Source: Dehalococcoidia bacterium
GTDB taxonomy: Bacteria > Chloroflexota > Dehalococcoidia > WHTO01
Reading direction: 5' to 3'
Assembly: GCA_040902555.1 (NCBI GenBank)
Contig: JBBDXC010000020.1
Location: forward strand, 3,528 to 67,527
Length of the DNA: 64,000 bases
A model generated the notes under the pieces. The model was not told where the DNA came from and searched no databases. It saw nothing but the letters and a program-made list of their open reading frames with translations. Numbering within the stretch: position 1 is the stretch's first letter; each line of letters begins with the position of its first letter. The position numbers were made by a program, and so were the translations under genes. Shown here piece after piece: positions 1 to 64,000 of the stretch.

Positions 1-337
1 GTGATACATCGTCGGACCACTCGACGTTGACCGTGTGGACACCCTGGCTCAGGTAGCGGTGCGCCATCAGAGAGAGATAGTCCTCGGCTTCCTGGCGTGC
101 TCGGGACAATGCCTGCGTGCGGTCCTCAATTGTCCGCACTCGAGGCTTCCTGGAGATCGGGACGGCTGCTGGTCCGGCGACATAGGCCATCTGCGCCCGC
201 ATCGTTTCGTGCACTCGGGATGGTTGAAGAACCGTTAACAGGTGAACGTCTGCTCCCGACGCCAACGCCCACAGTGCGACGGCTGCCAGTGCGCCCTCGC
301 CAACCGTCGATCCATCCATTGGTGCAAGGACTCTCAT
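1..337 (-). CDS. universal stress protein (USP) family, runs off the window start
   Basis: Manual translation MRVLAPMDGSTVGEGALAAVALWALASGADVHLLTVL...; GGAGG RBS upstream; not in the ORF track. Confidence 0.75.
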   Translation of the reverse strand, partial: MRVLAPMDGSTVGEGALAAVALWALASGADVHLLTVLQPSRVHETMRAQMAYVAGPAAVPISRKPRVRTIEDRTQALSRARQEAEDYLSLMAHRYLSQGVHTVNVEWSDDVS

Positions 338-365
338 GGCCAATTCCTCCCGCGGGTCCAGCCCG

Positions 366-1034
366 CTACCAATTCGCGATCTTCAGATGATTGGCGACCG
401 CCGTCACCCCAGGCACGGCGGCCGCTGCCCGCTCGGCTTCCTCAAGCTCCGGCCAGGAGCGGACGTGTCCGCTGAGCATCACATGGGTGCTGCCGCTGAC
501 TGTCACCTTCACGTGTGACGCATCTATGACCGCTGCGCGCTCCAGGGCGGCTGTGATTTGACGTTCGACCTCGTCAGCGGAGACGCGGGGTTGCACGGCG
601 AGACGGTTCGACAAAGCGCGCAGCCCGACAAGGTGAGCCAGCGCCTGCGAGGCGCTGGCCACCTGATAGGCCCAATCTACGGTGCCATCGAGGACAACGA
701 CTCCATGGTCGACCGAAACCTGAATGCGGTCCGAGGGCAGCCCGACATCCCATTTGAGCGTATTCACGGCGGCTCGCGCGATGTCGATATCCGTCCGCTC
801 ATCCTCTGGCAATAGGCGCACTTCCAGCTCGTTGACGATGGCTGATGGGCCGGCACGGCGGGCACCCTCTTCTGCCGCCCACTTCTCATGAAAGCTGGAA
901 ACGTGCCCGGCCAGCATAGCGACCTCGCCGTCCACGGCGACGCCGATTCCCGCGGCGACCTCGGCCAGCTCCTCTGTAATCGCCTCTTCGATGCGCTCCC
1001 GGAGCTCGAGGTTGATAGCTGCTACAGCGCTCAT
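366..1034 (-). CDS. BON domain protein (OsmY-like, multiple BON domains)
   Basis: Repeated motifs VDGEVAMLAGHV, VDHGVVVLDGTV, VMLSGHVRSW..AAAAVPGVTAVANHL. Confidence 0.9.
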   Translation of the reverse strand: MSAVAAINLELRERIEEAITEELAEVAAGIGVAVDGEVAMLAGHVSSFHEKWAAEEGARRAGPSAIVNELEVRLLPEDERTDIDIARAAVNTLKWDVGLPSDRIQVSVDHGVVVLDGTVDWAYQVASASQALAHLVGLRALSNRLAVQPRVSADEVERQITAALERAAVIDASHVKVTVSGSTHVMLSGHVRSWPELEEAERAAAAVPGVTAVANHLKIANW

Positions 1035-1131
1035 AGTCCCCTCCATGCTGATCCTCCAAGCTATGCAAGCCGGTGCGTCAGGGCCTTATGGACTACCGGC
1101 GCCGGGCCATTTGGCCCGTCTTCGGCCTGGC

Positions 1132-1460
1132 TCAAGGTGTGATCACAATCCGTCCCCGTACCTCGCCTCGCTTAAGCCGCGCTGGGACTGTGGCAATCTC
1201 AGACAACGGCACGAATTCGGTCTCGACTAGGGTCAGCCGGCCGGTCTCGGCAAGAGAAATGACCTCTCGCAGCTCTTTGATCCTTCCCCACAGCGGGCTC
1301 TCGAACAGGACCTCCAGGGGTTGGTCTCAAGGACGCGCATGCGGGCCTCACCGCCGGCGGGCCAGTCTGCGTCACCTTGCCAGGGTCCGAGTCGCAGAGG
1401 GCAAGGGTAAGGCTCTCGTTCGAGCCCACAAAGTGAAACAAGGCGGCGACCGGGCCAGCA
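1132..1460 (-). pseudogene. C-terminal remnant of a zinc-binding NAD(P)-dependent alcohol dehydrogenase
   Basis: Frameshifted pieces read VAALFHFVGSNESLTLA..GKVTQTG / AGGEARMRVLE / PLEVLFESPLWGRIKELREVISLAETGRL..LKRGEVRGRIVITP*; no N-terminal half. Confidence 0.65.
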
Positions 1461-1532
1461 GAATGGCTGGATCAGGCTTTGGGCGGACTATCGAAGCGGC
1501 AAAGTTCTCAACGCAAACCCCAGTACGCCCCG

Positions 1533-2147
1533 CTAGGCGTACTCCCCGAGAAACGTGCCTCCCAACAGGTGAACGTGCGGCCTCACATCCTCAGCCGCGG
1601 CGCCGCCGGCGAAGTGGCTCAGCAGGCGGAACCCGCCCGGGCTCTCCTTTTGACCGATTTGGACAAGCCGTGAAGTGACGGCCGATGGGTCCGACCAGAA
1701 CTCCTCTTGGGTCTGCGACCGCTTGGGCCTCGCGTGCAGAGTCAGGGTGATCCAGGAGTGCTTGTTGCGATGGATAAGCACCTCTTCGTCCTCATAGAAA
1801 ACCTCCTGCTCCGCCGGCTCGAAATGGTCCAGGAAGGGCTGACTGAGGATGTGGATGTGGGCGTGCGGCTGGCTCTGCATCGCGTCGCCACCGAAGTTTG
1901 CCACGAGCCGGAAGCCCTCGGGTATGTGCCGCCGGCCCAGCTCATAAGCAACGCGTGAGACGGGGCCGGGGTCGCGCCACATCTCCACCTGCGACTTGTG
2001 CTCGGTGGGCACTGCCAGCAGCATCACGGGCACCCACCGCAGGCGGTTGCGGAAGGCGACCACGTCGTCGTCGCGGTGGAAGTACTCCGCAGGCGAGCGC
2101 CCTGCGACTATCTCGCAGAAGACACAGAATGAGGATGAGCTGAACAT
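1533..2147 (-). CDS. HIT family protein with an internally duplicated HIT domain
   Basis: CVFC start, histidine triad HAHIH, second repeat ending HVHLLGG. Confidence 0.8.
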   Translation of the reverse strand: MFSSSSFCVFCEIVAGRSPAEYFHRDDDVVAFRNRLRWVPVMLLAVPTEHKSQVEMWRDPGPVSRVAYELGRRHIPEGFRLVANFGGDAMQSQPHAHIHILSQPFLDHFEPAEQEVFYEDEEVLIHRNKHSWITLTLHARPKRSQTQEEFWSDPSAVTSRLVQIGQKESPGGFRLLSHFAGGAAAEDVRPHVHLLGGTFLGEYA

Positions 2148-2213
2148 CGTGACGCGAGGCGGCCCCGCCTCCCGAGCCTTAGCAGCGCCGGGCGATGCGT
2201 CAAGGGAGGACCG

Positions 2214-3467
2214 TTGGTAGACTTCCGGCCCTTTCGCGGCCTGCGCTACACCGCGAAGGCCGGTCCCCTCTCGGAGCTGATTTCGCCACCCTATGACGTT
2301 CTTTCCCTCGAGCAGGTGGACCAGCTTCGCGCCCGGAACCCCGCCAACGTCATCCAACTCGAGCACCCTGCCGTTGCTCTGCGTCGCGAGCCCCAGCCAT
2401 ACGCCGCCGCGGCGCGAAAGCTGGCGGAGTGGCGTGACCAGGGCCTCCTACGGCGCGATGAGGCGCCGGGGTACTACGTCTACGATCAACACTTCGTTGA
2501 GGGCGGGGACGAGAGGCGGCGCACCGTCATCTACGGGCGGCTGCGGCTCTCTCCATGGGAGCAAGGCGAAGTGCTTCCGCACGAGTACACGATGGCCGGG
2601 CCGAAGCAGGATCGCCTCCAGCTCATGGAGGCCCTCCGGGCGAACATCAGCCCCCTCTATCTGCTCTATGATGACCCTGACGGGCACCTGACCAGACTCG
2701 TCCGCCGGGCCGAAGAGTTTGGCCCCGTGGCCGAAGCTGAGGGGACCGGCGAACGACACGTCCTCCGCCTCCTCAACGATCCGGTAATAGTCGGCTCCCT
2801 CGAGCAGGAGTTCGTCCGCAAGCGGCTCTACATGGCCGACGGACACCACCGCTACGAGACGGCTGTTGCCTTCCGTGAGCGCCACCCCGACGAGCCGGGA
2901 GCGGGCTTTGCCATGGTTGGCCTGACCGCCGGCAGCGACCTCGGCCTGTCTGTACACGCAACTCATAGGCTCTATTCGGGAGACGTGGACGGGCGCGAGC
3001 TGAGGGAGAAAATGACGGGCGACTGGGCCATCGAAGCCGTGACCGAGGCCGACCTTCTTCATAGGCTCGAAGGCCCTAATGCCGTCTTGGGAGTCGCGGG
3101 GCTAGAAGACCGAGAGACGCTGTACCTACTTCGTCCACTCCACCTCGACGAGCTTGCCGCGAGGGTCGGGGAGGGACCCGAAGTGTGGAGGAGGCTCGAT
3201 GTGAACCTTCTCCAACATGTAATTCTGGGAGAGTACCTCGGTCTCGACCCCACGGAGCCGAACCAGCCCGGGCTCAGCTACGTGCACACGGCCGAGGAGG
3301 CGATTGCAGCCGTCCGGGAGGGTAAGACCGAGCTTGCCTTCCTCCTCCGCCCAATCAGCCCTCGCGAGCTGTTCGCCGTCTCCGACACAGGCGTCCGCCT
3401 GCCGCAGAAGAGCACGTACTTCTATCCGAAACTCCCGACCGGTCTGGTGCTGAATCCCTTGGACTAG
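2214..3467 (+). CDS. DUF1015 family protein
   Basis: FRPFRGLRY, SPPYDV, LPHEYT, YMADGHHRYETA, PQKSTYFYPKL; typical serA neighbour. Confidence 0.9.
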   Translation: MVDFRPFRGLRYTAKAGPLSELISPPYDVLSLEQVDQLRARNPANVIQLEHPAVALRREPQPYAAAARKLAEWRDQGLLRRDEAPGYYVYDQHFVEGGDERRRTVIYGRLRLSPWEQGEVLPHEYTMAGPKQDRLQLMEALRANISPLYLLYDDPDGHLTRLVRRAEEFGPVAEAEGTGERHVLRLLNDPVIVGSLEQEFVRKRLYMADGHHRYETAVAFRERHPDEPGAGFAMVGLTAGSDLGLSVHATHRLYSGDVDGRELREKMTGDWAIEAVTEADLLHRLEGPNAVLGVAGLEDRETLYLLRPLHLDELAARVGEGPEVWRRLDVNLLQHVILGEYLGLDPTEPNQPGLSYVHTAEEAIAAVREGKTELAFLLRPISPRELFAVSDTGVRLPQKSTYFYPKLPTGLVLNPLD

Positions 3468-3808
3468 GGCTTGTCGTATTTCGGCTGGTAGAGCTGGACG
3501 GAGCCGCCGCCCGGGAGTTCAAATCGTGTTTCGTAACCCCAACCCTGGTCGCTGACCTCGCGCAGGAACTTGACGCCCTTGCCTTCTAGCTCGGCGACGG
3601 TGGCGTGGATGTCGTCGCAGTAGAAGGACACCTCGTGATGGACATCCCCCGGCGGCGCCGGGTGGACTCCGAAGTCTGCCTCGGGCGCCTGGAAAATCAG
3701 CCAGCCGTCACCGGCGTCGTTGCTGGGGAAGCCCAGGACATCGCGGAAGAACGCCCGCGCCTTCTCGGCATCGGATGCGAAGAAGAGGCCGTGCATGCCT
3801 TTGATCAA
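3464..3808 (-). CDS. VOC/glyoxalase family protein
   Basis: ARAFFRDVLG, FYCDDIHATVAEL, DQGWG motifs. Confidence 0.85.
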   Translation of the reverse strand: MIKGMHGLFFASDAEKARAFFRDVLGFPSNDAGDGWLIFQAPEADFGVHPAPPGDVHHEVSFYCDDIHATVAELEGKGVKFLREVSDQGWGYETRFELPGGGSVQLYQPKYDKP

Positions 3809-3819
3809 TTGACCACCTC

Positions 3820-5397
3820 CTAGATGCGCGCCTGCTTGGCCGAGTAGAGGCCGGATATCGAGCTGAGGGTCAAGAGCTGCTCATCATTCAACGGCTCGTC
3901 GATGACCAGGACCATCATGGCGTGGCCCCGCTTGGTTTCGCGCCCCACATTCATGAACGACACATTGATGTCGAACTCGCCCAGGAGGTTCCCGACCGCG
4001 CCGATCATCCCGGGGCGGTCCATGTTGTCGCAGACGATAAGGTAACCCTCGGCGGGGGGCACGCTGACCGCGAACTCGTTGATCGAAACGATGTGCGGGC
4101 CGCCGTGGGCATAGGTGCCGCCGACGCTGATCGTGCCCTCGCCGGCGCTGAGACGGACGGTAATCAAGTTCGAGAACGTGCCGTTGGCGTCCCCGGAGGT
4201 TTCGCGGATGTGCAGGCCCCGGCTCTCTGCAACGAGGCCGGCGTTGACGATGGTCACGTTCTCTTCCGAGATCGGCGCCAGCAGGCCCCGGACCACGGCC
4301 GCTCTCAATGGCGTGTGGTCCAGCAGGGCGATGTCGCCGTCGTAGAGGATCTCGACGTTGTGGAGCTGGCCCTCGGCGAGCTGTGTTGCTAGCGAGCCGA
4401 GCATCGAGGCGACCTCCATGTAGGGCGCCAACTCCGTCATCGTCTCCGGCGCGATCAGCGGCGCGTTGACAGCGTACCTCGCCGGGCGGTTGGCGAGGAC
4501 CTCGACCACCTGCTCGGCCACGTCGATCGAGACGCGTTCCTGGGCCTCGGTCGTCGATGCACCCAGGTGCGGCGTGAGGATCATGCCGGGCAAGGCTCGC
4601 AGCGGGCTCTCGCCCAGCGGCTCCTCCTCGAATACGTCGAGCGCCGCGCCGGCGATCACGCCATCGCGCACGGCGTCGTGCAGCGCCCGCTCGTCGATGA
4701 TGCCGCCGCGAGAGGTGTTGATGATGCGCGCGCCGGGCTTCATCGACTTGAGCTCCTTCTCGCCAATCAAGTGCTTGGTCTGCGGGTTCAGCGTCACGTG
4801 CAGGGTCACGTAATCGGCCTGCTTGAGTAGCGCGTCTTTGGCCACGAGCTCGACGCCTATCGAGGCGGCGCGTTCTTCGGTGACGAAGGGGTCGAAGCCG
4901 ATCAGGTGCATATCCAGGCCCGCCGCTCGACGCGCCACTTCGGCGCCGACCTGGCCAAGCCCAATCAGGCCCAGTGTCTTTCCACGGACTTCGGTGCCGA
5001 GGAAGCGCTTGCGGTCCCAGACGCCGGCCTTCATCGTGGCGTCTGCCTCCGGGATGTGGCGCGAAAGCGCCAACATCATGGCGATCGTGTGCTCGGCGGC
5101 GGAGATTGTGTTGCCTGTCGGCGCGTTAACGACGATGATCCCGCGCTGTGTCGCCGCCGGGATGTCGATGTTGTCGACGCCCACCCCCGCCCGCGCGACG
5201 ACCTTCAGACTTCGCGCAGCTGCCAGCAGCTCGGAATTCACCTTTGTCTCGCTGCGCACTATCAGCGCCTCGTACTCGGGGATGATCCGCACCAGCTCCT
5301 CAGGCGGCAGGCCGGTGCGGACGTCAACCTCCGCATGTCGCCGCAGCAGCTCGATGCCGTCCTCGGCGATGGGGTCGCTAACTAAAACCTTGGGCAT
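3820..5397 (-). CDS. serA: D-3-phosphoglycerate dehydrogenase
   Basis: RAGVGVDNID, GLGQVG Rossmann motif, TPHLGAST, C-terminal ACT domain (DRPGMIG); start set at MPKVLVSDP. Confidence 0.95.
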   Translation of the reverse strand: MPKVLVSDPIAEDGIELLRRHAEVDVRTGLPPEELVRIIPEYEALIVRSETKVNSELLAAARSLKVVARAGVGVDNIDIPAATQRGIIVVNAPTGNTISAAEHTIAMMLALSRHIPEADATMKAGVWDRKRFLGTEVRGKTLGLIGLGQVGAEVARRAAGLDMHLIGFDPFVTEERAASIGVELVAKDALLKQADYVTLHVTLNPQTKHLIGEKELKSMKPGARIINTSRGGIIDERALHDAVRDGVIAGAALDVFEEEPLGESPLRALPGMILTPHLGASTTEAQERVSIDVAEQVVEVLANRPARYAVNAPLIAPETMTELAPYMEVASMLGSLATQLAEGQLHNVEILYDGDIALLDHTPLRAAVVRGLLAPISEENVTIVNAGLVAESRGLHIRETSGDANGTFSNLITVRLSAGEGTISVGGTYAHGGPHIVSINEFAVSVPPAEGYLIVCDNMDRPGMIGAVGNLLGEFDINVSFMNVGRETKRGHAMMVLVIDEPLNDEQLLTLSSISGLYSAKQARI

Positions 5398-5464
5398 CTT
5401 CTTTTTCCTAACAGAAGGGGCCTCCCTGCGGAGGCCCCGTGAGTGCTTTTGGTGGTCTCCTCGG

Positions 5465-6580
5465 TCAGGCGGTGGCGCCGACTCCCGAGCGGGAATAGCC
5501 GAGCGCACCGAGACCGCGCTGGAGGACATCCAGCGAAATGTCGATGTCTGCGTCGCTTACCAGCCCAAGGTGGCCGATGCGGATAATCTTGCCGGTCAAC
5601 TTGCCCTGGCCGCCCTGGAACTCGACGCCGAGCTCATCGCGGCAGTAGGCAATGAGCTTGCTCGAGTCGACGCCTTCCGGTGGGTAGGCGGCCGTGACGG
5701 TGTTCGAAGCGTATCTCTCATCGAGCGGGACGAGCTTGAAGCCGAGCTCCTTAACGCCGACGCGGGTGCGGTCCGCCAGGCGCTGGTGCCGGTCAAGGAT
5801 GGCCTGGAGCCCTTCCCGCTCCAGCAGCTCGAAGGCTGCATCGAGGGCGAAGTAGCAGGAAATGGCGGGCGTCCAGGGCGGCTCGCCCTTCTCGCCGTAG
5901 CTCTTGTACTGACCGAGGTCGAAGTAGAGCTTGGGCATCGTGGACTGCTCGTAGGCCTGCCAGCCCCTCGGGCTGACCGAAACGAAGGAGATTCCGGGCG
6001 GGACCATCCAGCCCTTCTGCGAGCCCGTGCCGACGAAGTCGAGCTGCCATTCGTCGACCGGGCAATGGATCGAGCTTAGCGAGCTGATGGCATCGACCAG
6101 GATGAGCTTGTCGAACTCCTTGACCGCCGCGGCGATCTCACCGAGGGGGTTCGTGGTGCCGGTGGAGGTCTCGTTGTGCGTAACGAGCACCGCCTTTATG
6201 GACGGGTCGTTGCGCAGGGCATCGCGGATAGCGTCGGGGTCGGCAACGTCGCCCCATTCGCAGTTAAGCTGCGTGACGTCGGCGCCGAAGATCTCCGCGA
6301 TCTTGGCGAAACGGTCGCCGAAGGCGCCGATGCTGACGGCCAAAACACGGTCGCCGGCCGACAGGGCGTTGACGACCATCGCCTCCATGACGCCGGTGCC
6401 GGAGGCGCTCACGATGTAGACGTCGTTCGTGGTTTGGAAGTATTTCTGAAGCTTCTCGGTCAGGCGCTTCTGGGTGGAAGTGAACTCCGGGCCCCTGTGA
6501 TTGATCATCTCGTGGGACATCGCCGCGAGGACCTCGGGGGGGCAGGGGGTGGGGCCGGGGATGCGCAGATTTAGGGACAA
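5465..6580 (-). CDS. class V PLP aminotransferase (alanine-glyoxylate/serine-pyruvate type), probable phosphoserine aminotransferase role
   Basis: PGPT, HNETSTG, VDAISS, GSQKG, IRIGHLG; TTG start after GGAGG; upstream of serA. Confidence 0.9.
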   Translation of the reverse strand: MSLNLRIPGPTPCPPEVLAAMSHEMINHRGPEFTSTQKRLTEKLQKYFQTTNDVYIVSASGTGVMEAMVVNALSAGDRVLAVSIGAFGDRFAKIAEIFGADVTQLNCEWGDVADPDAIRDALRNDPSIKAVLVTHNETSTGTTNPLGEIAAAVKEFDKLILVDAISSLSSIHCPVDEWQLDFVGTGSQKGWMVPPGISFVSVSPRGWQAYEQSTMPKLYFDLGQYKSYGEKGEPPWTPAISCYFALDAAFELLEREGLQAILDRHQRLADRTRVGVKELGFKLVPLDERYASNTVTAAYPPEGVDSSKLIAYCRDELGVEFQGGQGKLTGKIIRIGHLGLVSDADIDISLDVLQRGLGALGYSRSGVGATA

Positions 6581-6693
6581 GCGAACCTCCTGTTGGGACA
6601 CCCTCATCCTACGAAAGGGGCTTCCCGCGCGCTATCTGGCACATCATGCAAGAAGTGGCACATCCTCGAGATCTGTGCCACAATTGGCTGGTC

Positions 6694-6954
6694 ATGACAA
6701 GTACCGCTAGCGCGATAAAAGTGGGACCGCAGGGTCGGGTGGTCATCCCGGCCGAGCTTAGACGCGCCATGGACCTTCGGACCGGCGACACCTTGATGGC
6801 CTATTTGGACGATGGACGACTGGTACTGGAAACGCCCGAGCAAATCTGGGACCGACTTGAGGATCTGTTCAAACACGTCCCCAGCGACGTGAGCCTGGTC
6901 GATGAGTTGATCCGGGAGCGACGTGAGGAGGCGGAGCGAGAAAGCCGCGAGTGA
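6694..6954 (+). CDS. AbrB/MazE-family antitoxin
   Basis: KVGPQGRVVIPAELRRAMDLRTGD motif; stop overlaps start of the PIN gene. Confidence 0.9.
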   Translation: MTSTASAIKVGPQGRVVIPAELRRAMDLRTGDTLMAYLDDGRLVLETPEQIWDRLEDLFKHVPSDVSLVDELIRERREEAERESRE

Positions 6955-7367
6955 ACGGCGATCCGCGTTTCGTGCTTGATGCCTCAGCCCTGCTCGCCGC
7001 CATTCGCCGCGAGGAAGGCGGGGAGATTGTGCGCCGCCTTGCTATGGATTCCGCCATTTCCACGGTCAACTGGTCGGAAGTCCTGCAAAAGTCGCTGGCC
7101 TATGCCGTAACCCTCGAGAGGGCGAAGCTGTTCCTTCGCGCTCTGCGGATAACGATTGTTCCGTTCTCGGAAGAGGACGCGGAAACGACTGCCGCACTAT
7201 GGCCAGACACGCGGCAGGCCGGATTGTCGCTCGCCGACCGCGCATGCATCGCCCTCGCTTCTCGTCTTGAGGCCGTTGCGGTTACGTCGGACAGCAAGTG
7301 GACAGAACTCAACTTGCCAATTCAAGTCCGCTTAATCCGCGAGCGGCGATCCCGCCCGTCGAGTTGA
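6951..7367 (+). CDS. vapC: VapC-type PIN domain toxin
   Basis: VLDASALLA, STVNWSEV, LSLADRACIALA, VTSD acidic motifs. Confidence 0.9.
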   Translation: MNGDPRFVLDASALLAAIRREEGGEIVRRLAMDSAISTVNWSEVLQKSLAYAVTLERAKLFLRALRITIVPFSEEDAETTAALWPDTRQAGLSLADRACIALASRLEAVAVTSDSKWTELNLPIQVRLIRERRSRPSS

Positions 7368-7437
7368 ACGCAACAGCCGGCGTGTGCCGGGTGGCCCGAA
7401 GCGGCACATCCCTACGCGTTTGTGGCACGCTTGCGCT

Positions 7438-7641
7438 ATGGGTTCGAACCATGACGAGGCTGAGGACAGTGTGGAAACCCGGGAGCAAATCATCGAGCGG
7501 ATCCAGGCCGCCTTCGGCCCTCTCCCGCCGGGTGTCAGCGTGGTCGATGAACTGCTAGCGGAACGTCGCGAAGAGTTTCGCCGCGAGGCAGAATGGATGG
7601 ATCGCCCGCCCCTGAAGGCAGAGGACGACCCTCTCCATTGA
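7438..7641 (+). CDS. small protein homologous to the C-terminal half of the upstream antitoxin
   Basis: ETREQIIERIQAAFGPLPPGVSVVDELLAERREE aligns with ETPEQIWDRLEDLFKHVPSDVSLVDELIRERREE. Confidence 0.65.
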   Translation: MGSNHDEAEDSVETREQIIERIQAAFGPLPPGVSVVDELLAERREEFRREAEWMDRPPLKAEDDPLH

Positions 7642-7645
7642 TCCG

Positions 7646-9256
7646 CTAGCGGCGGCCCGGCCCGTATAGCGTCCGGCCCGCCAGGTTTCCGGCGAACTCG
7701 CCGTCGCGTAGCGTTACGACGCCGTTGACGATGACATCACGGACGCCCACCGCGTACTGCTGCGGGGCGTCGTAAGTCGAGCGGTCGGCCACAGTGTCCG
7801 GGTCGAAAATGACGATGTCGGCGAAGTGGCCCTCAGCGAGGCGCCCGCGCCGGTCGAGGCCGAGATTTCCCGCAGGCAGGCTGGTCATCCGGCGCACCGC
7901 CTCCGGTAGCGAGAGCAGCTTCTCCTCGCGCACGTACCTTCCCAGGACGCGCGCGAAGCACCCGTAGGCGCGCGGGTGAGTCGATGTCTTGAGGAAGACA
8001 CCCTCCGGCGCCGTCGAGGGCGAGTCCGAGCCGAAGGATACCCACGGCTGCTGCATGACCAGCCGCATGTTGTCCTCGGAAATCATGAAGTAGGCCGTAT
8101 CGACCCGTGAGCGGTCGCGGGCGACCAGGTCGAACAGGGCCTCAAGCGGGTCCGTGCCCTCCATCTCGGCGACCTGGGCCAGCGTCTTGCCCTGGTACTT
8201 CCGATTCTCGTCCTTGCGTGTGCCGAGAATCAGCACGCCCTCCGGCCCGCCAGCGCCGGCGTAGAGATTCTCCCAGTCAACGCCCTCGGTCGACTGGATC
8301 GCTTGACGCATCTCGGCGCGAGCTGCTGGATCCGCCAGCCGCTCGTAGAGCTTGGGCGAGCCACCCTCGTGGAACCAGGGCGGGATGCAGTTCGAGAGAC
8401 CAGTGGCGCCGGCTGTATAGGGGTAGATATCGGCCGTAATCTTCAGGCCTTCGGCCCGGGCGGCCTCCACCCTGTCGATGGCGGCCTGCATCTTGTCCCA
8501 GTTGGTCTGGCCAGCCGCCTTGAAGTGCCAGATCTCGGCCGGCAGGCCAGCTTCGCGCGAGATCCTTACCAGCTCATCGATGGCCTCGAGCAGGCGCGTG
8601 CTCTCCGAGCGCATGTGCGAGATGTACTTGCCCCGGTAACGCGCGGCCACCTTCGCCAGCTCGATCAGCTCCTCGGTCGAGAAGAAAAACGCCGGCGGAT
8701 AGATCAGCGAGGTCCCCAGGCCGAGCGCCCCGTCCGCCATCTCCTCCGCGAAGACCGCGCACATCGTCGCCATCTCCTCCCTGGTCGCCGGCCGGTTCTC
8801 GTGCCCGGGCCCGTGCATGCGCAACGTGGCCTCGCCGACGAAGGAGGCGAAGTTCTGGGAGGTACCTTTCTGCTGGAGATAGGCGAGGCACTCAGAGAGG
8901 CGCGTCCACGGGACGTCGAACTTCCAGACCGTCTGCTTCTCGACCAGCAGTCGGCGCTCCTCGGGAGTCAGCGGCCCGGGTGAGTTGCCCTCGCCGATGA
9001 TCTGGGTGGTTACGCCCTGCTTTAGCTCGCTCATCGAGCGGGGGTCGACCAGCACCGAGTAGTACGAGTGGCTGAGCATATTGATGAAACCCGGCGCCAC
9101 GGCCAGCCCGGTTGCCTCGACCACCTGGGCACCATCGGCATCAAGGCCCGGGGCAACGGCCGCGATCTGGTCGCCAGTTATCGCCAGGTCGGCGGCGTAC
9201 GGCTCTCCGCCGAGGCCGTCGTAGATAGTCCCGCTGCGGACTACGAGGTCAAACAC
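7646..9256 (-). CDS. N-acyl-D-amino-acid deacylase (amidohydrolase family)
   Basis: APGFINMLSHS, SHMRSE, YPYTAG, GSD, HPRAYG, ADIVIFDP. Confidence 0.9.
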   Translation of the reverse strand: MFDLVVRSGTIYDGLGGEPYAADLAITGDQIAAVAPGLDADGAQVVEATGLAVAPGFINMLSHSYYSVLVDPRSMSELKQGVTTQIIGEGNSPGPLTPEERRLLVEKQTVWKFDVPWTRLSECLAYLQQKGTSQNFASFVGEATLRMHGPGHENRPATREEMATMCAVFAEEMADGALGLGTSLIYPPAFFFSTEELIELAKVAARYRGKYISHMRSESTRLLEAIDELVRISREAGLPAEIWHFKAAGQTNWDKMQAAIDRVEAARAEGLKITADIYPYTAGATGLSNCIPPWFHEGGSPKLYERLADPAARAEMRQAIQSTEGVDWENLYAGAGGPEGVLILGTRKDENRKYQGKTLAQVAEMEGTDPLEALFDLVARDRSRVDTAYFMISEDNMRLVMQQPWVSFGSDSPSTAPEGVFLKTSTHPRAYGCFARVLGRYVREEKLLSLPEAVRRMTSLPAGNLGLDRRGRLAEGHFADIVIFDPDTVADRSTYDAPQQYAVGVRDVIVNGVVTLRDGEFAGNLAGRTLYGPGRR

Positions 9257-10626
9257 GACGGGCGATGCGTCCGTCCCAGCGGAACCACTCGATCTTGCCC
9301 GCGTCGTCGCGGATGAACTCCCCGCGGTTACCCCGCGAGGCGGTCCAGCCCGACCACGCGATCGGTGTCGTAGAAGGCGAGGCGAACGGGTGGGAACTGC
9401 GTCGGCACCAGCGTCGAGCCGAGCGGGTTCTGGGGCAGGTGGGCCCTGACCCGCAGCGCGCCGTCCTCCACGAACAGCTCAAGGTTCTCGAGGACGGCCC
9501 CATAGCGACCGGTATATTCCGTCAGTTCCTCAGTGGACAGCTCCATGAGCGTCCGTTTCGGCTCGTCGATACCGAGAAACTCGCTGGCCGCCCAGCGATT
9601 CACAAACTGCTCCAATTCGTGGCCATGGTCCGAATTCGCCAGGATGCTGACGGCGAAGTTCTGCTCAGGGAACATCACGAGTCCCGTCTGGAAGCCGTTG
9701 GTGCTGCCGCCGTGGCCAAGCGTGGGCGCGCCGCGGAACTCGTCCAGGAACCAGGTCAGGCCCATCCACTCACAGAGGCTGCCGGCGTCGACCTGGCGGG
9801 ACTGCATGACGTCCAAAGAGTCGGGCTTCAGGACTTGCTCGCCCGTGGGGCCGCGACCGTCGCCCAGGTGGAATGCGGCGAAGCGCAGCTGGTCGACGAC
9901 GCAAGATATGACCCCGCCTGCGGGCGCCATGCTGCGCGGCATGGCCCACGGCCGCGTCACTTTGAGGCCCTCGGCGGTCAGGACGTGGCCGACCGCGTGG
10001 CGTCGCGTCAGGGCTTCCTCGGGGAAGTAAAACGTGTCTTCGAGGCCCAGGGGGTCGAACACCAGGCGCTTGACCGCCAACTCGAAGGGCTCCTCCGTTA
10101 CGGCCTCGATCACTCGCCCGGCCACGTTGAAGCCGGTGTTGTTGTAGGACCACAGGGCGCCGACGGGGTTCTGCTGGGGCGCCTTTTTCAGCTTGCCGAC
10201 CATCGTCGTCAAGGCGTCGGCGCCCCGGCCGAAGTCCTTGAAGTAGTCCCCAACCCAACCGCCCATGTGCGTCAGCACGTGGGCAAGCGTGACCTGCCTC
10301 GAAATCGCCTCATCGGTCAGGGCGAAGTCCGGCAAGTAGGTCCGGATGGGCGCTGCCAGCTCAACGTTGCCCATCTCCACCAACCGCATCACCGCTGTCG
10401 CCGTGAAGGTCTTGGAGATGGAACCAATCTGGAAGACTGTGTGCTCGTCGACCGGCAGCGGGTTATCGAGGCTGGTCACCCCAAAGCCGGCGGTGTATAC
10501 GCGACTCTCGTGGAGGACCCCCAGCGCCACGCCCGGGACCCCCAGCTCCTCCATCGCCGCCGGCACCATCGACGACAGCCGTTCGAACGCGGTTTCCGCA
10601 GACACCGCTGTGCTTGCGGCGGTCAA
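9249..10626 (-). CDS. serine hydrolase, beta-lactamase/PBP-like family; frameshift near the C-terminus
   Basis: SISK (SxxK), YNN (YxN), HGG; ORF stops at 9328, but the tail RGEFIRDDAGKIEWFRWDGRIARRV* continues in another frame to 9249 and overlaps the next start codon. Confidence 0.85.
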
Positions 10627-11424
10627 CTAGCTTCCCTTGTAGGCCGGCGCCCGCTTCTCGACGAAGGCCCGGCCGGCCTCGCGGAAGTCCTCGGAGCGCA
10701 GGCAGTCCATCTGCCCCTCCAGGGCAAGCTGGACGCTTCGCCCGTCCGGCTCGAACGCGGCGTTGACGGCTCGCTTCGATCCACGCACGGCCAGTGGCGG
10801 GGCAGCGGCTATCTGCTCCGCCAGCGACTCGGCGGCGCCCTCCAGCTCGCCTTCGGGGACAACGCGATTCGCAATTCCGAGGCGTTGCGCCTCCGTGGCG
10901 TCTATCTGTGCCGCGGTGAAGATCAGCTCCTTGGCCACCGCCGGCCCGACCAGGCGGGTCAGCCACTCCGTGGCACCCATGTCAGGCAGCAGGCCGTAAC
11001 GGAACTCAAGCAGTCCGACCTTGGTGCCCTCCGCGAAGATCCTGAGGTCGCAGGCCAGCGCCAGCTGGAACCCGGCCCCCAGCGCGTAGCCGCGGACGGC
11101 GGCGATTGATGGGTAAGGAGCCTTGTGGATCCAGTAGAACGGCAGTTGCTCCGGCCGCACCATCGGGGCGCCGTTCTGACTGGGCTGGTCGGGGACGCCA
11201 TCGGCGATGCCGCCACCAACGATCAGGCTCTGGTCGAGTCCGGCGGAGAAGGCTCTGCCCTCACCGATGACGACGAGACAGCGCAGGTCGCCGTCCTCGC
11301 CGATCTCCCGCCCCAACTCGCGCATCTCATCCCACATCTGGCGGTTCTGGGCGTTCAGCTTGTCGGGCCTGGTCAGCGTCACCCAGCCGACCTGACCGCG
11401 GCGCTCAAACTTGATCATCTCCAT
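10627..11424 (-). CDS. enoyl-CoA hydratase/isomerase
   Basis: FSAGLD, GYALGAGFQLALACDLR, EDFREAGRAFVEKR. Confidence 0.9.
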   Translation of the reverse strand: MEMIKFERRGQVGWVTLTRPDKLNAQNRQMWDEMRELGREIGEDGDLRCLVVIGEGRAFSAGLDQSLIVGGGIADGVPDQPSQNGAPMVRPEQLPFYWIHKAPYPSIAAVRGYALGAGFQLALACDLRIFAEGTKVGLLEFRYGLLPDMGATEWLTRLVGPAVAKELIFTAAQIDATEAQRLGIANRVVPEGELEGAAESLAEQIAAAPPLAVRGSKRAVNAAFEPDGRSVQLALEGQMDCLRSEDFREAGRAFVEKRAPAYKGS

Positions 11425-11500
11425 GCTCTGTCTCCGTTCGTCCCGGGCGAAGGCGGGCGCCTCCGTCGGTCAATGCTTGATCGGGCGGGCAGCAGGTTCA

Positions 11501-11550
11501 ACAAGAAGGGCCGGAGCGGCGGTCGTAAAGCCACTACACCCGGCCCCTTC
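11501..11550 (-). terminator. probable intrinsic terminator of hspR-clpB
   Basis: GC-rich hairpin GAAGGGGCCGG...CCGGCCCTTC followed by TTGT on the minus strand just after the clpB stop. Confidence 0.55.
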
Positions 11551-11565
11551 GGAACGGCAGACACT

Positions 11566-14163
11566 TTAGACCGCTAGCACTTCGCCCTCCGCGGCCTTGA
11601 GCGTGAGCTCCCCATCCTCCACATCCACCAGGACGGTCATCCCGTCGTGGATCTCGCCCTCGAGGATCCGCATCGCCAGCGGGTCCATGATCCGCTTCTG
11701 GATCACCCTCTTCAGGGGGCGCGCGCCGTAGACAGGGTCGTAACCCTCCTCGACGAGTCGCTCGCGGGCGGCGTTGCTCAGCTTGAGAGTGATCCGCCGC
11801 TCGGCCAGGCGTTCCTGCAGCCGCAGGAGCTGGATCTCTACGACCTGGCTCAGCTGCGTGCGGCTCAGCGCTTCGAAGATGACGATCTCATCCACCCGGT
11901 TCAGGAACTCAGGGCGGAAGGTCGCTCGCAAGGCCTCCATTACGTGCTCGCGGACGCCCTCAGCGGAGGCCCCGCTGGCCAGGTAGTGGCTGCCGACGTT
12001 GCTGGTCATGATCACGATCGCGTTGCGGAAGTCGACTGTGCGCCCCTGTCCGTCGGTCAAGCGGCCGTCATCGAGGACCTGCAAGAGGACGTTGAATACG
12101 TCCGAGTGCGCCTTCTCGATTTCGTCGAAGAGCACCACGCTGTAGGGCCGCCGGCGCACAGCCTCGGTCAGCTGGCCGCCCTCCTCGTAGCCGATGTACC
12201 CGGGCGGCGCCCCAATCAGGCGCGCCACGGTGTGCTTCTCCATGTATTCCGACATGTCGAGCCGGATCATCGAGTGCTCGTCGTCGAACAGGAACTGGGC
12301 CAGCGCCCGCGCTAGCTCTGTCTTACCAACCCCGGTGGGGCCGAGAAAGATGAAGCTGCCGAGGGGCCGGTTGGGCTCCTGTATCCCAGCCCGCGAGCGC
12401 CGAATAGCGTTGCTGACCGCTTTAACAGCCTCGTCCTGGCCAACCACCCGCTGGTGCAGCCGCTCCTCCATTCGGATCAGCTTTTGCATTTCGCCTTCCA
12501 GCAGCCGGCTGATCAGTATCCCCGTCCAACGAGCGACTACCTCGGCGATGTCGTCCTCGTCGACCTCCTCCTTGAGCATCTTGTGGTCTTGCTGCAGCTC
12601 GGCGAGTCGTGCTTCGTGCTCGGCCATCTCCGCTTCGAGCTTCGCGATGGTCCCGTACTTCAGTTCGGCGGCGCGGCCGAAGTCGGCGGCGCGCTCGGCG
12701 TGCTCAACCTCGACTTTCGCTTGCTCGAGCTTTTCCTTGTGGGCCTGGATCTCGGTGATCGCCGCCTTTTCCTGGTCCCAGTGAGCACGCAGCCGCACCC
12801 TCTCTTCCGAGAGGTCGGCCAGCTCGCGCTCGAGGGTCGCCAACCGCTCTTTTGAGGCGTTGTCCGTTTCTTTGCGCAGGGCCTCGCGCTCGATCTCCAG
12901 CTGCAGGATCCGGCGCTCTACCTCGTCCAGCTCGGCCGGCAGGCTATCTATCTCCATGCGCAGCCGGCTCGCCGCCTCGTCGACCAAGTCGATCGCCTTA
13001 TCGGGAAGGAAGCGGTCGGCGATATAGCGGTTCGAGAGCACTGCCGCCGCTACCAGGGCAGAGTCCTTGATGCGGACACCATGGTGCAACTCGTAACGCT
13101 CGCGCAGGCCACGCAGGATCGAGATCGTGTCTTCGACCGACGGCTCGCCGATCAAAACCGGCTGGAAGCGTCGCGCCAGCGCGGCGTCCTTCTCGATGTG
13201 CTTTCGGTACTCGTCCAGCGTCGTCGCGCCGATACAGTGCAGCTCACCACGCGCCAGCATCGGCTTGAGCATGTTCGAGGCGTCCAGGGAGCCTTCCGCG
13301 GCGCCCGCGCCGATCACCGTGTGCAGCTCGTCGATGAAGAGGATGACTTGCCCTTCCGACTCCTGCACCTCCTTGAGGACTGCCCGCAGCCGCTCCTCGA
13401 ACTCGCCGCGGAACTTGGCGCCGGCGACCAGCGCGCCCATGTCCAGGGCCACGATCCGTCGCTCTTTCAAGCCCTCCGGGACGTCTCCGCGCTCGATGCG
13501 CTGGGCCAGACCTTCGGCGATGGCGGTCTTGCCCACGCCGGGGTCACCGATCAAGACAGGGTTGTTCTTGGTCCGGCGGGAGAGGACCTGGATCACGCGA
13601 CGGATCTCCTCCTCGCGTCCGATTACCGGGTCCAGTTTGCCGGCACGGGCCATCGCCGTGAGGTCGCGGCCGTACTTCTCGAGGGCTTCGTACTTCTCCT
13701 CGGGATTCTGGTCGGTGACGCGCTGCGACCCGCGAATCGGGATTAGCGCCTTGAGCAGGGCATCGCGCGTCAGCCCCAGACGCTTGAATATGCCCGCAAC
13801 GGGCTCGCCACCTGCCTCGGCGATCGCCAGCAGAAGGTGCTCAGTGCTGACGAACTCGTCGTGCATCTGCCTGGCCTCTTCCTCGGCCTGCTTGAACACG
13901 GCATTCAGCCGATGGCCCATCCGCAGCTGCACCGGGCCATAAGCCTTGGGCGCCGCGTCGAGGGCTTCGACGAGAGATCGTTCAAGGGCCTGGCGGTCCC
14001 CGCCGGCCTTCTCGATGATTCGTGCGGGCAGACCGTCCCCGTCCTCCAGCAGAGCTTCGGCGAGGTGTTCGACCTCTAGCTCTGTGCTGTTCCGCTCCTC
14101 CGCGAGCTCCTGGGCCCTGAGCAGGGCCTCCCGCGATTTCTCGGTTAATTTGTTGACGTTCAT
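11566..14163 (-). CDS. clpB: chaperone ClpB
   Basis: Two AAA+ modules ([16 protein letters not shown]) with the long coiled-coil middle domain. Confidence 0.97.
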
Positions 14164-14164
14164 C

Positions 14165-14554
14165 CTATTCACCATCCATCTGGTCGTCGTGCTGGCCGAG
14201 CCATTCGAGGAAGGAGTGGATGTCTGCCGCCAGCTGCTTGCGGCTTCGGGTCGCGAGCTGCCTCCGGAACTCGCGCATGCGTCGCCCGATTTCTAGCGCC
14301 ATCTCCACGCCGGAGAGGTTCAGGCCGCGCTCCTCCACGAGGTAGCGCACCGCGCGCAGTCGGCGTACGTCACCTTCAGAATAAAGCCGGACGTTGCCCC
14401 CGCTGCGCGCCGGCCTTATCAGGCCCTGGCGCTCATACTTGCGAAGCGTTTGCGGGTGCATTCCCGCCAGCTGCGAGGCAACGCTAATGGCATACCGCCC
14501 GCCGTTACTCGCCGGGCTCGTTCCATAACTTTCTCGACCAGTCGACTTGACCAT
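14165..14554 (-). CDS. hspR: MerR-family heat-shock repressor HspR
   Basis: [42 protein letters not shown]; directly upstream of clpB. Confidence 0.85.
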
Positions 14555-14568
14555 GTGCGGTTAATAGC

Positions 14569-14598
14569 ATTATATAAATTGATACGTCTTGTATCAAG
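14569..14598 (-). promoter_or_regulatory. sigma70-type promoter overlapped by a HAIR-like inverted repeat
   Basis: TTGATA-N17-TATAAT on the minus strand; inverted repeat TTGATAC-N5-GTATCAA at 14579-14597. Confidence 0.8.
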
Positions 14599-14670
14599 TA
14601 AGATAGCGCTAGATGCCTGCCTGTCTCTCGCGTTGTCAAAAATCGAGTAACCCGCTTGCCGCGGCTTCTA

Positions 14671-14714
14671 GGCACCCTCTCCTTTGAGGGAGAGGATCAA
14701 GGTGAGGGTGACGG
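14671..14714 (-). repeat. REP-like element (CCCTCACC..CCTCTCCC..GGAGAGGG family)
   Basis: Near-identical to the element at 48695-48735. Confidence 0.7.
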
Positions 14715-14792
14715 TGCTTCAGATGAGAGGGAGTCAGTAGATGAGACATGGCGTCGGCGGAAAGCATGGACGAGGCACCGATTTGAGTACGC

Positions 14793-15806
14793 TCAGTGTC
14801 CCTCATGTGTCATCCCGGCGTGTGCCGCCCGCCAGGCGGCGAGGGTTGCTTCCCCGGCGGCCGTCACCCGACCGCCGGCATCGCGGACCATGAAGATCCC
14901 GCTCATCCCGCCGTCCGAATGCTCCTGGACGTGGCAGTGGTACATCCACGCCCCCGGCCCGACGCGTTCGCCGGCGATCACCTGGAAGCCGAAGGAATCG
15001 CCGGGGCCCAGCGTCTTGTCGTCTATCACGGGCGATGAGTCCTGGATCGTGGCAAGCAGGCCTGTGCGGGTGTCGGCCCAGCGGTGGGCATGCAGATGGA
15101 AGGTGTGGAAGAGGTCGCCATGTCCGATGACCACGAACTCGACACGCTCGCCCACGTTGGCTTCGAAGACCGGCGTGTTGGGGGCGTACTTGAGGTTGAT
15201 CGAGTCCTGGACCATGACGACGACAAAAGGTGGCCGATCGGGCAGCGGGTCGCCCGGCCGCCGCACGATCAGAGCGCCGAACAGCCCGCTGTTGACGCCC
15301 GTCGTCCCGTGGTCCGTCCCCATGCAGTGGTCGTGGTAGTGCCAGTAGCCGGCGCTGCCCGGCGCCGTGGTGCGATCGTCCCGTTGCGTCGGAGCGTGGG
15401 CGCCGAAGACATAGGTGCGGCGTCCGCCCGGCGGCGTGCAGCTCTCGCTGAGCGGTGTGCCGTCGCTCTCCACGGTGTAGTCGAGACCGTGGGTGTGGAT
15501 GCTGACGTCGTCGGCGAGGTGGTTGACGAGTGTGATCGCCAGGCACTGGCCCTCACGCATCTCGATCGTGGGGCCTGGAATGGATGCGGTGCTGGGGGTC
15601 CGTCCATAGCCGAAGCCGTCGCCGACCACCTCGGCATAGAGCGTCATCGTCCGCGTCGGCCGGCAGACCTGTCCGGCTGGCGGCGGCTGCCCCTCTGACC
15701 CGCCTGACTGCGCCGGCCCCAAGGGGGATATCGGCGATAGAGCGCCGAGGACGGCGATAGCCAGCGCGGCCAGGACGATTTTGACGCGGTTTGGGATCCG
15801 GGACAT
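14793..15806 (-). CDS. two-domain multicopper oxidase (small laccase, SLAC-like)
   Basis: Copper ligands SIHTHG, WHYHDH, HTFHLHAH, YHCHVQEHSDGGM; signal peptide. Confidence 0.9.
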   Translation of the reverse strand: MSRIPNRVKIVLAALAIAVLGALSPISPLGPAQSGGSEGQPPPAGQVCRPTRTMTLYAEVVGDGFGYGRTPSTASIPGPTIEMREGQCLAITLVNHLADDVSIHTHGLDYTVESDGTPLSESCTPPGGRRTYVFGAHAPTQRDDRTTAPGSAGYWHYHDHCMGTDHGTTGVNSGLFGALIVRRPGDPLPDRPPFVVVMVQDSINLKYAPNTPVFEANVGERVEFVVIGHGDLFHTFHLHAHRWADTRTGLLATIQDSSPVIDDKTLGPGDSFGFQVIAGERVGPGAWMYHCHVQEHSDGGMSGIFMVRDAGGRVTAAGEATLAAWRAAHAGMTHEGH

Positions 15807-16050
15807 GGGTACTCCTTGGCGGCGAATTCCAACCCGCCAATGCTACCCGCGGCCGACCCGAGGACGCTCGACCAGGGCCAGAACCTGGGTGGAGTTCGAG
15901 TCCACGTCGTCACGGCTTTGATTACCTGGCGCCTGCTCGTGCGGGACGAGCCGGCGCCCTTGATGTCCGTAGGCCCCACTTGTGAGCCCGGAAGCTGCGA
16001 CAGCAGCTTCACGTTCGTTATCTTCTTACTACAGGTAAGGAGCGAACAAC

Positions 16051-16482
16051 ATGGCAACACTTACCCAACAGATGAAAGAGGCCATCACCAGCGTCCCCAC
16101 GGACAAGACCCCGTGCCTGATCGGCACCGTGTCGGCGGACGGTTGGCCGAACATTAGCTACCGCGGCAGCGTGGCTGTCTACAGCGACGACTCGCTCTCG
16201 TTCTGGAACCGTCAGCGCAAGGACACCGTCGCCAATGTTGAAGCTCATCCTCAGGTCGTTATTTTCTACACGAATCGCGAGCGCATGGCTCAGTGGCGCT
16301 TCCTGGGGCGGGCCCGGGTCGTTGACGACCCCGTGGAGCGCGAACGGATCCTCTCGATCACGCCCCAGGTTGAGCTCGACGCGGACCCCGAACTAAAGGG
16401 CGTCGGCGTCATCGTCGAACTAGAGCGGATCCTCGACTACCAGAACAATGACGTCAGCGCTGGGGCCCCTCAGGCTGCTTGA
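16051..16482 (+). CDS. pyridoxamine 5'-phosphate oxidase-like flavin-binding protein
   Basis: IGTVSADGWPNISYRGS, TVANVEAHPQV. Confidence 0.8.
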   Translation: MATLTQQMKEAITSVPTDKTPCLIGTVSADGWPNISYRGSVAVYSDDSLSFWNRQRKDTVANVEAHPQVVIFYTNRERMAQWRFLGRARVVDDPVERERILSITPQVELDADPELKGVGVIVELERILDYQNNDVSAGAPQAA

Positions 16483-16498
16483 GGGGCTGCAGCCGAGT

Positions 16499-17166
16499 TC
16501 AGCTGCTGCGGTCCTCGATCTCCCAGGCGTGGTCGAGAACATGCCAGGCGATGCGCCGGGCGGCGTAGCGGGCCGGCCAGCCCTTCGCCGCCGGCGGCGA
16601 ACCATCCGAGGCCGAGCCGAGAGCCGTAGCGATGGCTGAGCGGAGGGCTTGCACAGCGTTGGCATCGTCAAGGGCTGGCTCGGGGTGGCGGATGCCGATC
16701 TTGCGGGCGTAAGCGGCCTCAGCGTTGAGCACGTGCTGGAGGATCTTGTCGCGGCCACGCCCGCCGCCGCGCGGCCCCTTGCGCAGGGAGGCGGGAGCGC
16801 CCGCCGCGACCCCATCAAGCACAGTCCAGGCAGCTTCGACCAGCGCGGACAACCGCCCGGCCCCGCTCGGCGATAGCTGCTGAAGATCGGCCGTTGCGAC
16901 ACCACCAGGCGCGCCGAAGTCAGTCGTTGACGACCCTGGGATTCTCTCGACGACCTTAAGGCCACTTAGCCGGCGGTCGAAAAGGCACACCCGCGATTTT
17001 GGCCACCTGGGCGTAGCGTTTGCCGGCGGCGGCGAGGCTCTCCAACGCTGCGTCCTCGTCCTTGCCAGGAGCGGCACCAACCTGGCCAGTCGAGGGCACA
17101 GGCAAACACCCGGCGGTTGCCTGATTCGAGGTAGACGGGGAACGCCTTGGAAACTGGCGTGGTCAT
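16499..17166 (-). pseudogene. conserved hypothetical protein split by two frameshifts (or assembly errors)
   Basis: VYLESGNRRVFACALDWPGWCRS / GKDEDAALESLA.. / KVVERIPGSSTTDFGAPG..RRIAWHVLDHAWEIEDRS joined across shifts at about 17067 and 16982. Confidence 0.7.
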
Positions 17167-17231
17167 GGTTGTTAGTAAGTTGGCGGAGCCGTTTCCGCGG
17201 GGCGACCCCGCGAGCGGGAACCCAAGAGAAT

Positions 17232-17291
17232 TGGTGGAGCTGAGGGGACTCGAACCCCTGACCCGTCGCCTGGGCGACTGCTCTCTCAGCT
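17232..17291 (-). repeat. tRNA-Ala-derived partial copy (D-loop to CCA) with the anticodon arm replaced
   Basis: AGCTGAGAGAGCA-GTCGCCCAGGCGAC-GGGTCAGGGGTTCGAGTCCCCTCAGCTCCACCA. Confidence 0.9.
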
Positions 17292-17529
17292 TTCCTTGAG
17301 AATACGGTCGAGTTCGGCTCGTCCATGCCGACTTGAGGTACCTTTCCCTGCGAACGGCTTCTTGGCGAGATTCGTACGCCTCCGTGTGTAAGAGCTCAAA
17401 CGGCCCGCCAGCCTTTGCATAAGGACCTTTACCACTGTTGTGCTCGGAGAGGCGTCGCGCGACATCGAGGGTCGACCCCGTGTAGCGGCGACCCTTCTTC
17501 ACGCTTCTTAGGACGTACACGTAGAACAA
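17286..17529 (-). CDS. GIY-YIG nuclease, copy 2 (2-nt deletion near the C-terminus)
   Basis: MFYVYVLRSVKKGRRYTGSTLDVARRLSEHNSG..EAVRRERYLKS; frameshift at about 17330 relative to copy 1. Confidence 0.85.
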
Positions 17530-17540
17530 CGGCAGAGTAG

Positions 17541-17601
17541 TGGTGGAGCTGAGGGGACTCGAAACCCCTGACCCGTCGCCTGGGCGACTGCTCTCTCAAC
17601 T
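17541..17601 (-). repeat. tRNA-Ala-derived partial copy (D-loop to CCA) with the anticodon arm replaced
   Basis: Same as 17232-17291 except one extra T in the T-loop and one substitution near the 5' end. Confidence 0.9.
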
Positions 17602-17841
17602 CTCCTTGAGAATACGGTCGAGTTCGGCTCGTCCATGCCCTGACTTGAGGTACTTTTCCCGGCGAACGGCCTCTCGACGAGATTCGTAAGCCTCGGTGTG
17701 TAACAGCTCAAACGGCCCTCCGGCCTTTGCATAAGGACCTTTACCACTGTTGTGCTCGGAAAGGCGCCGCGCGACATCGAGGGTCGAGCCCGTGTAGCGG
17801 CGACCATTCTTCATGCTTCTCAGGACGTACACGTAGAACAA
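17596..17841 (-). CDS. GIY-YIG nuclease, copy 1 (81 aa, intact)
   Basis: YVY..YTG motifs, RRLSEHN arginine, EAVRRE glutamate; TTG start 11 nt after the tRNA CCA. Confidence 0.9.
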   Translation of the reverse strand: MFYVYVLRSMKNGRRYTGSTLDVARRLSEHNSGKGPYAKAGGPFELLHTEAYESRREAVRREKYLKSGHGRAELDRILKES

Positions 17842-17852
17842 CGGCAGAGTAG

Positions 17853-17928
17853 TGGTGGAGCTGAGGGGACTCGAACCCCTGACCCCCTGCATGCCATGCA
17901 GGTGCTCTCCCAGCTGAGCTACAGCCCC
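17853..17928 (-). tRNA. tRNA-Ala (GGC)
   Basis: 76 nt GGGGCTGTAGCTCAGCTGGGAGAGCA..CCTGC-ATGGCAT-GCAGG..GTTCGAGT..CTCCACCA; G3:U70 pair. Confidence 0.97.
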
Positions 17929-17938
17929 ACGTGAATCG

Positions 17939-17984
17939 TGACCCGTCGCCTGGGCGACTGCTCTCCCAGCTGAGCTACAGCCCC
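17939..17984 (-). repeat. tRNA-Ala-derived 5' partial copy with the anticodon arm replaced
   Basis: GGGGCTGTAGCTCAGCTGGGAGAGCA-GTCGCCCAGGCGAC-GGGTCA, 10 nt upstream of the intact tRNA. Confidence 0.9.
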
Positions 17985-18001
17985 ACGCGGACGGCCGAAT
18001 G

Positions 18002-18010
18002 ATCCTAGCA
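18002..18010 (-). promoter_or_regulatory. extended -10 promoter for the tRNA/GIY-YIG array
   Basis: TG-C-TAGGAT 17 nt upstream of the first tRNA-like copy. Confidence 0.5.
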
Positions 18011-18037
18011 GGATGGGTGCGCTGAATCAGCCGCCCC

Positions 18038-18937
18038 TCAACGGCTCGCCAGCAGCTCCAAGCACCGCCTGCCCGCCCATGTCGCACGCTCGCGATCGCC
18101 CTGCCGCCAGTGGTATTGGACCTGGCCCAGCCCGACGTGCAGCGCGTAACAAAGGCTTCGCTGCTCGAAGCCGGCGAGCCCGGCGAACACCTTGCGGTAG
18201 TGCTGCCAGTGGACCGGGAAGGACGGCGGCTGCTGCCAGAAGCGCGCCGTTGCCACGTCATAGAGCGGGTCACCGTACATGCCATCACCCCAGTCGATGA
18301 CGGCCGTGATTCGCTTCCCGTCGGTGAGGACGTTGTTGGAACCAGAGTCCCCGTGGACAAGGACGCGCTCCTCAGGGCACCCCGCCGCGAGGGCCAGGTA
18401 CCGATCAAGTACGCCCCGAAAGCCTGGAAGTTCCAGGTCATTGGCTATCAGCTCCCAGTCATGATTCTCGGCCATTGCCTGCAGGTAGTCCTGCCAGGTT
18501 ACGTAGGGCGCGCTGCCATCGGGGTCGAAATCGCCGAATCCAACTCCCGGCGCCGGCACGTTCCAGATGGCGCGCATGACGTCGACCATTTCATCGAGGA
18601 GGTTCTCGACCGTGGCCGGGCTCGCGTCCTGCACCGTCTCGCCCTCGACGAACTGTGTGAGGCAAAACCAGAGGCCCTCAACGCTTTCAATCTTCAGCAC
18701 TTCGGGGACGGGTACCGCCGTGAAGGAAAAACGCTCGAAGGCGAACAGGTCCTTGTCGAACAACCGGCGCTCCGGGTGCACACGAACGACCAGCCGCCGA
18801 TTCGTCAGGTTCACCCCGTAGGCCTGGCACTCCTCGCCCTCGGCCAGCGGGAAGAGGCTGGTCTTTGCTCCGGGGAGCATGCCCTGGACAGCGGCCACTA
18901 TCTCGGCTTCGGATAGCGATGGCTTAGGCAATGTCAC
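18038..18937 (-). CDS. aminoglycoside phosphotransferase family, APH(4)/hygromycin kinase-like
   Basis: LAEGEECQAY, CPEERVLVHGDSGSNNVLTDGKRITAVIDW..GDPLYDVA. Confidence 0.85.
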   Translation of the reverse strand: MTLPKPSLSEAEIVAAVQGMLPGAKTSLFPLAEGEECQAYGVNLTNRRLVVRVHPERRLFDKDLFAFERFSFTAVPVPEVLKIESVEGLWFCLTQFVEGETVQDASPATVENLLDEMVDVMRAIWNVPAPGVGFGDFDPDGSAPYVTWQDYLQAMAENHDWELIANDLELPGFRGVLDRYLALAAGCPEERVLVHGDSGSNNVLTDGKRITAVIDWGDGMYGDPLYDVATARFWQQPPSFPVHWQHYRKVFAGLAGFEQRSLCYALHVGLGQVQYHWRQGDRERATWAGRRCLELLASR

Positions 18938-19017
18938 ATCCGCTGTTTTCGAAACTGGTCACCGACGGATTATCCTCTCAGGTTGCATCCCTGCAACGCC
19001 AGGTCAGGAGGTTTTCA

Positions 19018-19554
19018 ATGCCCGCCTTAACTTCCAGCGAGATCGAGCAGTTTCTCTCGGAACCAGGTCATCTGTTGCGGGTTGGGACCGTCGACGAGGA
19101 AGGGACACCGCGCGTGGTACCGGTTTGGTTCCTCCACCGCGAGGGCGAGATCCTCTTCACGCCCCGGGGCCGATCCGTGCTCGAGCAGAACATCGTTCGC
19201 GACCCGCGCGTGGGTCTTTGCATCGATGAGGAGCAGGCGCCCTACCGCAAGCTGGTTGCCGGGGGCGCTGTGCGAATAGTTCAAGCGGCCGGACAGGAAG
19301 AGCAGTGGGCCGACATCTACCAGGCCATAGCCGAGCGCTACACGCCGCCGGCTTGGGCTAGCCACTACATAGAAAGCACGATGGACCAACCCCGCTCGCT
19401 CGTGGCTCTCAACCTGCCTGAGGCCGCGGTCAAGACCTGGCGGATGCCGAGGGAAGGCGAACCCGCTTCAGGCATCTGGGCGCGACACTACTACGTTCCC
19501 GGTACGCCGGCGCCGGAGCGCCTGGGCCAGTTCCCGCCGCAGCGGCCGGCGTAG
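19018..19554 (+). CDS. pyridoxamine 5'-phosphate oxidase family (PPOX/F420-type) protein
   Basis: LTSSEIEQFL..VGTVDEEGTPRVVPVWF..NIVRDPRVGLCID. Confidence 0.8.
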   Translation: MPALTSSEIEQFLSEPGHLLRVGTVDEEGTPRVVPVWFLHREGEILFTPRGRSVLEQNIVRDPRVGLCIDEEQAPYRKLVAGGAVRIVQAAGQEEQWADIYQAIAERYTPPAWASHYIESTMDQPRSLVALNLPEAAVKTWRMPREGEPASGIWARHYYVPGTPAPERLGQFPPQRPA

Positions 19555-19837
19555 GCCGACCTCGGTCCTTGGCCTGAGGTCCGCGACGGTCGAGGGTGAC
19601 GCGGCAAAGCTGGCAGCCCTCAACGGCAAGCTCCTACGGCAGGTGCTGGAGGCTGGCCAGGTCGCGCTGGAGACGACTGTCGCCGTCGTCGCCCGGGGTT
19701 CATCCGGCCCCGTGGGGTCGGACCGGGACGTCCACGTAGAGTAATTGCCGTCGGCCTATCAAACGGCGCTCTGACGGAGCGGAGTCCCATTGGGCCCTTT
19801 AATCGCGGCCGTCTGTTAGGCCAGCTACTCGCCGGGC

Positions 19838-20557
19838 TTAGTTGAGCAGCCGCGCTTCGAGGAAATCATTGTTTTCCTTCAGACATTCGGGGCACTGGTC
19901 TGCGTTCCGGCTGGACCAAGGCTCGCCATAGTTCTTTACATCCAGAGTGAAGAGCCACATGGCAGGGAACGGGCCAGATGCCTTCGTGGTAAATGGGTCC
20001 GCGGCACGGTTGGCGAACAGAGCCAATGACACTACTTCACCACCGGCCTGCTCAACAGCAGTTCGCGCCGTGTGGACGCCTTCACCGGTCGTGAGGATGT
20101 CATTTACCAGCAAGGCTCTATCCCCGTTGCGAACCGAGTCCCCAACAAAACTCGTGGTCACCCGGTTGTCGAGGTCAGTCTTAAGAGTCAGCGAACTACT
20201 CGAGAGATTCGCGGCCTCTGCAATAGCGTCTGCCAGCAGGCCACCGGCAGTGTCCGGGGCGACAATGACATCGAACCGATCTCCATTTTGACGTAACGCC
20301 TGGGCTAGGTGGTTGGCCACCCAACTCAGATTCTCAGGGTTGGAGGCAAAGGTACGGAATCTAAGGAATACATCGCTGTGCTGCAGCGATTGGAGCCTGA
20401 AGTGGCCTTTAAGGATACAGCCCGACCTGAACAGACGGCCTACGAGTTCGTCCTCAAGAAATTTGAAGCGGGGACTGACCTTCACCAAGTCGGCGAGGGC
20501 TTCAAGAGTCTCAATGGGGCGTGCGGATAGGGTCGACACTTCCATGTGGGTCTTCAC
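19838..20557 (-). CDS. pyrE: orotate phosphoribosyltransferase-like type I PRTase
   Basis: GHFRLQSLQHS, PRPP motif LLVNDILTTG, C-terminal CPEC; in operon with pyrF. Confidence 0.65.
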   Translation of the reverse strand: MKTHMEVSTLSARPIETLEALADLVKVSPRFKFLEDELVGRLFRSGCILKGHFRLQSLQHSDVFLRFRTFASNPENLSWVANHLAQALRQNGDRFDVIVAPDTAGGLLADAIAEAANLSSSSLTLKTDLDNRVTTSFVGDSVRNGDRALLVNDILTTGEGVHTARTAVEQAGGEVVSLALFANRAADPFTTKASGPFPAMWLFTLDVKNYGEPWSSRNADQCPECLKENNDFLEARLLN

Positions 20558-21322
20558 CTAGGGTATTCCTTCCTTTCTGGTAGCGCCTAGATCCAGGCAG
20601 AAGATTCGCAGCGAATCGTCTGGTTCGGCGCCAGCCGATCCAACACCGAAGAGGACGGCAACCCCGGCCACCTCAGCGCCTTCTTGAACCAGGAACCGCC
20701 GCGCTGTCTCGACGAAGCCGTCAGCGAGCTCAAGTATCTCCACGATGACCGCCTTCTTCCCCGTAGCCTCCGGGACGTAGGGGATCTCTCGACGGATGTG
20801 CTTGTCCATCAGTTGCTCCGCCCAAACGTTGTTGAGCCCCTGTAGTCGACGGGAGATCTCTTTAACAAACGCGTTGTAGTAAGTGACCTGTCCACCCCGT
20901 GATGGGGCGAGAACCGCCACGATTTCCACATCTGAGCCAAATCCGTCGATGACCATTTTCGCTGCCTCCTGCCACAGCCTCGGGTCCGCCTTCTTTAGGA
21001 AACGCTCGTACTCAAATGTCACCTCCCAATACCGAGTCCAGTCTGGCTTGCCAATCAGAGCCTGTCGGCGAGTCAACTCGCTCACGAACTGGTTCGCCAG
21101 CTTGCCGTCGGCTCGCGACCGACTGGCAAGAAACCGTTGTGCCACATCGTCTGCGGGGATTGGATGGGCTAGATCGGGCAGCATTATCAGTCCGCTGACC
21201 TGATTCTGCAGCCACGCGAAAATCGACTCTCTCTTTAAGAAGACGGCCAGCAGCCCGAACGCGATTAGCGATATCTCGCCGAGCTGGGCGATGTCAGCGG
21301 CGGGTGAGACCCAATCAGGCAA
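20558..21322 (-). CDS. hypothetical membrane-anchored protein with a degenerate PRTase-like domain
   Basis: N-terminal hydrophobic helix ISLIAFGLLAVFL; GKKAVIVEILELADG..QEGAEVAGVAVLF resembles the PRTase core. Confidence 0.6.
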   Translation of the reverse strand: MPDWVSPAADIAQLGEISLIAFGLLAVFLKRESIFAWLQNQVSGLIMLPDLAHPIPADDVAQRFLASRSRADGKLANQFVSELTRRQALIGKPDWTRYWEVTFEYERFLKKADPRLWQEAAKMVIDGFGSDVEIVAVLAPSRGGQVTYYNAFVKEISRRLQGLNNVWAEQLMDKHIRREIPYVPEATGKKAVIVEILELADGFVETARRFLVQEGAEVAGVAVLFGVGSAGAEPDDSLRIFCLDLGATRKEGIP

Positions 21323-22076
21323 CTTGGCTTTCTAGGGTTTGTGCCACGGTGTCGCGAATGGTCCGAGCTGCGGCGCGCCTGTTCGGGCTCCGCAGGATCG
21401 GCCGGCCGATGACCAGCAGATCGGATCCCGCAGCTATAGCTCCCGCAACAGTCGCTGTACGCTGCTGATCGTCGGGTACGTCGGACTGTTCACGTATCCC
21501 CGGAGTCACTATCAGGAAGTCAGATCCCAGGGCTGCCCTCAGGGCGAGTGTCTCAGCGGGAGAGGCTACAACGCCGTCGGCGCCGGCTTCCCTAGCCACC
21601 ATGGCGAGCTGCAAAGTGAGATCCTCCGGACTTCGGTCCGAGGCCATGAGTTCAGCAATATCACTTTGGCCTAAGCTCGTGAGCAATGTCACGGCGAGAA
21701 TCTTGGGCCGCGGCTTATCAAACCTGCCGCTCCACTGATCGGCGGCCGCGACGGCCGCGGCGATCATGTCCCGTCCGCCGAGCGCATGAACGTTTACCAA
21801 CTCGGCTCCGAGTCCTGCTATTTCGGGGACAGCGCTGGCAACGGTGTTCGGGATGTCGTGGAGCTTTAGGTCTAAGAACACCCTTTGCCCAAAGAAGCGG
21901 AACGGCAGCACAGCTTCCGGGCCGTAAGCGGTGTAAAGCTGGAGCCCAACCTTGACCCAACCGACGAAGGGGCTGACATCCTCGGCGATTCGAAGGGCCA
22001 CGCCGAGATTGGGGACGTCGAGTGCGAGACAAAGCCGCTCTCTTGCTTGGTCCGGTGTCGTAGCGGCTTGTGTCAT
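21315..22076 (-). CDS. pyrF: orotidine-5'-phosphate decarboxylase
   Basis: LALD, KVG, DLKLHDIPNT, VTPGIR, DDQQR, VIGRPI. Confidence 0.95.
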   Translation of the reverse strand: MTQAATTPDQARERLCLALDVPNLGVALRIAEDVSPFVGWVKVGLQLYTAYGPEAVLPFRFFGQRVFLDLKLHDIPNTVASAVPEIAGLGAELVNVHALGGRDMIAAAVAAADQWSGRFDKPRPKILAVTLLTSLGQSDIAELMASDRSPEDLTLQLAMVAREAGADGVVASPAETLALRAALGSDFLIVTPGIREQSDVPDDQQRTATVAGAIAAGSDLLVIGRPILRSPNRRAAARTIRDTVAQTLESQVA

Positions 22077-22385
22077 CGTTCTCCGGTTTTAACCATGAGC
22101 CCGCCAGCCTACCCGTTCAAGCGGCCTTCTCGCACAGTTTTCACCAAGATTTTGTGTTTAAAGGCATAAGCGGTTGTGCAATTCTTAACCGAGAGGAGGT
22201 GCGAAGTCAAACTGGGTCGGTCTCCGGCGTTCCGGGTGGGCTGGCCTCCAGCAATAACTCCTCAGGTTAGGCGGGAGCCGGATCCCAAAGCGCATGCCCG
22301 CAGGCTCCATCTCCTCGACCGAGCGTGAGGCGCGATGACGACGTCACGGGCGGCTTTTTGGCACCCGGTCTGCCACGATGCCAAT

Positions 22386-23345
22386 GTGAGCATTCGCATC
22401 GGCCTCGGCGTCGCCGGATTTCCATGGTCGTCTGCCGACGCCTTCCTCGATTGGGTCGACCTCTGCGAGGACTCGGACGTCGACTCCGTCTGGTTCAGCG
22501 AGCGATTGGTGTCCAGCCAGCCCACGCTGGAGCCGATGGTGGCGATGTCGCTGCTCGCCGGCCGCACCCGCCGCCTGAAGTTCGGCATGAACGCCATTGT
22601 CCTTCCCCTCCGTGACCCGCTTGTCCTGGCCAAGGAATGCGCCACGCTCGACTACCTTTCGGGCGGCCGCCTCCTCCCGGCCTTCGGCGTCGGCCGCGAC
22701 ACCGCGCCCGAGTTCCGCGCCACAAGCAATGACGGCGGCGGCCGCGGCGAGCGCTCCAACGAGATGCTTCAACTCCTTTCGCGGCTGTGGAGCGAGGAGC
22801 ATGTCAGCTTCAAGGGCCGCTACTACGACTACGAAGACACGACGATCAGCCCGCGGCCGGTGCAGCAGCCGTTGCCTCTCTGGATCGGCGGCAGTAGCGC
22901 AGCGGCAATCAAGCGGACCGCGCTTTACGGCAGCGGCTGGCTCGGCGGCCTGCAGTCACCGGCGCAGGTCGCGCCGATCATCACCGCCATCAAGGCGGCG
23001 GTGGCCGAAGCCGGGCGCACGATCGACGAGGCCCACTACGGAGCGGGATTCAGCTACCGCTTCGGCAGCTGGGACGAGCCGGTAGTCCAGCAGTCCTCGG
23101 CCCTCCTCTCCCGCATCGGCGAAGGTCTCGACCCCAGCACCTACATGGCGGTCGGCGGCGCAGGCGAGATTATTGCCCGCGCCCGCGAGTACGTCGAGGC
23201 CGGGGTCTCCAAGTTCGTCCTGCGCCCCATCGGCGCCACGGACGAGGAGATCATGGAGCAGACGCGCCGCCTGGCCGACGAGGTGCTGCCTGCCGTCCAT
23301 GACGCCGCCTGGGAAGCTAACCGCGCCCCGGTTGAGATCCCATGA
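22386..23345 (+). CDS. LLM-class flavin-dependent oxidoreductase
   Basis: DSVWFSE, PLRDPLVLAKECATLDYLSGGR, PRPVQQPLPLWIGG. Confidence 0.9.
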   Translation: MSIRIGLGVAGFPWSSADAFLDWVDLCEDSDVDSVWFSERLVSSQPTLEPMVAMSLLAGRTRRLKFGMNAIVLPLRDPLVLAKECATLDYLSGGRLLPAFGVGRDTAPEFRATSNDGGGRGERSNEMLQLLSRLWSEEHVSFKGRYYDYEDTTISPRPVQQPLPLWIGGSSAAAIKRTALYGSGWLGGLQSPAQVAPIITAIKAAVAEAGRTIDEAHYGAGFSYRFGSWDEPVVQQSSALLSRIGEGLDPSTYMAVGGAGEIIARAREYVEAGVSKFVLRPIGATDEEIMEQTRRLADEVLPAVHDAAWEANRAPVEIP

Positions 23346-23349
23346 CGAA

Positions 23350-24462
23350 TTAATGGGAGGTCAGGCAGGCCTGCGGGTCGGCGGCGCGGGTAATGGCGCA
23401 CCCTACAAACGCCGGTTTGACGAAATCGGACACCGAGGCTATGGAGAACGTCGGCGTGTTTGCGGCGGTAAGAACGTCCACCCAGCACTCAACCGGGTCA
23501 TTGAGGACGAAGGGGGAGCGCCAAACGGAGCTGTGGTTGTTGTCAAATCGGCAGTGAAGTCGACTTCTACTCGCCAACAACGTGGTTCTATTACCCTTGA
23601 CAAATTCAATGGGGGTCTGAAGGTCGACCTCGAAAATCGAGACTTCATCCTTTTGGGTGGCGTCGATCGTATAGAACGGGACACCCGAGTGCACGCCAGC
23701 CCTGGCGATGGCGCTGACGATTCGTGAGACGCAACGGTCTGGATCCTGTGCCTGGTAATAGTTGTTGCACTTCAAGTCGAGCCAGGAGCGGCTGTCTTTT
23801 GGACAGGCGCTCGACAAGACGTTACGATGAGGGACACCCCTGAGGACGCCGTCGAACGTGATTACGGAGTTCACACGGCTCTGCATCTGCGGCCGAGTCG
23901 TTAGCCAATATGACGCCACCATGGCGCCCATGCTGTGGGCGACGATGTCAAACCTGGCATTCGGATACTTCGCCACCAGTTTCGTGGCCAGCGACTGAAG
24001 TCTACTGGCCGCGATTTTCACCCCGACGCAAGTGTCTTTAGCCTGGTAGCTGGGTTTGCGATAGTTCTCCACGCCGTTGTCCTTACAGTACGGCGTCATG
24101 TAACTGTAACTGAAATAGATGAAGTCGGCGGCGCTATTGAGGGTTGGAGCCACCTCCCGGATCCAAGAGCCATTGGGCCCGATTATGTAGTCGACCAGCC
24201 ACTTGACGTTCGACCTTGAGGCGGCGCCGCAGGACCCGCTGAAACTGTCGATGCCCTGCACGAAGATGACCTTGCGATCTACCGGCGGCGGCGCTTGTTG
24301 CATCATGAAGTTGCACGTTATGGACTCCCCTTCATCTACATCAATAATCGCAGCCCGCCCCGGCAAGTCGACGCTTGTTCCACCGTCCGGGTCCTGGCAG
24401 ACGATGCCGGTTAGGTTCCAGCCAGCGACACCACCTTCCACCACCATGTAACTTCCTGCCAC
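23350..24462 (-). CDS. alpha/beta hydrolase fold protein preceded by a partial prealbumin/SpaA-like domain; probably 5'-truncated
   Basis: VIFVQGI, AHSMG nucleophile elbow; starts mid-domain (GSYMVVE..GWNLTGIVC..GESITCNF) with no signal peptide. Confidence 0.65.
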   Translation of the reverse strand: MAGSYMVVEGGVAGWNLTGIVCQDPDGGTSVDLPGRAAIIDVDEGESITCNFMMQQAPPPVDRKVIFVQGIDSFSGSCGAASRSNVKWLVDYIIGPNGSWIREVAPTLNSAADFIYFSYSYMTPYCKDNGVENYRKPSYQAKDTCVGVKIAASRLQSLATKLVAKYPNARFDIVAHSMGAMVASYWLTTRPQMQSRVNSVITFDGVLRGVPHRNVLSSACPKDSRSWLDLKCNNYYQAQDPDRCVSRIVSAIARAGVHSGVPFYTIDATQKDEVSIFEVDLQTPIEFVKGNRTTLLASRSRLHCRFDNNHSSVWRSPFVLNDPVECWVDVLTAANTPTFSIASVSDFVKPAFVGCAITRAADPQACLTSH

Positions 24463-24521
24463 AGCGGTAAACGCCTTGCAACCAACTACAAACCGCCGTG
24501 GAACCAGGAGAACAGCTAGAG

Positions 24522-26969
<2,448 letters not shown>

Positions 26970-27066
26970 GTCCGCGGGCGGCGGCCCTCCACCTGAATGT
27001 TTAGACTTTCAGTGGCGCCGCTCGCCGGACGCCAGCAAACGATTTGATTTCAGCAGGTATCAACGC

Positions 27067-28989
27067 TTGAGGACCCGCCGACCTCAGGTGCGCCGGCTCG
27101 CAATAGCCGCCGCGCGCTCGCTGGCCCCTCTCCTCTTCGCCATCCTCCTCTCGCTCGTCGCCGTGGAAACAGCGGCCGGGGGCGAGCCCACGCCCACGCC
27201 AACCGCGGAGGAAACACCGACAGAAGACGGCGGAGTCGAGGGCGGCGACGCCGCCAACAACACCGAGCTCACTGTCGACACTGCGATCACCTACGACGTC
27301 CAGCCGGCCGCCGAACAGGTGCACGTCACCGTCGAGGCGCTCGCCACCAACCAGAACCCCGAGTCCATCCGCCGCGAATTCGGCTCTATCACCTATTACC
27401 GCGGCTACGACCTCTACCTCCCGGCCTCGGCCGAGAACGTCGTCGCCGAGAGCGCCGGCGGCGCCGCGCTGGAGATCGAGGTTTCGAGCCTCGATGAGTT
27501 CTTCAACCAGGTGGCGGTCTTCTTCGACGCCCGCTTCTTCTTCGGCGAGACCTACCGCTTCGTGCTGCAGTACGACTTGCCCGGGCAGCGTGAGTCAAAC
27601 CTCGTCATCTCCCAGAATTACCTCTACTTTCCGGCCTTCGCCGACGGCACCAGCTCGAACGTCCGCATCGTCACACCGGCGTCCGAAGGCTACGAGGCCA
27701 CGGTCGACAATCCGGACTGCGCGGCCGCCGACGCCGGCGTATTTGAGTGCGCCGTCGTCGACCCGTTCACCTTCCTGGCTTTCGTCGAGGTTGTCCGCGA
27801 GGGCGCGATCGGCACGGTCGAGCGGGAGGTCAACCTTTCCGAGCGGTCCGTTTCCCTCGTCATCGAGTTCTTCGAGGGCGAGGAAGCCTGGGCCAACGAG
27901 ATCGCCACGCTCATAGAGGAGGCCCTCCCCGCCCTGGAGGAGGCCAACGGCCACCCCTACGCCGGCCCCGACACGGTGACCATCCGCGAGGCCGCCCGCT
28001 CGGAGACCGAGGGTTACGCCGGGCGTGCGCAATCGGGCTGCCAGGATGACTGCGTCATCCAGCTTTTGCCCGTGACAAGCGACTTCGTGGCGTTGCACGA
28101 GGCCTCCCACCTCTGGTCCAACATCTTTACCGAGCGCTGGCTCTACGAGGGCTTCGCCGACTGGACGGCAGAGCGCGCAGCCGCCCAGCTCGATGTCAAC
28201 GCCGATATCTCGACACCGGCGCTCGACAGCCTCGACGAACCCGACGGCGGCCTGCAACTGATCCAGTGGATGGAGCTGGAGTGCCCGCCGATCCGCTGCC
28301 CCGAGAACCGCGACCTCGATCTCTATGGCTATGCCAAATCCCTGGAGTTCATTCGCACGCTCGAGGCGACGGTTGGTGTCGAGGCACTGCTTGAGACGAA
28401 TCGCCGGATCGCGGAGTCGGGGGAGCCGGTCGGCGCCCAGGACTACATGAACACGCTGGAAATTGTGTCGGGGCAGAACCTCGATGCCCTCTTCCTGGAG
28501 TGGGTCTATATGCCCGACTTCGAGCCGGTCCTGCGGCAGCGCCGCGAGGCCCGCGACCTGCTGACCGCGCTCAATGCCGACCTCGAGGGCACCGACCTCA
28601 CGCTGCCCGAGACCATCGGGGAGCTGATTGACACCTGGGAGTTCGACCAGGCGCTGGAGCTGATCCCGCGCGCCTCCGCCGTCATCCCGGCCTACAAGGA
28701 GGCCACGGTTGCCGTCGAGGAGGATCGTAGCCTCTGGACGCGCATCGGCCTGATCGGCGAGGACCCCGACTCTGATGTCGACGAAGCGAGCAAGGCCTTC
28801 GGCGAGGGCCGCTTCGACGACTCCGAGGAAAGCTCGAACAACGCCATCGCCTCACTGGATGACGCCGAGAGCAACGGCCAGCAGCGAGGGATCATCGTCG
28901 GCGTACTTCTGGGTCTGGTGGTTGTGGGCGTTGTGGTCTTGCTGTTGCTGGCCGGGCGACGCCGGGTGCACCACAGCCCCTACCACTAG
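27067..28989 (+). CDS. exported, membrane-anchored gluzincin-type zinc metallopeptidase
   Basis: Signal peptide, HEASH and WLYEG motifs, C-terminal TM helix. Confidence 0.7.
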   Translation: MRTRRPQVRRLAIAAARSLAPLLFAILLSLVAVETAAGGEPTPTPTAEETPTEDGGVEGGDAANNTELTVDTAITYDVQPAAEQVHVTVEALATNQNPESIRREFGSITYYRGYDLYLPASAENVVAESAGGAALEIEVSSLDEFFNQVAVFFDARFFFGETYRFVLQYDLPGQRESNLVISQNYLYFPAFADGTSSNVRIVTPASEGYEATVDNPDCAAADAGVFECAVVDPFTFLAFVEVVREGAIGTVEREVNLSERSVSLVIEFFEGEEAWANEIATLIEEALPALEEANGHPYAGPDTVTIREAARSETEGYAGRAQSGCQDDCVIQLLPVTSDFVALHEASHLWSNIFTERWLYEGFADWTAERAAAQLDVNADISTPALDSLDEPDGGLQLIQWMELECPPIRCPENRDLDLYGYAKSLEFIRTLEATVGVEALLETNRRIAESGEPVGAQDYMNTLEIVSGQNLDALFLEWVYMPDFEPVLRQRREARDLLTALNADLEGTDLTLPETIGELIDTWEFDQALELIPRASAVIPAYKEATVAVEEDRSLWTRIGLIGEDPDSDVDEASKAFGEGRFDDSEESSNNAIASLDDAESNGQQRGIIVGVLLGLVVVGVVVLLLLAGRRRVHHSPYH

Positions 28990-28991
28990 GT

Positions 28992-29507
28992 CTAGAGCTG
29001 CTTGTCCTCCAGCTGGGAGATGGAGCTGCGAACGTTGTCCACGTAGTTGCCCAGCTGCTGCTCCAGCTTGCGCATCAGCTCCAGGGCGTACTTGTCGGCC
29101 TCTTCCAGCTGCAGCGAGGCGCTCTGCGCCGCTTCGGCGACTCGCCGCGTGACCTCGTCTTCCGCCTCCTGGCGGCGGCGCTCGGCGTCCTCTTCGGCGC
29201 GGCGCAGGATCTCGTTGGCTTTCGACTGTGCAGTCTGCAGCGCCGGGTCGTTGGCGATCTCTGCCTCGGCGCGGCGCCGGGCGTCAGCGATGATGCGGTT
29301 GGCTTCCTCTTGCGCCGAGACGAGGGCGGCGTCGCGGTTTTCGACGACCTCGCTGGCCTGGAAGACCTCGTCGGGGACGGCGACGCGGAGCTGATCGATG
29401 AGGTCGTAGACGCGGGCGCGGTCGATCATCACGCTGCTGCTCAGCGGTGCTTTTTTGGCTTCGGCGACCATCTCCTCAAGCCGATCGATCAGATGCAGTA
29501 CGTCGAT
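28992..29507 (-). CDS. coiled-coil protein of the family commonly found downstream of coaD; probable ATC start
   Basis: (I)DVLHLIDRLEEMVAEAKKAPLSSSVMIDR..; GGAGG 7 nt before an in-frame ATC. Confidence 0.75.
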   Translation of the reverse strand: MDVLHLIDRLEEMVAEAKKAPLSSSVMIDRARVYDLIDQLRVAVPDEVFQASEVVENRDAALVSAQEEANRIIADARRRAEAEIANDPALQTAQSKANEILRRAEEDAERRRQEAEDEVTRRVAEAAQSASLQLEEADKYALELMRKLEQQLGNYVDNVRSSISQLEDKQL

Positions 29508-29509
29508 GG

Positions 29510-30001
29510 CTAAGCCTCCACGTTGCGTTCAAACTTCACTTGCAGCGCCTCGAAAACGTGGTCGGGGACGAGGCCCCTGACATCATAACCCAAACTCGAA
29601 ACCTCCCTGATTCGCGTGCCGCTCAGGAACAGGTGATCGATCGAGGCCATGAGGTAGACCGACTCGATTTCAGGCGCCATTTTCTTGTTCATCAGCGCCA
29701 TGTCGAACTCGGCTTCGAAGCCGGTTACCGCGCGGATGCCACGGACAAGGACGCCGGCGCCCCTCTCCCGTGCAAAGTCGACGATCAGGCCCTTGAAGGG
29801 CTGGACGCTGATCCGCCCGTTGTCGCGGACCGCGCCGCTGAACATGGCGACGCGTTCTTCGGTGCTGAAGAGGGTCCGTTCGGACGGGAGGTCGTAGATG
29901 GCTATCACTACCTCGTCGAAGAGCGAGGCCGCACGCAGGGCGATGTCGAGGTGGCCGTTGGTCACGGGGTCAAAACGCCCGGGATAGATCGCGCGAACCA
30001 T
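29510..30001 (-). CDS. coaD: pantetheine-phosphate adenylyltransferase
   Basis: YPGRFDPVTNGHLDI, LVRGIR. Confidence 0.95.
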   Translation of the reverse strand: MVRAIYPGRFDPVTNGHLDIALRAASLFDEVVIAIYDLPSERTLFSTEERVAMFSGAVRDNGRISVQPFKGLIVDFARERGAGVLVRGIRAVTGFEAEFDMALMNKKMAPEIESVYLMASIDHLFLSGTRIREVSSLGYDVRGLVPDHVFEALQVKFERNVEA

Positions 30002-30537
30002 CAGGCCTCCCTGCCGTAGAAGGTAACCGCGCTATCGCCATAACGCTTCGAGCGAATCGGCCGCAGGCCCGCCAGCTCAGGCGGCGGCTCCCTGCGGCCG
30101 GAGTGCTCGAGGACGATCACGGTGTCATCGCCGATGGCAGTACCCAGGCCTTCGATGGCGGCGAGGGCTCCGTCATCGGCGTAGGGCGGGTCACAGAAGA
30201 CGATGGCCAGGGGGCTGCGAATCCGCCCCACGGCCCGCGAGGCATCGGCGCAGACCACCTTGGCCCTGTCGGCCAGGGAAGCAGCCTGAAGATTCGCTTT
30301 GATCGCCTTGCAGGCGGCGCTGCGCGAGTCGACGAAGGTGCAGGAGTCGAGGCCTCGGCTCAGGGCCTCGATACCGAGGGCGCCGCTGCCGGCGTAGAGG
30401 TCGAGGCCCGCGCCCTCGAAGGGCACGATGGCCGCCAGGGCGTTGAAGATGGCCTGGCGCACGCGGTCCGTCGTCGGGCGTGTGCCCGGCGCTGCGACAA
30501 GGGGCCGGCCCCGGGCACTACCGCCGCTGATCCGCAC
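30001..30537 (-). CDS. rsmD: 16S rRNA m2G966 methyltransferase
   Basis: MRISGG..RPTTDRVR, LDLYAGSGALGIEALSRG, DPPY. Confidence 0.95.
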   Translation of the reverse strand: MRISGGSARGRPLVAAPGTRPTTDRVRQAIFNALAAIVPFEGAGLDLYAGSGALGIEALSRGLDSCTFVDSRSAACKAIKANLQAASLADRAKVVCADASRAVGRIRSPLAIVFCDPPYADDGALAAIEGLGTAIGDDTVIVLEHSGRREPPPELAGLRPIRSKRYGDSAVTFYGREA

Positions 30538-32591
30538 TAGTTGCTGGGCGTCTCCGTGGGGGTTGCCGTCGGCGTTTCATCGCCGCCGCCGGGGTCGGCC
30601 GCGGCGACATCGACGGTCAGCTCGCTGCCGACACGGATGTCGCCGTCGCTGACGACCAGGGTTACGCAGCGCTGCGCGGCGGTGGTCGGGCCGAAGGTGC
30701 AGACACCGCCCGGCTGGTCGACGGCCGTCCAGCGGAAGCTGGGGCCGGTCTCGTTGGGCACGACGGTACCGTCGACGCGCCACTCGAGCACGAAGGCTTC
30801 GGGGGCGGGCTTGAGGAGGGTGGGGGCGCCGCCCTGCACGTAGCTGGCGATGGGCGTCCAGACATCGGCCAGCCCCTCGGTCGACGAGGCGTCGTCGACG
30901 GCGACGCCGGCGATCTGGAAGCGGGCCACGAGGTCGAGTTTGAACGGGATGGAGAACTGGTTCTCCAGGAAGTACTCATAGGTCCCGTTTTCCTCGTAGG
31001 AGAACTTCACAGCGAGCGCCTCGTCGTTCCAGGCAATGCCGCTGGCCCCGCTGCTGGCGTCGATCCTGTCACCGCGGAAGACGGCCTGGGTGCCGGCGGC
31101 CAGGGGCGGCTCGCCCTCAACCAGAGTCGGCGTTGCGGCCAGGGCCAGGGCCTCGGTCTCCTTGATGACGTTCACGCTGCCATCCGGGGCGCGGAAGGTG
31201 GAGTAGGCGCTGATGATCAGGATCAGCTTGTTGCGCGGCACGCCGGCTGTCAGGGCGTTGCGCAGCTGCTGGATGGTGGCTTCGCGGTAGATTGCCTGGT
31301 CGCGGATGGGGGCCAGTTTGATGAAGTCGACGACCTCCCCGAGGTCCTGCAGGGCGTACGGCCCGAAGTTGGCGCAAACATCGGGCGCGGGGACGATCAC
31401 GCTCAGCCGCTTGTCCGCGCCGATGGCCGAGTCGAGGGCGATGATGAACTGGGTGAAGGCATCACCGAGGGTGGGGCCGAAGCAGCCATATTCGAGCTCG
31501 ATACCGGCCAGCGCCTGGTCGACGACCAAGGCCACGATCGCCGTGGCGTGGGCCGTGCGCAGGGCCTCGTCGCTGAGCATTGTTTCTACCGCGAGCATCT
31601 CCTCGGGGGCGTCGGCGCGGATCACCGGGATGACCTCGAAGTCGCCGCTGACGGCGTCGACGCCGCCGATCAGCGAGCCGTCGGCCAGCGGGTTGGGGGA
31701 GAAGGCTATCGGGTTGACTACGTCGACGACGCTGGCTGCCGCTTCGTCGAGGGTGGCGCCGCCCGGCAGCAGACCTTCAACGCGGACGCTGCTGCCGGTC
31801 GAGCGCATAACGAGGACGTTTTCGGGCAGCTGAGCCAGTTGCCCGGTCACGGCGGTGCCATCGGTGGTCAGGGTGGCGTCGGCGATGCGCCGGTAGGAGT
31901 TGTTGTCGTATGTGTAGAAGCCCAGCCCGGCGGGGTCTTGCTCGAGATTGGTCAGGTTGAGGGTGATGTCCAGGGGCCCGCAGGGCAGCTGGTTGGCGCT
32001 CAGGTCGCGCAACGGGCTCACGGGCACCAGGTTCTGTGGGGCTGCCGGTATGTTCTCGCGGATGCTTTGCTCGACGCCATCGCAGACGTTGGGAATTTCG
32101 GAGGTCGGCGCGTTGTTGTTTTCGTTGCCCAGCAGCTCGAAAGGCGGCAGGAAGAGGGCGAAGACGAGCAGGGCGAGGACGAAGACGATGCCGCCGATGA
32201 TGTAGGGCAGGGGGTCGCGGCTACGGCCGCGCGAGGGCGATCGGCGCGCCGTGCGCACCGGGGCCGTTGGCGCGGCCATGTACCGTGGATCCCCGCGCTG
32301 CGAGGCAGGGAAGGGGGCGGTCGAGAAGGCGTCAGCGGCGGGCGGACGTGGCTCGCGCCGGGGTGGTTCGTCGGCGCCCCAGGCCGGGAATGGCTCGGGC
32401 AGCGGCTCCCGGCGTTCGCCGCCGAGGGCTTCACCGAAGGGGCTCGGACGCGGCTCGCCTGCCGCAGGCGGCGGGGGCGGGGGTGTGGCAGCCGGCTCCT
32501 CGCGGGGGGGCTCCTCGCGGGGCTTGTCCGGTTTGCGGGGTGAGCCACCACCCATGAGGTCGTCGAAGGGGCCGGGGCGACGCTCGGTCAA
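30537..32591 (-). CDS. membrane protein: Pro-rich N-terminus, TM helix, extracellular GH18-like domain
   Basis: LAGIELEYG at the DxDxE position, LSVIVPAP, VPRNKLIL, YFLENQFSIPFKLDLV. Confidence 0.6.
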   Translation of the reverse strand: MTERRPGPFDDLMGGGSPRKPDKPREEPPREEPAATPPPPPPAAGEPRPSPFGEALGGERREPLPEPFPAWGADEPPRREPRPPAADAFSTAPFPASQRGDPRYMAAPTAPVRTARRSPSRGRSRDPLPYIIGGIVFVLALLVFALFLPPFELLGNENNNAPTSEIPNVCDGVEQSIRENIPAAPQNLVPVSPLRDLSANQLPCGPLDITLNLTNLEQDPAGLGFYTYDNNSYRRIADATLTTDGTAVTGQLAQLPENVLVMRSTGSSVRVEGLLPGGATLDEAAASVVDVVNPIAFSPNPLADGSLIGGVDAVSGDFEVIPVIRADAPEEMLAVETMLSDEALRTAHATAIVALVVDQALAGIELEYGCFGPTLGDAFTQFIIALDSAIGADKRLSVIVPAPDVCANFGPYALQDLGEVVDFIKLAPIRDQAIYREATIQQLRNALTAGVPRNKLILIISAYSTFRAPDGSVNVIKETEALALAATPTLVEGEPPLAAGTQAVFRGDRIDASSGASGIAWNDEALAVKFSYEENGTYEYFLENQFSIPFKLDLVARFQIAGVAVDDASSTEGLADVWTPIASYVQGGAPTLLKPAPEAFVLEWRVDGTVVPNETGPSFRWTAVDQPGGVCTFGPTTAAQRCVTLVVSDGDIRVGSELTVDVAAADPGGGDETPTATPTETPSN

Positions 32592-32600
32592 GCCGGGCCT

Positions 32601-33695
32601 CTAGACGGGCGGAGTTCTTTCGACAACTTCAACCTCAACTACCTGCACCTGGGCGTTGCGCAGGATCTCCAGTACGGCCGTCGAGCCGGGCCGCAAGGGC
32701 TTCAAAAGGTTCAGAAACGGCTGCTCTTCCGATATCTCATCTTGATTGATGCTGAGTATTACGTCACCTGCCACGATGCCGGCCGCCACGGCGGGCCCGT
32801 TCGGGTCGACGGCGAGAACCACCGTGCCCTGCCTCGGGCCCTCGGCGAGCTGGATCGTCACCTCCTGGGTTTGGACGCCGAGGTCGGGGCGCTCGACCCT
32901 GCCCCGATCGATGATCTGGAAGGCGATATCGGCGATGGTGCGGCTGGAGATGGCGAAGGCGATGCCCTCGACAAGGTCGCCGTTGGGGGCGTTGCGCACG
33001 ACGGTGGTCAGCATGCCGATCATCTCGCCCTGCATGTTGAGGAGGGCGCCGCCGCTGTTGCCCTGGTTGACGGCGGCGTCGGTCTGCACCAGGTCCTCCA
33101 TGAAGACGTCGTCCTTGAAGAGGCGGCGGTGCGTCCCGCTGATCACGCCCGTGCTGACGCTGAGCGGGAGCGAAGAAAGGCTCTGGCCCAGGGCGATGAC
33201 CGGCTGGCCGAGGATCAGCAGGTCGGAGTCGCCGAGCTCGGCGGGAGTGAGAAGGTCGCCGGTGACCTTAAGGACGGCCAGGTCGTTGAAGGGACGGTCG
33301 TCGCCGACCTTGCGGGCGGTCCTCTCCTCGCCGGAGGGCAGGACGACGGTGATCTGGTCGGCGTCGTTGATCACGTGCTCGTTGGTGACGATGAAGCCGT
33401 CCTCGGTGAGGACGACGCCGGAGCCGACGCTGGTGGTGTCGACGAGCACGCCCTGGTCCTCGCGGGTGCCGCGGCTGATCACGGTGACGACGGTCTCGTC
33501 GACGTCATCGACGATCTCGCTGACGGTGGGCGGGGAGATCTCCTCGACGGGCCCGGGCGGTTTGGGGTCGTCGTCGAAGACGACGGCGACGAGGAAGCCG
33601 CCGATGGCGCCGGCGATGAGGCCGTTGATGAGGAAGAGCCCGCCGAGCAAGCCCAGCAGGCGCCAGCGTCCAGACACGTCAAACTCCGGAGTCAA
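32601..33695 (-). CDS. HtrA/DegS-like trypsin serine protease with PDZ domain
   Basis: TNEHV, DLAVLKV, GNSGG; N-terminal TM helix; C-terminal PDZ. Confidence 0.92.
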   Translation of the reverse strand: MTPEFDVSGRWRLLGLLGGLFLINGLIAGAIGGFLVAVVFDDDPKPPGPVEEISPPTVSEIVDDVDETVVTVISRGTREDQGVLVDTTSVGSGVVLTEDGFIVTNEHVINDADQITVVLPSGEERTARKVGDDRPFNDLAVLKVTGDLLTPAELGDSDLLILGQPVIALGQSLSSLPLSVSTGVISGTHRRLFKDDVFMEDLVQTDAAVNQGNSGGALLNMQGEMIGMLTTVVRNAPNGDLVEGIAFAISSRTIADIAFQIIDRGRVERPDLGVQTQEVTIQLAEGPRQGTVVLAVDPNGPAVAAGIVAGDVILSINQDEISEEQPFLNLLKPLRPGSTAVLEILRNAQVQVVEVEVVERTPPV

Positions 33696-34133
33696 AGGTA
33701 GGCCCCGGCTGCGGAGCCTCGACAGGCAGAATCGTAGCAGACCTCACCCCCGGCCCCCTCGCAGAGTCGCCTGTGGAGACCTCCCCTTGCCAAGGGGAGG
33801 GTGATGCGGCTCTTGCCAGATACCCGTTTTCATCCACCGATACCACTCCTCACGCGCCGGCGCCCCGCCACCCCACAACCTCACCCCGCTGTCTCCTGGG
33901 CGACTCTGCGAGCGGCTGGCCCTTCGCCAAGGCGAATCTTCGATCTCCTTGCCCCCCGGCGGATTGGCAAACCGCGCGGGGACCCCGAGAGGGAGGCGTT
34001 GGGAACGCGGCGGTGCGCCAAGATGCCAAGTACAGCAACACGCGGCCACGAAAGGGACGCCCCGCCCCGCCACCCCCCAACCTCACCCTGCCCTCTCCTT
34101 GCCAAGGAGAGGGTGAGACGGACCGTGGCGGAC

Positions 34134-34214
34134 GAGTTGTTTGATCGCAACAGGGTCAACGCCAGATTCCCCAGGCAGTTGTTGGGTTGTTTGAGTTGTT
34201 TGAGTTGTTTGATC
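34134..34214. repeat. 81-bp element, copy A (homologous to 56861-56941)
   Basis: Ungapped match GAGTTGTTTGATCG-N15-CAGATTCCCCAG followed by 9-mer TTGTTT repeats. Confidence 0.85.
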
Positions 34215-34360
34215 GTTTCCTGCCTGGTCCCTCGCCTGGCAGAAGGGCGGGGTGGGCGTTGCGCGCCCTTCCGGCAAGGGCGGCAAGGCGAGGCACAGGT
34301 GTCATAAAGAGCGGCGAGTGCGCTGCGAAAAGGGATGAAACTAGCGGGCACTAAACCTCC

Positions 34361-34480
34361 TTAATCGGCCTTAATCGTCGTTAAATGGCCTTAGTTGGCG
34401 GGAGCGGAGCGGCTTATTTGGCCTTATTCGCCGCTAATCGGGCTTATTCGTCGCTAATCGCCCTTGTTCGGGCTTAACGG
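34361..34480. repeat. degenerate 10-bp tandem repeats (4+7 units)
   Basis: ttaatcggcc/ttaatcgtcg/ttaaatggcc/ttagttggcg then ggcttatttg/gccttattcg/ccgctaatcg/ggcttattcg/tcgctaatcg/cccttgttcg/ggcttaacgg. Confidence 0.8.
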
Positions 34481-34704
34481 CGCGCGCATTTTGCTTTTCG
34501 TTCCCGGGGAACGAGGACGGGCCTCACCGCAGCCCCCCGACCTCACCCCCGCTGTCCCCGAAAGGCGACTCTGCGAGCCGCTGGCCCTCCCCTTGCCAGG
34601 GGAGGGAAGAGATAAGGCCGATTGGCTGGAGACGCCCCCCAGCCCCACCCACCTCACCCCCTAGCCCCCTCTCCGCAAGCAGAGAGGGGGAACGGATGGA
34701 CGGG

Positions 34705-34767
34705 AATTGAACCAATTGAACCTTTTGAACCAATTGAACCCTTTGAACCAATTGAACCTTTTGAACC
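34705..34767. repeat. 7 x 9-bp tandem repeat NNTTGAACC
   Basis: TTGAACC at 34707, 34716, 34725, 34734, 34743, 34752 and 34761. Confidence 0.95.
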
Positions 34768-34879
34768 TCGAGGCCCGGCTCGCGGCCCGGAAGCCGGTTT
34801 TGACGGGCTACGGACATTCGCCGATGAGACAAGGCGAGGCCGGTAGCAGAGTCCTGCGGAGGGAGCATAGATGTCCAGA

Positions 34880-34897
34880 CTAGCACAAATGTGCTAG
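34880..34897. promoter_or_regulatory. perfect inverted repeat CTAGCACA-AA-TGTGCTAG, LexA-box-like
   Basis: AGCAC-N4-GTGCT versus the AGAAC-N4-GTTCT consensus. Confidence 0.5.
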
Positions 34898-35457
34898 CCC
34901 TCAAAGGGGAAGCGACAGAAACGGTCGCTGGTTTTAACGGCGCAAGTTTGGCCGGCGTCTCATCGGTCGGCAATGGTTTTGGGGACGCCCCTCGCCCCGC
35001 CCCGACCTCACCCCCGCTGCGGCTGGCCCTCTCCGCACCCGGGAGAGGGGGGAGGCCCGACGACCACGACGGCCGTAAAGCTGAGGCCCAGACCGCCGAA
35101 AACGTCGATTATTTATTCGTAGATTCGGCCGGCTGAGCAGGGTGACGAGCTACACGCACAACGAGGCGGGGAGGTTGACCGAACCGAGCAATCGATGCGC
35201 CGTGCCCTCGCGCGACCCCTTTGGACGAGCGCTGGGGTAGACGGTAGGGGGTGTGTCCCCTCGCGACCCTCACGGTCGGCGCGCAAGGGCCACACGGCGT
35301 GACGCCTCATGGCGGGAGCAGAGCCTAAGGCGCCGCCCGCCGCCCGACGTGACTAAGCGCACTTACACCAGCAACGGGGAAAGGGAAGCGTATCCCTCGC
35401 CGGCGTCACTTTCCGGATTGGTTGTCGTTCATGGCCGCAGGTCTAGGGATTTCCGAG

Positions 35458-36195
35458 CTAGTGAACCGACTCTGCGATGGCCATGCACTCGTCGGGGGTC
35501 AGAAGTATGCAGTCCACGTCAAAGCCGACATTGTCGTCCGTCCAGCCTATGCCGACCCGCTGATCCTCCGCGCGGGTGGCCATTCTGCCTGGGAGCCCGT
35601 TCACAAGTACCGGCTCTCCGACTCCCGGACCGACTTTCGGATCCGATGCGCGCCCCACGAAAACCTTGGCACTCTGAGTGGTGACGTACACTTCCTCGGG
35701 CGAAATCACCGTCCGGCCGTCATTCAGTTTCAACGGGTGGGCAGGGAAAATCCGGGTGGTTGTGACTGCGGGGTTTTCGATGACCGTCTCGATACGACAG
35801 ACACCCGTAAGCGGAGTCCTTGGGCTATAGCCGTCGATTGTCGTTTCGCTGCTCCAGCCGGGCGGGACGTCGGGGAATCTGGCCTCAAAGGCCAGGACTG
35901 CGCCCGCCTCTTCCCGTGTAAGCCATGGCTCCATAGACGTTTTAGCTCTCGGATCGGATCGGATACCCTGCTGGTCTGTTCCGGCGCGCTGGAACAGTGA
36001 TTGAATAAGCGCCTCATCGGCGGAGGTCTTGAGGCAGATACCGTCTGGTGCGGTCGGAAGGCCGGGCTGACCTCCGGCCGATTGCGTAGGTTGCGGCACG
36101 CCGCCGGCCGATCCTGTAGGTTGCAGCACACCACCGGCGAAAAGCGCGAGGCCGGTCAGCACAACGATCCCGATCAGGGATCCGGCGTATTTCAC
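35458..36195 (-). CDS. hypothetical exported protein
   Basis: GTG start after a purine-rich RBS; signal-like LIGIVVLTGLALFAGG. Confidence 0.6.
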   Translation of the reverse strand: MKYAGSLIGIVVLTGLALFAGGVLQPTGSAGGVPQPTQSAGGQPGLPTAPDGICLKTSADEALIQSLFQRAGTDQQGIRSDPRAKTSMEPWLTREEAGAVLAFEARFPDVPPGWSSETTIDGYSPRTPLTGVCRIETVIENPAVTTTRIFPAHPLKLNDGRTVISPEEVYVTTQSAKVFVGRASDPKVGPGVGEPVLVNGLPGRMATRAEDQRVGIGWTDDNVGFDVDCILLTPDECMAIAESVH

Positions 36196-36466
36196 TTGTG
36201 GCCCCCCTGGCGGATCGGACCGTGTGGCAACCCCAGCACCGATCGCGTACTTCCTCAAACGGAAGTGTCAACTCGGGGGTCGCTAACTCCGTGTCCTGCC
36301 AGCGGGAGGCCGGAGCTCCTCATCGGCGCCGTCGCCCCCGGCGATTGGTCTATACTTCAGCCAGAAACCGCAGTTTCAGAGGTGACTGAGCCAGTCTCGG
36401 TCGCCTTTCTACTTTATTTGGGGGCAGGCGCCTACCCTGGCCTACCCCTCAAGCCGGAGGATTCCA

Positions 36467-36940
36467 GTGGTTGAAAAAACCGTCCCGCTCACCAAAGAAG
36501 GCATGGGAAGGCTCGAAGAGGAGCTGCGCGAGCTGACTCTCCGCGGGCGCCACGCCGTCGCCGAGAAGATTCACAACGCCAAAGAGCTGAGCACCACCCA
36601 GAACAACGCCGAGTACGACGAGGCGAAGAACGAGCAAGCGCGAATCGAAGGCCGCATCCTCGATATCCAGAACATCCTGGCGCGCTCGACCGTGATCGAC
36701 GAAGACGGCGCCCACCACTCCAGCAAGGTCTCGGTCGGCGCCGACGTCACGGTGGTGGACGAGAACGGGCGCGAGCACAAGTACACCATCGTCGGCTCGC
36801 CGGAGGCAGACCCCACGGCCGGGCGCATCTCAAATGAATCACCTGTCGGCCAGGCACTGCTCGGGCGCAAGGTCGGGGAGGAGATCCAGGTCTCGGTGCC
36901 GGCCGGCCTGCGCAAGTACAAGGTCAAGAAGATCAGCTAA
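36467..36940 (+). CDS. greA: transcription elongation factor GreA
   Basis: LTKEGMGRLEEEL, NAEYDEAK, ISNESPVGQALLG. Confidence 0.95.
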   Translation: MVEKTVPLTKEGMGRLEEELRELTLRGRHAVAEKIHNAKELSTTQNNAEYDEAKNEQARIEGRILDIQNILARSTVIDEDGAHHSSKVSVGADVTVVDENGREHKYTIVGSPEADPTAGRISNESPVGQALLGRKVGEEIQVSVPAGLRKYKVKKIS

Positions 36941-37082
36941 CCCGCGGAGAGGGGACGGACCCAACGACCCCGCCACCATTGTTAGCCCGACGATGCGCCA
37001 GGACTGATAGTCGGGACGCGGTCGATGTTCGAAGATGCGGACAGGTGTCCTTTGCGTTCATGGATGAGGGTTTATCTATTAC

Positions 37083-37145
37083 GACACCTGCGCCCTACAG
37101 GTGGCGCGTTGCGGCACATCTACTAGGACACCTGCACCCTACAGG
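37083..37145. repeat. two 20-bp direct repeats GACACCTGCRCCCTACAGGT (GTAG-type REP-like)
   Basis: Copies at 37083 and 37126; related CCCCTACA motifs near 63155-63205. Confidence 0.65.
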
Positions 37146-37174
37146 TTGCGGCAGATAGCGCAGGTTAGCAGCAC

Positions 37175-38641
37175 ATGAGCGAAAGCGAACGTCACGAGGA
37201 GCTGGTAGCCCAGCGCATAGCCAAGGCTGAGCGCTGGCGCCAACGCGGGGCTGACCCCTATCCGGCGCGCGTGACGCGCACGCACACTGCGGTTGAGGCC
37301 GCGGCGCTCGCAAATGAAGCCGAGACACCCGAGGTTACGGTTGCCGGGCGCGTCACGGCGATGCGCGCGATGGGCAAGCTGGCCTTCCTCGACCTGACCG
37401 ACGGCAGCGGGCGCATCCAGGTGCTGCTGCGGCGAGACGCTATTGGCGATGAGGCCTTCGAGGCCCTCGGCGACGTGGACCTGGGCGACTTCCTCGGCGC
37501 CACGGGCAAGCCGATCCGCAGCCGCACAGGCGAGCCCACGGTCGAGGCGTCCGGCTTCACGATGCTGGTCAAGGCCATCCAGCCGCCGCCCGAGAAGTGG
37601 CACGGGATCGCCGAGGTGGAGCAGCGCTACCGCCAGCGCTACCTCGACCTGATGACCAACGCCGAGGTCCGCAACATCTTCACGATCCGCAGCCGCGTCA
37701 TCGCCGCGATCCGCCGCTTCATGGAGGCGCGCGGATACCTGGAGGTCGAGACGCCGATCCTGCACCCGCAGGCCGGCGGGGCGGCGGCCCAGCCATTCGT
37801 GACCCATCACAATGCCATCGACCGCGACCTCTACCTCCGCCTGGCGCTCGAGTTGCACCTCAAGCGGCTGCTCGTCGGCGGCTTTGAGCGCGTGTTCGAG
37901 ATCGGCCCGATCTTCCGCAACGAGGGCTCGGACTCAACCCACAACCCCGAGTTCACGATGATGGAGTGGTACGAGGCTTACTCGGACTACCTGGCGATCG
38001 CCGAGATGTTCGAGACGATGGTCTCGCAAGTGGCGTCCGAGGCTGTGGGGACCACTACCGTGCCAAACCCGGCGGGCGGCACGATCGAGCTGGCCGCCCC
38101 ATGGCGCCGACTGACGATGCGCGACGCGCTGCAGCAATACGCCGGCTTCGATTTCGAGTCTTATCGCCAGACCGAGAGCCTTCTCAGCCTCTACAGCGAG
38201 CGGGGTCTGCAGCCGGCGCCGGGCGCCAGCTGGGCGAAGCTGCTCGACGACCTGGTCAAGCACTACGTCGAGCCGGAGCTGGTGCAGCCGACGTTCCTCA
38301 TGGACTATCCGGTGGAGCTCAGCCCGCTGGCCAAGAGGAAGCCGGGCGAACCGGGAATCGTGGAGCGCTGGGAGCCCTTCATCCGCAACTTCGAGTTGGG
38401 GAATGCCTACAGCGAGCTGAACGACCCGGTGGACCAGCGGAGGCGCTTCGAGGAGCAACTCGCGGCGAAAGCCGCCGGCGACGAGGAGGCGGAGCAGCTG
38501 GACGAGGACTTCCTGACGGCGATTGAATATGGGATGCCGCCGGCGGGTGGCGCGGGGCTGGGGGTGGACCGGCTGATCATGGTGCTGACGGGGCAGCGGT
38601 CGATCCGGGAGGTTATTTTGTTTCCGGCCATGAGGAGCTAG
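37175..38641 (+). CDS. lysS: lysyl-tRNA synthetase (class II)
   Basis: YRQRYLDL, FRNEG..HNPEF, YGMPPAGGAGLGVDRL. Confidence 0.97.
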   Translation: MSESERHEELVAQRIAKAERWRQRGADPYPARVTRTHTAVEAAALANEAETPEVTVAGRVTAMRAMGKLAFLDLTDGSGRIQVLLRRDAIGDEAFEALGDVDLGDFLGATGKPIRSRTGEPTVEASGFTMLVKAIQPPPEKWHGIAEVEQRYRQRYLDLMTNAEVRNIFTIRSRVIAAIRRFMEARGYLEVETPILHPQAGGAAAQPFVTHHNAIDRDLYLRLALELHLKRLLVGGFERVFEIGPIFRNEGSDSTHNPEFTMMEWYEAYSDYLAIAEMFETMVSQVASEAVGTTTVPNPAGGTIELAAPWRRLTMRDALQQYAGFDFESYRQTESLLSLYSERGLQPAPGASWAKLLDDLVKHYVEPELVQPTFLMDYPVELSPLAKRKPGEPGIVERWEPFIRNFELGNAYSELNDPVDQRRRFEEQLAAKAAGDEEAEQLDEDFLTAIEYGMPPAGGAGLGVDRLIMVLTGQRSIREVILFPAMRS

Positions 38642-38693
38642 TCCTAACAGAGCTCTCGCCGTTGAGACCAGAAGGTTCCAACAACCCCCTTGG

Positions 38694-41600
38694 CTAAGGC
38701 CCCGACGCTGACAGCCCGATTCCTAGCCGTACCTCGATCGGTTCGCTTGCAGTGCGGATCCCACCCAATACCAACGATGTGGATTTGAGCACATCAAGAT
38801 TACGCAGGGGGTCCCCAATGATCCGAACGATTGTTTCCCATCCTTCTTCAAGCCCGGATACAACTGCGAGGAAGTACTTCGTCCCGTCCTTTCGGGCGCG
38901 ATCGAACTCATTCGCGGTGAGGGACACCTGATCTGGCATCGCCTGAGCAAAGGATTTGATCTCGAAGGCACGCTTCAACTCGTCCAAAGCATCAGCACCA
39001 ATTCCCCGCAGATGCCGGAAGTCCTTCAAATCGGACTGTTCTCCGTTGATGGCGAGCTGCAGAGCGAGAAGTGCGAGGTGTTCCTTTTCCTGAGGCGAAT
39101 AGGCGACCGGCCCCGACCGAGCCACCGGACGATTGCCCTCGTCAATGGGAAGTCCGACCGGAGCGTCTTGGCGGAGGCCTCGCCTACCAGAGGCCGTGGA
39201 GCTGTTACCTTGGCCGGTCGGACGAGTAACCTGCTCCACTACGAGGTCCGATGGCTTCTTCAATCGTCGGACTGATTGGCCGGCAAGCCTCGCACCATCG
39301 GATTTTGCTGTAGGTGTTTGGTCGCGCCCACTTACGGCCTTGCGGGACGTTGGCGCAAGACGAGCGGCTTGCTGGAACAATTCGTCCATGTCCAATGTGC
39401 TGGCAGGGTCCTCCGCGAGACGCATACCGGGCGTCGCCTCACCATGGCTAGCCCGCGACCACGCTTTGGCCCAAGCAAGAGCGACCTTATCTTGATCGCC
39501 GCGACCGAACAGCGACCCGACTAAGCGTCCACCCAACCCGTCCTCACCAATCTCTTCCCTGGACGCGAACGAAAACTGCAGCGGCTCCCTTTGGATGTGG
39601 CCCCGTGCTAACAGCTGAAGCGGCTTCCGCCCCGACAGGCGAAGTTGGAGACGCAATTCGCGCGGCAGCGCTATGAGCGGGCGACCAAGTTCGTCCCAGG
39701 GAACGTCGAGCTGGCGGTAGAGCGCCGGATCGTGACGACTGAGCCAGTCCATAAGGTGTTCGACGGCATGAAAGAAGGTTTCTGCCTCTGACTCTCCATT
39801 TGCGCAGTCGCTTGCCGTGACTAGTGGCCTGAAATCCTCGTCGCTAAGCTCCGTCACCTTCAATGCACCGAACAGCTCGCCCAATATTTGTGGAGATACG
39901 GGCGGCCGCCATATCGGTAGCTTCGCGGAAAGCTCCCGAGCGACTTCTGGGTTTCGTACCAAGTAAATTGGGCGCCCGCCTAACCATCGATCACCGAGCC
40001 ACAAGGGAAGGCTCCCCATCGCGCGGACTTCGCCTCGTGATGCGATGGCCAAATGTTCGGCCATGTAGAGATAGGTGTTGACGACCGTTTGTTCGTCATT
40101 GGGGTACGGCGCCGAACGGCTAATGGTTCGCAAAACGCTAACGCAATCCGACAACGTGGGCTGCCTAATTCTCAGAAGCCGCCACAGCCTGTCAGCGAGT
40201 GGGCCGTCGGAAACAAACGCTCGATGCTCCCCCAATACGGGCTTGCCCCTCAAGACCTGCGAGGGCCGCCACCATCGACCATCTACATGGATCAGGCCAG
40301 CCTTTGCGCTAAACCTGGCCCGTAGCTGTCTAACAGTCACATCGCCAATCGCAGAGTCGGGCGCTGCGTCGACATTGGTTATCGCTGACGCAATCGCGGC
40401 ATAACGAACATCGGCGCGCGCTTGATCAACTGCGGTGCGACTGAGTCTCAACTTAATTAGCTCCTCGAGGACCTCGCTGATTCGCGGATCAGTTTGGAGC
40501 CCAAGCGCGCGTGTGACTGGCCACGATGCAGCACTGAAATCCACTTCGCTTGCGTAGCGAGGCGATCTTGAGCCGTGAAGCGCTTCCATGGCCTTGGTTC
40601 GCACGATGAGGTGGCAAGGAGGGGTCGGCGTGCCGGCCTCCGTCGTCATCCAAGCCGAGTCCATTGCCGCGGCGATCCAAGTGGCCGGCAGTGTTGTGGC
40701 TTGATGCCACAAGTGATACGAGTAAACGGCGAGGGCTCTTTCGCGCCCTTCGTAAAGTCGACCCCACTCGCGATTCAGGGTTCTCATTAGGGCTCTAGCA
40801 CGCTCCCGCCTTTTGCGCTTCGAACGTTCCTTCGTGATATCAGAAATGACAAGATCAAGCTCTGGTGCTAGCCGATCCCGTTGGAGATGCGTAGCATGAA
40901 CGCCATCCAGCGCGCTTCTTTGAGAGGTGGTTAAGGCGTCGAAGTTGATCGGACTTGCCGGTTCACCATGCCGCGACTCAACGCTTTCCGGCTCCAGCAG
41001 TCGAGGCGCGATTTCGGCTCCGAGTAAACGGAACAAGGTATTGGCACCGGGTGCGTGTTTGTCTTTGTCAGTACGCCTTAGTACTGAGCGGTACCGAGAT
41101 TCAATCCATAAAATGCCCGGAGTGAGAGCCGCCGCTTTAGCCCATCCATCGCTTCGGTCCTCGAGTCTCGCCGGCATGTACGAAGCCGCCGGCCTAACTC
41201 TCGTTCGAACTCTCCTACCCCGGTCCCAATAGAAGCCATGCACAGCGATTGCTCTACCGATGTCCGGGCCGAGCTTCTCGGGGTCCGCAGACTCGAGGTT
41301 GGCCAACGCATCACGCAGCGTGATTAGATCAAGATCCGAAAGCGCCAGCGGCTCAACCTGCCCGTCCGACCCGCGTTTCGCCAAGGCACGGAGTGTCGCC
41401 TCGTCGCCAACGTCGTCCAGCAGGAGATCCGCAGCCACTAACCATTCACTAACTTGGACGGCTTGTGCATTGTTCGATAGGTAGGCTGGGTGAATAACGC
41501 GCGCGAGCTTCAACTGCTGACCCAGTGAGTGCGCGTGCATTTTCCTGACCAAGACTTCCGCCTCATCTTCCGGATGCGGTGGGACTACTCGCGCTCCGTC

Positions 41601-43178
41601 AACCAGAACGACTGAGCGAGCCCATAGAAGACTGTTTCCTTCTCCTGCGCTGATCACGGCGCTGGCAAAGTTGATAAACCAGGCTACGGGCCTCTCGCGC
41701 ATGGTTTGGTCGTCCCATTTGAGAATGCCAACGGCATCCTTCACTGTCAGTCGGGAAGATAGGCCGATTTCTGCGAGCACTTTTCGCCAGCGGCCGGCTC
41801 CGTCACGGAAGGTTGCGGGTAATGGGGCAGATTTTGGGAAGATACGAGTGAGATCGTCCATCGTTACGATCCCTTCCAGTTCCTCGGCCTCATAGACGAG
41901 GTCGCGGATTCGGCTTGTCTTTCCGTCGATAGGTAGGCGCGCCGACCGCGCGAGTTGGCCGTGAATGCTCATCGTTAGCTGGCCAAACTTCTCGCGAAGC
42001 CAGCGGTCTTCTAAGGACTGGACTTCGGCCAGCAAGGGTATAGCAATCCAAGCGGCTGCCGGCTGCGCCTCAAAGCGGGCACGGGTGACTGCGACGATCA
42101 ACTCGGAGGCTCTATCCAGGAGCCAAGCATTCCAGCTATCGTGCTGAACGCCAGCGCGTGCGGTATCGACATTGAACTGGGCATTGACACTGACCGGCAT
42201 CTCAATGTGCGGGACAACGGGGAGGCCAGCAAAGAGACCCGCCGGCTTTGCGGCCTTGGCATCTGCTGGAACTGCAATTCCGAGCGGTGTTGCCTTACCG
42301 GTGGCCTTGTGTTGACGTTTTGGTGCACCTGGCGGGACGGGTCGCTCAATCGTAAAGCGCCGCCACGAAAGGTCGTTCGCCCGATCCTTTAAGCCAGTCT
42401 CGGTGCATACAAGTGAGTGCCGCCCTACTACAAGTTCGAAAGAGCCTGCGTCCTCCTCTTCGAGGCGAGACTCGTGCACTGTTTTCTGGGAGCGCAGGTT
42501 CACGACTCGAATTGCCCGCACGCTATCGAGGAAGAGCAATGAGGAAGCTTGCAAGCTGCGAATCCATTCCGCAAATGCGCGAGTGTCAAATCCGGCCCGC
42601 AAACGAAGTTCGAGGAGAGTCTGTCCGCGATCCGGCTCATAAAAACCCCTAATCAGCCGGGCCGGCGGCGCGACACTGATCTGTCCGGCCACGATCGAAG
42701 CGTGATATGGGCCGCAGTGAACCGTTAGAACGTCGCCTAATCGGCCGAGGGTTTTCAGTCCGATGCCGAATCGACCCTTTGCCGTGGGATCATCGCGTTT
42801 AGTTGAGAGGAAAGCGAGAGCCATCGCGATCAGGTGGGGTAACCTGACCTGCTCTCCGTCATGCACGAAAAGTAGGTCCATGCCTCCGGATCGTGTTCGA
42901 GTTGCTATCCGCAACTCGGTCGCGTGAACGTCATCCGCATTTTGAAGGACCTCCAGCACCCCGTGGAACGGCTCGACGTTCAATTGCTCGGCGCTGATCT
43001 CCGCGCCACGCAGGGCTTCCCGGTATATTCCCGGTGTACTCTCCTTCTGGAGGCGTCCGAATTCCGCGATGGCTGCCCTGGCGAAGCTAGGTTCGAGAGG
43101 ATCGTCGATAACTGCGTCCAGCCCATCCCTCCACAGGCGCGCAGCAGCGTCCCGGCCACTTTCGCTTAGGTCCGTCAC
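38694..43178 (-). CDS. sacsin-like GHKL ATPase fused to a C-terminal DUF3883/NOV-type nuclease domain
   Basis: EVLQNADD, GRFGIGLKT, VNAQF..WNAWL; C-terminal GADALD..FEIKS..LTANEF..YFLAVV; visibly lower GC than flanks. Confidence 0.75.
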   Translation of the reverse strand: MTDLSESGRDAAARLWRDGLDAVIDDPLEPSFARAAIAEFGRLQKESTPGIYREALRGAEISAEQLNVEPFHGVLEVLQNADDVHATELRIATRTRSGGMDLLFVHDGEQVRLPHLIAMALAFLSTKRDDPTAKGRFGIGLKTLGRLGDVLTVHCGPYHASIVAGQISVAPPARLIRGFYEPDRGQTLLELRLRAGFDTRAFAEWIRSLQASSLLFLDSVRAIRVVNLRSQKTVHESRLEEEDAGSFELVVGRHSLVCTETGLKDRANDLSWRRFTIERPVPPGAPKRQHKATGKATPLGIAVPADAKAAKPAGLFAGLPVVPHIEMPVSVNAQFNVDTARAGVQHDSWNAWLLDRASELIVAVTRARFEAQPAAAWIAIPLLAEVQSLEDRWLREKFGQLTMSIHGQLARSARLPIDGKTSRIRDLVYEAEELEGIVTMDDLTRIFPKSAPLPATFRDGAGRWRKVLAEIGLSSRLTVKDAVGILKWDDQTMRERPVAWFINFASAVISAGEGNSLLWARSVVLVDGARVVPPHPEDEAEVLVRKMHAHSLGQQLKLARVIHPAYLSNNAQAVQVSEWLVAADLLLDDVGDEATLRALAKRGSDGQVEPLALSDLDLITLRDALANLESADPEKLGPDIGRAIAVHGFYWDRGRRVRTRVRPAASYMPARLEDRSDGWAKAAALTPGILWIESRYRSVLRRTDKDKHAPGANTLFRLLGAEIAPRLLEPESVESRHGEPASPINFDALTTSQRSALDGVHATHLQRDRLAPELDLVISDITKERSKRKRRERARALMRTLNREWGRLYEGRERALAVYSYHLWHQATTLPATWIAAAMDSAWMTTEAGTPTPPCHLIVRTKAMEALHGSRSPRYASEVDFSAASWPVTRALGLQTDPRISEVLEELIKLRLSRTAVDQARADVRYAAIASAITNVDAAPDSAIGDVTVRQLRARFSAKAGLIHVDGRWWRPSQVLRGKPVLGEHRAFVSDGPLADRLWRLLRIRQPTLSDCVSVLRTISRSAPYPNDEQTVVNTYLYMAEHLAIASRGEVRAMGSLPLWLGDRWLGGRPIYLVRNPEVARELSAKLPIWRPPVSPQILGELFGALKVTELSDEDFRPLVTASDCANGESEAETFFHAVEHLMDWLSRHDPALYRQLDVPWDELGRPLIALPRELRLQLRLSGRKPLQLLARGHIQREPLQFSFASREEIGEDGLGGRLVGSLFGRGDQDKVALAWAKAWSRASHGEATPGMRLAEDPASTLDMDELFQQAARLAPTSRKAVSGRDQTPTAKSDGARLAGQSVRRLKKPSDLVVEQVTRPTGQGNSSTASGRRGLRQDAPVGLPIDEGNRPVARSGPVAYSPQEKEHLALLALQLAINGEQSDLKDFRHLRGIGADALDELKRAFEIKSFAQAMPDQVSLTANEFDRARKDGTKYFLAVVSGLEEGWETIVRIIGDPLRNLDVLKSTSLVLGGIRTASEPIEVRLGIGLSASGP

Positions 43179-43270
43179 AGGCCCTCCATGCCGAAGAGTC
43201 TCGATCCTAGCCAAACCAAACGCTACGGAGAGCGGAGGTTGAAGGGCGTTTTGTCGACCCCGCGACACGC

Positions 43271-43789
43271 GTGCCCGATCCTCGACTTGTGATCAGGCAC
43301 TTTACGGCTACGGGGTTTGTGGTGGATGGGGAGCGGACGCTTTTGCACTGGCACCGCAAGCTGGACACCTGGATGCCGCCGGGGGGCCACATCGAGGAGG
43401 AAGAGGAGCCGATCGAGGCGCTGCTGCGCGAGATCCGCGAGGAGACGGCGTTGGAGGCAGAGGTGGTGACGGAGTTCCGGGAGCACGATTTTACCTCGCC
43501 GCGGCAGCTGCCACCGCCGCGGGTGATCCTCGTCGAGGACATCGGCGGGCCCAACCCCGACCACCAGCACATCGACCTGATTTACTTCTGCCGCTCGCTG
43601 GGGCCGGCGCTGGGATTTACGGCCGACAAGGAGATGAAGCAGCGCTGGGTCAGCCTGCAGGAACTCGAGGATTGCAGCGGACTGGAGCTCGACGGGCGGT
43701 TGCTGCCGATCGCCGACGACGTGCGAGTGCTGGCGATTGAGGCGATCCTGGCCGTGCGCGCGGCGACGCCGGCCGCGGCCGCCGGCTGA
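43271..43789 (+). CDS. NUDIX hydrolase
   Basis: HFTATGFV, PGGHIEEEEEPIEALLREIREET. Confidence 0.9.
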   Translation: MPDPRLVIRHFTATGFVVDGERTLLHWHRKLDTWMPPGGHIEEEEEPIEALLREIREETALEAEVVTEFREHDFTSPRQLPPPRVILVEDIGGPNPDHQHIDLIYFCRSLGPALGFTADKEMKQRWVSLQELEDCSGLELDGRLLPIADDVRVLAIEAILAVRAATPAAAAG

Positions 43790-45069
43790 TGCTGAGCCTG
43801 CAGCTCATCCGCTCAGACCCAGATCGAGTCCGCGAGGGGCTGCAGCGCAAGTTCGCCGACACCGCGCTCCTCGACGCCGTTATCCGCCTGGATGCGGAAC
43901 ACCGCGAGGTGCTCGTCGAGCTGGAGCAGCTGCGCGCCCGGCGCAACGCCGCCTCCAAGGAGATCGGTGCGACGAAGGACCCGGAGGAGCGCCAGCGCAA
44001 GATTGCAGCCACAAAGGAGATATCGACACGCCTCGAAGAGCTGGAAACGAAGGCGTCCGCCGTCGAGCCGGCTCTCCAGGAGATCCTCCTGCAACTTCCC
44101 AACATTCCCGACGACGACGTGCCGGTGGGCGAGGGCGAGGGCGCGAACCGGGTCATCGAGGAGGAGGGTGAGAAGAGGGACTTCGGCTTCATCCCGAAGG
44201 CCCACTGGGACCTGGCCCCGCGAATCGGTATCGACGTGCCGCGCGGGGCGAAGATGTCGGGCTCGCGCTTCTACCTTCTGGCCGGCGAGATCGCGCGGCT
44301 GCAGCGGGCCTTGATCACATGGATGCTCGACGTCCACACCCGTGACTTCGGCTTCACGGAGATCTATCCGCCGGCCATGCTGAAGGGCGAAAGCATGGTG
44401 GCCAGCGGGCACCTGCCGAAGTTCCAGGACAACCTCTACCGCGACGCCGAGGAGGACTATTACTGGGTGCCGTCGGCCGAGGCCCCGCTTGCCAACCTCT
44501 ACCGCGACGAGATCATCCCGGCCGGCGCGCTGCCGCGCCGACTAACCGCGTACACGCCGTGCTTCCGCCGCGAGAAGATGAGCGCCGGACGCGATGTCAG
44601 GGGGATCAAGCGCGGGCATCAGTTCGACAAGGTCGAGATGTTCGTCTACTGCGAACCCCAGCAGTCGGACGACGAGCTCACGAAGCTGGTCGAGCAGGCG
44701 CGGGAGCTGATGCGTCGCCTGGAGATTCCGCATCGGGTCAAGGAGTTGGGGACCGGCGACCTCGACTTCAAGGCGACGAAGGCATTCGACATCGAGGCCT
44801 GGGCCCCCGGGTGCGACGAGTGGCTGGAGGTCAGCACCTGCTCGAACGTGCGCGACTTCCAGGCCCGCCGCGCCGCCATCCGCTACCGGCCCGATGGGGA
44901 CTCGCGCCCGCAGTTTCCCCACATGCTGAACGCCTCGGGGCTGGGCTTGCCGCGTACCCTGATCTCAGTGGTTGAGAATTATCAGAACGAAGACGGCATG
45001 ATCGCCGTGCCGAAGGTGCTGCTCCCCTACATGGCGAGTACAACTTCGATCGGGCCGGTGGAGCTCTAG
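43789..45069 (+). CDS. serS: seryl-tRNA synthetase
   Basis: Coiled-coil arm, FRRE..RGHQFDKVE, EVSTCSN, LNASG. Confidence 0.97.
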   Translation: MLSLQLIRSDPDRVREGLQRKFADTALLDAVIRLDAEHREVLVELEQLRARRNAASKEIGATKDPEERQRKIAATKEISTRLEELETKASAVEPALQEILLQLPNIPDDDVPVGEGEGANRVIEEEGEKRDFGFIPKAHWDLAPRIGIDVPRGAKMSGSRFYLLAGEIARLQRALITWMLDVHTRDFGFTEIYPPAMLKGESMVASGHLPKFQDNLYRDAEEDYYWVPSAEAPLANLYRDEIIPAGALPRRLTAYTPCFRREKMSAGRDVRGIKRGHQFDKVEMFVYCEPQQSDDELTKLVEQARELMRRLEIPHRVKELGTGDLDFKATKAFDIEAWAPGCDEWLEVSTCSNVRDFQARRAAIRYRPDGDSRPQFPHMLNASGLGLPRTLISVVENYQNEDGMIAVPKVLLPYMASTTSIGPVEL

Positions 45070-45833
45070 TGGCCGACCTCGCCGGTAAGGTCGCGCTGGT
45101 CACGGGCTGCGGGAACTCGGCCGGGCTGGGCTGGGCGATCGCCCTGCGCCTCGCGCACGATGGCGCCGATGTGGCGGTGCACGGGAGGCCCAATGCCGAG
45201 GACGCCACGCGCGAGCTCGGCCGGCTGGTCGCGGGGTTCGGGCGGCGGGCGCTGCGCGTCACGGCCGACCTCAGCAAGGAGACGGACATCGTAAAGATGG
45301 TCGACACCGCCTACGACCACTTCAGCCGCATCGACATCCTCGTCAACAACGCCGCCGACACCGGGCCGTTCAAGGCCAGCACGGACCTGAGCGGCAGGGA
45401 ATGGGACAGCGCGATCGCGGTGAACCTGCGCGGCGCCTTCCTTTGCTCCCGCGAGGTGGCCCGCGTGATGACCTCGCAGGGCACCGGGACGATCATCAAC
45501 CTTGTCTCCGGCACTGCGCCGGGGGAGGTGCCGGGATCGCTGATCTACGCCACGACCAAGGCTGCCCTCGAGGCAATGACCCTCAGCCTGGCCCGCGAGC
45601 TGGAGCCGAAGGGGATCAGGGTCAATGCGCTGGCCCCCGGCTTCGTCGAGTCGCCGGTTGGCGCGAAGCTGCGCGACCAGGCGGACAAAGGGAAGCGCCT
45701 GCGCGAGGGCACCGCGCGCAAGGAGCTGGGGGCGGAGCTTGGCGGCGCACCTGAGGACGTGGCCGGGGCCGTGGCCTTCCTCGCCTCCGAGGACGCCCGG
45801 CAGGTCAACGGCCAGGTCATTCGCCTCGACTGA
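45069..45833 (+). CDS. short-chain dehydrogenase/reductase
   Basis: VALVTG..GLG, NNA, YATTK, VNALAPG. Confidence 0.9.
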   Translation: MADLAGKVALVTGCGNSAGLGWAIALRLAHDGADVAVHGRPNAEDATRELGRLVAGFGRRALRVTADLSKETDIVKMVDTAYDHFSRIDILVNNAADTGPFKASTDLSGREWDSAIAVNLRGAFLCSREVARVMTSQGTGTIINLVSGTAPGEVPGSLIYATTKAALEAMTLSLARELEPKGIRVNALAPGFVESPVGAKLRDQADKGKRLREGTARKELGAELGGAPEDVAGAVAFLASEDARQVNGQVIRLD

Positions 45834-45840
45834 CGTCTCC

Positions 45841-46956
45841 ATGAAAATCCTCGCCATCGACATCGGCACGGGCACCCAGGACATCGTCCTCTTCGACGCG
45901 GACCAGCCGGCCGAGAACTCGGTCAAGCTGATCCTGCCCTCGCCGACCGAGATCGCCGCGAGGCGGGTGCGAGCGGCGACGGCTGAGGGGCAGGCCATCG
46001 TCTTCACGGGGTCGATCCAGGGGGGCGGGCCGTGCCACTGGGCGACGAACGACCACCTCGAGGCCGGCGGCGTGGTCTACGCCACGACGGAGGCGGCGCG
46101 GACCTTCGACGACGACCTCGAGAATGTGCGCAGCATGGGCGTCCACCTGGTCTCGGAGGAAGAGGCGGCCCAGTGTGTCGTGAGTGGCGCCGCGGAGGTC
46201 CGGCTGCGCGACCTGGATCTTGGGGCCATCCGCGCTGCCCTGGAACCCTTCGCGGTCGATACGGACTTTGATGGGCTAGCCCTGGGCTGCCTGGACCACG
46301 GCAACTCGCCGCCTGGCTACTCCGACCGGCTGTTCCGCTTCGAGCACCTGGCGCGGGTGGTGGAGGAGCGCAACGACCTGCTCAATTTCGCCTACCTTCC
46401 GGGCGAGCTGCCGGACTATCTGACGCGGGCGCAGGCCCTGATGGCGGCGGCTGCCGGCGAGGCGCCGCAGGTCAGCTTCATGGACACCGGGCCCGCGGCC
46501 GCGCTGGGCGCGCTGCAGGACGAGCGGGTGCCGGCGGACGGGCGGAGGACGGTGCTCAACGTCGGCAACATGCACACGCTGGCCTTCGACCTCGAAGGGC
46601 CACGGATCAACGGATTGTACGAGCACCACAGCGGCGAGATCAGCGGGGCCCAGATAGCGGACTTCACCCGCCGGCTGGCGACCAAAGAGCTGACCCACGA
46701 CGAGGTCTTCAACTCGAAGGGCCACGGGACTTATTACGCCGCTGGAGAGCCGGAAGAAACGCCGTTTGTAGCCGTTACCGGGCCCCAGCGCGGGAAGGTG
46801 AGAGGCCTGCTGGATGGCTGCTTCGCCGCCCCCCACGGTGACATGATGGTCAGCGGCTGCTTCGGCCTCCTGCGGGGCTTCGGTGAATGCTATCCCGAGG
46901 CGCACAAGGCTATCGAGGGCCGGCTTTTGGCCGGGCAGCCGGCGCGCGCAGGTTGA
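45841..46956 (+). CDS. DUF1786 family protein
   Basis: ILAIDIGTGTQDI..ENSVKLILPSPT, DHG..SDR..RF, NVGNMHT, EHH, APHGDMM..GCFG. Confidence 0.8.
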   Translation: MKILAIDIGTGTQDIVLFDADQPAENSVKLILPSPTEIAARRVRAATAEGQAIVFTGSIQGGGPCHWATNDHLEAGGVVYATTEAARTFDDDLENVRSMGVHLVSEEEAAQCVVSGAAEVRLRDLDLGAIRAALEPFAVDTDFDGLALGCLDHGNSPPGYSDRLFRFEHLARVVEERNDLLNFAYLPGELPDYLTRAQALMAAAAGEAPQVSFMDTGPAAALGALQDERVPADGRRTVLNVGNMHTLAFDLEGPRINGLYEHHSGEISGAQIADFTRRLATKELTHDEVFNSKGHGTYYAAGEPEETPFVAVTGPQRGKVRGLLDGCFAAPHGDMMVSGCFGLLRGFGECYPEAHKAIEGRLLAGQPARAG

Positions 46957-47017
46957 CAAAAGTCACACTCGGGGACGGAAGACGAGTCCTATACTTGGCC
47001 TCGGTAGACCATCACTT

Positions 47018-47836
47018 ATGTCCGATCAAGCGCTGACTCTCGACCTCACGGGTATCACCCAGCTCAACGTGACCACGAGCTCGGGGAACGTCACGGTTAT
47101 TGCCGAAGACCGCACCGACTTGCTGATCGAGTCGGGCGCCCCGGACCCGGAAAAGATTGAGCGGTACGCCGCGGGCGAAATGAGCGGAGCGATGGGTGAG
47201 GGGCACGCGAGCGAGTCCTCGCCGAAGTGGGGCTGGCGGCATCATCACGCTGAAAGCCACGCCGAAGACGGCCTTATCCACTTTCATTCGGCCAAGCGCG
47301 GCAGCGCGAACCTGGTCATGCGCTGCCCCACCAACTTCGGCCTGATCATCGGCAGTGCCTCGGGCGATGTCGGGCTCGAGGGCACGTACGGCAAGGTAAA
47401 GGTCACCACAGCCAGCGGCCGCATCGATGTCGACGCGGCGCGCGAGCTGGACCTGAGGAGCGTCTCGGGAAGCATCCGCGTGGGGCGCTGCGAGGGCACC
47501 TGCCGGCTCTCCACTGTGAGCGGAAAGACGGAGGTCGGCAGCTCCGAGGACACCGAGGCTTCATCAATCTCCGGCAAGATCCAGCTCACGCAGATCGGTG
47601 GCGGGGCGAAGGTACGAAGCGTCTCGGGCAGCGTCGAGATCAACACCGAAGGCAAGGGCAAGGTGGCCGTCCAGACAGTGTCTGGCTCGGTCCGCGTCGA
47701 AGTGCCTGAGGGGAGCAAGCCGGACGCAAACCTCTCCAGCATGACGTCGCGGCCGAGTTGCGAGTGCCCGAAAGGCAACGATTTCGAGATCAAGATCAAA
47801 TCAATGAGCGGGAAAATAGACGTGGTACCGCACTAA
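47018..47836 (+). CDS. DUF4097 beta-strand repeat (adhesin-like) protein
   Basis: Repeated (T/S)xSG-hydrophobic motifs. Confidence 0.8.
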   Translation: MSDQALTLDLTGITQLNVTTSSGNVTVIAEDRTDLLIESGAPDPEKIERYAAGEMSGAMGEGHASESSPKWGWRHHHAESHAEDGLIHFHSAKRGSANLVMRCPTNFGLIIGSASGDVGLEGTYGKVKVTTASGRIDVDAARELDLRSVSGSIRVGRCEGTCRLSTVSGKTEVGSSEDTEASSISGKIQLTQIGGGAKVRSVSGSVEINTEGKGKVAVQTVSGSVRVEVPEGSKPDANLSSMTSRPSCECPKGNDFEIKIKSMSGKIDVVPH

Positions 47837-48360
47837 TGACGGCAGCCGCCCCGCCAGCGTTGCTCGAGGGCGCAGTCGTCTTCACCGACATCGTCGGCTT
47901 TACGGAGTACACCGCGCTCCAGGGCGACGAGCAGGCGCTTGCCCTGCTCGCCGTGCAGGACGGCTTCGTCGCCGACTCCCTGCCGGCCGATGGCCGGGTG
48001 GTCAAGGAGATCGGGGATGGCCTGATGCTCTGGCTGCCGGACGCCTGTGCGGCCCTGCTTACGGGCCTCCTGCTCAGCCAGCGCTTCGAGGAGTGGAGCG
48101 ACGAGGCGATGATCCCGCTGGGCCTGCGGGTGGGGATGAACTACGGCCAGTTCATGCGCCGCGGCGACGACCTCGTTGGTCATTGCGTCAACGTGGCCTC
48201 GCGGATCGTCAATGTGGCAGGACCGGGCGAGGTGCTTGTGTCCGAGACCGTCGTCGGGCGGGTAAACGACCAGCTTGAGGGTGTCCTATTCGATGAGCTG
48301 GGCCCGGTCGTGATGAAGGGTGTGCCCGAGCCGGTGCGCCTTTTCCGCGCGCACCGCTAG
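47836..48360 (+). CDS. standalone class III adenylate/guanylate cyclase domain protein
   Basis: FTDIVGFT, KEIGDG, DLVGHCVNVASR. Confidence 0.88.
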   Translation: MTAAAPPALLEGAVVFTDIVGFTEYTALQGDEQALALLAVQDGFVADSLPADGRVVKEIGDGLMLWLPDACAALLTGLLLSQRFEEWSDEAMIPLGLRVGMNYGQFMRRGDDLVGHCVNVASRIVNVAGPGEVLVSETVVGRVNDQLEGVLFDELGPVVMKGVPEPVRLFRAHR

Positions 48361-48466
48361 TTGCTTCAGCGATTTACGACTTTGTTAGGTTGCCGCCGCT
48401 ACGCGTAGCCCAACATCCGGCGCGGGGCATAGCTTTGGCGAAACGACTTAAGCACGGAGGCAACAG

Positions 48467-48592
48467 ATGTCACCCTTGACCTCGCTCGTGATCATCCTCG
48501 TCGTCGTCCTGCTCGTCTCGCTGGTGGGCGGGGTAGGCCGGTACGGTGGCGGCGGACACCATCACGACGACCACTACTGGAAAAACGAGTAG
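48467..48592 (+). CDS. 41-aa small membrane protein with a His-rich tail
   Basis: GGAGG RBS; MSPLTSLVIILVVVLLVSLVGGVGRYGGGGHHHDDHYWKNE; not in the ORF track. Confidence 0.6.
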   Translation: MSPLTSLVIILVVVLLVSLVGGVGRYGGGGHHHDDHYWKNE

Positions 48593-48694
48593 CCACCCGA
48601 AAGAGGGGCGCCGATGGCCGCCCTCTTTCCCTGGGAGGAAGGGCAAAGCTGCTATTGCGAGGGCTCAAACTCCCAGACTTAGTTGCATGGGAGA

Positions 48695-48735
48695 CCGTCA
48701 CCCTCACCCTGCCCTCTCCCTCAAGGGAGAGGGGA
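48695..48735 (+). repeat. REP-like element
   Basis: CCGTCACCCTCACCCTGCCCTCTCCCTCAAGGGAGAGGGGA. Confidence 0.75.
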
Positions 48736-48791
48736 ATAATCGGTCCTGACCGGATACATTGCGGGCGCGAAGAATGCATCCGCAAACTGAG

Positions 48792-48843
48792 AACTGTAAC
48801 CCATGTGCCTAGATAATGTGTAACCCATGCCCTTGGTAGCACA
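48792..48843 (+). mobile_element. solo IS481-family-like terminal sequence
   Basis: Two TGTAACCCATG repeats 24 bp apart, ending in CACA; no transposase nearby. Confidence 0.6.
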
Positions 48844-48901
48844 GTGAGGGTGACGGCGCTTCAGGCAGGTAAAGCGTCCCACTCCGGAGAGAGGGGATGC
48901 C

Positions 48902-49567
48902 CTATTGGCGCGGCGCGGTTGTGTGTGGATACTGTGGCTCTTCCGCGCGGGCGGCCTCGATCGCTGCGCGGGCTTCCTCGCGCTGCTGCTTCCACTCGGC
49001 TTCGCGTGCCGCTTCTTCAGCGTCGCGCAGGGCGCGCTCCTCGCGTTTCCTCGCCTTGCCTGCTTCCGCCTTTGCCTTGCGCTTCAGCATGATTTCGTGG
49101 AGGAGCGGCGGCATCAGCTCCAGCGGGCTGAACTCGCGGGTGATGTCGGTCAGGTCAAGCGTCCAGTTCAGGCCGGCGATGTAGCGCCAGGTGCGCAGCT
49201 TGACATCCTTGATACCTTCGGCCTTGAGCAGCTTCTTCGTCTCGTTGACGAAGCCGGCAGGGATGTAGAGGTAGAAGGGGACGCCGAGGCGGGCGAACTT
49301 GGCCCAGCGCTGACGGGCGCTCATGGCGTTGACGGTGTGGACGGTCTCGACCGCACCCACCAGCTGCAGGATGCCGTTGTCATCGACGACCACGATGTCC
49401 GGGCCGAGAATTTCGCCGCCGGGACCCTGTACGGGCATTTTGAGGACCGGCAGGTTGACGTGGGTCTGCAGGTTGGGGAACTCGTCGTTGGGAAAACCAA
49501 AGCGCTCAGCCGCGATGTCGGTGGCAGCGCGGTACTGGATGGTGGCGGTGGTTTCGTCGAGTGGCAT
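48902..49567 (-). CDS. hypothetical protein, restriction-endonuclease-like fold with a charged helical tail
   Basis: GPDIVVVD..VGAVET..FYLYIP; E/K/R/A-rich C-terminus. Confidence 0.65.
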   Translation of the reverse strand: MPLDETTATIQYRAATDIAAERFGFPNDEFPNLQTHVNLPVLKMPVQGPGGEILGPDIVVVDDNGILQLVGAVETVHTVNAMSARQRWAKFARLGVPFYLYIPAGFVNETKKLLKAEGIKDVKLRTWRYIAGLNWTLDLTDITREFSPLELMPPLLHEIMLKRKAKAEAGKARKREERALRDAEEAAREAEWKQQREEARAAIEAARAEEPQYPHTTAPRQ

Positions 49568-49642
49568 CAGCTCTCCTCTCAACTCATCCTACGAAGCGTT
49601 GGAGAGAGGGAAAAGGAAGGCCACTCGGCTAAGATTGGTCGT

Positions 49643-49730
<88 letters not shown>

Positions 49731-49770
49731 ACCGGTCTGATCAAGCGCAAGCCCAGAAGCGAGGTCAAAC

Positions 49771-50609
49771 GTGGTCCGGGTAGTCGTCCTTCTAGCCATT
49801 TTGGCCATTGCGTCCCTGGCCACGGTCGCCGTTGCCTCGTCGCCCTGGAGAAACCGCTGGACTCAACAGGCGATAACGGCCCGGCGCCCGCGCCTCACTA
49901 CATCAAGAGCGGCGTAGGAACGGGGCCCGGCGGGCCCAACCAGGCGTCCCACCTCAGCGTCTCCTGCCCCGAAGAAGAAACCCTTATGGGCGCTGGCTAC
50001 TGGAGCATCGAGCCGGGGACGAGAGTAACCAGCAGCCGCATCGTCGGCCTCGATCCCTACACCTGGCGGGTGGATTGGATCAATGACGGGACTGCCGATG
50101 AGGTTAAACTCACCGTCGTTTGCTGGCGGGCCGAGCCGTCGATCCAGATAACCAGCAGCGGCTTCGGATTGGGGGGCGGGGGCTTCGCGTCGCAGGGGTG
50201 CAGCGACACCCACCCTGAGCTCCTCCTGGGCGGGTTTATGCGGATCGCGCGGACGTCCCGTCTTCTGCAAAGCTCGCCCGAAAGCGAGACGAACTGGCAG
50301 GTGACCCTCAGGGTCCCCGCCGGGGAGTTCGACGACTTTCGGCTACAGGTCATCTGCACGGACGCGGGCTACAACACGTACCGGATCACGATCCCGTCCG
50401 ATGGGGGCGGAGGTGCCAACCCGACCTTTACGGCCTCCTGTAAGCCCGGCGACGTGCTGACCGGGGTCGGCTTCGCCGAGCTGGCCGCGGGGTCGAGCCT
50501 GCGCGGCGTGTTTGCTATCGCGCTCGACACGGCACGCATCTCGTGGCAGAACGGGCCAAGCCCGGACACCGTCGAGCTGCGGATCGTCTGTCTCCAGGTA
50601 GTCACGTAG
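49771..50609 (+). CDS. exported protein with three Cys-flanked beta repeats; frameshift after the signal peptide
   Basis: MVRVVVLLAILAIASLATVAVA in one frame; the body continues in the 49986 frame from about 49841 (VSCPEEETLMGAG, QGCSD..LLGG, ASCKPGDVLTGVG). Confidence 0.6.
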
Positions 50610-50847
50610 GGCTAGCGGCCAAGCCGCAGGCTGGCCTCGCTTACCAGAGAGCCCGTTCAACATCTAATCCTGCGCGTCTGAGTTGAGAACCTCGGCCGTC
50701 TGACGCCAACCCCTATCGAGGCCCTTGTTGAACAGGGCGCGGTGCTCCGACGGCATCTCACTCGATCTTGCCGCCGGGCTTGCGGAGACCCTTGACCCGC
50801 CGCTTAGACTTGTTGACAGCCGGCTCCCCGGGCGGCGAGGCAATGCA

Positions 50848-51402
50848 ATGGCAGGAGACCTGACCCAGACCACCGGGGATGCAGTCGAGCGCTATCGGCG
50901 GGCGGCGCAATTTCTGGACTTCCGCGACGTGGACGTGCACCTCGTCAGCACCTCATCGCGCTTCGTCATCAGCCAACTCGACACGCTCGTTGACAACTTC
51001 TATGAGCGGATGAGCGCGTTCGCCGAAACGGAGCGCCTGTTCGTTAAGGCCCACGCCATTAGCGGCGAGTCAATGGACCACAGGACGTGGACGCTCAAGA
51101 CCTGGGTGGGCCACGTCCTCGCCCTGCTTGAGAGGGCGCCCGCGCTCCTGCCCGACACGCTGGCGGTCACGGGCGCGGCCCACGCGGGCGAGGGCAAGTC
51201 CGGCGTCGTGATTCCGCACGAGCTGATGGTCCTGACGGTTAGCCTGCTCGAAGGCATCGTCGCCGAGGCCCTCCAGGGGGCGGCGCCGGGAAGTCTTGCC
51301 TCCTGGCACAAGTTCTGGTGGGTCTGCGCCGACGTCATGTCGTTCGGCTATCAGCGCGCCCTCACCGCCGGCCAGGCGAACAGGCCGCTTCTAGCCACTT
51401 AA
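50848..51402 (+). CDS. protoglobin/sensor-globin domain protein
   Basis: FLDF..D, LVDNFYERM, GAAH proximal His, SWHKFWW. Confidence 0.7.
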   Translation: MAGDLTQTTGDAVERYRRAAQFLDFRDVDVHLVSTSSRFVISQLDTLVDNFYERMSAFAETERLFVKAHAISGESMDHRTWTLKTWVGHVLALLERAPALLPDTLAVTGAAHAGEGKSGVVIPHELMVLTVSLLEGIVAEALQGAAPGSLASWHKFWWVCADVMSFGYQRALTAGQANRPLLAT

Positions 51403-51427
51403 CGCCCCACCCACTAACTTCTCCCCA

Positions 51428-52093
51428 GTGCCGGAAGATCCCCGCCCCGATACCAACAGCGACGAGTTCTTCAAGACCTCCGTCGCCGCGCTCATCGCCG
51501 TCGTCGCCGTCGTCGGCGCGATCATCGTCTGGCGTGGCGCCCTCGCCGACGAGGAGGCTGACAACGGGGACTTCGCCGGCCTCACTGCCAACGTCAACAA
51601 CGAGGAGGCGCAGGGCCTCAACACATCTCTGGCCTACCAGCACTACCGCGCCTTCACCGATTTCTCCGGCCACGCCGTCCTCGCCGACGCGCTCTTCGAT
51701 GATTCCGGGGCCGCCTCCGACCCCGATGACGCTGAAGCGCTGGATGCCGCGTCCCGCGCCGAATACGACCTCGCCAGCAACAGTCAGTTCTTCTTCGACA
51801 ACCGCTACCTCACCGACGACGGCTACGATGTCGACCGCGAGATCGATGAGCTGTATGCCGAAGATCTCGAAGCCGACGACCTTAACCCCGTCCCGCACTT
51901 CGAGGACGCCGACGATGCCCGCGACCGCTCGAGTTACCTGATTGCGCTGCTGGTCCTTCTTGCCGGCGCGTTGCTCTGCCTGACCCTCGCCGAGTCGATC
52001 AACCGCAACGCGGAGTACCTCATGGCCTTCCTGGGGGTGGCTTTCCTCGTCGCCTCGATCGTCGGCATCTTCGTCGCCGAGAGCCGCTACTGA
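51428..52093 (+). CDS. membrane protein (DUF4337-like) with an acidic extracellular loop
   Basis: TM helix, acidic loop, two C-terminal TM helices. Confidence 0.6.
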   Translation: MPEDPRPDTNSDEFFKTSVAALIAVVAVVGAIIVWRGALADEEADNGDFAGLTANVNNEEAQGLNTSLAYQHYRAFTDFSGHAVLADALFDDSGAASDPDDAEALDAASRAEYDLASNSQFFFDNRYLTDDGYDVDREIDELYAEDLEADDLNPVPHFEDADDARDRSSYLIALLVLLAGALLCLTLAESINRNAEYLMAFLGVAFLVASIVGIFVAESRY

Positions 52094-53811
52094 TGCTGCG
52101 CCGTTTCGCCTCGCGCGCCGACGCCTTCTTTGATGGCGACCTTTTCGGGCCCGTAACCGGCGGACTGATCGCGGCCCTGGCCGTGATCGCCGCGCTGGTG
52201 GCCTACCTCCAGTCGGATGCCGGCTCGAAGGCCGACGAGGCCAAGCGCGACGCCCAGACCCAATCCGTCCAGGCCCTGGGCTTACGGACGCGCGGCGAAG
52301 CCGAGGTGGCCTACGCCTACGAGGATGCCTATCGCATCTACTCCGAATACGACACGCTCGCCGTGGACGCCGAGCTCCGCGGCGATGAGGCCGCGGCCGA
52401 GCGCTACGCCACAGTCCGTGATGACATCGCCGAGCTCAGCGAGTTCCTGGCCCCGCCCTACTACGACCCCGAAGGAGAAGAGGAGCCCGATATCGACGCC
52501 TTCGAGGCCGAACGCTTCGTCGTCGACCCGACGCGCCTGGAAGAGCACTTCGAGGTCAACGCCGGCCTCGACGACGCCTGGGACCGGCGCGCCCGCCTCC
52601 ACGTCTCCCACCTGACGCTGCTGGCCGTCGGCCTCGCCCTCTTCGGTCTTGCCGCGACGATCAGCTCACCGACCAGGCGCAAGATCTTCTTCGGTACGGG
52701 CGCGGGCTTGGCCGGGGTTGCGCTTGTCTGGTTGGCCCTGACTCTGTTGGAGGATGTCGATGAGATTCCTGATACCGCCATTGACGCCTACGCGGTCGGC
52801 GCGGGTCGTGCCTGGCAGGGTGACTCCGAGGGCGCCATCGATTCCTTCAGCGAGGCGCTGCGTGTCGAGCCCGGCTACGGCAACGCCCTCGTAGCCCGCG
52901 CCGAGCAACACTACAACCTCGGCAACTATCCAGAGGCGATCGCCGACTATGAAGACGCCCGCCAGCACGGTGAGGAACGCAACCCCATTCTCAACGAGCT
53001 CCTGGCCGGTTCCTACTACCTCAACGGCGACCTCGACAAGTCAATCGAGACCAGCCGGCGCACCCTGGAGCAGGACCCGGAACTTCTACCCTCACGCTTG
53101 AACCTGGGGCTGGCGCTGCTGGCCTCCGGCGAGATCGATGAGGCCCGCGCCGAGTATGACGAAGCCATGGCCCTGGCGACCCGGCGCGTGAACGAGGCCC
53201 TGGCGTCCGACGGCGAGGCATCGAGCACGCTCTATCTCTACCTGGACTTTGCCGCCTTCGACCTGGAGAATCTGGCCGTCATCGCGGACGGCGATGAGGA
53301 GCTCTTCGATGGTCCGCCGCCGGAGGACGTCGTCAATCCCGAAGAAGTCAGCGCGACGGCTGCCGAGCTCTTCGAGCAGATCAAGAGCCTCAACGTGTGG
53401 CTTGAGATCTACGATGCGGCCCCTGGCGCGGAACCTGATGTCACGGTCGGGGAATTCGATTTCGTTGCCTTCGATGAGGACGCAACGACGGGCGATGGCA
53501 CGCTGCCCTCCGGCGAGGACGAGGAGGGGACCTCAATCCTCCCGCTCGAGACCCAAGAGGTCCTGCTGACCTTCGACTACGACGGCTTTGCGGACGGGCA
53601 GCCTTACGCCATCAAGGTCTACATCGACGGCGAAGAGGACCCTTCGCTGCGCATCTTCACCGAGTGGGACCTCGGTCCCTCAGGCAGCGCCGAGTTCTCG
53701 TTCACCTACAGCTACGGCGACGTCTTCGTCTTCGACCCCGGATACTACGAAGTCGAGCTTTATGTGGATTCGCACCTTGTCCAGCGCGGCTTCTTCGTAG
53801 TCGGCGAGTAG
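52093..53811 (+). CDS. membrane protein with a paralogous TM module, TPR repeats and an acidic C-terminal domain
   Basis: TPR motifs AIDSFSEALRVEP, AIADYEDA, LNLGLALLASGEIDEA. Confidence 0.75.
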   Translation: MLRRFASRADAFFDGDLFGPVTGGLIAALAVIAALVAYLQSDAGSKADEAKRDAQTQSVQALGLRTRGEAEVAYAYEDAYRIYSEYDTLAVDAELRGDEAAAERYATVRDDIAELSEFLAPPYYDPEGEEEPDIDAFEAERFVVDPTRLEEHFEVNAGLDDAWDRRARLHVSHLTLLAVGLALFGLAATISSPTRRKIFFGTGAGLAGVALVWLALTLLEDVDEIPDTAIDAYAVGAGRAWQGDSEGAIDSFSEALRVEPGYGNALVARAEQHYNLGNYPEAIADYEDARQHGEERNPILNELLAGSYYLNGDLDKSIETSRRTLEQDPELLPSRLNLGLALLASGEIDEARAEYDEAMALATRRVNEALASDGEASSTLYLYLDFAAFDLENLAVIADGDEELFDGPPPEDVVNPEEVSATAAELFEQIKSLNVWLEIYDAAPGAEPDVTVGEFDFVAFDEDATTGDGTLPSGEDEEGTSILPLETQEVLLTFDYDGFADGQPYAIKVYIDGEEDPSLRIFTEWDLGPSGSAEFSFTYSYGDVFVFDPGYYEVELYVDSHLVQRGFFVVGE

Positions 53812-54091
53812 GGACTAAGAGCCCACCGGCGCGCAGGGGCCCGTCAATACAATTGACCTTTGCGTCCGCCGGATCCCTTTCGTAGAACGGCGCAGGCCGG
53901 CGTTGGATGCCGCGAGAGGGCAGGTATCGCCCTAGATTCGGCGCGGGCGCACTCCCACCACTGCGATACCTGCCCCTGCAAGATACCCAGATGCCGGGCG
54001 GGACTGAACTGGAACCCTCGCCTTCGCAAGGAGAGGGCAGGGCGGTGTCGCCTCGGTGGCGCGTGCCCCATGAGCCCGATCGCGGCCAACC

Positions 54092-54124
54092 AAAAGGGGC
54101 GGGCCCATGGGCCCGCCCTTAAAA
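54092..54124. terminator. intrinsic terminator downstream of clpC
   Basis: AAGGGCGGGCCC-AT-GGGCCCGCCCC followed by TTTT on the minus strand. Confidence 0.8.
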
Positions 54125-54143
54125 CTTTGATTCCCCCCGAACG

Positions 54144-56627
<2,484 letters not shown>

Positions 56628-56860
56628 CTATCAGCTCCATCTCAGGTGGGAAGGAAAGGAGCCTTACCCCTCTCGCCTGACTTAAGTCTAGGCCAATGCC
56701 TGAACCCCCGGCTATCGAAGTTGGCTAGCCGTCCTTCTAGGTTTGGGGGCTTGACTGCGGAGGGCACCCCCCTTTTCCCCAATCCTGTCAAAACTATCGG
56801 CCGAGAACCCGCCGCCAATAGATAGTACGAGCGGGGATCGGTGGCGGGATGAGCGCCGGG

Positions 56861-56941
56861 GAGTTGTTTGATCGTTGTTGTGTTCATTTCAGATTCCCCA
56901 GCTAGTTGTTTGTTTGTTTGATTTGTTTGAATTGTTTGATC
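56861..56941. repeat. 81-bp element, copy B
   Basis: Ungapped homology to 34134-34214. Confidence 0.85.
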
Positions 56942-57632
56942 TCTCGGCCCGCTGACCCCATGGAACCGCGGCTGAAACCTCGCAGTGGTGTTCGAACTTT
57001 TCCTGGACTGGTGCCGCCGCGAGGCGGCGGAGGCGGGGGAGGGCGGTGGCGGGGACGATGCCGATGGCGAGGAGGGACAGGTTGTCGAGGGCGTTGGAAG
57101 CGAGCTGCCACTCTTCGAGGGCGCCGAGGGCGAGGGTTGCGATCTCTTGGAGTGTTTTTGGTTTGGTGGGCTCCTGGCCGAAGCTCGCGCCGCCGAAGGC
57201 GCGGAGCAGCTTTTGCTGCTCGATATAGATGCGGTAGAGGCCGTCCTCGCGGGCGCTGAGGAAGACGGCCGGTTGGGGAGGGACGGGCTCGCCGTTTTGC
57301 ATGGCGGCGACGGCGGCGAGGTAATAGCGGACGAGCTCGGCCTTCTTGTGGATGGCGATGTTGAGGGCGGCGGCCTCGTAGCGTGACCAGCGGAAGGCTT
57401 TGTCCAACTCCGAGTCAGGCGAGGCCGCGACGGCCGGGACTTTGCGGAGCTGATGGAGGGCGCTGCGAGCGTCGATGACCTGCTGGAAACGGCGGCCGTG
57501 CTTGAGGGCGTTCTTGTTGCCTTCGGGGGCGCCGCGACCTCTCTCCCTAGCCCTCTCCCCTTGGCAAGGGGAGAGGGGACTGAGGACGTGGTCGAAGGTA
57601 TCGGCCAGAGATGGGGACGGGGTAGGTTGCAA
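56889..57632 (-). CDS. hypothetical protein with a terminase-small-subunit-like GAPxGNxNALKHG motif
   Basis: AAGGAG RBS with TTG start; GAPEGNKNALKHG; in-frame REP at 57538-57579. Confidence 0.6.
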   Translation of the reverse strand: MQPTPSPSLADTFDHVLSPLSPCQGERARERGRGAPEGNKNALKHGRRFQQVIDARSALHQLRKVPAVAASPDSELDKAFRWSRYEAAALNIAIHKKAELVRYYLAAVAAMQNGEPVPPQPAVFLSAREDGLYRIYIEQQKLLRAFGGASFGQEPTKPKTLQEIATLALGALEEWQLASNALDNLSLLAIGIVPATALPRLRRLAAAPVQEKFEHHCEVSAAVPWGQRAERSNNSNKSNKQTTSWGI

Positions 57633-57776
57633 ACTGAGACTCCTTCAAGGGGGGTTAAGGAAGCCTGAGGGATGACAACGACAGGTTTGGTCGTTTGGGG
57701 GAAGTGCGGGCAAAACCTTCCTGACAGGACAGAATTTGACGCCGAGGTCGCTAGTATCGTTGCTGTGGGAGGCACC

Positions 57777-59414
57777 TTGGTACGAGTCTCTGACGCGGCC
57801 ACCGACCGGCGTTGGCACCTCTTCAACGAGTTCTCGCCAGGCGAAGACGAGGAGCTTCAATTGGCTCGTATCGCCTTAGACATCGGGGCGCTTCGGGTAG
57901 GCGGCCCACTGTCGACGAAAGAGGCCGAGCTGGTGGATCGGTCGGGCACCCTGCCTGAATCGCCAGCAGCCTTGCTAGAAGCCATCCGCGACGCAATCCA
58001 CGAGGGCAAAGACCCGTTGGGCACGAGGTTGCTCGGCGCACGAGACGCCGTCGAGCGGCGCTCCCTTGGCAGCTTTTTCACCCCCGAGCCGATCGCCGAC
58101 GCGATGGTGGCTTCCGTGTTAGGCGCTCAGCCGACGACCATCGTCGATCCGGGGTGCGGTAGCGGCCGGTTCCTCGTACGTGCCGCGTTGAAAGAGAGGC
58201 GAATCAAGCTCGTCGGGGTTGACATTGACCCTGTGGCGACCCTCGTTACCCGGGCGGCGCTTTCACTGCTGGACGTCGATGATGTGCGGATCCACAACGG
58301 CGACTTTCGGCAAATCGAGTTGACTGCGTCGGGCAAGACAGCGTTCGTGAGTAATCCCCCTTATGTTCGGCATCATGAGATTGACGAGGAAGGGAAGAGA
58401 TGGGCCGACGAGGCTGCCCGGCGCCTTGGCTTGCGCATCTCCGGTCTGGCCGGACTCCACGTACACTTTTTTCTAGCGACTGCTCTTTTGTCTCAGCCGG
58501 GCGACATCGGGTGCTTCATCACCAGTGCAGAATGGCTCGATGTGAACTATGGCGAGTTCCTGCGCCAGCTTCTAACGAAGCAATTGAGGCTAACTTCCCT
58601 TCACTTGCTCGATCCGCTCGCACGCCCATTTCACGATGCGATGACCACCGCTGTGATTACGTGCTTTCAGGCCGGAAGCCAAAATGACAAGGTTCGCCTT
58701 CAATTTGCAGCAAGTCCGTCCGACCTTCACGACCTGCCGAGCAAGGGTTGGCCGCAGTCAATCGCCTCACTGGCGAGCGCCAACAGGTGGACGCAACAGC
58801 TGACACCGCGCAGCCCTTGGGAGCGAGACACCACGCGCCTGGGGCAGCTCTTCCGAGTTCACCGTGGGGACGTCACAGGGGCAAATGGGTTTTTCATTCT
58901 TAGTCGCACCGAAGCGCAGGAACGTGGCGTGGAGCGATGGTGCCGACCGGCCATTACAAGCGCCGAAGAGATCCTCTCGGGCGAGGGCGTGGTGCGTGAC
59001 ACGGCGGAGCGCCGTCTCTTGCTCGATGTTCCAAGAGAACTCGATCGAAGTTTGCATCCGTCACTGGACGCTTACCTCCGGCTAGGAGAACCCACGGGGA
59101 TAAGCGGCAAGTATGTCACAAGCCACCGGAGGCCGTGGTGGTCGCTGAACCCGAAGAAACCGGCACCCATCGTGGCCTCATATATGGCCAGACGGGCGCC
59201 AGTTTTTGCGCTCAACCCCGATGGCCTGGCGCTCGTTAATATAGCGCATGGGCTCTACCCAGTTGTCGAGCTTGACGAGGTGGAGTTGGCCCGATTTGTT
59301 GAACTTCTAAACGGGCAGGCGTTCAACTTCCGCGGCCATGGGCGCACCTATCACGGGGGTCTCGAGAAATTCGAGCCGGGGGAGATGGAAAACCTCCGCC
59401 TGTCTGGGGTCTGA
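57777..59414 (+). CDS. type II N6-adenine DNA methyltransferase (gamma class)
   Basis: GSFFTP, VDPGCGSGRF, SNPPY; start set at the TTG after GGAGG (ORF open from 57672). Confidence 0.9.
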   Translation: MVRVSDAATDRRWHLFNEFSPGEDEELQLARIALDIGALRVGGPLSTKEAELVDRSGTLPESPAALLEAIRDAIHEGKDPLGTRLLGARDAVERRSLGSFFTPEPIADAMVASVLGAQPTTIVDPGCGSGRFLVRAALKERRIKLVGVDIDPVATLVTRAALSLLDVDDVRIHNGDFRQIELTASGKTAFVSNPPYVRHHEIDEEGKRWADEAARRLGLRISGLAGLHVHFFLATALLSQPGDIGCFITSAEWLDVNYGEFLRQLLTKQLRLTSLHLLDPLARPFHDAMTTAVITCFQAGSQNDKVRLQFAASPSDLHDLPSKGWPQSIASLASANRWTQQLTPRSPWERDTTRLGQLFRVHRGDVTGANGFFILSRTEAQERGVERWCRPAITSAEEILSGEGVVRDTAERRLLLDVPRELDRSLHPSLDAYLRLGEPTGISGKYVTSHRRPWWSLNPKKPAPIVASYMARRAPVFALNPDGLALVNIAHGLYPVVELDEVELARFVELLNGQAFNFRGHGRTYHGGLEKFEPGEMENLRLSGV

Positions 59415-60318
59415 TGGCGCTTGTAGATCCACCAAGATGGTCCGGAAATGAGCTTGAGGCCGCTCGAGGCGCAGCCAAGATTTCATTGCGGAACGCTCCA
59501 TAGACGGAAGCCCGGTCTACCGCGAACTGTTCGAGGCAAACCTGCGGCACTTCGAAGAACTGTTTGCAGCAACCGAAGATCTGCTCTCCCTAGGCGACGG
59601 TATAGCGCTGCGCAACGCTGTCGATCTGATCAAATCAGCCCGTTACATCTGCGGTCCTCCGCTTTCGCACGATGACTTGAGTACGCTATCCAAAGCCACT
59701 ATCCGCAAGAGCGGTATGTCGATGGACGACGTGACGGGGATTGCCCGGGTACTGCTTGCGTCTCTCGACCGAATCAGGTTTCCGTGGATCTTCGACATCC
59801 CAAAACGTAAACCCACCGCTCACGAGAGGGAAATAGCCCTTCGCTGGACAGCCGGCTTGCGGACAGTTCAAGACGTTCAAACGAGCCGCAAGATGAGGTC
59901 GGCCGCCCGCCAAGAGAAGGCGGTAGAGCTGCTGCTAAGTGCAACCGGTTTCAGCAAGGTCGCGCCCCGTGAGATAACTGTGGCTGGCGGCTTGAATCGC
60001 GGAGAGTTCTGCCGCGAATCGCTGGTGGCCGATAGGAAGTGCGATGTTCCTGTAGGTCTCCGAGACGGTCGTTTCCTATTAATCGAGTGCAAGGTCAGCA
60101 ACAGCTCCACCAACAGCGTTAAGAGGCTCAACAGGGAAACCGGGGGCAAGGCGCGTGGCTGGACCGAGGTTTTCGGCCAGCGCGCAGTGACTGCGGTAGT
60201 CCTGGCAGGGGTGTACAAACTCAAGAACCTGGAGGATGCGCAGAACAAAGATCACGTAGTCATTTTTTGGGAGCGAGAACTCCAGCCCCTGCGCCGATTC
60301 CTCGAAGAGGCGACCTAA
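59414..60318 (+). CDS. XamI-family restriction endonuclease with a -1 frameshift near 59476
   Basis: MALVDPPRWS.. / ..RYICGPPLSHDDL..IECKVSNSSTNSVKRLN..VLAGVYK..FWE; TGATG coupling to the MTase. Confidence 0.8.
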
Positions 60319-60456
60319 CCGGTTTAGGGGCTGATCGTAAGTTTGCCCTGGGTAGCGGAATAGCTCGAACAACCCAGCAGCATCCGCTTAGGGATGCATG
60401 GCGACTCTGGACTATAAGGGCTCAACGAAAGCAACCCCCGCATCGGACAGAGCTGC

Positions 60457-61205
60457 TCATCCGCCGGGTTGGGGTTTAGCCTCCGTAGGGTCAGCTTGGT
60501 TTTGGTCGATGTAGTTTTCGGGTGGCGGAGCAGGTTGCGATAGCAGCGCGGCGGTGGCCGCCTTCGACGTGATTAGGTTTATCAGCCGATCAGCTTGGTG
60601 CAAGAGGTTGAACTGGTAGAAGAATGCGCCATCGCTGAAACGGCTGTCTACAGGCATTGCCACGAAAATATTCACCCGCTCCAAAGGGTCCGTTACACCG
60701 TTGAACATCACCTCCTTGCGCGTCAGCTCCAGGGTATGTCGTAAAGCATTTCGAAGCGTCTATCGTCTGGCATATTGGCGAATTGATCGCTATCTTCGTC
60801 GGCGGCATACCGGCTGGAAGATAGCATCAGGACCGGCATGTTAGGAATCTTTGCGACGTAGTACGTCTGGCCCACTCGGGTGTCGGTTATCGACAGTGCA
60901 TCAGCGGATGCGGGCACGGTTACCATCTGAACCTGGTAACCCGTGCGAAACACCCAACCGCTGATCTCCTGCATGAGATCGCTGTCTGACATGTCCCGCC
61001 ATCGTCTCGGGCCACGCCACACCTTCCACAGAACTGCAAGTGACAGGGACAGGGTGAGAGTGGCCAAAACGATGAGAATTAGTGCCCAAAGCGGTTGGTC
61101 GAGGATGTAGGCAGAAACAGCGCTGGCTGTGGCTGAGACCAGGAGCCCCGCCGCCAAGAGCACCCACTCCCGGCGACTTGGCATCCACATACTCCATTCG
61201 AACAT
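60457..61205 (-). CDS. hypothetical membrane protein, probably one gene split by a frameshift near 60733
   Basis: Two N-terminal TM helices; reading continues ..YDI / LELTRKEVMFNGV.. Confidence 0.5.
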
Positions 61206-61274
61206 TCAGGCGAGTTTATCACCCGACCTTGGGCCGCAGCCTTTAGGGCGACAGAAAGGGTCGCTATGCGCGGG

Positions 61275-61304
61275 TTGACAGGCGAACATCTGTGCTAGTA
61301 CCTT
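61275..61304 (+). promoter_or_regulatory. sigma70-type promoter with a LexA-like box in the spacer
   Basis: TTGACA-N18-TACCTT; CGAAC-ATCT-GTGCT at 61283-61296. Confidence 0.6.
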
Positions 61305-61349
61305 GGATGTCCAGTGTTGGGAGAGAGGCTGTTTAGCGAGGGGTTGCGG

Positions 61350-61604
61350 ATGGCGGCGGCTGTGGAGCGGCGGGATGCGCGCGACAAGGGCGGCGAAGGA
61401 AGCGACGTGGAGGTGAGGGCTCGGGAGTTGTTGCTGTACATGTTGGGACAGATGGGATTCTCGACCTCTCCCTCTGACCCCTCGCCGAGGCGAGTCTTCG
61501 ACCTCCCCTTGCCAAGGGGAAGGGGAAAAGGAGGCGTTGAGCACGGGGAGGACGAGGCAAGCCTCGTCCCTACGGTCGGGCATGCGAAGGCCGAGCCGGA
61601 GTGA
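61350..61604 (+). CDS. small hypothetical protein coupled to terL, containing an in-frame REP
   Basis: GAGGGG RBS with ATG; stop overlaps the terL GTG (GTGA); REP at 61465-61526. Confidence 0.5.
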   Translation: MAAAVERRDARDKGGEGSDVEVRARELLLYMLGQMGFSTSPSDPSPRRVFDLPLPRGRGKGGVEHGEDEASLVPTVGHAKAEPE

Positions 61605-63040
61605 GTGCACGACTTGGGAAGCCGCCGGAGCTGAGGGCTTATCAGCGGGAGATCTGCTCGGCGGTGGTGCGGTCGGTGGCGGACGGGGCGGGGCGCAGCT
61701 TCTCGGTGATGGTGGCGCGGCAGGGCGGGAAGAACGAGATCTCGGCCTACATCGAAGCGGTGCTGCTGATCGCGAACGCGGAGCGCGGAGGGACGCTGGT
61801 GAAGACGGCGCCGACGTTGAGCCCGCAGTTGGGGATCTCGAAGCGGAGGCTGCTGGAGCGGCTGAGACGCGGGGGGTTGCGGGAGATGATGACCGTGCAG
61901 GGCGAGACGATAGGTGTGGGTGCGGCCACGATCACGTTCCTCTCGGGACAGGTGGACGCCAACGTCGTAGGGCACACGGCGTCGCTGCTGCTGGAGGTGG
62001 ATGAGGCGCAGGACATCGATGCGGACAAGTTCGAGCGGGACTTCCGGCCGATGGTGCTGGCGACGGGCGCGACGGTGGTGTTCTACGGGACGGCCTGGGA
62101 GCCGAACTCGCTGCTGGAGCGCGTGAAGGCGCGCCACCTGGAGCTGGAGGCGAGAGACGGTATACGCCGCCATTTCGAATACGACTACCGAGCTGTGGCG
62201 CGGGACTTCCCGGAGTACGAGGCGCGGGCGCTAGAGCAGCGGGCGCTGCTGGGCGAGGCCTCGCCGATCTGGCTGTCGCAGTATTGCCTGTTGCCGCAGG
62301 AGGCGATCAACAAGCTGTTCACGCTGGAGGAGCTAGCAGGGATGCGTGGGGAGTTTGGGGAGTATCCGCAGGGTAACTTCGCGCCGGAGTCGCACGCTGA
62401 AAGGGTGGTCGAAACGGGGAATGCGTGGGTGGGCTACGTCGCGGGGCTGGACATCGGCGGGGCGATGCCGGGACCGGATCGGGACCCGACGGTGCTGACG
62501 ATCGCGCGGGTTTTCGAGGAAACCTCTCCCCTAGCCCCTCTCCCACGCCATGGCGCGCAGGCGGTCGGGAGAGGGGAACATGGCAAGCGGGCCGAGGTGA
62601 TCAAGATCGTGGCCTGGCAGTCGGCGTGGGACGACATCCTGGTTGACCTGCTGCGCTGGAACCGTTTCTTTCGGTTTGAGAAGGTGGCGGTCGATGCGAC
62701 GGGATTGGGCCACCACGCGGCGCTATCGCTGGAGCGAGAGCTGGGGTCCTCGCGAGTCGAGCGGGTGAACTTCAGCGAGGGACGCAAGTCTGACCTGTGC
62801 TATGAGCTGCGGGACGCCGTCGAGGGTGGGCGGCTGCTGATGTACAAGGGTGAGAACCGGCACACGCGGTTGTTCTGGGAGCAGCTGGCGACGGCGCGCA
62901 TGGAGACGAGGAACCGGACGGGGTTGATCACGTTCGGGGTGACCGGCCAGCACGACGATTATTTGATTTCGTTGGCGTTGTGTGTGAGGGCGATGGGGGT
63001 GAGCCGGAGGAGGGTGGCGGTGGGGTTTACGCGGAGGTGA
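61601..63040 (+). CDS. phage terminase large subunit-like protein
   Basis: RAYQ Q-motif, ARQGGKNE Walker A, EVDEAQ Walker B, YGTA, GLDIG / VDATGLG / HDD nuclease motifs. Confidence 0.88.
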   Translation: MSARLGKPPELRAYQREICSAVVRSVADGAGRSFSVMVARQGGKNEISAYIEAVLLIANAERGGTLVKTAPTLSPQLGISKRRLLERLRRGGLREMMTVQGETIGVGAATITFLSGQVDANVVGHTASLLLEVDEAQDIDADKFERDFRPMVLATGATVVFYGTAWEPNSLLERVKARHLELEARDGIRRHFEYDYRAVARDFPEYEARALEQRALLGEASPIWLSQYCLLPQEAINKLFTLEELAGMRGEFGEYPQGNFAPESHAERVVETGNAWVGYVAGLDIGGAMPGPDRDPTVLTIARVFEETSPLAPLPRHGAQAVGRGEHGKRAEVIKIVAWQSAWDDILVDLLRWNRFFRFEKVAVDATGLGHHAALSLERELGSSRVERVNFSEGRKSDLCYELRDAVEGGRLLMYKGENRHTRLFWEQLATARMETRNRTGLITFGVTGQHDDYLISLALCVRAMGVSRRRVAVGFTRR

Positions 63041-63291
63041 GGGGTTTGCGGCATCGGTGGTGGGGCACGGTGGCCAAAACAATAGTCCGGCGGAAATCGG
63101 GAGGGGGCGGGCAGGTGTCTGGGGACGGTGCTGGGTCGAGGGTTGGTTAGCCTACGACACGCTGCCCCTACAGATCGTTCGATGGCCCGACGCGCGGCCC
63201 CTACATTTCGTGGGCCCGCCCGCTGTCCAGTTGCGGGCGCGGGCCTGACGGTAGAGGATCGTCATCACCAGCCTGCCCGAAGGAGATAGAC

Positions 63292-64000
63292 ATGGCCCAA
63301 GCCACACTCGACCAAACGGCGACCGCGACTCCCACGCATCCCCTCGAGCCCCTGACCCCCGATGAGATCAAGCGCGCGGCTGAGGTCGTGCGCAGCTCCG
63401 GACAGACCGGCGAGCGGCTGCGCTTTTCCGCCATCGTGCTGCAGGAACCGGAAAAGGAAGCCGTCTACGGTTTTCGGCCCGGCGCGCCCGTGGAGCGCCG
63501 CGCGGCCATCGTCGCGCTGGACGAGGCCACCGGGAAGACGTGGGTCGGCTCGGTCTCGCTCAGCCGCGGCGAGCTGAGCGCCTGGACCGAAGTGCCCGAG
63601 GGGCAGGCTTCCCTGCAACGCGAGGACTTCTTCGCGGCCATCGGGGCGGTCAAGCAGGACTCGCGCTGGCAGGAGGCGATGCGCAAGCGGGGAATCACAG
63701 ACTTCGACAAGGTCCAGGTAGACCCCTGGATCCCCGGCAGCTTCGGCCTCGAAGTCGAGAAAGGCCGACGCCTGACGCGCTGCGTTTCCTACCTCCGCGA
63801 GGAGCCGACGGACCAGGGCTACGCCAAGCCGATCGAGGGCGTGCTCGCCTTCGTCGACCCGATCAGAGGCGAGGTTGTCGAGGTCCACGACTATGGCATG
63901 TCGCCCATCCCGCCGGAGAAGGGCAACCTGGACCCTGAGAGCAACGCCCCGCTCCGCCAGGACCTCAAGCCCATCTCGATCACCCAGCCCGAGGGCCCCA
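63292..64000 (+). CDS. copper-containing primary amine oxidase, runs off the window end
   Basis: Manual translation HPLEPLTPDEI..VQVDPW..YAKPIEGV..LRQDLKPISITQPEGP; AAGGAG RBS. Confidence 0.88.
   Translation, partial: MAQATLDQTATATPTHPLEPLTPDEIKRAAEVVRSSGQTGERLRFSAIVLQEPEKEAVYGFRPGAPVERRAAIVALDEATGKTWVGSVSLSRGELSAWTEVPEGQASLQREDFFAAIGAVKQDSRWQEAMRKRGITDFDKVQVDPWIPGSFGLEVEKGRRLTRCVSYLREEPTDQGYAKPIEGVLAFVDPIRGEVVEVHDYGMSPIPPEKGNLDPESNAPLRQDLKPISITQPEGP

Follow-up and report, generated by a model that had tools for sequence, protein, structure and literature searches.

Hairpin-bearing tRNA copies and a minimal GIY-YIG nuclease gene in a putative selfish cassette at a bacterial tRNA-Ala gene

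In a 64,000-nt stretch of DNA from a Dehalococcoidia bacterium (the window), three hairpin-bearing pieces of tRNA sequence are probably the repeated boundary module of a small selfish cassette nested in a tRNA-Ala(GGC) gene, not tRNA mimics in their own right. The cassette family combines a gene for a minimal GIY-YIG nuclease of ~80 aa (Slx1/UPF0213 branch) with a short GC-rich hairpin, and the hairpin is located within a stretch duplicated from the tRNA gene next to it. In the window, a dead tRNA-Ala copy carries the hairpin in place of its anticodon arm and is split into two halves. Enclosed by these halves are the intact tRNA-Ala and a tandem pair of nuclease units, and every unit ends in the same 27-nt module. 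The way in which the cassette moves is something that we infer from these arrangements.

Layout of the tRNA-Ala(GGC) array

The one tRNA called here by ARAGORN is tRNA-Ala(GGC) on the minus strand. Read along that strand, a 5' tRNA part with the hairpin is followed by the intact tRNA and then by two tandem GIY-YIG units, both of which end in a hairpin-bearing 3' tRNA part. Each unit measures ~310 bp and has the nuclease reading frame as its sole gene, which is intact in one copy and frameshifted in the other. The parts are as follows.

17959..17987, minus strand: upstream partial copy, three bases of the 5' flank plus tRNA-Ala positions 1-26
17945..17958, minus strand: hairpin copy 3, in the anticodon-arm place of the upstream partial copy
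17929..17944, minus strand: six variable-loop bases (17939-17944), then a 10-nt spacer
17853..17928, minus strand: intact tRNA-Ala(GGC) called by ARAGORN, with a normal 17-nt anticodon arm and a cloverleaf fold of −34.1 kcal/mol
17842..17852, minus strand: 11-nt spacer from the tRNA 3' end to reading frame 1
17596..17841, minus strand: GIY-YIG reading frame 1, 81 aa, intact, with an alternative start codon
17541..17595, minus strand: pseudo-tRNA 1, comprising 7 nt of the D-stem 3' strand, hairpin copy 2 (17575-17588) and positions 44-76
17286..17529, minus strand: GIY-YIG reading frame 2, broken by a 2-nt deletion after ~200 nt
17232..17285, minus strand: pseudo-tRNA 2, comprising 7 nt of the D-stem 3' strand, hairpin copy 1 (17265-17278) and positions 44-76

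The upstream partial copy contains the acceptor 5' strand, the D arm and position 26 (blastn-short match q1-26) and is 100% identical to 17903-17931. The final three bases of the 10-nt spacer before the intact tRNA repeat the tRNA's 5' flank. An identical copy of the 11-nt spacer stands before reading frame 2 (17530-17540), and its core also occurs at the locus of one relative (L022). Positions 44-76 are identical to the intact tRNA in pseudo-tRNA 2 and carry a single extra base in the T arm in pseudo-tRNA 1. Each downstream tRNA piece comes after a GIY-YIG frame whose stop codon abuts the 27-nt module. Elsewhere in the window there are no further copies of the nuclease gene or of tRNA-Ala pieces, and a tRNA-Ser at 49643-49730 has no partial copies within the window. 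A promoter and terminator scan of 17000-18200 gave no promoter-like site, such a scan being uninformative for DNA this GC-rich; its one terminator-like site is unrelated to the array.

The 27-nt module consists of 7 nt (the D-stem 3' strand and position 26), the 14-nt hairpin and 6 nt of the variable loop. It has three exact matches, all on the minus strand (17259-17285, 17569-17595 and 17939-17965), against a chance expectation of 0 in 100 dinucleotide-preserving shuffles. A sequence-only reading of this DNA had placed the three hairpins at the positions listed above, where we also find them, and had described an exact exchange of the anticodon arm (17 nt) for the hairpin. This description is borne out, the flanks being identical in the intact tRNA and the exchange exact at both borders. 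The overlap that it saw between the 5' and 3' partial copies is likewise real, and the shared stretch is the 27 nt of the module.

The 14-mer folds at −7.0 kcal/mol into a 5-bp stem capped by a 4-nt loop, a stability matched by 2% of mononucleotide shuffles; the argument for selection on this hairpin taken alone is weak. Between the two units the 54-nt pseudo-tRNA with its hairpin shows zero substitutions and one single-base insertion, and the GIY-YIG frames before the break differ at 16 codons (12 synonymous, 4 non-synonymous). The identity of the pseudo-tRNAs could reflect gene conversion with the tRNA instead of selection.

The GIY-YIG protein and the loci of its relatives

The 81-aa product of frame 1 matches Pfam PF01541 over residues 2-71 (60.8 bits, cut-off 22.6, E 1.6e-16) and is a single catalytic domain, with no accessory or DNA-binding domain. 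Residues Y5, Y16, G18, R26, H30 and E62, among others, are invariant in 31 aligned sequences; the tyrosines of the two N-terminal GIY-YIG motifs, the arginine and the glutamate have catalytic roles known from work on I-TevI. Nuclease activity of the protein, on DNA or on RNA, is a prediction from its sequence. In profile searches against the PDB, UPF0213 proteins were nearest (1zg2, E 2e-14; 1ywl, E 5e-11), followed by chains of SLX1, a structure-specific nuclease (E ~5e-5) and, distantly, the I-TevI domain (E 3e-3). These comparisons assign the protein to the minimal stand-alone Slx1/UPF0213 branch, not to UvrC or the homing enzymes, and a minimal stand-alone branch of this type is described in the accessible text of PMC1564403. 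Among the matches listed, no relative is closer than 58-67% protein identity. The stand-alone family comprises, by profile, 29,390 cluster representatives at an E limit of 1e-3 and 8,307 at one of 1e-10, and protein length is mostly 80-130 aa among the 150 representatives listed.

We examined the best 80 of 578 confirmed loci encoding relatives. Nearly all come from metagenome-assembled genomes, in which repeats can be misassembled, and one (L024) contains a run of N. An intact same-strand tRNA lies within 150 nt in 50 of these 80 loci, with 21 anticodon types represented. Across the same 80, tRNA density falls from 1.81 per kb within 200 nt to 0.061 per kb at distances above 500 nt. In some loci the reading frame runs into the downstream tRNA, with its stop 22 nt inside it in 10 loci and 9 nt inside it in four. 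An adjacent intact tRNA is absent from the other 30 of the best 80, about 12 of which belong to a clade with inverted-repeat ends instead. The association with GIY-YIG genes proposed in the sequence-only reading is seen in the window itself, where both downstream copies follow PF01541 frames whose stop abuts the module, two details that this reading did not mention. The design of nuclease, hairpin and tRNA recurs at these loci, which come from many bacterial phyla.

The reading frame is flanked by partial copies of the adjacent tRNA, and in 30 of the 80 loci insertions interrupt these copies. Gapped alignment resolved 36 clean insertions in these 30 loci (best 80 of 578), 29 of which are GC-rich hairpins by a set criterion (30 of 37 with the window added) and seven of which fail it. 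Generic GC hairpins number 147 in the 359 kb of loci; 53 sit at most 100 nt upstream of the reading frame, 37 are at most 200 nt downstream of it, and 48 of the best 80 loci (of 578) have one within 300 nt. We estimate from the bin counts that hairpins are enriched ~60-fold beside the reading frames compared with the rest of the same loci. At upstream-type loci the hairpin sits mostly 10-55 nt before the start codon.

A comparable substitution at homologous loci, which the sequence-only reading had named as a check, is present at the closest relative (L001). Here both flanking copies of a tRNA-Gly have a 14-nt hairpin where the 17-nt anticodon arm would be, with the same stem as in the window. 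The reading frame and the intact tRNA are enclosed by a direct repeat of ~33 nt that has the hairpin at its centre. At L007, L009, L022 and L036 the hairpin takes the place of one part of the anticodon stem, its 5' strand. L001, L007 and L009 have the stem type of the window, and the window and its nearest protein relatives share this type on three different tRNAs. The occurrence at L001, together with the related form in L007 and L009, leads us to reject a local accident as the source of the exact anticodon-arm replacement.

In other clades the interruption by the hairpin falls in the D loop, in the T loop or at position 9/10. Every hairpin type favours a tRNA site of its own; the T-loop type, for example, occupies the same T-loop position in six loci with four tRNA identities. 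The tRNA pieces range from 9 to ~70 nt across clades, many being only 9-30 nt. Because both the hairpin site and the length of the piece vary by clade, the constant part of the design is the nuclease gene, a hairpin and a duplicated tRNA piece, and not a shape resembling tRNA. Hairpin or end type tracks the protein tree (28 changes versus 47.2 in shuffles, with a value as low in 0 of 200), and the tree contains two well-supported protein clades that each span several phyla. In Bacteroidota the element is a loop-less, perfect palindrome of 20 nt, and double hairpins are near-palindromes that look alike on both strands.

Pseudo-copies holding two hairpins occur at L004, L024 and L059, and at L025 a palindrome arm has expanded to 100 nt as a simple repeat. 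Hairpins of the same families are also found without a reading frame, at L024 (2880-2991 and 3140-3212), where they sit in dead tRNA-Arg copies, and at L049 (1641-1670), where the hairpin adjoins a tRNA-Arg. Further hairpins lie at other places in L023, L035 and L062.

Syntenic loci of Ignavibacteria carry the cassette at tRNA-Ser(GGA) in three cases (L003, L012, L042) and at tRNA-Ser(CGA) in a fourth (L035), and in each the other tRNA-Ser gene is empty. When we compared filled and empty flanks by pairwise local alignment, the empty-site flank scored 28-39 against the partial-copy flank versus 20-21 against the intact-tRNA flank, and 46 versus 28, in comparisons that are AT-rich and low-scoring throughout.

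Movement of the cassette and other explanations

If the pieces bound a selfish cassette, its nuclease would break DNA at a tRNA gene or at an extruded hairpin, and recombinational repair across short tRNA homologies would copy the cassette into tRNA genes in a homing-like manner. The same repair might amplify it in tandem, and the tandem array at L070 fits repeated insertion that regenerates the tRNA. The hairpin would be the cassette's own cis element, serving as a structure that the nuclease reads, disrupting the target within the displaced tRNA piece, or doing both. The host would tolerate the insertion because one working tRNA would always be regenerated or carried along. The hairpin may be a mark for nuclease recognition or immunity; an intact tRNA always adjoins the nuclease gene, and therefore a simple hairpin-immunity reading is incomplete.

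We propose more tentatively that such cassettes may form an unrecognised class of mobile element, in which a structure-specific, Slx1-like nuclease that has no other domain invades tRNA genes jointly with its cognate DNA hairpin and, in the subclade of the window, holds the tRNA hostage. There the swap of anticodon arm for hairpin would kill the resident tRNA, and the element would carry an intact replacement within it. Were the element lost through recombination between the hairpin repeats, a dead gene without an anticodon would be all that is left, and the effect would be an addiction mechanism without a toxin.

It seems to us unlikely that the hairpin pieces act instead as RNA, transcribed together with the tRNA and the nuclease message and serving either as decoys that lack an anticodon or as tRNA-like ends for processing or stabilisation (RNase P/Z sites, protective hairpins on the 3' or 5' side). 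The 3' pieces do fold into a tRNA-like Y shape (−27.5 and −26.7 kcal/mol), with an acceptor-like stem, a hairpin arm, a T arm and a free CCA end, which is compatible with an RNA role, and the Rfam tmRNA model aligns to their acceptor and T-arm parts. The same-strand position of the cassette in the tRNA transcription unit (50 of the best 80 of 578 loci), the proximity of the hairpin to the start codon at most upstream-type loci and the recurrence of the anticodon-arm substitution in L001 point in the same direction. However, the tmRNA alignments score only 23 and 13.5 bits, far under the gathering score (47), and ARAGORN accepts only the intact tRNA and not one of the hairpin-bearing copies. 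Hairpins in the D loop, in the T loop or at position 9/10, together with pieces of 9-30 nt, leave no common tRNA-like fold, and the Bacteroidota palindrome and the strand-symmetric double hairpins point to DNA as the relevant form. Cleavage by RNase P at the acceptor-like stem would, moreover, strip the stop codon from the nuclease message. The pair G3:U70 is the identity element of AlaRS, and the fold of unit 2 has A:U at its position.

The sequence-only reading survives in part. It had argued that these are not ordinary att duplications and had linked them to GIY-YIG genes, and on both counts we agree; its proposed purpose of anticodon-less mimics or decoys is not supported, given the clade-dependent hairpin site, the rejection of the copies by ARAGORN and Rfam and the loss of G3:U70 in unit 2.

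We also consider it improbable that the hairpins are independent palindromic repeats (REP- or MITE-like) that settled secondarily in expendable tRNA fragments produced by some other, unrelated duplication, their link with the nuclease being indirect. The hairpins without a reading frame in L024 and L049 could indeed be independent small repeats, and the hairpins elsewhere in L023, L035 and L062, the simple-repeat expansion in L025 and the two-hairpin pseudo-copies also count in favour of this view. Against this stand the estimated ~60-fold concentration of hairpins beside the reading frames and the way in which hairpin type follows protein clade across phyla. The sharing of one stem type on three tRNAs by the window and its nearest relatives, and the preferred tRNA site of each type, as in the T-loop group, also speak against an indirect link.

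A host function, with the small GIY-YIG protein as a factor in tRNA metabolism and the tRNA-like pieces as its regulatory leader or trailer, appears very improbable. According to the accessible text of PMC1564403, an RNA role was suggested by earlier authors on the strength of a prokaryotic Slx1-like domain fused with a TrmH-type tRNA methyltransferase, and the gene does adjoin same-strand tRNA genes. Yet tandem arrays, frameshifted copies, varying tRNA identities, differences between filled and empty syntenic sites and protein clades that cross phyla are marks of a mobile element, not of a housekeeping operon.

Least credible of all is that the pieces are ordinary attL/attR duplications from integrase-mediated islands or prophages, with the hairpin as divergent att sequence. 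As the accessible part of PMC9897764 sets out, integration of this kind is classically recognised by partial 3' tRNA copies downstream of a tRNA, and partial tRNA genes lie at the ends of integrase-borne islands and prophages. But there is no integrase and no tyrosine or serine recombinase domain in the seven neighbouring frames scanned, the frame adjoining the array has no match in Pfam or NCBIfam, and the inserts are tandem, nuclease-only units of ~310 bp whose tRNA copies are interrupted or substituted by hairpins and include a modified 5' half upstream of the tRNA as well as 3' pieces. The relatives likewise pair 21 anticodon types with genes for 80-aa nucleases and no integrase in view. 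We therefore rule out integrase att-site duplication, given the lack of a recombinase among these frames, the 310-bp units and the 5' copy upstream.

Known systems and significance

The mitochondrial genomes of fungi and other organisms contain mobile GC-rich hairpins and double hairpins that multiply there and are found next to tRNA genes and together with homing endonuclease genes. The resemblance to the selfish cassette proposed here lies in short, GC-rich single or double hairpins near both kinds of gene. These mitochondrial hairpins are organellar and, to our knowledge, have no fixed partner gene and have not been reported as substitutes for tRNA arms; in the bacterial cassette the hairpin type tracks the nuclease clade.

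Elements of the IS200/IS605 type and REP sequences with RAYT are hairpin-ended, and their HUH tyrosine transposases both cut and rejoin DNA. The cassette is similarly small, with cis sites that are DNA hairpins and are plausibly read by its own small nuclease. A GIY-YIG domain, in contrast, only cuts, and therefore host recombination or repair would have to finish the process; none of the frames scanned next to the array encodes a HUH transposase.

Group I introns with GIY-YIG endonuclease genes occur in the anticodon loops of bacterial tRNAs, and here too a GIY-YIG gene is tied to the anticodon region. The array differs in that no ribozyme was detected in it and in that a working tRNA is preserved through duplication instead of splicing. 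A search of 16000-19500 against Rfam 15 at E up to 1 returned only tRNA- or tmRNA-type matches and no intron family, which rules out a group I intron or other known RNA family.

SegB-type enzymes carry a DNA-binding part, whereas the 81-aa window protein, of the Slx1/UPF0213 branch, consists of its catalytic domain alone; we looked for the sequence-specific DNA-binding module of a homing endonuclease and found the catalytic domain only. SegB of phage T4 is described in the accessible text of PMC2330249 as the product of a free-standing GIY-YIG homing endonuclease gene in a tRNA gene cluster, so that in both systems a GIY-YIG nuclease gene lies among or beside tRNA genes. Spread is presumed in both to proceed, on the SegB side as given in that text, through a break in the nuclease-free allele and recombinational repair that co-converts the flanks. 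The accessible text of PMC2330249 mentions neither a hairpin element nor interrupted, duplicated tRNA pieces, and cassettes of the window type are chromosomal and found across many bacterial phyla. We found no description of tRNA-nested minimal GIY-YIG cassettes with hairpins in a full-text search, outside which subscription journals largely fell.

The UPF0213/Slx1-like GIY-YIG proteins that stand alone are a very large family to which no role has been assigned. Our results suggest that a large part of it consists of tiny selfish cassettes that live in tRNA genes, and this would, if true, give the family a biological context. Integrases and CRISPR spacers would then not be the only sources of tRNA gene fragments, which matters for tRNA annotation because such fragments are often miscalled. 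A system as compact as an 80-aa nuclease, a 14-30-nt hairpin and a tRNA gene would, finally, offer a model for how a nuclease without a DNA-binding domain finds its target and for how a host tRNA can be replaced or held hostage.

The array around tRNA-Ala and its nuclease gene

The only tRNA that ARAGORN identified at the array is a minus-strand tRNA-Ala(GGC) (17853-17928). Read along the minus strand, the elements of the array are arranged as follows:

1. 5' piece: 3 flank bases and tRNA positions 1-26, the hairpin, 6 variable-loop bases
2. Spacer, 10 nt
3. Intact tRNA-Ala
4. Spacer, 11 nt
5. 81-aa reading frame, with its stop codon touching the 27-nt module
6. 27-nt module, running on into tRNA positions 44-76
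7. The 11-nt spacer again, identical
8. Second copy of the reading frame, disrupted by a 2-nt deletion
9. Second module and positions 44-76

The 27-nt module is composed of 7 nt of the D-stem 3' strand (including position 26), a 14-nt hairpin and 6 nt of the variable loop. It has three exact matches (17259-17285, 17569-17595 and 17939-17965); the number predicted by chance is zero. In the intact tRNA-Ala the same two flanks surround a normal 17-nt anticodon arm, so the substitution of the hairpin for the arm is exact at either border, as the sequence-only reading had claimed. Neither further copies of the nuclease gene nor further pieces of tRNA-Ala occur outside the array in the 64-kb window, and a recombinase domain is absent from all seven neighboring frames scanned, which include a phosphotransferase-family kinase, two PNPOx-like proteins and one frame without family matches. 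The minus-strand frame immediately downstream of the array (16499-17167), for which no match was found in Pfam or NCBIfam, seems to switch frame (overlapping frames at 16966-17167 and 16499-17326). Also beside the array is an 18-nt GC-rich inverted repeat (16585-16602 and 17018-17035, 89% complementary, arms 415 nt apart), one arm of which is itself a 9-bp palindrome. The ClpB encoded in the window shares about 70% identity with proteins assigned to Dehalococcoidia, other Chloroflexi, Thermomicrobiales and Vicinamibacterales, a weak indication that the host may be Chloroflexota-like.

The reading frame of the array encodes a GIY-YIG domain (PF01541, E = 1.6e-16). Upstream of the frameshift, 16 of the first 66 codons differ between the two gene copies, and because 12 of these differences are synonymous and 4 non-synonymous, the comparison indicates that purifying selection has acted on the nuclease protein ever since the divergence of the copies. 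Preservation of the non-coding module is at least as good as that of the protein, with no substitutions and one single-base insertion between the two copies of the 54-nt hairpin-bearing pseudo-tRNA and no difference between those of the 11-nt spacer. Gene conversion with the tRNA could account for most of this identity, the hairpin itself excepted.

Homologs of the protein are numerous and 80-100 aa long, the top ones sharing 63-67% identity with it. A family profile built from 31 homologs matched 29,390 cluster representatives at E ≤ 1e-3 and 8,307 at E ≤ 1e-10, mostly of 80-130 aa. In some representatives of 157-214 aa (P0243, P0245, P0247 and others), the 80-aa domain is matched twice along the sequence; such double-domain proteins would be the expected outcome of read-through across tandem arrays of the cassette (nuclease gene, GC-rich hairpin and duplicated tRNA piece). 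Among solved structures, two UPF0213 proteins without a known function are the closest, followed by the structure-specific nuclease SLX1; the I-TevI catalytic domain is distant. The passages of an earlier survey that deal with prokaryotic Slx1-like proteins describe them as the minimal stand-alone form of the GIY-YIG domain and do not mention tRNA-gene neighborhoods (PMC1564403).

tRNA genes and hairpins at related loci

A genome scan confirmed 578 loci encoding relatives of the protein, and the best 80 of these (designated by L and a number) were analyzed. An intact tRNA on the same strand lies within 150 nt in 50 of the 80 (downstream in 31, upstream in 15 and on both sides in 4), covering 21 anticodon types, and across the 80 loci tRNA density within 200 nt of the frames is about 30 times that beyond 500 nt. 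The nuclease stop codon falls inside the downstream tRNA by 22 nt in 10 of the 80 loci and by 9 nt in 4. Partial copies of the neighboring tRNA flank the frames, and gapped alignment revealed 36 clean insertions of at least 14 nt within such copies, across 30 loci; 29 of the 36 are GC-rich hairpins (60% or more paired, and no more than 5% of shuffles equally stable). Generic GC hairpins are also clustered at the frames, 53 of 147 within 100 nt upstream and 37 of 147 within 200 nt downstream. At locus L018 (2747-3018), a tRNA 5' part directly follows the reading frame, and 179 nt further downstream ARAGORN reports a 94-nt tRNA of unassigned type whose anticodon has four bases; this could represent a different kind of interrupted tRNA.

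Hairpin types differ among loci. Bacteroidota loci carry a 20-nt perfect palindrome without a loop (e.g. L024, 2368-2387), usually between A and G, at raw positions 9/10, 22/23, 32/33 or 39/40. A 30-nt double hairpin (e.g. L008, 283-312) occupies an identical point of the T loop in six loci with four tRNA identities, and two further double-hairpin types are located in the D loop. The relatives of one clade, 86 aa in length, have no neighboring tRNA (L013, L017, L027, L034, L043, L056, L063, L066, L069, L071 and L073). Their frame, at about 2501-2761 in most loci, lies within an inverted repeat of about 11-14 nt, and the conserved C-terminus is encoded in the downstream arm of this repeat. In several phyla the frame is found between unrelated genes or at their ends. 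This inverted repeat looks like a second end type of the same nuclease family. With types labeled from rough patterns and a tree built on 86 columns, hairpin or end type tracks the protein tree (28 changes versus 47.2 in shuffles, none of 200 being as low), in which two supported clades each include several phyla. At L025 (2369-2468), the site of its relatives' 20-nt palindrome is taken up by 100 nt of a repeated four-base unit, an expansion of one palindrome arm that looks like slippage during DNA replication.

Layouts, proposed movement and level of action

In the tRNA-downstream layout, a 5' piece, the hairpin, a few extra tRNA bases and the frame precede the intact tRNA (L070 has two units of this type in tandem), and in the tRNA-upstream layout (L016, L031 and L035) the intact tRNA is followed by the frame and a 3' piece carrying the hairpin. 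The window and loci L001 and L015 have the intact tRNA and the frame lying between two parts of a dead, hairpin-bearing tRNA; the hairpin of L015 is a T-loop double hairpin. Read as a circle, every cassette would run from the frame through a tRNA 5'-side stretch, the hairpin and a tRNA 3'-side stretch back to the frame. A single exchange between this hairpin-interrupted tRNA-like stretch and a chromosomal tRNA, on either side of the hairpin, would yield both the tRNA-upstream and the tRNA-downstream layouts. We infer this common logic from anatomy; no exchange intermediate was seen among the loci examined.

In syntenic Ignavibacteria loci, tRNA-Ser(CGA) is followed by a gene and then by tRNA-Ser(GGA); the cassette is at tRNA-Ser(GGA) in L003, L012 and L042 and at tRNA-Ser(CGA) in L035, the other tRNA being empty in each. 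The native flanks of the empty sites are closer to the partial-copy flank than to the intact-tRNA flank (scores of 28-39 versus 20-21 and of 46 versus 28), the scores being modest and the DNA AT-rich. Dead tRNA copies with a hairpin but no frame occur in L024 and L049, and fit non-autonomous derivatives of the cassette and separate tiny palindromic repeats colonizing dead tRNA fragments equally well. The L024 copies (2880-2991 and 3140-3212) are full-length tRNA-Arg sequences separated by a run of N. Two 20-nt palindromes inactivate each of them, and the terminator-like sequence that follows the intact tRNA also follows both copies. The way the cassette moves and the precise role of its hairpin are inferences.

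Alternatively, the hairpin-bearing pieces might act as RNA, for example as a tRNA mimic. The 3' pieces are predicted to be able to fold as a Y with an acceptor-like stem, a hairpin arm, a T arm and a free CCA, and their ends align weakly to the Rfam tmRNA model, but no fold is common across clades, the palindromes lack a loop or read the same from either strand, the fold of unit 2 has lost the AlaRS identity pair and an RNase P cut at the 3' piece would sever the nuclease stop codon. We consider a role at the DNA level more likely than an RNA mimic, with a possible contribution from RNA.

Anticodon-arm substitution in the nearest relatives

The stem type of the window was seen five more times, in L001, L007 and L009, which rank among the nearest relatives of its protein (58% identity for L001). 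Both flanking copies of tRNA-Gly(GCC) in L001 have a 14-nt hairpin instead of the 17-nt anticodon arm, and a direct repeat of about 33 nt with the hairpin at its center brackets the frame and the intact tRNA. Of the 33 positions in the 3' part of the downstream copy (2838-2870), 5 do not match the local tRNA, and among these are compensatory changes that preserve T-stem pairing; this part may be donor-derived or structurally constrained. In L007 and L009 (tRNA-Pro), as in L022 and L036 (tRNA-Asn, Dehalococcoidia), the hairpin takes the place of the anticodon stem's 5' strand, about 6 bases long. Substitution at the anticodon arm is thus a recurrent trait of the window's subclade and not a local accident. 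The frame of L036 (73-339) continues through the hairpin, and its stop codon comes from anticodon-loop bases of the next tRNA-Asn 3' part.

The hairpin substitution is real and is seen again among the nearest relatives, and other clades use other hairpin sites. Full-text literature searches gave no description of a tRNA-nested arrangement of GIY-YIG gene and hairpin, and where one account addresses the sources of prokaryotic tRNA gene fragments, element integration and CRISPR activity are the only ones named (PMC9897764). The array of the window belongs to a widespread and seemingly undescribed cassette family.

Follow-up and report, generated by a model that had tools for sequence, protein, structure and literature searches.

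A tRNA-nested GIY-YIG nuclease array in a Dehalococcoidia bacterium and its hairpin-bearing relatives

A 64,000-nt stretch of DNA from a Dehalococcoidia bacterium (assembly GCA_040902555.1, contig JBBDXC010000020.1), hereafter termed the window, contains a small GIY-YIG nuclease gene, duplicated in tandem, next to an intact tRNA-Ala gene and several broken copies of that tRNA. What kind of genetic unit combines these parts? The original prediction, made from the sequence alone, took the array for an undescribed element associated with tRNA genes. The element is real, and no description of a tRNA-nested GIY-YIG cassette was found in the full-text literature searched. In our judgement, and with moderate confidence, the locus is best explained by a family of very small selfish cassettes that reside within tRNA genes, are widespread and, in that literature, undescribed; the array would be one of its members. 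The cassette consists of a gene for a single-domain GIY-YIG protein of about 80 aa, which is co-oriented with an intact tRNA and bracketed by the split-copy halves of that tRNA. Inside these halves a short palindromic hairpin, termed H, takes the place of an internal segment, in most cases the anticodon arm.

Anatomy of the array

The array occupies the minus strand (17984-17232) and leads from a truncated 5' copy of tRNA-Ala through an intact tRNA-Ala(GGC) into two units, a layout that had been read correctly at the outset and is upheld by ARAGORN and by alignment of the units. Within each unit, a leader of 11 nt precedes a GIY-YIG ORF, and a 3' copy of the tRNA closes the unit; in all three partial tRNA copies the anticodon arm is swapped for the hairpin GTCGCCCAGGCGAC. 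All features given below are on the minus strand. Upstream of the array, TGcTAGGAT (18002..18010), read from the sequence, is a candidate extended -10 of the resident tRNA promoter. This previously suggested motif is present. Two relatives with a plain tRNA-Ala(GGC), G001 of the same genus and G002 of the same family, have TAGGAT at about the same distance upstream, 15-17 nt from G1. A consensus promoter scan found no sigma-70-type site at the locus.

The truncated 5' pseudo-copy (17939..17984) is identical to the tRNA gene in positions 1-26 (17984-17959) and continues with H (17958-17945) and the variable-loop letters GGGTCA (17944-17939); comparable upstream truncated tRNA copies are found in the homologous loci L039, L040, L044, L045, L048, L054, L056 and L057. 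The junction to the intact tRNA is a 10-nt spacer, CGATTCACGT (17929..17938), which by eye appears to resemble a shortened version of the leader (CGATAGGCCGCACGT) of the plain tRNA-Ala in G001. The intact tRNA-Ala(GGC) itself, identified by ARAGORN (17853..17928), is the sole full-length match of 100% in the assembly (G000).

Unit 1 (17852-17541, 312 nt) opens with the leader CTACTCTGCCG (17842..17852). ORF1 (17596..17841), an intact 81-aa single-domain GIY-YIG gene with a TTG start at 17841 and a TGA stop, is followed by the 3' pseudo-copy (17541..17595), which is composed of a GAGAGCA D-arm remnant (17595-17589), H (17588-17575) and the stretch from the variable loop to CCA (17574-17541). 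In the alignment, unit 2 (17540-17232, 309 nt) has the same leader (17530..17540), a GIY-YIG copy with a 2-nt deletion (ORF2, 17286..17529), the frame of which as it stands continues to 16966, and a 3' pseudo-copy (17232..17285) with GAGAGCA at 17285-17279, H at 17278-17265 and the variable loop to CCA at 17264-17232. The TGA of ORF1 lies within TGAGAGAGCA, the counterpart of the tRNA D-loop TGGGAGAGCA, and is a remnant of that loop, in agreement with the proposed origin of the stop codon.

In the 3.19-Mb assembly the exact 14-nt H occurs three times, which is above chance, and each time at the array locus. A loose hairpin pattern gave 50/43 matches in the same genome versus 34/39 in the control, a difference that carries no information, and only the exact H is specific. 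As previously stated, no integrase or transposase is nearby: none of these Pfam families was detected in 14 scanned ORFs between 9.3 and 27 kb, namely 13 of the 31 listed ORFs of at least 150 aa and one shorter ORF, the other 18 being taken as overlapping shadow frames.

ORF1 matches PF01541 as its single Pfam domain (61.7 bits, cutoff 22.6, E = 8.4e-17, residues 1-71 of 81), and no second, DNA-binding domain was found in its 81-aa product. The residues Y5, Y16, R26, H30 and E62 are invariant in a 7-sequence alignment and conserved in 60 tRNA-type relatives. Three of them, Y5, Y16 and E62, are the counterparts of Y6, Y17 and E64 in the nuclease SsnA, the mutation of which abolished cutting (PMC11893778). 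Two intact genes of 81 aa had been predicted, of which only ORF1 stands. ORF2 also carries the domain (57 bits), but the loss of 2 nt behind codon 67, between positions 17330 and 17329, shifts its frame into one of 187 aa, and it is a broken, decaying copy.

The two units differ by 18 substitutions, all of them coding (14 synonymous and 4 non-synonymous, close to the earlier manual count of about 15 and 4), while the 65 aligned non-coding bases, described before as almost identical, show none (Fisher p = 0.017). A dN/dS of about 0.08 at a dS of about 0.3 supports purifying selection on both ORFs through most of their divergence, as had been argued from the codon comparison.

Since the source is a metagenome assembly (22 contigs, 3.19 Mb), an assembler might have built the tandem pair from two strains with one unit per genome. 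Contig depths render this hardly credible. In an independent assembly of run X1, contigs specific for unit 2 have depths of 25.5 and 30.3 and those specific for unit 1 of 19.6 and 21.9, similar to the single-copy flanks (22.9 and 22.2), whereas a two-strain mixture would split the depth. The 18 coding differences between the units likewise speak against such a chimera, as do tandem arrays with this period elsewhere, among them one in a cultured isolate, and the original view that the array is no assembly duplication holds. On the other side, the X1 contigs collapse the tRNA-like repeats, and none of them bridges units 1 and 2. An extra T in the T-loop of unit 1 lacks X1 support: a 95-nt contig with unit-1 letters does not have this T, and the depth in the bin 17558-17604 is 0.5. 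Part of the difference between the predicted unit lengths of 312 and 309 bp is this unsupported T. The ORF2 deletion stretch is covered by an X1 contig without any difference.

Run X2, from the same study as X1, covers the flanks about 2.6x, leaves the units uncovered and yields no contig joining across. Runs X3-X20 hold 0.04-0.05 of the sampled words, with X17 contigs covering tRNA-like stretches only, and the sole RNA run listed holds 0.04. A joint from 17921 to 17243 with 23 other letters, seen in X1 and X2, was set aside as probably belonging to the tRNA of another organism.

Relatives in tRNA genes of many phyla

Homologous loci were gathered with a single protein, and the resulting set of 78, distributed over many phyla, is biased to proteins that share exact peptide words with the window ORF. 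An intact tRNA on the same strand lies within 150 nt of the ORF in 53 of these loci (34 upstream, 19 downstream); in four loci a tRNA is found farther off, 21 are tRNA-less, and an opposite-strand tRNA occurs in none. All 53 adjacent tRNAs share the orientation of the ORF, and for 40 of them a significant partial copy of the tRNA lies on the far side of the ORF. The homologues are thus strongly linked to tRNA genes and tRNA fragments, and the lack of association that the original prediction had set against itself did not appear. Among 18 loci with weaker matches from same-class genomes, mostly of the Ssn type or another subtype and used as a control for paralogues, no tRNA was found.

The bracket architecture also occurs in Verrucomicrobiota, Planctomycetota, Saccharimonadota and other Patescibacteria, Pseudomonadota and Ignavibacteriota. 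A tree (79 columns, quick search) places the window protein in a clade of mixed phyla, and one protein clade goes along with many different tRNAs. A 24-row clade of the same protein family is mostly devoid of an adjacent tRNA (present in 5/24) and of H. In viral contigs, 10 pattern matches contained no true relative.

The hairpin is the second recurrent part. A search with the tRNA flanks only returned 44 matches, in 36 of which (33 distinct places in 23 loci, including the window) a palindromic segment replaces the anticodon arm. The replacing segments are palindromes of 12-19 nt, and in one case a longer segment that holds a hairpin. Perfect GC-rich hairpins lie within 200 nt of the ORF in 62/78 loci, at a density of 8.8 per kb near the ORF versus 2.4 per kb farther off. 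Seventeen loci retain the exact 14-mer GTCGCCGCGGCGAC at protein identities down to 41%, which suggests that sequence is constrained, not structure alone. The palindromic hairpin of the partial copies is usually specific to the nuclease lineage, a pairing that linkage alone could cause. The initial assumption that the nuclease acts at tRNA-derived sites found no support; the conserved partner is the palindromic hairpin of the element itself, not tRNA sequence.

Here and in many relatives, H flanks the cassette of tRNA and ORF on both sides and is located inside the tRNA halves, which form direct repeats. In L029 and L030, both hairpin-bearing halves share differences from the intact tRNA between them. 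In upstream copies, tRNA homology extends exactly 7 nt 3' of H in 10/18 cases, and in downstream copies 6-11 nt 5' of H in 17/24. With this spacing, H forms the centre of a direct repeat about 29 nt long; many of the loci with the 7-8-nt regularity come from a single tRNA-Pro clade and do not count as independent.

Presence and absence among relatives argue for mobility. G001 and G002 possess the plain tRNA-Ala(GGC) with TAGGAT kept and with neither ORF nor H, so that close relatives differ in whether this conserved target is filled or empty, as with homing-type elements. G002 carries an ORF of 58% identity and a nearly identical H in tRNA-Ile, upstream of 23S rRNA. A single Melioribacter genome harbours cassettes at tRNA-Cys, tRNA-Leu and tRNA-Ser. 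Tandem arrays recur with four units in a cultured Zunongwangia atlantica isolate, three in Melioribacter and two in G042, and the period in these other genomes (about 310-316 nt) matches that of the window array. In-frame stops are present in L007, L040, L054 and L065, and together with the ORF2 frameshift they represent a decay typical of selfish genes. The array locus is the only one in G000, which gives no hint that the cassette has recently spread within this genome.

The same observations bear on a possible benefit for the host. The protein might be a domesticated single-strand nuclease, similar to Ssn, that keeps recombination or transformation at tRNA loci in check, or the array might be an RNA device, in which the tRNA-like pieces serve as RNase P/Z processing signals or stabilise the mRNA. 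SsnA modulates transformation in Neisseria (PMC11893778), both ORF copies were under strong purifying selection, and the uniform orientation relative to the tRNA would suit either role. Moreover, folded as single-stranded DNA, the 3' module of unit 1 adopts a tRNA-like three-way form (z = -2.5) and that of unit 2 is tRNA-like as well (z = -2.8); besides the tRNA itself, Rfam reports sub-threshold tmRNA/tRNA-like matches on the 3' pseudo-copies (for the tmRNA model on the unit 2 copy, 23 bits against a gathering score of 47). A host function nevertheless appears quite improbable, given that the tRNA-type gene is patchy among close relatives (5/40 same-class genomes), frequently becomes a pseudogene, varies in copy number and sits in many different tRNAs, and that SsnA is reported to be inactive on RNA (PMC11893778).

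Known nucleases and mobile elements

The closest described system is the Ssn family, which, like the general architecture of a split tRNA enclosing an intact tRNA and an ORF, had been missed in the original prediction. The ssn genes have flanking NTS/SRM hairpin repeats (Chenal et al. 2025, PMC11893778), an IS-like "repeat-gene-repeat" layout remarked on by the authors, and SsnA binds the hairpin repeat only as single-stranded DNA and cuts a few nucleotides upstream. Members are defined by a top CDD match to cd10448, or by a blastp match to Neisseria meningitidis SsnA with E < 1e-10 and 75% cover (PMC11893778). With 81 aa and one GIY-YIG domain, the window protein falls within the Ssn size range of under about 150 aa. 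Ssn proteins (cd10448) and the window protein alike are small (about 80-95 aa), have GIY-YIG as their single domain and lack a DNA-binding domain, and in both families the gene is bracketed by short hairpin repeats that vary between lineages and are constrained in sequence and structure.

The differences are equally clear. Unlike in Ssn loci, the hairpin of the window cassette stands in for a segment of a tRNA pseudo-copy, tRNA halves in direct repeat form the brackets, and these enclose an intact tRNA; in the Ssn-type control L008, the gene lies between two NTS, one on each strand. H is not dispersed in the genome, its three copies all being local. The SRM/NTS pattern (HGTCWY...RNCYNB) has no match on either strand in 16900-18300 and none in 8 tested tRNA-type loci; among the Ssn-type loci of this test (14 loci in all) it occurs once per gene side in L008 and in none of the other five. 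The window protein lacks the C-terminal KGW..KK..L..NP.W..L tail of Ssn-type paralogues, shares 31-36% identity with those from same-class genomes and is set apart from them on a separate branch (SH-aLRT 94). The word "tRNA" is absent from the main text of the Ssn paper (PMC11893778). The closest solved sequences, the UPF0213 proteins BH0048 (1zg2, E = 5.8e-12) and EF2693 (1ywl, E = 6e-08), both matched over residues 2-67, are stand-alone GIY-YIG domains, too. The window protein is an 81-aa catalytic domain with no DNA-binding domain, and sequence-specific action is proposed for it by analogy to Ssn. This analogy may not hold, since the Ssn repeat pattern is absent and the protein stands outside the NTS-flanked paralogues.

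A free-standing homing endonuclease could also have produced such a locus. It would cut the plain tRNA gene as double-stranded DNA at or close to the anticodon arm, double-strand-break repair would copy the cassette from a filled allele, and H would serve only to abolish the target within the displaced tRNA halves. Insertion exactly at the anticodon arm, empty sites in the closest relatives and a highly conserved target, as with other homing endonucleases, fit this explanation. A precedent is T4 SegB, a GIY-YIG homing endonuclease within a tRNA gene cluster (PMC2330249) that is reported to drive local segmental or tandem amplification (PMC13096335); SegB-type genes and the window gene are both GIY-YIG genes in or among tRNA genes, inherited as selfish units. 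The profile matches of the window protein to intron and homing endonucleases are weak (TIGR01453: 17.3 bits versus a cutoff of 56.05, residues 4-31 only; PHROG: E 0.002-0.007). Seg and Tev enzymes possess DNA-binding domains, cut double-stranded DNA and are phage genes with neither partial tRNA duplications nor a hairpin; the 81-aa window protein has no such domain, and no relative of it was found in viral contigs. We consider homing unlikely for further reasons: the intact tRNA of the cassette retains the anticodon arm of the supposed target (the pseudo-copies are identical to it in 1-26 and 44-76) and would be cut as well, a mere scar would not remain an identical 14-mer at 41% protein identity, and one protein clade uses many different tRNAs.

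Integrative elements that target tRNA genes via att repeats share with the window a partial-tRNA direct repeat flanking the insert and the preservation of a functional tRNA (PMC9897764). They measure 9-23 kb or more, encode an integrase and carry a plain repeat of the tRNA 3' end, whereas the window unit has about 310 nt, a foreign hairpin in its pseudo-copy and no recombinase or transposase family in the 14 scanned ORFs. In that article, the words nuclease and hairpin each have no occurrence.

Other likenesses are of a more general kind. IS200/IS605 and REP/RAYT elements transpose as single strands in a hairpin-dependent manner, and are small elements with DNA-hairpin ends that are read on one strand. 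The resemblance to the window cassette stops at the enzyme, as no HUH transposase is present. In fungal mitochondria, mobile endonuclease ORFs bring along a replacement for the gene end they displace, there in protein-coding genes.

A candidate mechanism and its implications

We suggest the following course of events. The resident promoter and leader would lead into the truncated 5' half (1-26, H, 44-49). Behind it stand the intact tRNA-Ala(GGC) and the nuclease gene, and the 3' half, with D-arm remnant, H and 44-76, closes the cassette. The unit of ORF and 3' half has been duplicated once, and its second ORF is now frameshifted. The tRNA promoter would supply transcription, and the intact tRNA would keep the host viable. 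By analogy to Ssn nucleases, the enzyme may recognise its cognate hairpin, probably as single-stranded DNA, and cut at a distance of a few bases. Insertion, copying and amplification of the cassette would then result from breaks to either side of the palindrome, together with recombination between the direct repeats of tRNA origin. GIY-YIG enzymes are not known to rejoin DNA.

A more far-reaching version of this account is offered tentatively, as a possibility that we rate below the family assignment itself. It envisages an undescribed cross-phylum class of mobile elements of about 0.3-0.5 kb, composed of an 80-aa hairpin-directed GIY-YIG gene and a replacement tRNA, which split a resident tRNA at the anticodon arm. 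H might be read on both strands and cut 7-8 nt on either side, to give the bracketing direct repeat of about 29 nt that would drive tandem amplification; the conserved tRNA halves might act as homology arms across distant phyla; and each lineage might represent a new hairpin/nuclease pair with a single-strand cleavage specificity of its own.

Hairpin-marked relatives in the tRNA genes of many phyla give the family the look of overlooked selfish DNA, and the four-unit array of the cultured Zunongwangia atlantica makes bench tests directly possible. If this view is correct, tRNA genes of many phyla host a tiny selfish element that is annotated merely as "GIY-YIG family protein" beside odd tRNA fragments, and the element would account for partial tRNA genes that confuse tRNA predictors. 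The hairpin-directed single-domain GIY-YIG nucleases known as Ssn would gain a second architecture with different hairpins, and the set of candidate sequence-specific cutters of single-stranded DNA would widen. Finally, the cassette would represent a new, intron-free way into an essential and conserved target, where the mobile gene brings the spare copy along.

Anatomy and integrity of the tRNA-Ala(GGC) array

The array lies on the minus strand, downstream of a gene of the APH family that ends at 18038 (minus strand). A TGcTAGGAT motif (18010-18002) precedes a 5' copy of tRNA-Ala (17984-17939), which comprises tRNA positions 1-26, a 14-nt palindromic hairpin termed H (GTCGCCCAGGCGAC; 17958-17945) and six variable-loop bases. 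Ten bases further on follows the intact tRNA-Ala(GGC) (17928-17853), the sole tRNA-Ala(GGC) of the assembly, and then unit 1 (312 nt; 17852-17541) and unit 2 (309 nt; 17540-17232). Each unit opens with an 11-nt leader, continues with a GIY-YIG ORF and closes with a tRNA remnant made up of GAGAGCA, H and the part from the variable loop to CCA; the stop codon TGA of the ORF is located within the D-loop remnant. ORF1, the gene of unit 1 (17841-17596), encodes 81 amino acids that match PF01541 (E = 8.4e-17), and alignments with relatives reveal Tyr, Tyr, Arg, His and Glu at all catalytic positions. Exact copies of H occur three times in the 3.19-Mb assembly, every one in this array, and no second site of the GIY-YIG gene was found elsewhere in the genome.

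The original prediction envisaged two intact 81-aa genes. ORF2, the gene of unit 2, is broken: it has lost 2 nt between 17330 and 17329, and the resulting frameshift beyond codon 67 eliminates the conserved K-S/T-G-x-G-R motif. The other features predicted for the two units, namely about 15 synonymous and 4 non-synonymous differences, almost identical non-coding parts and purifying selection, were largely borne out. The unit alignment yields 18 substitutions (14 synonymous and 4 non-synonymous; the codon-count output also includes one out-of-register codon at the deletion), dS is ~0.3 and dN/dS ~0.08 between ORF1 and ORF2, and there are no substitutions in 65 aligned non-coding bases (Fisher p = 0.017). 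The low dN/dS and the unchanged non-coding bases indicate that both ORF copies were under purifying selection over a long period, that the tRNA-derived parts are held uniform and that the ORF2 frameshift is recent.

The frameshifted ORF2 runs into the first frame of the downstream gene (16499-17166, minus strand). This gene is apparently split over three reading frames: one starting with MTTPVSKAFPVYLESG from 17166, a 49-aa piece (16956-17105) and a long frame that reaches 16499. No Pfam family matches this gene, which may be a frameshifted pseudogene or hold assembly errors. About 20 nt past the last CCA, a strong GC hairpin without a T run (CGCGGGG-TCG-CCCCGCG; 17196-17212, minus strand) may represent the transcript end; it was not called in a terminator scan.

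The tandem arrangement was checked in assembled contigs of public sequencing runs, including run X1, possibly the source sample itself. The depths of unit-1-specific contigs (19.6 and 21.9), unit-2-specific contigs (25.5 and 30.3) and the flanks of the array (22.9 and 22.2) are about equal, which argues against a chimera assembled from two strains. No run X1 contig spans both units, so their location on one molecule is not proven. The region of the ORF2 deletion is covered without difference. The T-loop of unit 1 has one additional T (17558-17604; GGGGTTTCGAG), which reaches a depth of only 0.5 in run X1 and is absent from a 95-nt contig that shows the letters of unit 1 at 17289 and 17292; this T probably reflects an assembly error, or else a minor variant.

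A split-tRNA plan in homologous loci

A survey with ORF1 as query and one genome per species retrieved 78 loci at 44-61% identity from Verrucomicrobiota, Planctomycetota, Patescibacteria, Ignavibacteriota, Bacteroidota, Omnitrophota, Pseudomonadota, Chloroflexota and other phyla. An intact tRNA is found within 150 nt on the same strand in 53 loci (before the ORF in 34, after it in 19) and on the opposite strand in none of the 78; the remaining loci harbour a tRNA farther away (4/78) or none (21/78). At least 12 tRNA species are used by the adjacent loci, 40 of which carry a significant partial copy of their tRNA across the ORF, and thus the association with tRNA fragments, on which the original prediction hinged, extends to the homologues. 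Among 40 genomes of the same class, five strong matches lie at tRNA-Ile, tRNA-Val, tRNA-Asn (twice) and tRNA-Ala(GGC), and none of the 18 loci with weaker matches contains a tRNA.

In a quick tree (92 sequences, 79 columns), paralogues resembling the site-specific single-stranded DNA nucleases (Ssn) separate with an SH-aLRT of 94, and clades at tRNA-Pro (17 rows, support 98) and tRNA-Cys (7 rows, support 95) are resolved. The protein of the window falls into a 15-row clade of mixed phyla, whose tRNAs are Ile, Val, Lys, Gly, Asn and Ala. A 24-row clade is tRNA-adjacent in 5 of 24 rows, the other survey rows in 48 of 54. This sister clade of the same protein family, to which L081, L099, L058 and L083 are assigned, is largely devoid of tRNA and H. 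Its ORFs are abutted at start and stop by inverted repeats (CCCTGTGAAATA...TATTTCACAGGG in L081, ACCCCCACACTAAACT...AGTTTAGTGTGGGGGT in L099), and it looks as if the gene were placed within the loop of a long hairpin.

The shared plan is a split tRNA that encloses the ORF and an intact tRNA, in variable order. The 5' half of the split tRNA ends a few bases past a hairpin, and this hairpin recurs a few bases into the 3' half. A truncated upstream copy is also present in eight other loci (L039, L040, L044, L045, L048, L054, L056 and L057), and thus the 5' copy of the window is not odd. In L039 (1201-1410) and L064 (1201-1406) the truncated hairpin-bearing copy is tandemly repeated, with two before the intact tRNA, each with its own copy of the tRNA leader.

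Using the tRNA flanks as sole query, 44 matches were obtained, and in 36 of these (33 distinct places in 23 loci, including the window) a palindromic segment replaces the anticodon arm. The other eight fell on the anticodon arms of genuine tRNAs nearby or arose by chance. The hairpin type tracks the protein lineage, not tRNA identity: GTCGCC..GGCGAC occurs in the window, in its family relative at tRNA-Ile and in Pro/Gly/Lys/Val loci, CCCGCC..GGCGGG in Ignavibacteriota (tRNA-Cys), CCTGCC..GGCAGG in Bacteroidota (tRNA-Arg) and CCCGAT..ATCGGG in Chloroflexota; CAGCC..GGCTG is a further type. The exact 14-mer GTCGCCGCGGCGAC is kept in 17 loci despite protein identities down to 41%, which suggests that the hairpin sequence as such is under selection. 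Among upstream copies, 10 of 18 lose their homology to the tRNA exactly 7 nt 3' of H, and among downstream copies, 17 of 24 do so 6-11 nt 5' of H; many of these rows stem from one clade and hence are not independent. By these end points on both sides, the bracket is a direct repeat of ~29 nt with H at its centre.

Relation to Ssn nucleases and proposed mechanism

Among described systems, the Ssn family (SsnA, cd10448) of PMC11893778 is the closest. Ssn proteins are described there as single-domain GIY-YIG proteins of ~94 aa, the genes of which have flanking hairpin repeats (NTS/SRM). They bind the repeat solely in its single-stranded DNA form, cleave a few nucleotides upstream of it and recognise it by hairpin structure as well as sequence (PMC11893778). 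By analogy, the tRNA-nested nuclease would read H, which as a palindrome would form on either strand. If each strand were cut 7-8 nt 5' of H, a staggered break would result, its repair would generate the 29-nt direct repeat, and recombination between the tRNA-derived repeats would copy and amplify the cassette. We infer this entire mechanism, from hairpin reading to amplification, from the Ssn precedent.

Classical homing, with the tRNA gene as target, is a weaker explanation: the protein has no DNA-binding domain, the intact tRNA of the cassette would be a target too, and a mere scar is not expected to keep its sequence. A role of the 3' modules at the RNA level is possible and compatible with a mobile cassette, as these modules fold into tRNA-like three-way structures (z = -2.5 and -2.8) and give sub-threshold Rfam matches.

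Simple membership in the Ssn family is disfavoured, since the published SRM pattern has no match at the locus of the window (two in the control L008), the protein has no C-terminal tail of the Ssn type and occupies a separate branch, and H is not dispersed through the genome. Ssn-type GIY-YIG genes also occur in genomes of the same class: L008 (genome G009) has the canonical Neisseria-type NTS TGTCATTCCCGCGAAAGCGGGAATCCAG on either side, and the genes of L009 and L025 lie among repeats based on GCTCACCATGAGCGG.

Searches of the full-text literature outside subscription journals found no account of small GIY-YIG genes that lie nested within tRNA genes of bacteria. The word "tRNA" does not occur in the available main text of the Ssn paper (PMC11893778), and a paper on tRNA gene fragments (PMC9897764) mentions neither nucleases nor hairpins. 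Hairpin-associated single-domain GIY-YIG elements are a known kind, and we rate the tRNA-nested cassettes as a variant of these.

Indications of mobility and selfishness: decay and amplification of the cassettes

The same-genus genome and the same-family genome each carry a plain tRNA-Ala(GGC) after the same TAGGAT, without ORF and H. The family relative (G002) harbours, in a tRNA-Ile upstream of 23S rRNA, an ORF of 58% identity accompanied by an almost identical hairpin. This cassette (L003, 1348-3222) is located between tRNA-Ile(GAT) and tRNA-Ala(TGC), ~1 kb before the 23S rRNA start and thus in the rRNA operon spacer; its 3' tRNA-Ile copy has a T-loop insertion, too. A single Melioribacter genome contains cassettes at tRNA-Cys, tRNA-Leu(CAA) and tRNA-Ser(CGA). 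In L029 and L030 the two hairpin-bearing halves deviate alike from the intact tRNA that they enclose, which looks as though the cassette had brought the intact tRNA and the resident one had been split. By eye, the 10-nt spacer before the intact tRNA of the window is closer to the leader of the same-genus allele than to the resident leader. No recombinase is present near the array among the 14 ORFs scanned between 9.3 and 27 kb, in agreement with the predicted lack of an integrase or transposase.

Broken nuclease copies are common in the family: in-frame stops are found in L007, L040, L054 and L065, in addition to the damaged ORF2. Tandem arrays of like period recur in Zunongwangia atlantica (four units), Melioribacter (three) and genome G042 (two). 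A 666-nt contig of Melioribacter sp. (L051), with a coverage of 753 according to its name, comprises tRNA-Cys, the ORF, a tRNA copy that bears the hairpin, and the first part of another ORF, and looks like a collapsed high-copy array. In Z. atlantica 22II14-10F7 (L047, 553-1814), four tandem 316-nt units that are 95-99% identical each combine the ORF with the 5' part of tRNA-Arg, into which the hairpin CCTGCCTGCCGGCAGGCAGG is inserted at position 31/32; the units are followed by an intact tRNA-Arg(TCG) and a terminator. This strain is a cultured isolate, and thus a host in which the element could be studied.
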